NCBI RefSeq assembly: GCF_009914755.1
Contig: NC_060947.1
DNA length: 64,000 nucleotides
Strand: one strand, 5' to 3'
From: the human T2T-CHM13v2.0 reference genome, Homo sapiens
The notes beneath the pieces are model-generated. The model was not told where the DNA came from and did not search any database. It saw nothing but the letters and a program-made list of their open reading frames with translations. Position 1 is the stretch's first letter, and the number at the start of each line of letters is the position of its first letter. This document shows, in pieces, positions 1-64,000 of the stretch. Both the position numbers and the translations under genes were made by a program.

Positions 1-474
1 CTGGGGGAGATACAACAAGACATGTTTTGTGGAGACTAAAGAGCGGAGAACTGGGGAATACTAAGCCTAAGGTCATTGTTTTCTGGCTAGGAAGAAACAA
101 CCATGAAAATATGGCAGAAGAGGTAGCAGGTGGTATGGCGGCCATCGTACAACTTATCAACACAAGGCAGCCACAGGCCAAAATCATTGTATTTGATCTG
201 TTACCTCAAGGTGAGAAACCCAACCCTTTGAGGCAAAAGAACGCCAAGGTGAACCCACTCGTCAAGATTTCGCTGCTGAAACTTAACCAACGTGCAGCTC
301 CTGGATACTGACAGGGGTTTCGTGCACTCCGACCGTGCCATCTCCTGCCACGACATGTTTGATTTTCTGCATTTGACAGGAGGTGGCTACTCAAAGGTCT
401 GCAAACCCTTGAATGAACTGATCATGCAGTTGTTGGAGGAAACACCTGAGGAGAAACAAACCACCATTGCCTGA
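1..474 (+). pseudogene. PAFAH1B2P: Processed pseudogene of PAF acetylhydrolase 1b catalytic subunit 2 (C-terminal two thirds of CDS; 5' part lies before the window)
   Basis: Intronless translation GGDTTRHVLWRLKSGELGNTKPKVIVFWLGRNNHEN...KPNPLRQKNAKVN, then VQLLDTDRGFVHSDRAISCHDMFDFLHLTGGGYSKVCKPLNELIMQLLEETPEEKQTTIA*, matches PAFAH1B2. A +1 frameshift near 285 (ctt-a-acc-aac-gtg) splits ORFs 27..311 and 292..474. Confidence 0.96.
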
Positions 475-933
475 CTGGCTCCCATGAGTGTCAATAGCAT
501 CTCAGCTTCCTCAGATCAGTTATATCACCAGCACTCCAGAATCCTTCTCTTTCTTAAGGCACTTTGCATTGAAGAATGTTCCTGGATGTTCATATCTAGT
601 GTTTGAAGGGGAGGAGGGGTTTAAACTGGTCCTGTACATAGAAAATTTGTTTGACAGAGGAGAAAAATTAGCCAAGGAAGATTGTTGTTTCAATTCATTT
701 GAAACCAGAAGGGGACTTTTTAGTTGTATATGTAACATGTTCATTGAATTATTACTGCTTTCCTAGGACAACATCAAGCCTAAATACTGAACAACATGAA
801 GATTCTTTTCTTGGCCTTTCTTGGATTACATTGTATATAATAATTCTTAGAATCATACCTACTTGGCTTTAAAACATTTTTTTTCCATTTTTTTAAGGTT
901 CATAATTTAGTCTTTGGTTTTTATGTTGCTTAG

Positions 934-1241
<308 letters not shown>

Positions 1242-1802
1242 TGAATATTTTCTTAACATGCAGCATCAGGTTGAACATGCTTGTCATTCAAATATGGAAG
1301 ATGCTATAGTTACAAGTGAATTTATTCTGCTTTCTTAATCTTTCCTGTCCTTAGCAGTGAGAAACAGGTTTTGCCCCAGTAGGGGGACTCTTTGGAGGGT
1401 ATTATTTTTATGCTGCTGAATATCATGTCTATAATGGACCCGTGCATGCAGCCTTTCCTCCCGTTTCCCCATCATCCCCTCTTTTTTTTTTCTTTTTTTT
1501 GGTCCTTGTTGACATTACAAGCTTTTAACACATTTTCGACCTAGGAGCCCTGTTGCTGGAAGTATAGTCTCTAGCCAGCTACTCTTATGATAGTACTGCT
1601 ATAAAATTCATTCTTGTGTGGTATTCTGTGCTATAGAGTCTGTGTATTGCTATTCATATTCGGAGTTCTGGTTTGTTTTGTTTTTCCCTTAAAACCTGTT
1701 ACAGTTTTTTTTTTTTTTTTTTTTTGCTGGGTGGTTGGGGGGTAGGGAATCAGAACTCTGTTTCCCATTCCATATCACCTGACATTATTTCAAGTTTTAT
1801 AA

Positions 1803-2288
<486 letters not shown>

Positions 2289-2642
2289 TAAGGTGTCTCA
2301 TTAATGTACTTCATCTGAGAATTTGTTTTAAGAGCGCACTTTATAATCTTGATGTTTGCTTGAGCTGTAAGAACTGCCATTTCTAAAAAATAATGGGATA
2401 ATAGATGGTTTATTCAGTATACCTAGTGAATATGTACAAACTGGATCTACAGATATTTTGAACTGGACCAGGTGGGTATTGAAGTAACCCATCAAAATAT
2501 GCTCTGCAGTGATTCTGCTTAATGTTCTAATTCAGTAATGAATGTTTTATGTTCTACTGGAAAGGCAAATGGCAGTGCATTTGTGTGTTGGAGGAGGGGT
2601 TAGTGATTTGTGCTAAGACCCACTTCTGACTGTGAGGGATAG

Positions 2643-2967
<325 letters not shown>

Positions 2968-3050
2968 TAACTTGGGCTCATTTTTTCTTGTGAAGTCTCT
3001 TTCTATAATTTTTTTTTGTTTTATTCTTTTTTTAAAAAAATACTTTTTTT

Positions 3051-3083
3051 GAGCAACAGAGTGAGACTTCATCTCAAAAAAAA
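3051..3083 (+). mobile_element. Extremely 5'-truncated Alu (last ~25 nt plus A tail)
   Basis: gagcaacagagtgagacttcatctc-aaaaaaaa flanked by the direct repeat aaaaatactttttt. Confidence 0.8.
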
Positions 3084-3226
3084 TACTTTTTTGAATGTAT
3101 CATGTCTTCATTAACAACAGAAAATCCACATGGTATTTACTAAACTTGTTTATGATATTAAAAATTTCCTTTTTATTTTTAGTAGCCCAGGTTATTGAGT
3201 TTTTCACTAGAGATTTTTTTTCTTAG

Positions 3227-3602
<376 letters not shown>

Positions 3603-4453
3603 TGACAGTTTTCTATCCAGGTCTTTTTCTGTTTGTCAGAAGGTGGGAGTACGATCCAAACAAATCCATTAGGTTACTCCTGCAGCATGCACTTTTAGCT
3701 TCTCTCTTGAACTAGAATCCCATATCCCTGGCCTTCAGCTCCTTTGCTCATGTGTATAAACCTCAGATGTTACTACATTTTATATCTATCAGAGCTATTA
3801 AGCAATAGTATTTGAACCACTAGCCATTTAAATAAAATTCTGCCCCGTTACTCAGGTGCAGATATTGAGTTCACTTTCATTTTTTGCCAGACTTCTTTGC
3901 ACTACTTTAAGCAAAAATAGTCAATCTATTTTTCTTTGATTGACATCCCAGTTTGCTTCAGTGACAGAACTTACTGCTTAGTCTTTGTACTTTAAAAGAA
4001 ATCTATAAATTTAATGAACTGTCCAAGTGAAATGTCGTAGTTGTCATTGTGATTAAGGGGCCAACTTTCCAGGCAGCTAGCAGAGATACTATTCTCTTCC
4101 TCTCCCAGCACATTTTTATTCCTTCATCCACACATTCCTGCTACACTAGATGGCAGCCAATGATGGAACTATAAAGATGTCTGTGGTGGTATCTCAAATG
4201 TGGCAGCTTGAAGATAGACTGCCCAGGGTGACGTAGGGCAGGTTGTCTTCCAGTGCGTGTGTTCTAGATTGCCATAGACCATGCTGTGGCTACCACCCTG
4301 GGTCTACTTGGACTGTCAAGGGCATCTGCCTAAACCAGAATTTTTTGTCTGAAACCTTAGCCCAACAAAATAAATCTTGAGTAGCTCATGCCTGGCTCTT
4401 AGGAATTTTGTTTCTTTGTTTCTTTAAAAAAAAAAAAAAAAAAAAAAAAAGGC

Positions 4454-4796
<343 letters not shown>

Positions 4797-5197
4797 CTAG
4801 TCACTGTTTACAGTTGTATGCTAAAGCCCAAAATATTGTCTGTGCTGTGGTGTATGAGCATTGCCAATTTTATATTTATTGCAGTGAAGAAGAAACTAAA
4901 AATATATGAAAATGAGGAGCTCATTTTCCAATGTCATTGGAAAATGTCCAAGCTCCTAAATCTGTGTGGGTGCATATGGCAGAAGTGAGTTGGGGGCCTC
5001 TTGAAAGGAGGCTTTTTGGAGAGGGGTCTCCCAGGCTTCTCCTTGGTGTTCCTGCTTGGGGATCACTGCTGCTAGCTGACTGGGCCTCCCCAGTGGAAGT
5101 TTGTGATTTTGCTTTGACAAAGTTTCATTGACTAGTAAAACTCATTCTGTTTTAGTGTATATTTCAATAGAAATGTAAACATTTTGCTCAAAAAAAT

Positions 5198-5633
5198 ATT
5201 TTGTGTCACTCCCCTCATAGAGAAGTGAAGTTTATTTCTCCTCCCCCTTGAATTTGGACTGGCCCTGTAACTGCTTTGACCGGTAGAGGGTGGTGAAGTG
5301 ACACTTTGCCTAAGCTTTGAGAAGGCCTGGAAGATTCTGCTTTGTGGTTTTGGATGCTCAGTGGGAGAGAGGTCACATAGAGAGAATGTGTGGAGAGGAG
5401 AGGCCATGAGATCATAACAAGGAAGAGACAGGTCCAAGCATATCAGTTGACTGCCAACTGCGTGAGACCCCAAGTGAGGCCAGCGTAAGAACTGCCCAGC
5501 TGAGCCCACTCAACCCACAGATTTATGAAAGATAATAATATGGTTATTGCTGTATTATTTATTTTTGGTTGCTATCATTTTAAGCCACTAAGTTTTAGGG
5601 TGGTTTACTAGGCAGCAATAGATAACCAAAACA
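5198..5633 (+). mobile_element. MLT1-family (ERVL-MaLR) LTR
   Basis: cccttgaatttggactggccctgtaactgctttgacc...gaactgcccagctgagccc...ttttaagccactaagttttagggtggttt...gcaatagataaccaaaaca. Confidence 0.85.
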
Positions 5634-5639
5634 CTCCCT

Positions 5640-6075
5640 ATATCCTTTAGTACCCAAACCCTGATTTTTACCTGGGCATGTGCAGCTGAAAGACCACATT
5701 TTTGTGGCCTCCCTTTTGGGAAAGAGTGGCCAATTTAACTAATTCTGGAGAAGGACACGTTTTTTGTGGTGTTTCCAGGAAGTCATCTTAAAAGAGAGGA
5801 GTCAGGCCTTTGTCTGCATTCCTCAAATTTGCTGCCTGGAATAGATGTGATGGCTGGAGCCAGGAACCATGAAGACAAGAACCACATCCTAGGGATGGCA
5901 GAGTGGCTGGCTGGAAGGTACCTGGATCTCTGACAATCTTAGAGAGCTATCATACTCCAGCCCTGAACCTACTATTTCCACACATATTTTATAAGAAAGG
6001 GAAATATATCTCTTTTCTGATTGAAGCCATTGTTTTTTTGTTTTATTTTCTGTTCCTTGCAGCTGAACCTAATCC
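5640..6075 (+). mobile_element. Old MLT1 (J/K-like) LTR
   Basis: gcctggaatagatgtgatggctggagc...ggaaggtacctggatctctgac...ttgcagctgaacctaatcct. Confidence 0.7.
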
Positions 6076-6149
6076 TCAGAGACATAGGACAAGACCAAAT
6101 TCCATTATGAAGCATGTTGCCTTGCCTTTGCAAAAGGGGCTTATGTACA

Positions 6150-6720
6150 ATAATTCATTTGTCTACTTTATGGGAACCCTGCATCTGGATAAAATGGTGA
6201 ACAAAATCAGACATAGCCCCTAAGACATGATTAGCTTATAGTTAGTCAAATCATCACAGAACAAATGGAAAACTGTAACTGTCACAAGCCTTTGACAGAC
6301 AAGCTCATGGTGTCAGCATAACCCATAATATGGCCTTTGCTGAATCAAGGAAGACAGGGTCAGGAAGTGATATTTGAGCTGATGTCTGAAAAGTAGGCTG
6401 GAGTTAACTCCATGATGAGGATAGGGAAGAGCGTTGCAGGTGGAGGTGACAGCACAGCGGTTCTGCAGTAGGAGAGAGCATGGCAAATACAATGGACAGA
6501 AAGATGATGTAGCTAGAGTTGGGAGAATGAGGTGAGTTTGGTATGCATGAGGCCAGAGAAGGTTGCAGATGGGAGAATGAGTAGGTTGTTTTCGTGAGTC
6601 TGGTCAATGTTTTAAAAGCATTGAAAAACCACTGAGGGTTCTAAGCTGTCGAATGGCAGTGGTCTAAAGGGGAGAAGATAGTAGTGCAGGAGATGGAGAG
6701 AAGTCAAAAGATTCAAGAGC
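6150..6720 (-). mobile_element. L2 fragment
   Basis: aacaaaatcagacatagcccct...ggaagtgatatttgagctga...aaccactgagggttctaagc. Confidence 0.65.
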
Positions 6721-6829
6721 TATTTCTCACTCATACTTTTGTGCTTGGGTTCCTGGTTTTGGTTTTTATTTGTTATTGAGAGGTTGAACTGAACTAACTT
6801 AATTTTTGGTGAAACCAGGCATATTTGTT

Positions 6830-7220
6830 AGATTGGACTGTATGCAAGTCAGTGACAACAGTGGTTTAAACAAGTTGGAAGCCTATTTCACTTTCATATA
6901 GATGTCGGAACTGATATGGTGGCTCTATTCCAAGAAGTCATAGAGATCCCAGGATCCTTCTGTCTTTTTGCTTTTTTGTCCCTAGGTTGTTGACTTCATC
7001 TGCATGACCCGACTTAGTGCATGTCAACGTTCCATCCCTGGAACAGGGGAGAGGAAAGGAGAGGTCACCTCCCTTCTCTTTTTGGGTATGGTTTAGCAGT
7101 TGCACACATTGCTCTTTATCATATCTCAATGAGCAGAACTTAGATACACTGTCACATCTAGATGCAAAAAAGTTTTAGAACTGTAGTATTTATTCTGTAC
7201 AGCCTTGTGCCTGGCTAGAA
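6830..7220 (-). mobile_element. Old MLT1 LTR fragment
   Basis: aacagtggtttaaacaag...gagatcccaggatccttctgtct...gtcacatctagatgcaa. Confidence 0.6.
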
Positions 7221-7261
7221 CTTTAGAGAGCGACTACTATAGATAATCAGATGGAAATATG

Positions 7262-7328
7262 CACCTGTGGGCAAAATCCAACCATGCCCACTTATTTGCA
7301 TGGTCTATGGCTGCTTTTGCACTACAAG
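7262..7328. mobile_element. MER58-like hAT fragment
   Basis: ccatgcccacttatttgcatggtctatggctgcttttgcactacaa; truncated where the tandem array begins. Confidence 0.55.
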
Positions 7329-10300
7329 TGCCCTTGGTTCTCCAGCATGTGGACAGTGTAGGGGCCAAAAGGATCCCTGGTACCCTAGTGGGTGGGCTGG
7401 TTGGTAGCTGGACAGTTCCCCTAGGTCACCAACACAAGGGACTGACTGTGGGACTGATGGTGGCTGAAAGGATCCTGGAGAAACAGTATGAGGGAGAATG
7501 ATTGTCGATAGAGCTGTAGATTCTACAGCAAGTGGGCAGGCTACTGCCTGAGTAACCTCACTCCTCCATGACCCCAGTTTGTTGTCAGGCTGGTGACTGA
7601 AAGGGATCTCTGAGCACAACTCCTTGGCAGGTTGGGGGCTGGTAGGACCATTGGAACCTTGGCATGCAAGCCGGCTACTGTCTGGAAGGTCCCCTCCCTG
7701 CCACCAGAGCACCAGTGCAAGAGACTGACAGTGGCTCTTCATTCCACAGAATGAAGGCAGGCTGATGGATGGAAGGACCTTCAGTTCTTCAGCACATGTG
7801 TAGGTAGGGGGCCTGAAGGACAAAGGGAACTGTGGCCTGTGGGTGGGCTAGGGACTGGAAGGACCCCATGGCACTAGGGCAAAGCCAGTTGGTGGCTGGA
7901 AAGGGCTCCCAGGCACCAGAACACTGGAAGGATGGTGGCTGAAAGGGCTCTAGACTCAACTGCTTGTGGGCAAGTTGATGACTAATGGCATCCTGTTCCC
8001 TGGCCTACAGGCAGGCTGGGGGATAAAATGATTCCTAGAACCTTAGTGAGTGGGCAAGTTGGTGACAAGGGCCACTGGGACATGGTCCCAAGGAAAGGAT
8101 GGTGAAGAAGAGCCTAAAGGGGCTCTTGCTTCCACAACACTCAGGCCACAAGAAGCCAGAAGGGCCTTCAGTTTCCCAGGTGAACGCAGGCTGGAGCCTA
8201 GAAGGACTGACTGCTACATGGCACCTGGGCAGGCTGGTGGCTGAAAGGGCTCCAAGGACACTAGTTCATGTGCAGGCTGGTGACCCTAAGGGTCTCCAAT
8301 ACAGTTCTCTAGCTCACAAGCAACTGGGTAACCTGAAGGGCTTTCTTTACACTGGTACTCTAGAAGGACACTGGCCGAATGGGCCCTGGCTTACTACTGC
8401 ACATGAGCATGCTGAGAGATTGAAGGACTGGCAGAACCCTGTTGTGTGGACAGGCAGGTGGCTGGAAGGAGCCAGGGGGCATCATCATGCAAGATGGTGG
8501 CTGAAAAAGTCCTCACTTTCCCAGCAGGCAAGCAGCCTGTGGCCAGAAGGCAACTCTGTTTTCCAGCATGCAAGAGCTGTAAGAAGACAAAAAGGGTCTC
8601 ATCAATACAGTATGTGGGCAAGAGAACTTCTGGATGGTCCTCAGTTCCCTAACATGCATGGAAGCTGGAGGGCCAAAATAACCTGCAGAACTCTCGTTGA
8701 GAGTCAGGTTAGGGACCGGAAGTCCCTCCAGGATACCAGGGTGTGGGAAACAGTTGCCAAAAGGCATCTGTCTTACATAGTGCCTGGAGACCTGGGGGCG
8801 GGTCTTAGAGTTCCTCAGTCCACCACAGGTTGGGGCCCTGAAGGATCCACTGGTGTGTGGATTTCAGGATGGCTGGTGCTCAGAAGGGCCTCCAATCCTG
8901 TTATCCAGCTGCTGATTAGCTGGTAGTCGGAAGGGTCCTTGATACACCCGCATGAAGAATGGAAAGAAGGATGGTGGCTGAGAGGGCTCTCACTTCCCCA
9001 GTATACCTACAGCCCGAGACCAGAAAAGTCCTCAGATCCGTGGTGAGTGAGGCCCATATGGTGGCCCAAAGAGCTCTCATTTCCACAGTAAGTGGCTCAC
9101 TGATGGTCATTTTACCCTCTGTTTCTCAGCAAGTAAAGCAAGGTGGGGAGGGGGTTAGTGTGGTGTTGAAATGACCCACGGAACCTTAGCAAGTGGCCAG
9201 ATTTCTGACAGGAAGACCCCTTGGGGGCACCAGCGCGTAGGGCAGGATGGTAGCTGAAAGAGCTCCTGCTTCCTCAAAACGCGGTTGGTGTGAAGATAAC
9301 AAAAGGCCCTTGGCTCTATAACATGTGAGGCCGGGATGGTGGCGGAAGTGGCTATCAGTTACATAGTTATCGGCTGTAGAATTGCTGGAATGGCCTCCAT
9401 TCCCCACCATGCCGGAAGGTGGGGGCCGAAATGAGCCACGGAACCCTAGTGAACAGCCAGGTTGCTGACCGGCAGGGCCTCTGGAACACCAGTGTGAGAA
9501 AGATGGTTGCCAAATGGGCTTTTGTTTTCACAGCACTTGGGAGGCCTGAGACTGTAAGGGCTTTTAGTTCCCTGTCCGCTGCAGCCTGGGGACCTTAAGG
9601 ATCCATGGATGTGTGGATTTTGGGCTGCCTGGTGGCTGGAATGGCCTCCAATTCAGTTTTCCAGTTGGAAAGCAGTGAGTAGCCGGAAGGGCTCTCAGTG
9701 CACCAGTATGGAGAGAAGGACGGTGGCTGAGCAGGATCTCACTTCTGCAGTACGTGGGCAAGTTGTAGCAGGAAGGAACCTCGGTTCCCCACCCCTGGGG
9801 AGCCCATTTGGTGGCCAAAAGGCACTTTCATTTCCAAAGCACATTGGCCGGCTGAAGACTGGTTGGCGCTTGGTTCCCCAGTCCCAGGCAGGTCGGGGGC
9901 TAAAATGACCCAGGGAACTCTAGTGGGTGGGCATTTTTCTGACCGGAACCCCCTTCCCCGCCCCACCAGTGTGAACCGGAGAGGGAGAAGTATGGTGGCC
10001 CAAAGGAGTCTCCTGCCCACGGTAAACCTGAGATCTGAAGCCCCCCGAGCCCTCAGCTCCCCACTACGCGAGGCCCATATGGTAGTCAACAAGGCTCTCA
10101 TTTCCACAAGGCGTGTTCCAGTGATGGTTGGCACTCTCTTTCTCAGCATGCATGTAGGCCAGGGGTCCAAATCACCAAGGGAACATTAAACGGCGGCCAG
10201 GTTTCTGATGGGGAAGTCCCTTGGGACACCAGCACTTAGAAGAAGGGTGGCTGAGAAACCTCTCACTTCCACAGCACACAGGCAGGAAGGACCACAAGGG

Positions 10301-10387
10301 CCCTTGCCTCTCCACCGTGCAAAGGCTGTAAGGTGGTCCAGAGTGCTCTTATTTCCACAGCAAGTTGAAGACCGATGGCTGGTTGAC

Positions 10388-10707
10388 TTTTTTTTTTTTT
10401 TTTTTTTTTTTTTGTGACGGAATCTTGCTCTGTTACCCAGGCTGGAATGCAATGGCACTCTCAGCTCACTGCAACCTCCGGCTTCCGGGTTCAAGGATTC
10501 TCCTGGCTCAGCCTCCTGAGTAGCTGGGATTACAGGCGTGAGCCACCGTGGGGGTACATGCCACCACCTCCAGCTAATTTTTGTATTTTTAGTAGAGACG
10601 GGGTTTCACCATGTTGGTCAGGCTGGTCTCGAACTTCTGACCTCGTGATCCACCCACCTCGGCCTCCCAAAGTGCTGGGATTACAGGCGTGAGCCACCGT
10701 GCCCGGC
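10388..10707 (-). mobile_element. AluS inserted in the tandem array
   Basis: Alu in reverse; TSD tggctggttgact on both sides. Confidence 0.95.
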
Positions 10708-11000
10708 TGGCTGGTTGACTCTTTGTTCCTCAGTACCCATGGAAGCTGGGGGCCAAAATGACCAGGCAGAACCCTAGTGGGTGGGTTCATGGGACCTTCC
10801 ATGAACCAGTGCAGGTGAAGCATAGTGGCCCAGTGGGTTCTCATGTCCACAGTGCACCTGTGGCCTGGGTCCAGAAGAGCCCTTGGCTTCCCACAACATG
10901 AGGCCTGTAAGGTGGCCAAAAGGGTTCTCATTCCCACGGCATTTGGGCAGGCCGATGTCTGGTTGGTCCTCTGTTCTTTGACATGTAGCAGTCTGGGGTC

Positions 11001-11387
11001 CTGTATTACTTCGTTTGGATTACTGTAAAGAAATACCAGAGACTGGATAATTTAGAAAGAAAAGTGATTTAATTGACTGACGGTTCTGCAGGCGGTACAG
11101 GAAGTGTGGTGCTGGCATCTGCTTCTGTAGGCCTCAGGAAGCCTACAATCATGGTGGAAAGTGAATGGGGAGCAGGCAAGAGCCAGAGCAAGAGAGTGGG
11201 GAGGTGCCACATACTTTTAAACAACCAGATCTCCCATGAACTCACTCATCACCAAGGGGATGGCGCTAAGCCATTCATGAGGAGTCAGCCCTCATGATCC
11301 AAACACCTCCCACCAGGCCCCACCTCCAAAACTGGCCATTACATTTCAACATGAGATTTGGAGGGGACAAACATCCAAACCATATCA
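11001..11387 (-). mobile_element. MST-family (MaLR) solo LTR inserted in the array
   Basis: tgtattacttcgtttggattactgtaaagaaataccagagactgg...ggggacaaacatccaaaccatatca (TG...CA termini). Confidence 0.9.
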
Positions 11388-11699
11388 GGGCTGAAATAAC
11401 CTGGGGACCTCTAGTGGGCAGATAGGCTGGTGACCACGTTCTTCAGGGTGCTGGTAATTTGTCTTATTAATTCATAGGCTTTCAGAAGAAGAGAAGCCAA
11501 ATGTGGACTTCAGCAGATGGGGAGAACAGCACATCCCCCAGAGATCATGGTCTTTTATCTGGATGCAGTGACCAGGTAACGCTTTGTTTTTTCTTTCTTT
11601 GGGGAGGTGGTTTGTGTCTAGGTTGAAGCGTGTAATGCATATTTGATGACCAGAAGAGAGGAATATGGCAAGATTGCAAATGTTTATCAATGTCCTTGT

Positions 11700-12404
<705 letters not shown>

Positions 12405-12451
12405 AACTTGGTGTCTTGAACCAGCTGAGTTCTCTGAAACCCATTTTAAGT

Positions 12452-12752
<301 letters not shown>

Positions 12753-13021
12753 CATTTTAAGTCTTTAAGGTCCTGGTGGTTGGACGTGAAGTTTGGATGG
12801 TCAATATCACACTGCTGATCCTTGGCCACTGGCTTTTGTTGGTGACTTCAGTTTTGGTGAGTCTCTCCTTTGAGCTGTACCTTTTGTGCACTCAACCCAA
12901 GATAAGATCTTGGACCTAGGCCGGCAATGGTCTCAGCAGAGAGCATGTCCAATAGGTATTTTAAAAGCCTCGAGGGTTTGTCAAAAGGAGTTTCCTTATT
13001 CTTGTTAAAGTCTCTCCCCCT

Positions 13022-13430
<409 letters not shown>

Positions 13431-13671
13431 TCAACATGAAATAGCAACATAAAGTATCAATATGAAATATCAATGCAGTATATTAATATGAAGTTGATGT
13501 ATTGTGGAGACATGAAACACATGACTACACAAATATTTAATTGGCAATACTTGGGATATGTATTATGAAGGAAAAGTACTTTGTGCTATGAAAATAAACA
13601 GCAGGGGGATCTGACTTGAGGAAGTGAAAGGTCTGAGGGATGAGTAGGCGTTATCTACAATGTTATTAAAA

Positions 13672-13821
13672 TCAGTGGTTCTTAAATTTGAGTGTGCAAC
13701 AGAATTATCTGGAGCACTTGTAAAACACAGATGGCTGGGCCCCACCCAAGAGTTTCTAATTCAGTAGGTCTGGGGTGATATTGATGCTGTTGTTCAGGGA
13801 CCATACTTTGAGAACCAACTG
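13672..13821. mobile_element. MER5A-like hAT-Charlie MITE
   Basis: cagtggttcttaaa...ctttgagaaccaactg terminal inverted repeats. Confidence 0.8.
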
Positions 13822-14079
13822 ATCTTTACTATATCTCCCAACAAACACACTTGAGCACAATGCTGAAGGTGGGTTATAGGCCAGCTGAAAAATTGCTCTA
13901 CCTCACCTCTCAGGGGCAGCCAAGGGGCTGGGGCAGAACTCAAAAGTGGTAATCTCTAGCTGTGGGTGGTCTCATGCATTCTCCCAGCATGTGATACCAA
14001 TATCATACTTATCTACTATAATAGCAAAAGTTTGAGAAGAGCTGAGCTGGTCAAATGGCGAGAGGCAGGTGATAACTGT

Positions 14080-14970
14080 TAGATAAAGAGAGGAGTTTGT
14101 ATGAGGGCCTTGCAGCAGGAAAGAGTGCTGCATCTTCACAGAACTGAGAGAAAACCAGTGAAGCTGTAGAGGAGGAAGTCCAGGGAAGACGATGGAAGAA
14201 TAATTTAGAGGGTCAGCTCATCTAGGGCTTGGAGGACCTCATTAAGGACTCACATAAAGGAGAAGCCATTGAAGGTTTTTTTTTTTTTTTGAGACGGAGT
14301 CTGGCTCTGTCGTCCAGGCTGGAGTGCGGTGGTGCAATCTCGGCTCACTGCAAGCTTCACCTACTGGCTCAAGTGATTCTCCTGCCTCAGCTTCCCGAGT
14401 AGCTGGGACTACAGGCACGTGCCACCACGCCTGGCTAATTTTTGTATTTTTAGTAGAGACGGGGTTTTACCATATTGGCCAGGCTGGTCTCAAACTCCTG
14501 ACCTCGTGATCCACCTGCCTTGGCCTCCCAAAGTGCTGGGATTACAGGCGTGAGCCACCATGCATGGCCACCATTGAAGAATTTTAAGCAAGGGAATGGA
14601 TTGGAAAGGTGCGGGTGTGCATGTGGGGATAGCAATTAGGAAGCTACTGCCTAGTCTAGCATGGAAATGATGGTGAGATGGTCTAAGGTGGATAAAGTGA
14701 AGATGGAAGCATTGGAAAGATGTTTCGGAGGTCAATCAATAGAACTTGGTGATTACTGGATATAGAGGTTGAAGGATAAGGAGGTATCTGATATAATTCT
14801 CAAATGTCTAGCTTGAAATGTTTTGTTTTCTGAGATAAGCCACACTGATGGTCACATTTGGGAGAAAGAGCAGTTTTGGAGATGCTGAATATGGAATGCT
14901 TTTGTTTTTAATCATCTAATTGGAGTTGTTGGTTAGGCAGCAGAATATATGGCCTTGGACCTCAGAGGAC
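14080..14970 (-). mobile_element. L2 fragment interrupted by an Alu
   Basis: aagccattgaag...ttttaagcaaggga...agaacttggtgattactggatatagag. Confidence 0.7.
14276..14568 (-). mobile_element. AluS
   Basis: Alu in reverse; TSD ccattgaag. Confidence 0.95.
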
Positions 14971-15127
14971 ATTTAGGATTATGGGTAACCTCAGAGGACC
15001 TGTGGTTTGTGGTGGTTTGGACCTTAGAGGACATGTGGGTGTGTGGGGCTGGACTTTAGAAAATGTCCAAATGGACGTTGTTAGTGTGCAAAGAGATGGT
15101 CCCTGAATCCACGCTACGTATGTGGAA

Positions 15128-15752
<625 letters not shown>

Positions 15753-15822
15753 CAAGGAAGAGTGTGTAGGACAAAATTGTGAGGAATTCAGTTGAATGAA
15801 CAAATTTGAAGCTCTAGTATAG

Positions 15823-16126
<304 letters not shown>

Positions 16127-16392
16127 TAGAATAGTCTGGTACAAAAGGATGTGGGGTGGCCAGGCAGGTAGAATCAGGAGAGCATGGTGTCCTGAAAACC
16201 AAGGCAAGAGGACATTCAGTCTTCCTTGCTCTCTGGTGTCCCAGGTCCCAGTGATTCTAGGTTGGATGTAAAGAAAGTACTAGGTAGGTATCATTTTAGG
16301 AAATGCCCCTGGTGGAAAATGTTTCTGTTTTGATTCATTTCTCTTTAATATAGAAGACAGAGCTTCAAGGCTTAAAATACTTGCCTGAATCA

Positions 16393-16778
<386 letters not shown>

Positions 16779-17439
16779 TTATAATTTAACAAGTCTTAAA
16801 TCAGGTTGTGGTTTGATTTGATCCGGAGAGATGAGAAATTCAACTCTTGTGAAAGGGTTACTGTCAGGCCACAAAAAGCTGTAGGATTTGTTTCAAAAGC
16901 ATCCTTCTGCTAGGGAAGTAAACTTGAGTTAAAACTTAAAGTAATAAGGTGAATGATGTCTCAAAAATAGTCAGCGAGATCTCAGTTCTATTCTATAGGC
17001 CCCTTTTAAACTGTTTGTATTTTATTTTATTATTAATTGACACATAAAATTGTACATATTTATGGGGGTACTATTATATAGGCTTCTATTATGGCATAAT
17101 AGAGTACTTCTAGAGTAAGAAATAAAGAAGGCTTACTGTCTGGTCAGGTAAATTGATGATCTTTGTCTTAGCTGTCAATGAGGATGCTAACATCTCTACT
17201 TACACTATTTGGGCCTGTTATATGGATAAAAAATGTAAATACCCAAAAGTGATTTAAAAATGTTAAAATGTCAACATGAAATATCAATATAAAGTATCAA
17301 TATGAAATATCAATATAGTTTATCAATATGAAGTTGAACTAATGTTCTAGAACTTGAGAAGGACCTTCAACATAGACATCTGTAAATGATGTTATCTAAT
17401 ACTTGCTTACATGTGCTAATGACGAGAAACAGCTTTAAT

Positions 17440-17572
17440 GGACTATATAATTTATTGTCCAAACCAGAACACTTTGGAGTGTGAAAAGGAGTGGAGTGTG
17501 TTTAATAGTTACTCCAGAACCACAGGCAAAACCCAGGACTGTCTTGGGTAAAATGGGAGACATGATCACCTA
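17440..17572. mobile_element. MER94/MER81-like hAT-Blackjack MITE
   Basis: tataatttattgtccaaaccagaacac...ccaggactgtcttgggtaaaatgggagacatgatcacct. Confidence 0.6.
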
Positions 17573-20500
17573 GGCATAGGTGAAATGTCAGTGGATATAT
17601 ACTTGCTTTGTCCGATGATGTGGTGACATAAGATCTGTGATGCAAAATGATTTTTTTCCTAAAAACTCATTCTCTTGGATATGCTATAACATCTCAGTTT
17701 CACAGACAGGAATCCTGGGCTAAGTGAGAGAGAGGAAAGTAATAAGCACAAAACTTAACCATTGCCAGTTCCCTTTATTGCTTCCAAAGGGCATTTAAGA
17801 ATTCACCAGAAGGATTTATTGCTTTAGCATTCTTAACCTTAATGAAGTAATTTGAGTTTTCACTCTCAGAGAAGACTGTGGTGGGTGAAAAGAAGATTGG
17901 ACAAGTCTTCACTGAAAGATATTAACTAGTGGAATTAGTAAGCAAAAGAGGGTAGATTCAGTAGCGTTCATATCCCAGGCAAACTAATGTACAATGCATT
18001 TATATTCTCATGCAAGTAGATGAGATTCAATAGTATGCACAGAATTTGAATGTTTCAAATGATTCATTTGGAGCCTGGGTACGGTTCTAGCTAGCCCCTT
18101 TAGGCGAGAATGATTTGGGGACTTGTAGGTGAGATTAACAGGACAGTAATTTACATACATTTTCTTTTTGTGTTTCTTATCTTCTAAAGCTTGAGGTAGG
18201 TTTCATACCTTTGCTAGAAGTCTTGCTGGAATGTGATTGAATGACGGTGGCAGCTGATGTACTATTAGAAGACAGAGCTATAGATGGACATTTCTCAGTA
18301 ATCAGGTAAGTAGGCAAGCTGGCCTTTGTTCTCTGCATAATCTGAAGTGCTCTCTGATCTGCAGCATAGCACGTGAAAAGCAGCACATCTGAATTGACAA
18401 AGAGATCTTTATTTCTATTCCACAATGCACAGAGAAAAGGTAGAAAGAGAATTGGAGTGTGAATTTATTTATTCAGGAGCGTGAGCTATCAGTTTGAGCA
18501 AAGGAAATGCTAATAGAGGTTATGTTCCTTCTTCAAGACTGCGTTTCCTGTCTCATGTTGTTGTATTATGTTTGTGTGCTGGGTCCAGAAGCATAACCTC
18601 CCAGTCAGTGGGCCACAGTGGAACAGCAAAAGGAACAGCTGCCTGGGTGAGAGGATTAATCCATGCGCATTCCAGCTCTGCCCCTGGCCGAAAGGAATAC
18701 GCCCTTAACCAGGCTGGGCCATACTTTCCCCTTTTTGCAAATCCACGTATAAAGAGAGATAATTGAGGACATAATAAAATGATCAACACGCCAAACCTTT
18801 GAGTTTGTAGAAAGTCGCCATCTAAATTTTTGTCTTTGGATGAACTGAATTAGTATAGTGTTTGTTTATTTTCTGGACCAAAATTCGGTGTTCCTGTATA
18901 TGTAGGTGACCCTGCTGAAGTCAATGGCAACATCTTGGATACATTCAGATATTGACTTTGGGATTGGCAAAATAGTAGAGTCACTATCACCATCTCATGG
19001 CAATGTAGTCATTGCACGGTAAAAACAATGAATTCTTGTTTTATTGTGGTATTTTGAAATTCTAACTACCCTAATTTGGGGTCATGATAATATCTCTATT
19101 CAGAGCAGTAGCATTTGTTGTTATTTGATGTGTCTTGTGTGGTGATTCTTACACTGAATACTGGAGACGTATTTACTGCTACTTGTCCAGTTTGAAATTG
19201 ATTTAAAGGCTGTAAGTTCATACTGGGAAAAACAAAATTCTTTGGAACTCCATTGCTCACTTTAAAGAACATAACTTTCGATTAGCCTTCCAGTCTTAGA
19301 TTGGTTTAAAGATGTTTCACGTCAGATGTCTGTGGCCGTTTAGAGCAGCTCCCAGGTGAGGAATTTACAGTGGGGAAATCACACCTGGGGGTGAGGAGTG
19401 GACAAGGGCATCTCTGAGCCAGCATTCCTTGTATAGTGTCCAGGCATTTGAGAAATGGGCATTGAATGGTCGTTTGAATCATGTATTTTCTAGGCTCTGG
19501 AAAATGCAAGAAGGAAAGTTGGAGAATCCTGCTCAATACAGGATTATCAGCTAAAATCTATCTCCTTCCTAACCCAGCCCTTGGTAGTTCTTTGGAGCTC
19601 TGAGCAGAGAGCAGCAGTTCATGGGTACAATGGAAAGGTTTAAAGATCCTTCAGCAAAGATGTTGTAGAATGTTCAGAGTTAACCATGGTGTTGTTCAGT
19701 TCAGCTCCTGGGGCTTCCATTTCCTCCTGCCTTCTTTGGAAATCATTTCCTGGTGTTCTAATTCTGTATCTTGCCGAGTAGCAAAAATGTGGAGGAAAAC
19801 CCCGGAAGTAACTTGTGGTTAAGTTTCAAGTTTTTTGGCTTTTATCCAAACACTCGTGAGCTTCATTTGTGTTCACATATAAGAAAAGCCAACCCGGATC
19901 TTCTAATAATGCTTTATTTAGTGCTTAAACTTTAATTGCAGGGTACAAATGATACCATTAGGAACCGATATCAGTACTAATGCCACCTATATTATTATTT
20001 ACTCCTCTGAAAACTAAGCTTGTTGAAATATATTTATTAACACTGTACCCCAGCACTACACATTTAAAGCTTAATTCTGTGGCTGTTCATGAATTCTCAG
20101 CATACTACAGTGTTGAGGCTTCCTAGCTTGAGATAAGTTCATTATGAAATGGGAGTGATAAAGTGTGTTAGTGTTTAAGTTAGTGTGTTAGTGTTTAAGT
20201 TAGTGTTAGTGTTAGTGATAAAGTGTTTTTCCAGGTCACAAATACAAGCTGGTTTATGCAAAGGATGAAGCACCCTTTGTGTAATTCTAGTCCCTTTAGC
20301 TAACAAACAGTTAAATTCAGCATTTATGATGTATAAACTTTGCTCCTTAGCATTAAAATGTACCTTATTCACTCGGTAGATTTCTCTTTCAACCATGGCT
20401 ATTGTTTGTCACTAACAGCTAGCTTTTGTGAAGTTAATAAATGTGCATAATAAGGACATAAAGGTATGGAGAAGTAATACTGTAATCCTTTTGTTTGGAT

Positions 20501-21679
20501 AATCAGTCTAATGTATGCAAATTAAACCTTATTAGTACTAGGGTTTTGTGTCTGCTTATCAAAATGTGCCATTTTCATGAAAATTGGAAGTCCATTATAT
20601 AAAGTTATTATTAACAGTCATTTAGGAATTATATACGGTATGCAAATTAAAGTTGATTACAACTAATTAAGGGCTTTCTTTGTTATTTGACCTTGTCTGC
20701 TTTTTATGTAAATATGTTTCTTTTGGTCTGGCATATTTTTAGACTCAGAAAAGTATATTAAGACAAGTTACATTATGTAGTTTTTAATATATCTTTGTGT
20801 TGCCATTGTCTGTGCCCCTCATTTTCCAGAGGCACATATGATATGTAAAGCCATGTATCTTATTTCACTATTTGGGGATGGTTCTCTAGGTAAGTGGGAT
20901 TTCCGAAATAGAAAACAATCAAATTTCCAGGCCCCTTCAATGAGTTTAATGGAAAATGAGCACAAATCCAGTATAACATATAAACAGTCTTCATGCCAGA
21001 ATACCCTTTTTTCCACTATTTATTGACTTCAGTGAGTCTTGGGTTACAGATTTCCAAACAGAGCTGAGTAATAGATGATCATTACTGGCTTACAGGGTGT
21101 CCCGCAAAACCTAATTGTTTGTTATCTGTGAAAGCATTCAGCTAAAGATAAGTGACTTTACCACAGAAAATGTAACAGTCTCAGTACCAATGGCCTTTAG
21201 GAAGAATTGTGCACTCCCTGTAAAAATGAGGAGTTTCTTAGTGAGCGAGGAGGAAACATTTGAAGTGTGACTTTTAAACACTTATTAAGTTATATCTTTC
21301 CTTCAGTACAGTTGCTCTAGTTGTTTTCTGTTAACAAAGAAGCTTGATACAGTGGCTGGAGCAAAGCATCCTGGGGCACTTGGTTTAATTGCACGATGGA
21401 AGAGATCTGTTAATCAATAGCTTTTCAAATGCCTTGAAGTATACTGGTAGGAAAAAGAATGTGAAGATAAACAGTCCAAGGAAAGAGGCCAGAATATTGC
21501 AAGAGTGGAGAAAAACAAATAGTTATCTAGGTATTTAAAAGGGGCAAGCAAGAAACTAGGAACCAAATCACCACTGAATTCATCCAAATTTTGAACATTT
21601 TCTTTTATTTTTTGACTTTGAACAACAACAGTTTAATCTTTGAAAAATGCCATTTGAATGCTTATAAAGGGATTGAAAG

Positions 21680-21930
21680 CAAAGTTTTAATTGAAGTATA
21701 ATATACAAACAGAAAAGTACACATATCATAAATGTACGGCTTGTTAATTTTTCACAAACTCAAAACTCTGATGTAACTAGCACCCAGATCAAGGAGCAGT
21801 ACATTAACAGCACTCCAGGAACTCTCTGCTTTTTCATAAACCAGGTTACAGTATATGTGCAGGTCTGTTTCTAGACTTTTTTGGGGAAAATTGACATCTA
21901 CACAATCTCCAGTGCACTAATCTATGAACA
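21680..21930 (-). mobile_element. Old L1M fragments
   Basis: ttttaattgaagtataatatacaaacagaaaagtacacatatcataaatgtac...cacccagatcaag. Confidence 0.7.
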
Positions 21931-21955
21931 TGGTATATCTCAGATAAAGGGACTC

Positions 21956-22244
21956 TTTTTTTTTTTTTTTTTTTTGAGACAAGGTCTCACTCTATCACTC
22001 AGGCTGGAGTGTAGTGGCACAATCATAGCTCACTATAGCCTCAACCTCTGGGCCCAAGCAATCCTCCCGAGTTGCTGGGACCACAGGCATGTGACATCAC
22101 ATCTGGCTAATTTTTAAATTTTTTGTAGAGACAGGGGTCTCCCTGTGTTGCCCAGGCTGATCCTGAATTCCTGAGCTCAAGTGATCCTCCTGCTTCAGCC
22201 TCCCAAAGTGCTGGGATTACAGGCGTGTGCCACTGTGCCTGGCC
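21956..22244 (-). mobile_element. AluJ
   Basis: aatcatagctcactatagcctcaacctc; TSD taaagggact/taagggact. Confidence 0.9.
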
Positions 22245-24494
22245 TAAGGGACTTTTTATGATTCAGTAACCTCCCTAGAAAATACAGGAAAATCAAGAAG
22301 ACAGAGGCTAAGTTCAGACATTTTTTGGGGAGTTTGAGGGTTTCTGCATCGATGTTCCACTTTATTATATCCTCTAGGAAGGATGTAGATGTATTCTCAG
22401 GCTTCATGGAGTGGTTCTAGCTTCCATGTGGAGCCTCCCATTTGCCAGCTACCTTTTATCATCTTTCCTACTGCAGGTGTTCAGTGTCTTCCTCTCTCCC
22501 AGGGCACCCTCCATCATTCCTTGCCACCTTTGCTCCAGTTTCTTAGCCGAGAGTTTTCAGTATTGTGAGGAGCATAGTGCTTTTGGTAATTTCCACTTTT
22601 GGTGCAGAACTCTTAGTGAACACTTTCTTCCCTGTTCCAAAAATAAGCAACTTTGTCTTTCTCAGGGTCAAAATATGCTCTGCTAAAATGTATAAGTCAT
22701 TGTTTTGTGTTCATGTTTTTTTTTTGGCATCAAGTTTTTCTAGTAGTTCCAGACATTTTTGCCCCCTTGGCAAGGCATAGGACATTGGAATTCCCATCTC
22801 CATGGAAATGGAAAAACAAGCAAACAAACAAACAAAAAACAGTTCTCATTTGCACCATGGCTCAATAGGTAGAAATGGAAAAAGGATCTCATGATGCTGG
22901 CCCCACAGATAATACAGACTGTGTCTGCATTGTACCACAATAAAGAGGCTGCTGTGGTGCAGCTTTCTGCCTTCTAAGAAGATCCTCTGCTCTTACAGTT
23001 GTTGAGTGTGCCTGGAGAAGCTTCAGAAGGTTAGCAAGTACCTGTGTAAGCAAGAGAGAGAAGACTGAAAGATAACTCAGGAAATTCTTACAATGGTGCA
23101 CAGAGAAGGAGGCAAACGCCAAGTCTCTAGTTTGTCTTCAGAACAATGTAGAGAGACATAAATACAAGGAGAGTAAGGGTGATGCCCCCTTCTGTCAGGT
23201 GACTGGATATGTAATCAGCACTTCCTTTCCCATGTCCTGACTACCTCTGAGCCTGGAAATGGGAGATAAGGATGCAAAACACTGCCACCTGGTCCTCAGC
23301 AAATGGGTAAAATGGGTTGGGCTGACTGCAGTTGAGCTGTAAGAGCCCTTAGGAACAGGGTTCTCCAAAGTCACCATTTTGCTTTAGAAGGTTTATTTTA
23401 CATTTCTTAAAATAACACGGTAAAATTATAGGCAACACAAACAAGATTTGAGCTATGTTAGTCTTTTAATTCAGGCAGAATTTAATGTGTAATTAAGATT
23501 AATTATATCATAATGGAATTGTAGACACATGATTATTGCATCATATTCCTTGCAGACATGCATCTTGCTTTCACATCATTCTGGTTTCTCAGATTGAGAA
23601 GCATGCTGAGAGGCAGAGCCAATGGAATCCGGCTGCATTTGCAGGATGTGTTTGCTACAGGGTCGTTTTGGGAGTTAATTTTTGCCAATGTTCATTTCAG
23701 AATAATTGAAATATGCCCAACTGTGATGGCCTTTTAAAAATATCCTGCTTTTTTGTCTGTTTTGAGAGAAAGCCAACCTTAAAATATCTCCATTAGAAAA
23801 AAAATCTCCATTAGAAGCTGAAAGGATTTGTGTGTGTTGTTAAGTTTAGGAAATCACCTGAGTGTTTAGATTGTGTGTGAAGGTAAAAAGAATTTATTTC
23901 TCACTCATAAATTCAAAATACGGGAGGGAATCCCATCTGGAAATGTTCTAGAATAGGCCACTTCCTGAGTCAGAGGGGAAGATGGGGTAAATCTTTATAG
24001 ATAGTTTTGACTCTCCTATTTAAAAGAGAAAAGGAAATCTAAAGAAGGAAATTCCATTATATACTATAGCATATTATTTAGGTATATGACAAATACGGCA
24101 ACTTTGAGTCAATACTTAAATCTGTGTAATTAGACCCAGAGGGTTTTTTTAGCTTCATATTCTTGGCTGTTATTTCAACTGTAAAAGGGAATGATTCTCA
24201 AAAGTGAATAATATACAGATCTTTAATTACTTATACACTTTTTATTATGGAAATTTTCAACATACATATTCAGAACCTTTTAAAAGAGAAAACATTTATT
24301 GGAGCCCAGTGTTGACCTAAATTATTTTTATTATGTGCTAATATATGATCAGTTATAACTCCTTCTGCTTACAGCTTTTATACAAGTATAAAACCAAATC
24401 AAGCAGCATATAACCAGCAAATATATACCCTGTAACATTTAAATTAACAATATTAATTTAGAGCAAAAGATGATGTTGTTTTTCTGGAAATACT

Positions 24495-24803
24495 TTTTTT
24501 AAAAATTTTGAGACAGTGTCTCATTCTGTTGCCCAGGATGGAATGCAATGGGCAGTCATAGCACACTGCAGCCTTGAACTCCTGGGCTCAAGGATCTTCT
24601 TGCCTCAGCCTCCTGAGGGGCTAGGACTACAGGCATGTACTACCACACTTGTCTCATTTTTTATTTTATTTTATTTTATTTTTTGTAGTGATGGGGTCTC
24701 GCTATGTTGTCCATACTGGCCTCAAACTTCTGGGCTCAAGCAATCCTCTCACCTCAGTCTCCCAAAGTGCTGGGACTGCAGGCATGAGCCACCGTACCCA
24801 CCC
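24495..24803 (-). mobile_element. AluJ
   Basis: Diverged Alu dimer in reverse. Confidence 0.9.
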
Positions 24804-24991
24804 TGGAATTACTTTTTAAACCTACCTATATTATTTTATCACTAGGTCACCACAATCCAAGCCATTTTACTCTGGCTGAAATGATTATAAATCCGTCTGA
24901 AAATTAGAGCACTGAAATAGGATAGTAACCTTTCATTATAAGGCAGATTGTCCAGGTTATCCAGAACATCCATTAAGATGACCATCTAAAT

Positions 24992-25218
24992 CAGGAATTA
25001 GCAAACTTTCTCTGTAAAGGACAGGACCTGATAGTAAATACTTTAAGCATCGAGGGGCATACAGTCTTTCACAACAACTCAACTCTGCCATTGTATTGTG
25101 AAATTGGCTATAGACAATATTTATGTGAATGGGCTTGGCTGTGTTCCAATAAAACTTTATTTACAAAAACAGGTGGTGGGCAGGATTTAGCCATAGTATG
25201 GCATTTGCCAACCCCTGA
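24992..25218. mobile_element. MER58A hAT MITE
   Basis: caggaattagcaaact...ggctgtgttccaataaaactttatttacaaaaacagg...tttgccaacccctg. Confidence 0.85.
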
Positions 25219-25427
25219 TCTAAATGAAAATATAGGGTTAAAAAATCGGGGAAATCTTTGTAGGCCATTTGAAAACAGTACATACCCCAAATTTCTGGGA
25301 GATTCTGTATAGGTGGGGTATGTGTGAGTGTGTGTGCATTTTCAATTAGGTTTTCAAAAATTATACAAGTAAAGCATCCTCATTTTGACAAGTGAAACAA
25401 TTTGGAGATACATTAAGAAGTGTTATT

Positions 25428-25720
<293 letters not shown>

Positions 25721-25866
25721 GTGTTATTAATCTTTCACTCCCTCCATTCTCACTATCCTCAGATAAAAATATTAATAGCTTAATTCACAATTAACACTTT
25801 TCTTTGTGGGTAGACATATCTATAAAAACATTTAGGTTGTTCCTCTGCTTCACTCCTTTGATGGGT

Positions 25867-26214
25867 TGTATTAGTCCATTTTCATGCTGCTAATAAAGAA
25901 ATACCCGAGACTGGGTAATTTATAAAGAAAAGAGGTTTAATGGACTCACAGTGCCACATGGCTGGGGAGACCTCACAATCATGGCAGAACAGCAAAGGGT
26001 CGTCTTCCATAACAGTGGGCAAAGAGAGCATGTGCAGGGGAACTCACCTTTATAAAACCATCAGATCTCGTGAGACTTACTCATTATCACGAGAACAGCA
26101 CCAAAAAACCTGCCCCCATGATTCAATTACCTCTCACTCGGTCCCTCCCACAATACATGGGGATTGTTACAATTCAAGGTGAGATTTGCATGGGGACACA
26201 GAGCCAAATCATCA
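25867..26214 (-). mobile_element. THE1-family MaLR solo LTR
   Basis: tgtattagtccattttcatgctgctaataaagaaatacccgagactggg...ggggacacagagccaaatcatca. Confidence 0.9.
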
Positions 26215-26319
26215 TGGTGTCTTCTATAAATGTTTCTCAGCATTAAAAAAAATTAGACAATATATCATGTATCAATCCAGGCCAATAGACATAGGTCTGT
26301 GTTTTTCCTTCAATTTCTA

Positions 26320-27440
<1,121 letters not shown>

Positions 27441-27507
27441 TCTTTAACATTCTTTTAAGATAAGTGTAATGTTACATTGCATAGCCTGTTTGTATGAATA
27501 AATATGA

Positions 27508-27939
<432 letters not shown>

Positions 27940-28459
27940 TGAATTTAAGTGTTTTGAAATATTGGTGTGTGTATTTCTGTGGAATAGATTTCCCAATGTG
28001 GGTCAAGAAGCATGTAAATTTTTAATTTTGACATTTATTTATTCATTTGGCATTTAAAAATTGTATTTGGCGTTACAAAATTCCCAAAACATTGGTAACA
28101 TTTCTATCAACAGTATGCGAGACTGCTTGTTTCCCCAAATCTTCAACATTATTGGGTATAATTACCTTTTAATCCCCACCCCCCAAGTCTGATGGGTAAA
28201 ATCCCATATTTTATTTTGCATGTCTGTGAGTACTAATGAGGCTGTGCAGCCTATTATATAATTTTTTACTCTTTAATTTCCTTTTCTATTCTTACTCTTT
28301 GCCTGTTTCCCCCAATATTTCACCTTACTTATGATTCTTTTGCTTTATAAAAAAATAAAGATTTAAAAAATGTAGTCCCATATGTCTGTCTTTGCCTTTA
28401 TGATTCCTGGTTCCTGGGTTGCCTGTCTGGTTTCAGAAAGTCTCCCTACACTAAGATAA

Positions 28460-28831
<372 letters not shown>

Positions 28832-29249
28832 TGATATGAGAAAGTCTAGTTTTGGTTCCTTTTGAATAGCTAGCAATGATATCAGCATCGTATGTTAAAT
28901 AATTCATCCTTTTGGCAAAGATTTGAAATTCCACCTTTGTTGAAATGTGAATTTTAAAAATTCCATTTTTGCAGAATTTCTGCTCATGTAATGAGTTCTT
29001 AGATATGTTTCGATTTTTTTCTGAACTCTCCATTTTCTTCTACTGATTTATCTATTTCTATGCCATCCTGTTTTTATTTTAGTATTTTAAAAGTAATTTT
29101 TAATCTTGAGATAAGACTTCACTATTTTTCACTTTAAAAATATACAGGTAATCAACTTTCAGTGATTTATTCTTCCACATGAACTTTAAAATCATTTTCC
29201 TCCACTCCTAACTCAGTTACTTAGGATTCTGGTGGAGAGTATTAAAAGC

Positions 29250-29410
29250 ATACACAAATGTATATAAAAATGTATGTATATGTACATGTATAATACATTT
29301 AGGAGAAATTCACATTTTAATAGTGAGATTTATATATGTATATGTATATATGTATAAATGTATATATGTTTATGTACATGCATGAATGTGTATTTTGTGT
29401 GTATGTAATA
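29250..29410. repeat. Degenerate (TA/TG) low-complexity repeat
   Basis: tgtatatatgtatatgtatatatgtataaatgtatatatg runs. Confidence 0.75.
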
Positions 29411-30199
29411 CATTTATGAAGGATTAACATATTATTAGCCATATGACATTGAAATGATAGCAAAAGAGAGACTTGATCTTGGTGAATTTCCTCCCCAAAA
29501 TACTTTCCCCTCACCAATGATGCCCAAAACTCAGAAAGATTGAGAGTTTTAGCCCAGAAGACAAAATTAATAGATTCGGGTGTCATTGGAGTGCAGTTTT
29601 CTTTTGAATTGTAAAAGATAAAGTGTTTTTCTGCCTGCTATGGGAATAAAAGTGTATCAGTGTATTTCTGTAATGTGTCAGTAATGTATTCCCAGGTGTG
29701 CTTGAAAACCTGTCTAGATACTATTAATGTCTTAGTAAATCCATTTCCATCTGTCACACTATAATGTATCCTCTCTGTGTCGCCCTCAACATACAAATAT
29801 TCATTTTCTCTCTTCAAATTAGAGACTTTTAGTACGGGTCAAATACCATTACAGTGAACTCTGCAGGTGTGTCAAATACTTCCTGTATCATTTGGCGTAC
29901 GATAGAAATTGCCTTCCCAGCTCTCACACCCTGTTGCTCCAGCTGAGGGGCTGGGGATGAAACAGCGTGGATTCACAACCCTCTTAGGCAGCCAGAATTT
30001 CTGTCATCAGCAGCAGGGTTTCTCTGCTAAACTTTTCCAATTCCAGCTGCTTGACCGTCAGGGCCACTGACCTTAAATAAAGCACTCAAGAGCCTTAGGT
30101 AGGGATTTAGCAGGGGAGGAGTAAGCTGGATTTGTTAGGAAGTGCTATGAATGTTCTATTTGAAAGAGACCTAGATCTCCAATATGGGGAGAAAACCAA

Positions 30200-30450
30200 G
30201 GACTCTGGGCCCACTGTACCTGGGTCTGAATCCCAGCTCTACCACTGCCTTGGCATGTGGTATGTCAGCACGGGCATGGGACTTAAACCACTCAGTGCCT
30301 GAGTTTCCTCATCTGCAAAGTGGAGATTAAAGTGGCACTAGAATCATAGGTCTATTGTGAGGATTGAATGAGCTGACATATGGAATGCATTTGAAACCGT
30401 GCCTGGCACTCAATAAGTACTTTATAAGTGTTTATTATATTTTTATTATT
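30200..30450 (+). mobile_element. MIR
   Basis: ctgggtctgaatcccagctctaccact...ctcagtgcctgagtttcctcatctgcaaagtgg...gtgcctggcac. Confidence 0.85.
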
Positions 30451-30844
30451 TGTTCCTTGAGGGAGAAATTGAACACAGAGGCTGAGATTATAAGGGAAAA
30501 AGCAGGGAGGAGACAGGGTGTGAAGGTCTCAGATAAGTGGACAGCTTTAGAATAGGCTTGTATTCCAGGAGAGAGATAGGGCACAAAGCAAGAAATTGAG
30601 ATAGAAGTACTGTTGTATGAGTGACTACTTGGAAGGATTAGGGAAGAACTGAAATGTCGAGAGCTGTGTATTCCCAGTTATAACTGTAGTCACTCTGGGT
30701 CCTGGGCTGATAGCAGCATAACTAATTCCAGACCTCACCTGCTGAGGTTCCAGCCAAGATTGGCTGAGTTACTCAAAATGAAGGGCATCAGTGGGCTGAC
30801 CTGGACAATGTATGACAGAATATAAATCAGTCTGCTCCTTTTCT

Positions 30845-31178
30845 TTCTCCTCTTCTTTCTTTTTTTATTATTTTTATTATTATTTTTAGAGACAGGGTCT
30901 CGCTGTGTTGCCCAGGCTGGAGTGCAGTGGCTATTCACAGGTACAGTCCCAATACTGATCAGCCTGGGAGTTTTGACCTGCTCCATTTCCAACCTGGGCT
31001 GGTTCATAGGCAACTTGGTGGTCCCCCACTCCTGGGAGGTCACTATATTGATGCTGAACTTAGTGCAAACACCTGATAGACACAGTGCATTACAACCCAG
31101 AACTCTTGGACTCAAATGATCCTCCTGCCTTAGCCTCCTGAGTAGCTGGCACTACAGGCACATGCCACCATGCCCAGC
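30845..31178 (-). pseudogene. 7SL (SRP RNA) retropseudogene, near full length, with A-rich tail
   Basis: Alu-domain ends enclose the S domain (gctattcacagg...ctgatcagc...gagttttgacctgctccatttcc...ggaggtcactatattgatgctgaacttagtgc), which Alus lack; TSD ctccttttc. Confidence 0.93.
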
Positions 31179-31189
31179 TCCTTTTCCTT

Positions 31190-31690
31190 TTTTTAATGGA
31201 TAATTTCAAGCATATCTCAAAGTAGAACGACCAACATAATACATTTTCATGAATCCATCACTTATCTTCAACAGTTATCAACTCTTGCTTTATTCTTATC
31301 CTCATTCACTTTCCCATCCTGAATATTTTGAAACAAATCCCAGACATCACTACATCTGCATCTCTAAAAGAAGAGGACTTTTTAAAAATGATGGCTATAT
31401 TTACAAATTAAAATTTACCATTTTAACCATTTTTAGGTGTACATTTCAGGGCATTAAGTACGGTCACATTGTTGTGCTACCATCACCACCATTAGTTTCC
31501 AGAAGTTTTTCATTATCCCCAACAACTGTGGACCTGTTAAGCGACACGCTTCAGTCCCACTCCCATCAGCCCTTGGCACCTACCATTCTACTTTCTGTCT
31601 CTATGGATTTGACTACTCTAGGTACCTTATAAATAGAATCATACAATATTTGTCATTTTTGCATTTGGCTTATTCCACTTAGCATAATTT
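31190..31690 (-). mobile_element. Old L1M 3' fragments (resumes at 32713)
   Basis: ccattctactttctgtctctatggatttgactactctaggtacc...ttattccacttagcataat, continuing as gtttttaaggttcctccatgttgtagc at 32713. Confidence 0.8.
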
Positions 31691-31704
31691 TTTTTAGATG
31701 GATT

Positions 31705-32712
<1,008 letters not shown>

Positions 32713-32867
32713 GCATAATGTTTTTAAGGTTCCTCCATGTTGTAGCATGTACCAGAATTTCACCCCTTTGTAAGGCTGAATAATAATATTCCATTGTATG
32801 TATGTACCACAGAATTCTTTTTAGAGCATAACCACAATACCATAATCATACCTACAAAACAGTAACT

Positions 32868-33174
<307 letters not shown>

Positions 33175-33197
33175 TAAAATAAGCTCATACCCAGTCA

Positions 33198-33581
<384 letters not shown>

Positions 33582-33597
33582 TCAAATAAGACCTATT

Positions 33598-34204
33598 CGA
33601 ATGTAAATTAGTCCAGCCACTCCAGAAAGCAGTCTGGAGATTTCTCACAGAACTTAAAACAGAGCTACTATTCAACCTAGCAGTCCCATTACTAGGTATA
33701 TACACAAAGGAAAGTAAATCATTCTACCAAAAAGACACATGCACTTGTATGTTCATTGCTGCACGATTCACAATAGCTAAGACATGGAATCAACCCATGT
33801 GCCCATCAATGGTAGATTGGATAAAGAAAATGTGGTACATGTACACCATGGAATACTATGCAGCCATTTACAAAAATGAAATCATATCATTTGCAGCAAC
33901 AAGGATGGAGCTGGAGGCCATTATCCTAAGTGAATTAACACAGGAACAGAAAGCCATATACCACATGTTCTCACTTATAAGTGGGAGCTAAACATTGAGC
34001 ACACATGGACATAAACGTGGGAACAATAGACACTGCAGACTACTAGAGGGTGGCATGGGTTGAAAAACTATCTATTGGGTACTACACTCACTACTTGGGT
34101 GATGGGATCCATACCTCAAACCTCAGCATCACGCAGTATTCCCATGTAACAAATCTGCACATGCACACCCTGTATCTAAAATAAAAGTTGAAATTAAAAA
34201 AAAA
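33598..34204 (+). mobile_element. 5'-truncated L1 (old L1PA/L1PB) ORF2 end, 3'UTR and A tail
   Basis: ORF 33749 [40 protein letters not shown] is the L1 ORF2 C-terminus; ends aaataaaagttgaaattaaaaaaaa. Confidence 0.93.
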
Positions 34205-34209
34205 TGGCC

Positions 34210-35115
34210 CATTCATTGCAATTTGTCAATATCTCTTTTCTCTTTTAATCTACAAGTCCTTTAAGTTTTTCAAAATTTCCTATTTATTTGTCGAAGAATC
34301 TGGGTTGCTTGACCTGTAGAATTTTCCAGGGTCTAGATTTTGCCAGTTGGATCCCTACGTTGAGATTTAACATCTTATTTTGTTTCCTGTATTTTCCATA
34401 AATTGATAAATTGGTAGTTAAACACAGAGACTTGCTCAGATTCAGGTTTGATTCTTTGGCAAGAATATTTCATAAGGAGTGTTGTATACGGGAGACACAT
34501 AGTATCCAGTGGTTTCTCTTTCTGTGATGTTAACAGCAATTAATGATCATTGTTTAGGTACATTAATTCATTAGAGGTTATTCTAATTCTGTCATTCCTT
34601 CTTTGATTGTTAGCTGGAATACTTCTATGAACAGAAACTTTCCCTTATTTATTATTTGGTTACTGTGAGGCAGCCTTTGTTAAAAGAAGGCAAGATAAAT
34701 GCTTGTTTCTTTCCTTTTATTTACCAGTTTTTATACAAGTGAATTGCTTCCTTTGCATCCACAAAGGTGATTAACAAGAGTTTAATTTTGGAGTTTTTTT
34801 TAAGTGATTTTATGAACTCATGGATTTTTCAAATATTTGATGCATTTAAATTAATTTCCATTGTTATTATTATTGATATTCCAATTATCCCCTATTTGGT
34901 TAATGGACTCTTCAAGTTGGCGCCCTAGTTCTTTTGATACAGCACCAGGATTATTATAGTTTCTTTGCTTTCTGGCATAACAGGGTGATCCAGGCTCATC
35001 TTACACATTTTTCTTGTCCTTGCTATTTCTCCAAAAAGTCCTGGTTCCTTTTAGTGGGAATTAGTATTTAGTAATCACAATCTGGGTCATGGGGTGCTCA
35101 TTACTATTAGGCTAG
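34210..35115 (-). mobile_element. Old L1M 3' fragments
   Basis: Diverged L1MC/ME-like 3'UTR (ttctttgctttctggcataacagggtgatccaggctcatctt). Confidence 0.6.
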
Positions 35116-35421
35116 CTCTTCTTATTTAATAATACATTCTTCTTTCTAGTTATAAAGATAATACATATTCACTCTATAACATTTGGAAGATACCAAAAAT
35201 AATAGAGACTATCACTGTTTATATTTTGGTGTACCACATATGCCCATATATGAGTGAGGTTTTCTCCTGAAATTATCCCTCAGAAAAGAAGGCATCACTT
35301 TATATGTGAGTTCTTATAAAACCTCTTTCATTATGGGATGACCTCTATTTGGGCAAGACATATTAGTTTGAAATGATCTTAACTCCTGAGAGTTTTGGAT
35401 GTTTATAGAAGTCACCTTGGA

Positions 35422-35460
35422 GCTCCAGTGGCACAATCGGTTAGTGCGTGGTGCTTCTAC
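35422..35460 (+). pseudogene. tRNA-Ile(UAU) 5'-half tailless retropseudogene
   Basis: gctccagtggcacaatcggttagtgcgtggtgcttcta versus tRNA-Ile-TAT GCTCCAGTGGCGCAATCGGTTAGCGCGCGGTACTTATA (differences mostly CpG decay); TSD agaagtcacct at 35407-35417 and 35461-35471. Confidence 0.88.
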
Positions 35461-36486
35461 AGAAGTCACCTGATAAAATTTGTAGAATGGAGGCAAAAAA
35501 ATTTAGCACGGATTCAGTAATTAGGCCTGGGTATATGACCTCACATTGCCAAATACTGAATGATGTTATAAATGAACCCTTTAAAAATAATCTTTTTTTC
35601 TAGGGCAGAAAGCATTAAGTATACATGTACATGATGAATGAAAAATCCAATATTCTCATGTTATGGAGATGGACACTTTTAGTTGGGATAAAATTTCTAG
35701 TGACAGCATCATACACAGGTTCAAATAATTATGTATCTCAGACAGAATGGATTTGATGGAGATGCAGACTCTAGAGAACTGTGGGCTTCAAACTTATTTA
35801 CTTGTCAAGCCACTGAGAGAATTTTGAAAAGCAATATACTTTCTCATACTTTAAATTGGTATTTAAAGTTTTAATCACAAGGTTAAGTGGTTACAGAGGA
35901 TGCAATTCTAGCATATTGTAAATATTGACATTTCAGAATAAAACTGCTTCAAATGCTTGCCACTCTTGGGAAAAAAATAGAATAAAACTGCTATGTCAGT
36001 CTTTAAATTTGTTTAAGGAAATCTAAATTCTATAATGATTCAATAAACCCATCTTCCCCTAAAAAAGCTCACAAATTATTTTAAAAATTTATGTTGTTAT
36101 AATTTTCTATGTAATAATAATTACATTTCATTTTCCTCACAGAATTTTATCCTAACACAGGGAAGTCTCTCTATCATATTTCTTGGCAACAAATTGTACG
36201 TGTGCATGTGTGTGTATTTGAAATGTGAAAAAATTTTCCCCGTGATCATAAGGCATGTTACCAAATTGATCCCAGATAGAGTTACACAGTGGATCAAATT
36301 ATACAATTGATCAAATTACAAATATTTGACAAATTTTGGTAAATGTTTATCAAACTTAAAAAATTATATTGGAAAAGAATCTCTCAATGAGATAGATGAG
36401 ACCTTTTCTCCTTAATTGATGTATTAAAAGTAAATATTATTCATTGCCAGAATGAGACTGCATTTGGCATCAGTTATATTACTAGT

Positions 36487-36575
36487 TTCCTTCCTTCCTT
36501 CCTTCCTTCCTTCCTTCCTTCCTTCCTTCCTTCCTTCCTTCCTCTCCCTCCCTCCCTCCCTCTCTCTCTCTCTCT
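36487..36575. repeat. (TTCC)n/(CCCT)n/(CT)n microsatellite from an Alu tail
   Basis: Direct reading. Confidence 0.95.
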
Positions 36576-36577
36576 TC

Positions 36578-36822
36578 TTTTTAAGAGACAGAGTCCTGCT
36601 CTGTCACCTAGGCTGCTCACTGCAGTGTTGATCGCTGAGGCTCAAGCAATCCTTCCACCCCAGCCTCCTGAGTAGCTGGGACTACAGGTGTGCACCAGCA
36701 CGCCCAGCTAATTTCTTTTTTTGTGGAAGCGGGGTCTTGCTATGTTGCCTAGACTGGTCTTGAACTCCTGGCCTCAAGCCATCCTCCTGCCTTAGCCTTC
36801 CAAAGTGCCACCACACCCGGCC
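36578..36822 (-). mobile_element. AluJ
   Basis: Diverged, internally deleted Alu. Confidence 0.88.
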
Positions 36823-38324
36823 ACTTATTTTCATTTTCTGTAAATGGAAGTTCTGAGAAAACTTGTTTATATAAACAGAAAGTTGGAAATGGAAAGAGTT
36901 TTGTTTATAGCTATGTCACTTAAGTCTTTGAATTTTCTCCCAGTTAGATGCCAAAAATCACATGATAATCTATCATCAGAAATTATTTTTAATCGTCTGT
37001 TAGCTGACAACTCAATTTGGTCTTCCTTCAATTTTGTTGAAAGCAAAGACTTAGAAACCACCTTAAGTGCAAAAAAATTTGTTATGTAGTCATTAAGGTC
37101 TTTCACCTTCTCGACACTGATGCCGGTACCGTATTTGGAATTAACCCTTTGTTTGGCACCCTGGAGGTTTTTACATGCTTGTACAACATCCTATGGTAAA
37201 GGTAGAAAGGGGAGACTATGAAAGGGGAGGCAGACATGAGAACCTGCTCCTCTATCATAAATGTACTTTCAGGAGGTCGGTTTTTGGAAAAGAGTCTATA
37301 AATTTGAGGATCTGGGGACAGATTCTTTTAAAACTGTCACCAATGTACCACTTGGAAAACCTTTACTGTACTCCCAAGTGTATGCATTAACCCAGCTGGA
37401 GATTCTAGAATCTCGCTGTGAAAAGACTCAGAACATGATTCTGGTGATCACAAGCATGTAAGGAATGAGGATAGCATTATTTTATGCAATGTGAATGGGG
37501 GAAAAGAGAAATATTTTGAAATTAACATTCAGTTTATATTATATGTGATATTAAATAAGTATGTATAATTAATAATTAAATACTATAAGTAGATATTTGG
37601 CTATTTCATCCACATCCATAAGGGTTTAGATTATTATATAAGCTTGACAAAATGATTTTTGAGGGCAAACTTCACATTGATCCATACTTGGGTTGTTTCC
37701 ACCTTTTGGCTATTGTGAGTACTGCTGCTATGAACACGGGTATACAAATATCTCTTTGAGATCATGCTTTCAGTAGCCGATTTACTTTTGTATTTTGCTT
37801 TGGCTGTATAATGTAAAAAATTTTAACTCATACGGATAAATAGTTGCAAATGGTAACAATTTGTAATAGCTCACCATGGAGTGTTATAACTCATCTGAAT
37901 GTAAACTCATCTATAACACACAAGGCAAATTATGAGACATTTTAGTTCCAAAGTCAATCATTAGCAATACCTAAAAGCTTTTCTGTTTTTTTTAAACCAG
38001 TATGTGTACAATTTGGAAAGGATTTCTAGCCAGCTAAAATTTGTATCTTCTGATACAATTTCTGATGCTTTAAAGGAATTTTTGACCTCTCATTGTTCTT
38101 TTTTTTTTGTAAGCTATTCTCTCAAATGTTAAAAACAATCAGAGACATTTTGGGTTTTTTTTTTTTTTGAGGACTTCATACTTTGTTTCAGTTTCATTTT
38201 TAGCATTTATTTGTAATTTCAAAACTTGATAACAGTGTAACAGTGTAACTCTCTCTCTTGCAACAGTGTAACTCTTGTAACAGTGTAACTCTCTCTATTG
38301 CCAAAATGATTGCTTCTAATAGTA

Positions 38325-38735
38325 AATATCTAGTCAACAAATATTTATGGGACAGCCCATATCAGGTCCACAATTCACAAATAATGAAGAAAACATACGT
38401 AATCCTTGGCTTCATGGAACTCACAGTTTACTAGGGTTGATGAATAGTAAATAAGTAAACAGACAACTAAATAATTTTAAACCATGGGTTTTTATAATAG
38501 AAAATAACAGTCTACTGTAAGAATAACAGGGATAAATGCTTTAGGTGAGATGGGCAGCGAAGGCCTCTCTGAAGAGGTGACATTTAAGATGAGCCCTCAT
38601 GGCAAGAAGGAACCTGCAATAATATGGGAAAAGAGCATTCAAACAGTGGGAGTAGCACGGACAGTGATTCTACAGCCTGAAAGAACTTGACGTGTTTGAA
38701 AAACTGAAACAAGATCCATGTAGTGGAAGCATATT
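38325..38735 (-). mobile_element. L2 3' fragment
   Basis: caacaaatatttatg...cttcatggaactcacagttta...gaaggcctctctgaagaggtgacatttaag. Confidence 0.8.
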
Positions 38736-38738
38736 CAG

Positions 38739-39214
38739 TATATTCATTTCCTGTCACTGCTGCAAAAACTTACCACAAAGTTAATGGCTAAAAACAACAC
38801 ACATTTACAGTTCGCGGGGGGGTCAGAAGTCTGACCCGAACTTTATGGGGCCAAAGTTGAAGTGTCACCAGGGCTGTGGTCTTTCTGCAGGCTCTAAGGG
38901 AGAATGAGTCTCCTTGCCTTTTCCAGCTTCTAGAGGCCACCTGCATTCCTTGGCTCATGGCCCCTTCCTCTATCTTCAGAGTACATCATTCCGACATCTG
39001 CTTCAGTCCTCACATCACCTCTCACTCTGACTCTCCTGCCTCCCTCTAAGAACCCTTGTGATTGCGTTGGGCCCACCTGGATAATGCAGGATCATCTCCC
39101 CATCTCAAGATCCACAATCACATCTGCAAAGCCTCTCTTGCCATGTAAGGTGACATTTACAAGTTCCAGAGATTAGGACATGGAAATTTTGGGGGCTGTT
39201 TTTCTGCCTGCCAC
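38739..39214 (-). mobile_element. MLT1C-like LTR
   Basis: ttaccacaaag...gcttctagaggccacctgcattccttggctcatggcccc...gattaggacatgga...tctgcctgccac. Confidence 0.88.
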
Positions 39215-39299
39215 CTTCAGGGAGTAGAGAAATGAGAAACAAAGCTGTATAAATGAGTGTACTATGTTCTATTTCAGAGATGTTTTAGTTAGCAGAGTT

Positions 39300-40204
<905 letters not shown>

Positions 40205-40254
40205 AAAGTGTTTCATTATTAAAGGAAGAAGAAGAAAATGGAAATTTGTCTCTG

Positions 40255-40500
40255 CAACAAATTTCTTTATAAAAGCATATTGATTTCATGTTTTATTTTA
40301 AGAATTAGTATTAGCACCTTCCCTTGAGACAGCCATTGGCCTCCAGTATAAAATGGAAATTATGACACTTGCTGCCATATAATTATAAAAAGTTCTGACA
40401 AGTTTGCAATTTAAGGAATGCTCCTTAATAAAATTGACAGTTTGCCTGGCGTCATTCAACCTTATTTTGAAAAATGCTGACATCACACTAATGCTTAGAG
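40255..40500 (-). mobile_element. hAT-Charlie/Buster transposase fossil (central region)
   Basis: ORF 40298..40486 LNDARQTVNFIKEHSLNCKL resembles LxDAVKxVNFIKARPLNSRLF; the alternate frame caatggctgtctcaagggaagg gives QWLSQGK (RWLSRGK motif). Confidence 0.7.
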
Positions 40501-40899
40501 CTTGTCTAAATAGAATAAGAACTAGTGTAGTTGAAAGCAGTGTGGAGCCAGCATTGATACAAGTTGCTATTTCTCCAATTTATTCAGTAAAATGCTTACC
40601 ACTTTATTATTGACTTTTGGGTCATAAATTAAAACTTATCAACATACTTAAAGACTGTGTTCCTGTTGAATAAGTGGTAAGTGTTTATATACAAGAGCCT
40701 TCCTCATAGTCATCTGGAAGAACATATACATAAAAATAGGCAAAAAGGACAAATACACAAATCCATTCACTTATGCTGATGAATTGCAGACTTGACATAA
40801 CATATGCTCTTGAACAGATTCATAAGATATGTAGACTCTTGGATCCTATTTCAGCTGTTTCAGATAATAGTACTACTGATATGTTTGCAGCAGTTTGCT

Positions 40900-41015
40900 T
40901 ATCTATCATTCATTCAGAAAATATCAGTTGAGCACCTACTATTTATCAAGCACTATTCTAGGTGCTTGGGGTACATCAATGAATAAAAGAGACAAATATC
41001 TCTTCCCTTCATGGA
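40900..41015 (-). mobile_element. L2 3' end
   Basis: cattcattcagaaaatatcagttgagcacctact...cactattctaggtgcttggggtacatcaatgaataaaagagac. Confidence 0.8.
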
Positions 41016-41069
41016 ATTTACATTTGTGTTGCAATACCCATAGATCACGGTTTACTAAGCACTTAAACA

Positions 41070-41900
41070 TGCAACATTTTTATTGAAATGTGCTCTATAT
41101 ACAGAAAAGCACACAAATTATAATCGAAAAGATGGATGAATTTTCCTAAAATGAACAAACCAGCGTAACCAGAACCCCAGATGCCCTTTGTATTGCCTCG
41201 GTCACTACCCTCTGGGAGTGACCACTATCCCGATTTCTAACACCACAGATTAGCTTTGCCTGCTTTTCAACTTTATATAAATGGAATCATACAGTACATG
41301 CTCTTCTGTAGCTGGATTCTTTTTCTCAACATTTTGTTCGTGGGATTCGTCAGGTGGTTTTGCATAGTTGTAGTTAGTTTATTCTCTTTACTATACAGTA
41401 TTCCGTTGTGTGAGTATGCTACACTCTTCTTACCCATTCTCCTGTTGATGGATATTTGGTTGTCTTACATTTTGGGGTATTATGAATAGTGTTAAACATT
41501 CTTGTACATGCCTTTCAGTGGATATTTGCATGCATTTCATTTGGGTATGAAACTAGGCATGGAATTGCAGCCTCATAGGGAATGCTTATGTTCTACTTTA
41601 ATAGATATTGACAGTTTTCCAAAGTGTTTGAACCAATTTACTCTTCCTCCAGCAATGTAGAAAAAGTTTTAGTTGCCCACATCCTTGTCAGCACTTGGTA
41701 TTGTCTGTCTTTCTGATTTTAGCTATTTTATAGATTTGTGGTAATATGGCATTATAGTTTTAATTTGCATTTCCTTGATGGCTAAGTGGGGCTCTTTCCC
41801 TGCATTTATTATACTCGTTTGGATATCCACTTTTTTGAAGTGTCTGATCAAGTCTTTTGCCCATTTTTCTATTGAATTGTCTACTTTTTTCTAATATGCT
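41070..41900 (-). mobile_element. Old L1M 3' fragment
   Basis: aaatggaatcatacagtacatgctcttctg...attttaatttgcatttccttgatg-type L1 sequence. Confidence 0.85.
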
Positions 41901-42429
41901 TTTCTATATGTGCATTTTGGCATCTTGCATTGAAAGATCCTATGTGTACTTATATAATCAGGTTTAAATTTTGTTTGCATAATTTTTCCAATAACATTAA
42001 GCTGTTTAATTTATGCTGAAAGAACTTAGAGCCTTATTTTTATGCTCACTGTGAGTTGTTTCAAAATGATGCTGTAACTTGGCAAGGACTGCAGAACTAT
42101 TTTGAAAAATTTCACTGCTTCAACTATGCTGATGACTTGTGCACTGTTTTAACATGATAAAAGCTTAGTGCTATAACAAATTCAGCCACCATTTTATTCT
42201 GCCTTTAAATGACATCGTGAGAGCATTTTAGGTACATTATTTTCATTTTATGTACTGCCAGTTGCTAGAGAAAGATTCATTTGATTCCAATATGCTATTT
42301 TTTGTTGTTCATCTCCAACCCAATCAATCTTATCACTCCCATCACTGGGTTTTTGTTTAAAAATGTCCTCTTTTTAATCTGTAATCCATTTCTGGCTTTA
42401 CAGGTAATAATTGCAAACCATCTGAAAAA

Positions 42430-42640
42430 ATTGTAAATAATAATAGCCCACAGAAACTGCCTTGTACAAGGCACAGTTCTGTACTTTCTGTACTTTAACT
42501 CATTTAAACCATATGAGGTAGGTGCTATTATCAGCTTCATTTTACAGGTGATGAAATAGAGGCTTGGGAGAAGTAACTTGGCAAAGTTGCTGTTAATTGG
42601 GAAACTCAGAATTCAAACCCTCATGCCTAAGCTTTACTTC
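42430..42640 (-). mobile_element. MIR
   Basis: ccatatgaggtaggtgctattatc...cattttacaggtgatgaaatagaggct. Confidence 0.8.
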
Positions 42641-43481
42641 CCCCAGCCCCTTTATCTGGGTCTGTCAGCTTGACATGGCAGATTTCCCACTATCAGCATG
42701 ATCATTGGCACACTTCACTCTTTCTTCTTACTTCCTCCACAGAGCACATTCAGCATATTTATACACTTCTGCCTCTTCCTTACATGGGTCAGAGCCTGGT
42801 CCTCTTTTTTTTTTTTTTCTTGTCTGACATTTGGATTTGGGGCAGAGAGAGAGAGGCCCTTTTTGGATCTTGAGCCTCAGCAATACTCTCTATCCTCGAT
42901 TTGAGAGCTCTGTCTCAGTATTTTGGGCATAAACTCAGCTAATGACAAAGCTGTACTGTGACTTCCCATTTGCTGCTGTCCCTAATGTAAATCTCAATGG
43001 GATAGCAGAAATGTTTTGGTCCCTACAAATGATGCCGGGGGTTATTAAATATGATTTTCATTTAGAAAGTAGAGCCCCTGGGTGGCTCTTATGTTTGTTT
43101 TGGGAAACAAATTGGCCCTTCTCTAGTGTTCTGAATATTAAAATAGAATTGGGTGTGGAGTTCTGTCTTGGACCTCATCCAAATGATTCTAATTATCAAG
43201 GCATGCTGACGACCAGGTATAAAAGTAGTTTTGCCTACAAAATAGTCTTATGGTCTAGATCCCAAGTATAATATAGGAATAAAGCTTTGGTTGTTTATTT
43301 GTATCTTCTCGTAACTGTGACTTTTTAAAAAAATGGACACTTCTTTCTTCTGCTATGATCAAGTGCCTAAAATTATAAAATATCTATGTCTTCAAAGAGG
43401 GAGAGAGTAAAACGGAAACTCGGTAGAAAAAAAAATAACTTTTTCCCCTCTTTTATCTTTAACTTCCATAAGTTGGGGGAG

Positions 43482-44030
43482 GTATCTTAGTCAGGGTTCT
43501 CTAAAGGGACAGAACTAATAGGATAGATGTATATATGAAGTGGAGTTTATTAGGAGAATTGACTCACACGATCACAAGGTGAAGTCCCACAACAGGCCAT
43601 CTGCTAGTTGAGGTGCCAGGAAGCCAGTCCGAGTCCCAAAACCTCAAAAGTAGGGAAGCTGACAGCACAGCCTTCAGCCTGTGGCCAAGGGCTTGAGAGC
43701 CCCTGGCAAATCACTGATGTAAGTCCAAGAGTCCCAAAGCTGAAGAACTTGGAGTCCGATGTTCAAGGGCAGGAAGCATCTAGCACAGGAGAAAGATGAA
43801 GGCCAGAAGACTCAGCCAGTCTAGTCCCTCCATGTTCCTCTGCCTGCTTTATTCTAGCCACACTGGCAGCCGAATAGATGGTGCCCACTCAGACTGAGGG
43901 TGGGTCTGACTCTCCCAGCCCACTGATTCAAATGTTAATCTCCTCTAGCAAGACCCTCACAGACACACCCAGGAATAATACTTTGCATCCTTCAATCTGC
44001 TCAAGTTGACACTCACTATTAACTATCATA
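43482..44030 (-). mobile_element. MLT2A-like (ERVL) LTR
   Basis: ttagtcagggttctctaaagggacagaactaatagg...ccctcacagacacacccaggaataatactttgcatcc...caagttgacactcactattaactatca. Confidence 0.9.
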
Positions 44031-44219
44031 GGAGGCTTTGGCTTTTTTTTTTTTTTTTTTTTTTTTCAGTGGTGGCATTAATGGCTCTGGAACACCACAA
44101 GTGTGAGTTTGTCTAAACTGTATTTAGTGGAAATTATTAAGTGGAGGCCTGAGAGTCAGGCTCACTGTCTGGAATTTGCTCTCTAACCTGCTGTGGTTTG
44201 CTAGCATTTTATCAGCTGA

Positions 44220-44551
<332 letters not shown>

Positions 44552-45868
44552 AAAGCCACATTTTTTATCTGTCTGGCAGAGTCCACTGTGCTTGGGTAAC
44601 AATTAGAGCCCAAAGCAAGTGGCATAAATTATGAGAACTGAAATCCTAACAATGAAAGACAAGGAGTTTATCAAGAACGTTTTGTTGCCTCTGGATCTTG
44701 GATCTTTTTCACTCCTTCTATGAGTCATTCCAGTTCTACTCACTGTTTAGCTTTCTTGAACGGTAGGAATGTGCTCAAGAGAATAGCAATAATTTATCCC
44801 CCACCCCTTAAGATACCTTTTTCTTTTCATCTACTGTGTTCTAATTTTGTCATCTTTGCTAATGGATCTTGGGTGGGGGAATACTTTATGACTTGTTTGG
44901 CAATCAATCCAGAAGTTTCCACCAAGTATAGTGAAAGAGAAAAATCAATTTCCTTAAGACACGTGGTACAAATTATTTGATGCCAGCCTGAGTAATTTTA
45001 CAAAATGACCTCCCTTGCTTTACAGCTTGCTTTTTTTTTTCACAAGTATTTATTAATTTATCCAAAATGAGAAAATTTAAGAGAGTATTCATATGCTTGG
45101 CAGGCCTATTTTCAATATCGCACAATAAATTACTGTGACGTGAACATGCCTGGGTCTCACTTCAGATACTGGTGGACTTGCATGAACAGTAAACATCCAG
45201 ATTTCCTAGCTCATGAGAGACTCCCAGCCTTCATAATGTCCCTTTCTCCCCCAAAGGATTTCTGTTAGTCATTAGAGGGAGGCTTGCAAGTGCTCATGAA
45301 CCACTGTGCAGGGTCAGCCATCCTGTTTCTCTCACTCTCCAAGTCCTCCTAGTTGATGGCTTTTGTTCATCATGCTGCTTGACGGTGCCTCTGGTTGCCA
45401 CTGCGTTGCCTCTGGTGCTTTTTGTGAGAACACCAAAAGGGCTGTTTTGATGCTCACAGAGGCACTCATCCTCGGAGCCATGGTAAGGCTTTACAGAGTA
45501 CAGAGACCACCCATTCCCCAGCTCTGGGTTGTGCCTTGTCACCAGAGAGACCTAAGAATTGCTTTTGTTACCCCCAAGTCATAACTCATAGGATCTTTAA
45601 TGAAAATGGTCCTTTCAGTTTTGGCCTGCACTTCTCTTATTTGGAACTCAAGCTCTGTTGCTGAGGCCCATTGGATAACTAGTACCAAGATGTTCTCCAT
45701 TTTCCCTTCACCTCTCATTCCTGCCTCTATCTGGGCTCAATCCCCTCTCACTTTATTAAAAAAGCATATTAACATGCACATAAATAAACTCTTTTGTTTC
45801 AGGGGCTGTGCTGGTGTCTCAAGACTCATGGTCTCAGACTGATCAGGGCGCATGCTCTGGTTAAGTAG

Positions 45869-46214
<346 letters not shown>

Positions 46215-46574
46215 AGAACCTTCATACTTTGAGAAGCTGGTGAGCACTGGGATGAGCCCCGATAATTTCTGTTATATCCCCTGTGAGCAGCCCACTTGGC
46301 TGCTCTGCCTGCCACTGCCATTCTCTTCCTGATTATCCTTGCTTTGTTTCCTCTCTCACTTTGTTTGGATGAAATGTAACTTTGGTGAAATGCATTAGTG
46401 TTCAATCTGTTCTGTTTTGCTTCAGTGAAAGTTAGTGTTTCACTTCACCCTGTCCTTTGATCAGTGCATTTTAGAAGGAAGCAGATCACATTGGTGATAT
46501 TTTGAATGTGGCTATCACAATGTAGGTGATGCTGCCTTTTTCTTATTGCTCACAGTGCAGGGCAGGTGGGACTG

Positions 46575-46680
46575 CAGTGGTTCTCATATCTGGCTATACA
46601 TTAGAATCACCTGGGGAGCTTGAGACACCTACTAATGCCCAGGTCTGACCCCTCCAGAGACTCATTTAATTGGTCTGGAG
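46575..46680. mobile_element. MER5A-like fragment
   Basis: cagtggttctca...acattagaatcacctggggagctt...ttaattggtctggag. Confidence 0.75.
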
Positions 46681-47879
46681 CCCAGTAAGGACCATGTGTC
46701 AGATGAAGTTTTGATGCTGAAGAGACAGAGCATCTGACCTTTGATCCCAGGGACCACCCAATCTGTCAGAAATCACCATATACATCTTTGGTTTAGCATT
46801 ATCCCTTAATGTCTTTTACCAAAAAAATAAAATAAAATTCTGGGAACAACAAAATAGCTGGTCCAGAATGAAACTTCCAGCATCCAATTTAGCACACTGA
46901 AAACAGCCCATTTCATGAACACAAAAGTTTTTCAGATTTCATTCCCATTATCATACCTCTCCAGTTTTCTTTTCTTTTCTGTGGAGGAGAATATTCTCTG
47001 GTAACTCAGAAGAAAGGAATGAAGATGAGGTTGGGAACATCCATATCCAGGAGAATATGACGTTTTTCTGGGATTTGTGTAAGTTTAAATTAAGAACACA
47101 CCTGCACAAATGTCAGAAATAGGCCCCCATCCAATGCTATTTAAATAGGTCATTATTACAGTTGAATGCTGTGATGGTTTCCACACAAGAAAGCAGTAGG
47201 GATCTGAATAGGGAAAGGTGAGGATGGTGTGAGCAAGGCTGCCTCCAGAATCCTGCGGGTTCTGAACATTTTCCTGGAGCACGAGATCAACATGCATGTA
47301 GAACGGGGATTGGAGAATTCAGCATTGCAGCAGCTCCGTGGGTCTTCTTGATAAGTACATGCACATGTTGACATGGCAATAGAAAGCATCACTGCACTAA
47401 CTCAGATTGTGAGATAATTATGACTTATTCATAGCACTGCAGGCCGATTACAATAATGATTACATTTCTATTACAGTTTCCTCCCATCCTCCTTCCTGTC
47501 CCCAGGAAGCCTAAAGAATTTTACTCATTTATTTTCACCACGCGCCCATAGTTTAGTTGCATTCGCCTCTTTAAACCACAAAGACATGAACCGAAGGAAA
47601 AAGAAAGTTACTGAAGTTCCTGAAATAAGACAGAATTAAAACAGACCTAAACATCATTTGCATTTGTCTGCTTAGATTTTATTAAGTCATGAGAGAGCCA
47701 TAAGTACTCAGTGTAGGTTCTTGTAAGCTGGTCTTAGTAGCTAGAGCAACAGAGAAAGGCTGGAAGAATGATGTGGGTCATAGAGGAAAGACCATGTGTT
47801 ATTAGACTTCTCTTTGAAGGTACTGGAGTGGTGAGAAGAGGTAGCACTGGGGAGCATATTAATTCCTTCTCTTGGAAAC

Positions 47880-48465
47880 TGCAAACAAATAGGGGAATAT
47901 AGCTACTTTGCAGAGTGGCTCAGCAGTATTTACTAAAGCTGAACATATACCTGCCCTGTGATCTAGAAATTCCACTTCTGTGTCCACCCAAGAGAAATGA
48001 GTGCACATATCCACCAAAAGAAATGCATTACAATAATATTTATAGTGGTCTTATTCATAATAGTCCCACACTGGAAACAACCTAAATGGCCATGAATAGG
48101 AGAATGGATAAAAAATTTATAATAGATACATACAATGAAATACTACTCAGTCAAAACCAAAGAGCATAAACCAACAAACTAACCTCTTACAGACTATATG
48201 ATTCATTGATACAAGTTCAAGAAGAGGCAAAACTAATATATGATGATAGAAGTCAGAATAGTGATTATCTTTAAGGGTGAGTATTGACTGAGAGAGGGGG
48301 CGTGAGAGAACCTTCTGGGTGCTAGAAGTAGCCTGTATCTTGGTTTGCTGGTGTCAACCCTGGTGTGTACATATGTCAAAATGTATTGAGCTGCACACTT
48401 GATATTAGAGTACATTCTATACTGTATGTATGGTGTACCTCAATTAAAACAAATAAAACAAAAAC
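47880..48465 (+). mobile_element. Old L1M 3' end
   Basis: ctggaaacaacctaaatggcc...gaatggataaa...atggtgtacctcaattaaaac. Confidence 0.85.
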
Positions 48466-48529
48466 AAGAATTATAGATAGGGAGACGCATTGATGTCAGA
48501 GTGTCACAATAAAAAACAGTCAAGAATTA

Positions 48530-48883
<354 letters not shown>

Positions 48884-49204
48884 TTATATTATTTATACTA
48901 CAGTAATTTTATTTCAATTTCTAGGAATTGTTTTCATGTGTTAATAAATTACTAGCCCTCAAAATGGTCTTCTGGTAGGCAATTAGCAAAATATATCTAT
49001 GCTCTTCCTTATCCCTCTACCAATAAGATAGTCATTTGCTTTTGTATTTATTATAAAGATATTTGTGGCAGACTGTTCTGGTTGACTACCTAGGAGCCAT
49101 TCCCAACCTTTTATCCCTTGCAGATTTTTTACTATAGATGTTGGAAAAATCAGAGTCACTTTCTCAGCCTCTCTTTCATGTCTCGTACCTAGATCCCATC
49201 TCTT

Positions 49205-49267
49205 TTTTTTTTTTTTTTTTGTGGCAGGTTTTTTTTTTTGTTTTAAATTATACTTTAAGTTTTAGGG
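49205..49267 (-). mobile_element. Micro L1PA 3' terminus with interrupted tail inside MLT1 sequence
   Basis: T tracts followed by aattatactttaagttttagggt (young L1PA extreme 3' end); TSD tctctt. Confidence 0.7.
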
Positions 49268-49590
49268 TCTCTTGATGGGAGGTAGTCAAAGAATTTTTAG
49301 ATATGTTTTACAACTGCCACGGCATCTACAAGTGATACAAATTATTATGCATTTTCAGCTTTCAATCACTTAATTTTAACTAGGAGAAATGGGAAGTCAA
49401 GTACAACTTCCTTGGGTTCCATCATGCCCCTATTTTAATTTTGGCCTGTAGGTGGTCTTATGAGCCAATAAACACAGTTAGGCGAGAGCTGTTGGTAAGG
49501 CAAACCAACTGTGTCTGCCAGAGATTTCTCTTCTTTTGTTGGTCCAGGCAATAATGGGCCAAACAAAAAGCTCCTTACAAAAAGGGATAA

Positions 49591-49927
<337 letters not shown>

Positions 49928-50052
49928 CACATTTCTTTATGGAGAATTAATGTACTCTTGCATTTGAATAGCCTTAGAATTTGCCTAATTTGAGGATGGA
50001 TAAAGTATAAATAGCTTGGTTCTCTGGGATAATTGGATCATGCCTATTGGGC

Positions 50053-50180
50053 TATATATATATGTATATATATATATATACATATATATACATATACATA
50101 TATATGTGTGTGTGTATATATATATATGTGTGTGTGTATATATATATATATATTTTGTGTGTGTGTGTGTGTTTGTGTGT
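50053..50180. repeat. (TA)n/(TG)n compound microsatellite from an Alu tail
   Basis: Direct reading. Confidence 0.95.
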
Positions 50181-50456
50181 GACAGAATCTCATTCTGTTG
50201 CCCAGGCTGGAGTGCAATGGTGTGATCTTGGCTCATTGCAACTTCCGCCTCCTGGGTTCAAGCGATTCCCCTGCCTCAGTCTCCTGAGTAGCTGGGATTA
50301 GAGGCACCCGCCACCACGCCTGTCTAATTTTTGTATTTTTGTAGAGATGGGTTTTCACCGTGTTGGCCAGGCTGGTCTCGAATTCCTGACCTTGTGATCT
50401 GCTCGCCTTGGCCTCCCAAAATGCTGGGATTACAGGCGTGAGCCACTGCACCCGGC
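50181..50456 (-). mobile_element. AluS
   Basis: Alu in reverse; TSD attgggctat brackets the Alu plus microsatellite. Confidence 0.95.
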
Positions 50457-51169
50457 CCCATTGGGCTATGAAAAAAGAAAGGTTCCCACATTCCTTCTCT
50501 TACTTTCTTGGAGGTAAAATAAGCCAGGGTAGGGTTCATAGCTCTTACCACTTTGTGTAAGAAGAAGGCATTGAACACAAAATCTGCTTATAAGCAGAAT
50601 GAGAAGGAAGCATTCATTGGACCACCTAACAAGATAGAAGAATTTAGGGTGAGTAAAGGTTTTCCTGAAATTAGAAAGGAAAACTGAAGTTCATTACTTA
50701 AGTCTGGAAAGGTAACACATCCATAATTAGATGTTCATATTTCACTTGAAGTTGTACAGTACAGCATCTCTCCTTATACCTAGTAATTATATAGAATTTA
50801 AATATTTATGCCATTTACTTTTTTCAGATTTTTTGTGTTGTTCCAGCATTTATATACAGAAAAATTGAAAAATTGTCCTATGAACATCGACATAGCCATC
50901 ACCTAGATTCTACAATGAACATTTCAGCATATTTATTTTATCACACATCTGTCCATCTATTGATCCTGCTACTCATTCATCAATTCAGCTTATTTTTTGC
51001 TACATTTTAAAGTAAGTTGCAAACATCAATACACTTTCCCTATGAACACTTCAGCCATCTATTTTTTATTTTTATAGAAATGTCAGTTTGGGAAGATTTA
51101 GGTGCTATTTCTTCTTCTTGCAATTATTTATGTATTTTATATTGAACCGTTACCATAGAAGTTATGATG

Positions 51170-51380
51170 ATAATGAATATGTATTGAACACTTCCTAGAT
51201 GCTGGGTACATAATTCTTTGCAATAATCTCCTGAAGTAGGTAGTATTATTATTCCCGTTTAATAGCTGACAAAGCCGAGGTATAATTAGCTATATACCTG
51301 CCCATGGTTGTATAGCTTTGACGTGACGGAGCTGGGAATTGAACCTTCACACTTTGACTTGAGAATCTGATTCCTGAACC
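51170..51380 (-). mobile_element. MIR
   Basis: ctgaagtaggtagtattattattcccgttt...ggagctgggaattgaacc. Confidence 0.7.
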
Positions 51381-52109
51381 ACCAAGAAGAGTAACTAGGG
51401 TTGCAGATATCGTGCCCAGGAGGAAAGAGCCACTCTAGGATTTCCAAACCTGGTAAGAGATGGCAAAAACTGTATATGCCTTGGATAATACACACCACTG
51501 TTTCCATCCGTTTGTACACAAGAGGGAACTGTATGTGCAGGAAGGATTTTCTAAATAGTGAATTATTAAACTTTCTGCATTTTTTTTTCTTTTTTGGAAA
51601 TTCTTTCGTTTTTGAGCACTATTGGTTAGTTCATAAGTACATTGTCTATTAAACCCCAGGGAAGAAAATGACCAGGCATTAGTTTTTTATTTGTTCCCTA
51701 GTTTTATTTTTTATAAAAGCCCTTTTTATTGAAGTATGTTATAATGCACAGATAAGTGCACTCATAACAACCTGAACACACCTTTGTGTGCCAGGAACAG
51801 AGCAAGTAATAGTTTCCCCTATGTTGATGCCCAACCATTTATATATAGGACTGCAGCAATTCAGGGTATCTACTCCTTTGCTTTTCTTACATTTTAAGTG
51901 GAGACTAAAGCAAACACTTTCCTTCTTTCTGAACATTAGTTACATAATCACTGGGTCTATTTATTAAATAGATAAACCCTCTATCAATCATATTTATGGA
52001 CTAACATTTGGACTAACATTTCTTCAGATAAGAAATATACATTAGTCATAAACAGACATAAAAACTGAAACTCTCTAGATAGAATTAAACTCATATTTTT
52101 ATTCTATTT

Positions 52110-52401
<292 letters not shown>

Positions 52402-53309
52402 TATTTCTATTTTTTCTTTATCTTCATTTTTTTTTCTGTTTTTGACATTTTGTATATTATGTAAAACTGTTTTTGCCCTTTTACTTTCTATATTTCGAAG
52501 AACTTTAATAAATAAAAGATGTGAAAACCAAATTGCTGTTCAAATTCAATTGTTCCCAGTTATACCAGGAACTAAACAGAACCCAACAATTCATAGCTTC
52601 TTAAGGTGAAAGCAGCTCAACGTTATTGAATCTTCTGTAAAAGAAGTAGAGAAACAAAAATGGAGGAAAAAGGGGAAACTCAGAGACTGATAAATATGAC
52701 AACAGGTTAATATAATGAAGAACATATGGAGTTATGAAGGCTCTGAGAAATCACCATCAAGACTTGGCATTCTCTGCTCCATTTCTCGTGTTATCAAATC
52801 ATTTGTCTTATTGGGAGCTTTAGTCATTTCTTGCCTTTTATTCATTTCTTTGTCTTCCTTTGATCAGCTGGTAATATATAGCATCCTTACACTGTATACT
52901 TATTTCAGGACTGACTACAACAGCTATAAATTTCTCATGTACAGAGGGAGGTAAATAAAAGACTGGTAAGCTTTAGTGATGGGGATTGTAAACCACCCTA
53001 ATCGAGTGTATCAAAAGACTTCTAGAAATAAAACTGTTGTTAACTTTCTTTTCTATATAGGTTTAAAGGAGAAAAATTTAAGCTAACAATTTTGAAATGA
53101 CTGCCAGGGACACTTTCCCTGAAGTCACACAGGGGGATGAAATAGAATGCTATTTTCAAATGAACTGACATAGCACTGGGTATTTTGATAAGGGTACCTC
53201 TTTTTGTTGGTTGTATGTTAGGAGCAGAGATGGACAAGTGTCCTACCCCTTTATGAAGCCTTATGGTTTATAATTTACAGAATAATTTGTTGATGCATTG
53301 GATTTGGAA

Positions 53310-53670
53310 GATATATTAGCTTTAGCTGCAATAACAAATCAGGCTTTGGACTTGATTCAGGTCTGCTTCATGTATGTGGGGGCCATGCTAAAAAAACAGC
53401 AGTTATCTGAGACGTGCTTTTTGCATGGTGAATGACTGAAGCATAATAGTTGCTGGTAGAAGCTTGCCGTGCCTCTTAAAACTTCTGCTCATAACAGATA
53501 CGCTGTCACTTCTATTTACATTCTATTGGTCAAAACAAGTCACAAGGGTAAGCCTAAAGTCAATTGGACTTTGAAAATTCTATTGCAAAGTCAAATGGCA
53601 AAGGCTGTGGATTTATACTCCTGTTACAGGGAGGGAATACAAAGTTGGGAGCAGTAATCCAAACTACCAT
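53310..53670 (-). mobile_element. Old MLT1 LTR
   Basis: cacttctatttacattctattggtcaaaacaagtcacaagggtaagcct. Confidence 0.65.
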
Positions 53671-56546
53671 AGAAGGCCTCCATTAGAAGAGGGTCTTGGG
53701 GTTAGTGGAGTGTAATTTTTATCTTTTCCCCACAGTTTAGATAATCTGAAGTGAGGTAAGGGGTTTTACAAGAGTTTTCATTTTTAGAGCATATTTAGGA
53801 ACACTAAAATTTAGAATAGCTTGAACATAAGGTGGAATAGCTCAAAGTAATTCGTATAGTGAACTGTATAAGTTACCCACTCAACATGGACTTAGTAAGT
53901 TCTTACTACTGCTCACCACCATGCTCAATCTGTGTGAAGATGTTAAAAATCCAGGCAAGCGGAAAGGTGTAGAAGAGGGTGTGGTGTTTTCCTCTGCATC
54001 TTGTTAGATGACATTTGGGATTTCAGTCCTGAGGAGGAGTATGAGCACCCATCCTCCCACACTGCCAGTGCACTGTCATGAGCAATGCGTTTGGAGGGAA
54101 CGTGTCTGCTGTTTAAGAGGATGACATAATGATGAGTCTGGGTGTGGCTCACTGAATCATCCTTCTGTGGGCAATACATGAGCCTACCTGTATCTCAAAC
54201 TCACATGAGCTCTTCACCAGGCAGGAGGAAGAAAAGAGCTTAGCTGGTGTTTGTTATTTGGCCCCTTCCTTCTTGCTTGTGCCTAAATAAAGACACAACA
54301 GTCTGCTCTCCCCACTTTTCTTCAGGAAAAGGTCTAGCATTTGCCTTTTTCACTGAGATGAGTTTCCAACAAGAACTTGAGTTCTTCCAACATTATCAGC
54401 AAACACCTTCCAGTCAGTGTGGACAGGAGAAAGCAATGACTGCAGGTGGTCAGTGGCTTATTCTGCAATGAGGTTGAAAAGCAAGATCGAGTCACGGGCT
54501 CACACAAGACTCGGAAATCTGCCTCAAATTTATATTTTGAAAATATTCAGTTTGCCTAATGAATGTGTCTAAACAAAGGTTTTCCTGCCAGGTTTTCAGA
54601 AATGGAATAAATGATCTAATTTTTATTTGGATCAGAATCAGAATCTACTCCCTGTCTGTAGAAAAATGAGCCCAGAGGAAATCTGCAGCAGCCATGCATT
54701 AACCCTTCTATTTCCAAGCTACTGTGCATGAACAATCCCTGGGTTCATCCTGGATTTTCTGCTGGGCCAAGACACAGCACAGCTTGCCCTGTAACTGGTG
54801 CAAAGCAGGTTTAACTTCACTCTGAACAAACCCAGCTATGCTTTGTGTAAGGCCATTATGTGGATAAAGAAATGGGCTCTTTCTTGATGCAGTGAGTTTT
54901 AGAGGCAGGTGCAGATGAACAGCCAGCCATAATTACACATATTGAGGCATTTCCTGCCTCCATCTGTTAACACCCAGTTTGAACTGCGGTATTATATTTT
55001 CTAGTGTGGCCTTCATTTTAATTAGGGTTTTAGCCTTATTTGGAATCAGGGAATCCTTTATGACTAAGAAAAGAGATAGATAACCCCCTCACCAAATTCA
55101 CATATATACATGGTTCAGACATTTAATTTCAGGATTTAACAGAACCCCTGAAGTTATGGCCCCAGATTAAGAGTCCCTACTTTAGGTCTTTCTATGTAAT
55201 AACATTCATTTTAGGCTACTTGATTGATAGACAGACACAGGTTAGTGAAGGGGAAAGGTATAGACAGTTGGGCCCCAAAACTGATGCCATTATTTACTAG
55301 CCCCAGGGCCTCACTGAGCCCAAGTTTCTTCACTTGGAAAATGCGGCACATTGTAGCACCCTCTCAGGGTTGTTTTGAGAACAAAATGAGGCAATTTCCC
55401 TGGCTTTTGAGTGTTCAAGAAATGGCAGCAATTATTATATTGTTATTGATGTATTGACATTGTTATTACATTAGGAATCCAACAAATGGAAAGTATATCT
55501 GAACATCTCACAATAGAAATGTGAATCAAATGACACTTTTAAGGTTGCTGCCTTCAGTTGAGGCGGCCAGTGCACTAAAGTTTTTGCATAGCTCTTAGTG
55601 TCCTTCTCCATGACATACTGCCAGGCCCCCATCATCTCTAAACATTATGCTAGTTAAGCATTAAAAACAAAGTACCTGGCACATAGTGGATGCTCAATAA
55701 AAATTAATCACTGTCGTGTTGATTATTATTATTACTATTGCTGCTTCATAGGGCATTCTCCAGTGAAACCTTAGTTTCAGGGGAGAGAGGGTCTCAAGAT
55801 GATTTTTTCAAGGAGGGAAGAATATCTCAAAGCCAATGTGACAAGGGGAACAAAAAAGTAGCTTTTTATGTCCCCTCCCCCTTTCTCTATATCCTATAAA
55901 AATTTCTTTGCCTTCCATTTATTTCACTCAGGATAGGTTAGAATGCAGAGGCTCAGCAGCTCTTCAGGGACAAATAACAAATTTTTAAATAATGATTGCT
56001 TGAACAGCCCTTGGCAAAAGTATCAGTCACACATTCTGCATTGTTGGGTGGAGCTGGCTGTAGGTTCTCCAAGAAGCCTGTGTGTTCAAGGTCTCTCTCC
56101 CTTTCCCTCTGGCCATGCTTGTCCTTTTACCCCGTTTTTCTTGAAGGTACAAATGACTAAAAACAGATAAACATGTGAGCACTCACCATGCTTATATTTT
56201 CATTGGAATAAAAGTCTAGGATTGTGTGTTTGTACACCTAGAACCTGGCAAAGGCTCCGTAAATATCAAATGAACAAAGCAAAGGAATTCAGATAGGCAG
56301 ATTAGTTGCTGGTAGGAAAATTTATTTTTAGGGGGTGGAGGGGGCTTTTTGATATCCTTGAAGTCTTACTGTTTTCTCTTATCCTGAATCTTCTGGCTGT
56401 GGTGTTTGGGCATATTTTATTATTACTGTAATTTTTGAACTTGAGGTTCTGTTTGTCCTCCCTGTTCCAGGGTACCACCAGATTTACTAAAATGGTAAGG
56501 TTTTTTCCAAGGTGCCAGAATGTGACATGATCCAACTTAAGGCACT

Positions 56547-57040
56547 GTACTAGTTAGTTATTGCTATATAACAACTGCCGCTAAACATAGTGCCTTCAAA
56601 CAATAGCCATGATTTGTTTTTTTTTTGTTTTTTTTTTGTTTTTTTTTTTTACTCATGTTTTTATAATCTGGGATGGGCTCAGTTGGGAGGTTCTTCTGAT
56701 AGCTTTCCAGTGTTTACTCCTAAGGCTGCATTTAGCTGGTGAGTTGGCTGCGGACTGGTCTTCAATCTCTCTCTCCCTCCCTCTCCATGTAGTCTTGGAT
56801 TCTCTTCCTCCTCACGTAGCCATAGCAGCTGGGCTTTAACATGGTGGCTAACAGCTCCCAAGAGAACACAAGTGGAAGCTGCCATGCCTTCTTAAGGCTT
56901 AGGCCTGGAACTGCATAGCATCATTTCCATTGCATCTCATTAGTTAAAGCAAGTCATAGGACCAGCAGAGATTTTTTTTAAGGTGAGAGTATTACACAAG
57001 GGTGTGAATACAACAAAGTGTGGTTCACTGGGGCCCACCC
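56547..57040 (-). mobile_element. MLT1 LTR
   Basis: tgtactagttagttattgctatataacaactgcc...ttctcttagttaaagcaagtcataggacc-like motif, ggtgtgaatac. Confidence 0.8.
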
Positions 57041-57845
57041 ATGCATCAGGTACCTTAGACTCTTTTGCTGGGAGCAGAGATATTATAAGGAATGAAGAGA
57101 AACAGTTCTCAAAGGGCATAGAGTAGGGGCCAGGCTACATTTCTTTTCCTGCCTTGGCTATAATCTGTGAAAACCTTCAAATGGAGGAATGTGAGAAGCA
57201 AAGTATCCAGGGCATGGTCTTCCAACTTTGATATGTCAAAGTCCAGCATCAAATGGTACAAAACAGGTCTATGTTCCACTATTATACAACTTAAGTTCTA
57301 GTTAAACCCTAGTTGATATGGCTTTAGGATGAACTGGATACAGACTTTTCTGTTCTGACAAATAAAAAGTCACATTGTACCTTATGAAGTTTTTTTTTTA
57401 AAGATGAACATTTATTGTATAGTTTAAGGTGTACAACATGGTGTTGTGATATACATGTAGAGAGTGAAATGGTTACTACAGGTAATCAAATTAACATATT
57501 CAACACCTTCCATAGTTACCTCTTTTTATGGTAAGAGCATCTAAAATTTACTCTCTTAGCATATCTTCAACATACAATATTGTAAATTATAGTCTTTCTG
57601 GTGTACATTCAATTTCTAGACTATTTATCCTATATAACTGCAAGTTTGTGCCCTTTGACTTACTTCTCCCCATTTCCTCCCTCCCTGCCCCTGCTAGCTA
57701 CAATTCTACTGTTTCTATGTATTTGACTTTTTTTTACATTCCATATATAAATGAAATCATGCAGTATTTTTCTATGTTTGACTTATTTCACTTAGCATGA
57801 TGTCCTCCAGCTTCATCTGTGTTGTCACAAATGGCAGTATCTCCT

Positions 57846-58136
<291 letters not shown>

Positions 58137-59184
58137 CTTCCTTTTTTTTTTTTAAGAGCTAAACAGTATGTACCACAATTTGTTTATCCATTCATTCTTT
58201 GATGGGCACAAGTTATTTCTATATGTGGCTGTTATGAATAATGCTATAATGAACATGGGAATGTAGATATCTCTCTGAGGTGCTGATTTCATTTCCTTTG
58301 GGTGTATACCCACTAGAGGGATTGTTGGGCCATATCCAACAAAATACTAATAGTAGTTCTATTTTTAATTTTTTGAGAAACCTTCATGCTGTTTTCTATA
58401 ATGGCTATACTGATTTACATTCCCACCAACAGTGTACAAGGATTCCCTTTTCTCCACACCCTTGCCAACACTTGTTATCTCTTGTCTTTTTGATAATAGC
58501 TATCCTAACAGGTGGGAGGTGATATGTCATTGTGGTTTTGATTTGCATTTCCATGATGGTTAGTGATGTTGAGTACCTTTTCATATACCTGTTGGCATTT
58601 TTATGTCGTCTTTGGAAAAATATCTATTCCAGTCCTTTGCCTATTTTTAATCCAATTATCTTTTTTTTAGCTGTTAGGTTGTAAGAGTTCCTTATATATT
58701 TTGGATATTAACTCCTTATCAGCTGTATGGTTTGCAAATATTTTCTTATAGCCTGTAGGTTATTTTTTCATTTTCTTGATTGTTTCCTTTGCTGTGCAGA
58801 AGCTTTTTAGTTTGATACAGTCCCACTTGTTTATTTTTGCTTCTGTTGCCTGTGCTTTTGATGCCATATAAAAAAAATTAATTGTCAAGGTCAATATCAA
58901 GAAGTGATCCCCCTATGTTTTCTTCCAGGAGTTTTTTGGTTTCAAGTCTTATGTTTAGGTCTTTAATCCATTTTGAGTTGATTTTTGTGTATTGTATAAG
59001 ATAAAGGTCTAATTTCATTCTTTTGCATATGGACTTCTAGTTTTCCCAGCACCATTTATTGAAGAGACAATCCTTTCCCCCATTTTTTCTTCTTGGTGGA
59101 CTTCTTGAAAATTAGCTGACCATATATGCTTGAGTTTATTTCTGGGCTCTCTGTTTTAATCCATTGGTGTATGTTCCTGTTTTA

Positions 59185-59274
<90 letters not shown>

Positions 59275-59407
59275 TCAAAATTGTTTTGGCTATTTGGAAT
59301 TTTTTTGGTACCATAATAATTTTAAAATTATTTTTTCTATTTCTGTTAAAAATGCCATTGGAATTTTGATAAGATTGCATTGAATCTGTATATAGCATTG
59401 AGTAATG

Positions 59408-59902
59408 TGTGTTAGTGCATTTGCATTGCTATAAAAGAATACCTGATGCTGGGTAATTTATAAAGAAAAGAGGTTTATTTTGGCTGATGGCTTTGCAGGC
59501 AGTACAAGCATGTCACCAGCATTTACTCAATTTCTGGTGAAGAAGCTTACAGTGATGGTGGAAGGTGAAGGAGGAACAGGCATATCGCATATCACATGGT
59601 GAGAGAGGGAGTGGGAGAGAGAGAGAGAAAGAGATAAAGAAAGGAGAGAAAGTGAGAGAGAGAGAGAGAAAGAGAGAAAGGAGAGAAAGAGAGAGAGAGA
59701 GAAGGGAGGGAGGTGCCACGCTCTTTTAAAACAACCAGATCTTGCATGAACTCAGAGAACTCACTCATCGTGAGGAGGAAACCAAGCTATTCATGAAGGA
59801 TCCACCCCCATGACCCAAACACCTCACACTAGGTCCCACCGCCAATATTGGAGATTATATTGCAGCATGAGATTTGGAGGGGACACACATTCAAATGATA
59901 TC
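59408..59902 (-). mobile_element. MST-family LTR with internal (GA)n tract, inside the L1
   Basis: tgttagtgcatttgcattgctataaaagaatacctga...ggaggggacacacattcaaatgatatca. Confidence 0.88.
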
Positions 59903-60418
59903 ATACGGACAGTTTAACAATATTAATTTTTAAACTTTTTTTTAGTTCTTTCTCTTGCTAGCACAGGATATCTTTCTATTTATTTGTGTCTTCTTCAATT
60001 TATTCCATCAATGTTTTATAGTTTTCAGTATACAGATCTTTTACTTCCTTGGTTAAATTTATTCCTAAGTATTTTATTCTTGTTGATGCTGTTTTATTTA
60101 TTTACTTAAATACACAACAGATAATTTTAATGAACATGACTTATAGATGGTTCTTGGTCTGAGAAGAGTTCTTTTTTAAAAAAATAACTTTTAGGTACAG
60201 GGGTACATGTGCAGGTTTGTTATATAGGTAAACTTGTGTCATGGAGGTTTGTTGTACAGATTATTTTGTCACCTGGGTACTACACCTAGTACCCAATAGT
60301 TATTTTTTCTGATCCTCTCTGTCCTCCTACCCTCCACCCTCAAGTAGGCGCCAGTGACTGTTGTTCTCTTCTATGTGTGCATGTGTTCTCATCATTTAGC
60401 TCTCATTTATTTTATTAA

Positions 60419-61057
<639 letters not shown>

Positions 61058-62037
61058 TTAGCTCCTGTTTATGAGCGAGAACATGTGATATCTGATTTTC
61101 TGTTCCTTGGTGTGTTTGCAAAGGATAATGGCCTCCAGTTCTGTCCATGTTCCTGCAAAGGATGTGATCTTGTTCTTTCTTATGGCTGCATAGTATTCCA
61201 TGGTGTGTATGTACCACATTTTCTTTATCCAATCTGTCAGTGATGGGCATTTAGGTTGATTCCATGTCTTTGCTATTGTGAATAGTGCTGCAATGAACAT
61301 AATGTGTGCATATGTCTTTATGGTAGAATGATTTATATTCCTCTGGATATATACCCAGTAATGGGATTGCTGGGTTGAATGAGAGTTCTGCTTTTAGCTC
61401 TTTGGGGAAATTGCCATACTGCTTTTCACAATGGTTGAATTAATTACACTCCCACCAGCAGTGTATAAGTGTTCCCTTTTCTCCTCAACCTTGCCAGTAT
61501 CTGTTGTTTTTTGACTTTTTAATAATAGCCATCTGACTGGTGTGAGATGGTATCTCATTGTGGTTTTGATTTGCATTTCTCAAATGCTCAGTCATATTGA
61601 GCTTTTTAAAATATGCTTGTTGGTCGCTTGTATGTCTTCTTTTGAGAAGTGTCTGTTCATGTCCTTTGCCTATGTTTTAATGGGGTTGTTTGTTTTCTCT
61701 TGTAAATTTGCTCAAGTTCCTTATAGAAGCTGGACATTGACCTTTGTCAGATGCATATTTTCTCCCATTCTGTAGGTTGTTTACTGTATTGATAATTTAC
61801 TGTATTGATAGTTTACTATACTGATAGTATTGATAGTACTGTATTGATAGCTTCTTTTGCTGTGCAGAAGTTCTTTAGTTTAAATAAATCCCATTTGTCA
61901 AGTTTTGCTTTTGTTGCAAATTCATTTGGTGTCTTCATCATGAAATCTTTGCCAGTTCCTATGTCCAGTATGGTATTGAATAGGTGGTCTTCCAGGATTT
62001 TTATAGTTTTGGGTTTTACATTTAAGTCTTTAATTCA

Positions 62038-62169
<132 letters not shown>

Positions 62170-63579
62170 TCAGATGGTTGTAAGTGTCTGGCCTTACTTC
62201 TGAGCTCTCTATTCTGGTCCATTGGTCCATGTGCCTGTTTTTGTACCAGTATCATGCTGTTTTGGTGACTGTACCCCTATAGTATAGTTTGAAGTCAGGT
62301 AATGTGATGCCTCCAGCTTTGTTCTTTTTGCTTAGGATTGTCTTGGCTATTTGAGCTTTTTTTGGTTCCATATGAATTTTAAAATAGTTTTTTTCTAGTT
62401 CTGTGAAGAATGTCATTGGTAGCTTGATGGGAATAGCATTGAATTTGTAAATTGCTTTGGGCAGTATGGCCATTTAAACAATATTGATCCTTTCTATCCA
62501 CCAACATAAAATGTTTTTCCATTTGTTTGTGTCATCTCTGATTTCTTGGAGAAATCATTGTAATTCTCATTGTAGAGATCTTTCACCTCCCTAGTTAGCT
62601 GTATTCCTAGGTATTTTATTCTTTTTGTGACAATTGTGAATGGGACGCATTCCTGATTTGGCTCTTGGCTTGACTATTGTTGGCATATAGGAATGCTAGT
62701 GATTTTTGTATATTAATTTTGTGTCCTGAAACTTGGCTTAAGTTGTTTATCATCCGAAGGGGCTTTTGGGCTGACCCTGTGGGGTTTTCTAGATATAGAA
62801 TCATATTGTCTGCAACCAGGGGTAGTTGGACTTCCTCTGTTCCTATTTGGATGCCCTTTCTTTCTTTCTCTTGCCTGATTGCTCTGGCCAGGATTTCCAA
62901 TACTATGTTGAATAGGAATGGTGAGAGAGGGTATCCCTGTTTTTTTGCCTGTTTTCAAAGAGAAGGCATCAAGCTTTTACCCATTCAGTATGATGTTGGC
63001 TGTGGGTTTGTCATAGATGGCTTTTCTTATTTTGAGATATATTCCTTTAATACCTAGTTTATTGAGAGCTTTTAACATGAAGGGGTGTTGAATTTTATCA
63101 AAAGCTTTTTCTGCATCTATTGAGATAATCATGTGGTTTTCGTCTAGTTCTGTTTATGTGATGAATCACATGTATTGATTTGCATGTGTTGAACCAACCT
63201 TGCATCCTAGGGATAAAGCCTTCTTGATTGTGGTGGATTAGTTTTTTGATGTGCTGCAGGATTCAGTTTGCAAGTATTTTGTTGAGGATTTTTTACTAAT
63301 GTTCTTTGAGGATATTGGCCTGAAGTTTTATTTTTGTGTGTGTCTCTGCCAGGTTTTGGTATCAGGATGATGCTGACCTCATAGAATGAGTTAGGGAGGA
63401 GTCCCTCCTCTACAATTTTTAGAAATAGTTTCAGTAGGAATTGTACCACCCCTTCTTTGTACATCTGGTAGAATTCGACTGTAAATCTGTCTGGTCCTGG
63501 CCTTTTTTTTTTTTTTTTTAATTGGTAGCCTATTTATTACTGATTTAATTTTAGAGCTTGTTATGGTCTGTTCAGGGAA

Positions 63580-63955
63580 TGTTGATGCCATTTTAAATGG
63601 GATTGTTTTTAAATTTCTTTTTCAGATAGGTCTTTATTGGTATAGAGAAATGCAACTGATTTTTGTTTGTTGATTTTGTATCCTGCATCTTTACTGAATT
63701 CATTTATGAGTTCTAGCAGGTTTTTTTTTTTTTTTTTGGTGTGTGTGTGTGTGGAGTCTTTAGGGTTTTGTATATATAGGTTATGGCATCTGCAAACAAG
63801 GATACTTTTACTTCTTCACTTCTGATTTGGATGCCTTTTATTTCTTTTTCTTGTCTGATGGCTTTTCCTAGTACTTCCAATACTGTGTTGAATAAAAGTA
63901 GCAAGAATGGGCATCCTTGCTTTGTACCAGATCTTAGAGGAAAAATCTTCAGTTT
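63580..63955 (-). mobile_element. Continuation of the L1MA ORF2
   Basis: ORF 63713: [40 protein letters not shown] (RT domain). Confidence 0.9.
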
Positions 63956-64000
63956 TTCTTTTCCTTTTTTTTTCAGACAGGGTCTCATTTTGTTGCCCAG
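63956..64000 (-). mobile_element. Alu 3' end cut by the window edge
   Basis: tttttttcagacagggtctcattttgttgcccag. Confidence 0.8.

What the first reader, a model, noticed from the sequence alone, without database searches (positions are those of the whole stretch)
7330..11440. Unassigned ancient ~3.4-kb tandem array of ~42-bp monomers with higher-order structure
Seen: GC-rich sequence with G skew on +, built from diverged monomers (by-eye consensus gcaggctggtggctgaaagggctctcanttccacagcacntgg). At least four monomer types alternate: A ggggccaaaatgacc..gaaccctagtgggtgggc; B ..ctgaccggaagggcc..caccagtgtg; C ggatggtggctgagagggctctcacttccacag; D ..ggaagg..ctcggttcccca. A-type landmarks lie about 260 apart at 9160/9420 and 9895/10162, and about 264 and 247 apart downstream once the Alu is removed, suggesting six-monomer blocks. 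8828-9290 aligns in order with 9583-10270. I do not recognise it as a named satellite or transposon. Inference: a locus-specific fossil macrosatellite, possibly a multivalent protein-binding platform or repeat RNA domain. Best candidate for an undescribed element in this window.
Basis: partly seen in the sequence, partly recalled or inferred. Interest (0 to 1): 0.8.

Follow-up and report, generated by a model that had tools for sequence, protein, structure and literature searches.

The report
Ancient decayed tandem repeat upstream of ARX
This is a real but very old and worn-down single-copy tandem repeat (43-base units grouped in blocks of six) lying about 21 kb upstream of the ARX gene, and everything measured fits a neutral genomic fossil, not a working element.

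Summary
Window ~7328-11452 contains about 3.4 kb of head-to-tail, same-strand ~43-bp monomers. They are grouped into a ~256-bp six-monomer higher-order unit present about 13-14 times. On top of these lie older 2-unit (524 bp) and 3-unit (755 bp) duplications. An Alu (10379-10712) and a MaLR-type solo LTR (~11002-11387) inserted later.

Units are only 42-66% alike, and the youngest internal duplication is ~70% identical. TRF therefore finds nothing, and the array probably dates to around or before the eutherian radiation.

It appears to be single-locus. DNA, pattern and six-frame searches of the 3.1-Gb T2T genome return only the array itself, while control repeats are recovered. The flanks show no LTRs, terminal inverted repeats or transposon coding remnants.

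The decay looks neutral:
- CpG o/e is 0.19, the same as the background.
- Consensus CpGs have mostly become TG or CA.
- GC has fallen from 61% (consensus) to 55%.
- Column conservation is uniform.
- There are no Pfam or Rfam hits.

Dfam, orthologue alignments and ChIP data could not be checked. Verdict: a new member of a known kind, of low interest.

The parts
7328..10378 (+). Main body of the array: about 71 monomers of ~43 bp, organised in ~256-bp six-monomer units. Units start near 7359, 7629, 7877 (partial), 8013, 8260 (partial), 8413, 8664, 8919, 9158, 9416, 9676, 9890 and 10156.
10379..10712 (-). Alu insertion that splits one unit. The same ~11-nt stretch (GGCTGGTTGAC) is read on both sides of it, as a target-site duplication.
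   Evidence: SRP-RNA-like Rfam matches at 10412-10707 on the minus strand. Masked stretch 10379-10712 in the hub's annotation. Sequence read.
10713..11001 (+). Continuation of the array: one full unit, 10743-10986, scoring 148 bits.
   Evidence: Monomer hits at 10818, 10862 and 10907.
11002..11387 (-). MaLR-type solo LTR inserted into an A-type monomer (the family name is recalled, not tested). The monomer resumes directly after the LTR.
   Evidence: The query 10991-11386 gives 9693 first-look candidates genome-wide; the 39 non-self matches scored are 76-82% identical. The A-type copy at 11387-11435 is 71% identical to its reference copy (family D11).
11388..11452 (+). Last, partial unit of the array (model positions 8-76), marking the right boundary.
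   Evidence: 11387-11452, 21.1 bits, E 5.8e-06.
7273..7327 (.). Short fragment of an unrelated dispersed repeat abutting the left boundary of the array.
   Evidence: Matches of 84-85% on contigs C7 and C1. Neither of those loci carries array-like sequence within +/-4 kb.

Best explanation
This is a single-locus, very old, degenerate tandem repeat. A GC-rich ~43-bp minisatellite unit multiplied in place by unequal exchange or replication slippage (inferred mechanism). Six diverged monomers then became fixed as a ~256-bp higher-order unit, which was itself amplified to about 13-14 copies. Finally, blocks of two and three units (524 and 755 bp) were duplicated. Homogenisation then stopped, and the array has since decayed like ordinary methylated, unconstrained DNA, picking up a MaLR-type LTR and later an Alu. 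It most likely does nothing today: it is a neutral relic in the gene-poor region ~21-25 kb upstream of the ARX promoter. Shown here: periodicity, hierarchy, strand uniformity, the order of the insertions, absence of recognisable paralogues, and decay signatures. Inferred: the mode of amplification, the age (around or before the eutherian radiation), and the lack of function.
For: Structure:
- 43-bp periodicity with multiples.
- 54 same-strand monomer hits in the array against 4 chance-level hits in the remaining ~60 kb.
- The 256-position model tiles the array and recovers four held-out units at ~75 bits.
- 25 internal blastn HSPs, none on the opposite strand, with offsets of 755, 524 and 1021.
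- The best unit pairs lie at lags of 3 and 2 units.

Age:
- Unit pairs are 42-66% identical (mean 53.5%, K2P ~0.8).
- The youngest duplication is 69.6% identical. That is lower than the 76-82% between the inserted LTR and the best 39 matches scored in its family.
- The LTR and the Alu both interrupt units.

Single locus:
- Three DNA queries covering 7330-10370 each return one candidate, themselves.
- A 29-nt monomer motif with <=3 mismatches gives 3 hits, all in the array, and 0 for the control.
- A 24-nt window stretch with <=3 mismatches gives 9 hits: 5 in the array and 4 scattered singles.
- A six-frame search with the 286-aa open frame finds the 70%-identical internal copy (E 1.6e-5) but nothing else below E 0.5.
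- Controls work: the LTR, an old repeat in the right flank (140 candidates, 68-93% identity), and an L2-like fragment in protein mode (11 weak dispersed hits).

Not a transposon part:
- Of 134 stop-free frames >=45 aa in 7.3 kb of left flank and 7.5 kb of right flank, none matches reverse transcriptase, endonuclease, gag or transposase families.
- Flank-to-flank blastn gives HSPs at only two left-flank sites (3050-3598, 4421-4732), which coincide with stretches masked as repeats and which I read as Alus; there are no LTR- or TIR-like pairs next to the array.

Neutral decay:
- CpG o/e is 0.19, against 0.205 for the window.
- At the six consensus CpG sites, of 72 cells 10 remain CG, 21 are TG and 17 are CA.
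- Consensus GC is 61% against 55% now, in a 41% GC window.
- The majority-base fraction is 0.69-0.70 for all four bases, and conservation shows no 43-bp periodicity (p = 0.31).
Against: - No other mammalian genome, Dfam library, ChIP, methylation or RNA data could be consulted. Neither conservation nor occupancy has therefore been tested, and 'no function' rests on indirect sequence signatures from one genome.
- The column-conservation test has low power (12 units), and its consensus was built from the same units.
- The DNA-mode genome search missed the L2-like fragment at 6316-6603. A very old, low-copy dispersed family (pairwise identity below ~65%) would therefore escape it. The pattern searches recover at most 5 of ~79 monomers even inside the array.
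- GC is still 14 points above the window average, and there is a 286-codon stop-free frame. Both are unusual, although both are expected from a GC-rich monomer that lacks stop triplets.
Confidence: 0.72

Rival explanations
1. The array is a working multivalent platform: many weak copies of one motif bind a zinc-finger or similar factor, or it is a repeat domain of an unannotated RNA, within the ARX regulatory landscape.
For: About 79 same-strand copies of a shared core (the TGGTGGC, AAGGGCTC and TTCCACAG parts of the monomer consensus). It lies ~21-25 kb upstream of a developmental gene with many distal enhancers (hub annotation; a RefSeq enhancer at 20170-20757 in the same window). GC remains well above the surroundings. 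The periodic signal is still recognisable despite great age.
Against: CpG depletion equals the background and consensus CpGs have decayed. No sub-motif is better conserved than the rest of the unit (p = 0.31). No G-quadruplex motifs. No Rfam family above noise. No gene or functional element is annotated over it (hub table). No paper mentioning this locus turned up in four searches.
Confidence: 0.12
2. It is the internal tandem-repeat section of a very old, low-copy interspersed element (for example an ancient L1 5' end or an ERV or DNA-transposon internal region) that already has a Dfam entry.
For: Some transposons carry internal monomer arrays (established knowledge, for example mouse L1 5' monomers). 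The genome searches available here lose sensitivity below ~65-70% identity. A short fragment of a dispersed repeat abuts the left edge.
Against: No second locus in 3.1 Gb by DNA, pattern or six-frame search, although an L2-like control gives 11 weak hits in the same mode. No reverse transcriptase, endonuclease, gag or transposase remnants in 134 flank frames. An L1 5' end should sit on an L1 body, because L1 copies are truncated from the 5' side (established knowledge). No flanking LTR or TIR pair. The two loci sharing the 55-bp left-flank piece carry no array.
Confidence: 0.1
3. It is the wreck of a repetitive protein-coding exon or gene (six monomers = 258 bp = 86 codons).
For: A 286-codon stop-free frame at 8066-8926 (+) and a 180-codon one at 7305-7847 (-). 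The higher-order unit length is close to a multiple of three.
Against: None of the 7 longest frames matches Pfam at E<=1. The 43-bp base period is not a multiple of three. Open frames occur on both strands and in several frames, as expected from a monomer consensus that contains no stop triplet (consensus). The six-frame genome search with the 286-aa frame finds no gene-like relative.
Confidence: 0.02

Closest known systems
Classical GC-rich minisatellites (VNTR loci with 10-100 bp units)
   Same: Single-locus, head-to-tail array. The unit is ~43 bp, GC-rich, with G/C strand asymmetry (G skew +0.12). It presumably grew by unequal exchange or gene conversion.
   Different: Present-day minisatellites are homogeneous enough for TRF. 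Here units are 42-70% alike and TRF reports nothing. This array also has a fixed six-monomer higher-order unit and larger nested duplications.
Alpha-satellite-type higher-order repeat organisation
   Same: A hierarchy of diverged monomers forming a multi-monomer unit that is itself amplified.
   Different: Monomers are 43 bp, not 171 bp. The array is 3.4 kb, not megabases, lies on a chromosome arm and is not centromeric. The higher-order units are not homogenised (mean 53.5% identity).
X-linked macrosatellites such as DXZ4 (recalled from the literature, not tested here)
   Same: An X-linked tandem array outside the centromere.
   Different: Macrosatellite units are kilobases long, highly similar, CpG-rich and polymorphic in copy number. 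Here units are 256 bp, very diverged and CpG-depleted (o/e 0.19).
Monomeric 5' ends of L1 elements
   Same: Tandem monomers in one orientation.
   Different: No L1 body or coding remnant beside the array and no dispersed copies.

Membership tests
Tandem repeat (minisatellite with higher-order units) | Head-to-tail copies on one strand at a constant period, beyond chance | tested here: met
   Lags 42 and 43, z 8.5 and 12.6. 54 plus-strand monomer hits in the array against 4 weak hits in the other ~60 kb. 0 of 25 internal HSPs are on the opposite strand.
Tandem repeat (minisatellite with higher-order units) | A multi-monomer unit that repeats as a block | tested here: met
   The 256-position model tiles the array, and four held-out units score 74-76 bits. 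The consensus splits into six 43-nt monomers.
Interspersed transposable element (L1 5' end, ERV or DNA-transposon internal part) | Multiple dispersed copies in the genome | tested here: not met
   Only self matches. Pattern hits cluster only here. The six-frame search finds only the internal copy. Controls are positive.
Interspersed transposable element (L1 5' end, ERV or DNA-transposon internal part) | Adjacent element parts: coding remnants, LTR pair or terminal inverted repeats | tested here: not met
   0 of 134 flank frames match transposon protein families. Flank-to-flank HSPs fall only at two masked sites that I read as Alus.
Interspersed transposable element (L1 5' end, ERV or DNA-transposon internal part) | Match to a curated Dfam or Repbase consensus | not testable with these tools
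Macrosatellite | Units of about 1 kb or more, highly similar to each other | tested here: not met
   Units are 43 and 256 bp. Unit pairs are 42-66% identical.
CpG-island-like regulatory repeat | CpG observed/expected well above background | tested here: not met
   CpG o/e is 0.19 in the array against 0.205 in the window. Only 10 of 72 consensus-CpG cells are retained.
Structured RNA family | Match to an Rfam covariance model | tested here: not met
   Within the array there are only two noise-level rows (E 0.65 and 0.99, far below the gathering scores). All real matches lie in Alus.

The most novel reading that the evidence does not exclude
The array is an undescribed, mammal-wide conserved multivalent docking site (dozens of weak sites for one zinc-finger factor) that helps organise chromatin upstream of ARX. 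On this reading, its persistence as a recognisable 43-bp lattice after more than 100 million years reflects selection on spacing or motif density, not on individual bases.
Probability: 0.07. Interest if true: 0.6.

Novelty: new member of a known kind. Interest (0 to 1): 0.2.

Why it matters
If the reading is right, little changes biologically. It is one more decayed tandem repeat that standard repeat finders such as TRF miss, and it is useful mainly as an annotation and as a test case for tools aimed at degenerate repeats. It also explains a GC-rich, G-skewed 3.4-kb patch in the ARX upstream region that might otherwise be mistaken for a regulatory or coding feature when non-coding variants or structural variants near ARX are interpreted. 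It would matter more only if orthologue or occupancy data showed constraint or binding.

Tried and rejected
I replaced it with 134 stop-to-stop frames.
I replaced it with patterns and a six-frame protein query.
- The internal control for DNA mode was uninformative. The 70% paralogue 755 bp away was not listed separately, probably because it falls in the same candidate region.
- Exact multi-motif patterns at 43-bp spacing match the array itself 0-1 times, so they were not used genome-wide.
- The coding hypothesis was rejected.
- The G-quadruplex idea was rejected: no motif in the array.
- The Science and PMC versions of the T2T repeat paper are not held under the ids I tried, which were recalled. 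The passages I read from the bioRxiv version do not mention chrX or ARX, and its supplementary tables of newly annotated arrays are closed, so an entry for this locus there cannot be excluded.
- The passages I read from a T2T CTCF-site preprint do not mention this locus.
- Resemblances of the monomer core to known transcription-factor half-sites or to minisatellite 'core' motifs came only from memory. They were not tested and are not used.
Full report
**What is there**

The sequence between about 7328 and 11452 is GC-rich: 0.547 against 0.406 for the window, with G skew +0.12. It is built from diverged ~43-bp units in one orientation.

In 7330-10378, the fraction of positions sharing a 5-mer with the position 42 or 43 bases downstream is 0.0080 and 0.0113. 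Thirty mononucleotide shuffles give 0.0011 +/- 0.0008, so z is 8.5 and 12.6. Further peaks lie at 86, 130, 173, 217, 251/260 and 474-477.

Tandem Repeats Finder at its lowest permitted score lists no array with a ~42-bp period in 6000-13000. The copies are too diverged for it.

A monomer HMM grown from 14 seed copies over four rounds gives 57 hits at E<=10 inside 7322-10946. Of these, 54 are on the + strand, with start-to-start spacings mostly of 41-48 bp or about two or three times that. The other ~60 kb of the window gives 4 hits, all weak (E 0.78-9.2).

**Higher-order structure**

On the window this model gives 17 matches, all on the + strand:
- Sixteen tile 7289-11452.
- One is noise (1.7 bits).
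- The eight training units score 120-159 bits.
- Four units not used for training (7629-7869, 8413-8657, 8919-9134, 9676-9880) score 74-76 bits (E ~1e-22).
- Four partial pieces score 9.6-40.8 bits.

The 256-nt consensus resolves into six consecutive ~43-nt monomers.

Above this level, blastn of the array against itself gives 25 HSPs and none on the opposite strand. The two strongest are 8623-9003 ~ 9378-9752 (69.6% over 388, offset 755, three units) and 9714-10107 ~ 10238-10937 (65.8%, offset 524, two units). Another, 9049-9276 ~ 10070-10273, has offset 1021.

Twelve units aligned to the profile are 42-66% identical (mean 53.5%, K2P about 0.8). The best pairs lie two or three units apart.

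**Later insertions and age**

An Alu lies at 10379-10712. The evidence is SRP-like Rfam matches on the minus strand, the masked stretch in the hub table, and the same ~11-nt string on both sides of it.

A MaLR-type solo LTR lies at ~11002-11387. The family name is recalled. What was tested is that this query gives 9693 first-look candidates, and the 39 non-self matches scored are 76-82% identical. Both insertions interrupt units. The A-type monomer broken by the LTR resumes at 11387-11452.

The youngest duplication in the array (about 70% identity) is more diverged than this LTR is from the best 39 matches scored in its family. The array had therefore stopped growing before that LTR family spread. 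I infer that the last duplications date to around the eutherian radiation and that the six-monomer unit is considerably older. This is an inference from one genome.

**Is it a transposon part?**

The T2T genome (3.1 Gb) is held and was searched in several ways.
- DNA queries 7330-8820, 8623-9003 and 8800-10370 each return one first-look candidate, themselves.
- A 29-place monomer motif with up to 3 mismatches gives 3 hits, all inside the array, and 0 for the reversed control.
- A 24-nt window stretch was chosen because it recovers the most monomers inside the array (5). It gives 9 hits genome-wide: 5 in the array and 4 scattered singles on three other contigs, with 0 for the control.
- A six-frame search with the 286-aa open frame of 8066-8926 scores 27 candidates. 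It finds itself, the ~70%-identical internal copy at window 9422-9670 (E 1.6e-5), and one chance-level place (E 0.59).

Positive controls:
- The LTR.
- An old dispersed repeat in the right flank at about 11717-11940 (140 candidates, 68-93% identity).
- In protein mode, a purine-skewed fragment at 6316-6603 that I take from memory to be an L2 3' end (11 weak dispersed hits at E 0.04-0.96).

Limits of these searches:
- DNA mode did not recover the L2-like fragment.
- A low-copy family older than about 65% pairwise identity therefore cannot be excluded.

**Flanks**

Among 134 stop-free frames of 45 aa or more in 1-7320 and 11441-19000, no frame matches a reverse transcriptase, endonuclease, gag or transposase family. 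The only meaningful match is the GDSL-lipase-like frame at 3-308, which is the annotated PAFAH1B2 pseudogene.

Blastn of 3000-7325 against 11441-16000 gives HSPs at only two left-flank sites, 3050-3598 and 4421-4732. These coincide with stretches masked as repeats, and I read them as Alus. Nothing matches within 5000-7325 or 11441-12060.

A 55-bp piece at 7273-7327 has two 84-85% matches elsewhere. Neither locus holds array-like sequence within 4 kb by the unit model or the monomer HMM.

**Signs of function**

No test gave a positive sign.
- CpG o/e is 0.19 in the array against 0.205 in the window. It runs from 0.03-0.12 on the left to 0.26-0.38 on the right.
- At the six CpGs of the unit consensus, of 72 unit-by-site cells 10 remain CG, 21 are TG and 17 are CA. 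This is the signature of methylated, unprotected DNA.
- The consensus is 61% GC and the present sequence 55%, drifting towards the 41% of the surroundings.
- The majority-base fraction per column is 0.69-0.70 for A, C, G and T alike. Conservation along the unit has no 43-bp periodicity (permutation p = 0.31), so no monomer sub-motif has been preferentially kept. This test has low power.
- No G-quadruplex motif.
- No Rfam match above noise in the array.
- No Pfam match for the seven longest open frames. The 286-codon open frame is explained by a monomer consensus without stop triplets and by frames on both strands.
- The hub table lists no gene or functional element over the array.

**Literature**

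Four full-text searches (listings only) and passages from two preprints turned up nothing on this locus.

**Verdict**

Its structural reading, a locus-specific fossil tandem array with six-monomer blocks, is supported. Its functional suggestions have no support. The array is best described as an ancient, single-locus, degenerate minisatellite with a 256-bp higher-order unit that has been decaying neutrally. It is a new member of a known kind and of low interest unless orthologue or occupancy data show constraint.

Noticed in passing
window 6316-6700: Purine-skewed stretch (GC skew up to 0.37) that looks, from memory, like an L2 3' end. The DNA-mode genome search did not recover relatives, while the six-frame mode gave 11 weak dispersed hits. 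This is a useful gauge of how sensitive those tools are.
   Followed up: partly
window 11717-11940: Old dispersed repeat in the right flank: 140 first-look candidates, with matches of 68-93% identity over 50-210 bp. The family was not named.
   Followed up: partly
window 8066-8926 (+): A 286-codon stop-free frame inside the array, with no Pfam match and no relative elsewhere in the genome. It is a by-product of a monomer without stop triplets.
   Followed up: yes
window 7322-10822: CpG o/e rises from 0.03-0.12 in the left third of the array to 0.26-0.38 in the right third. The right part also holds the youngest duplications.
   Followed up: no
window 12062-16000 and 3050-4802: Dense cluster of Alu-like copies on both strands around the array: mutually 77-87% identical over their long matches, with SRP-like and Alu-borne 'miRNA' Rfam rows at 12097-12381.
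   Followed up: no
window 3-308 (+): Open frame with a GDSL-lipase-like Pfam match (E 6.8e-07, just under the curated cut-off), fitting the annotated PAFAH1B2P1 pseudogene.
   Followed up: no
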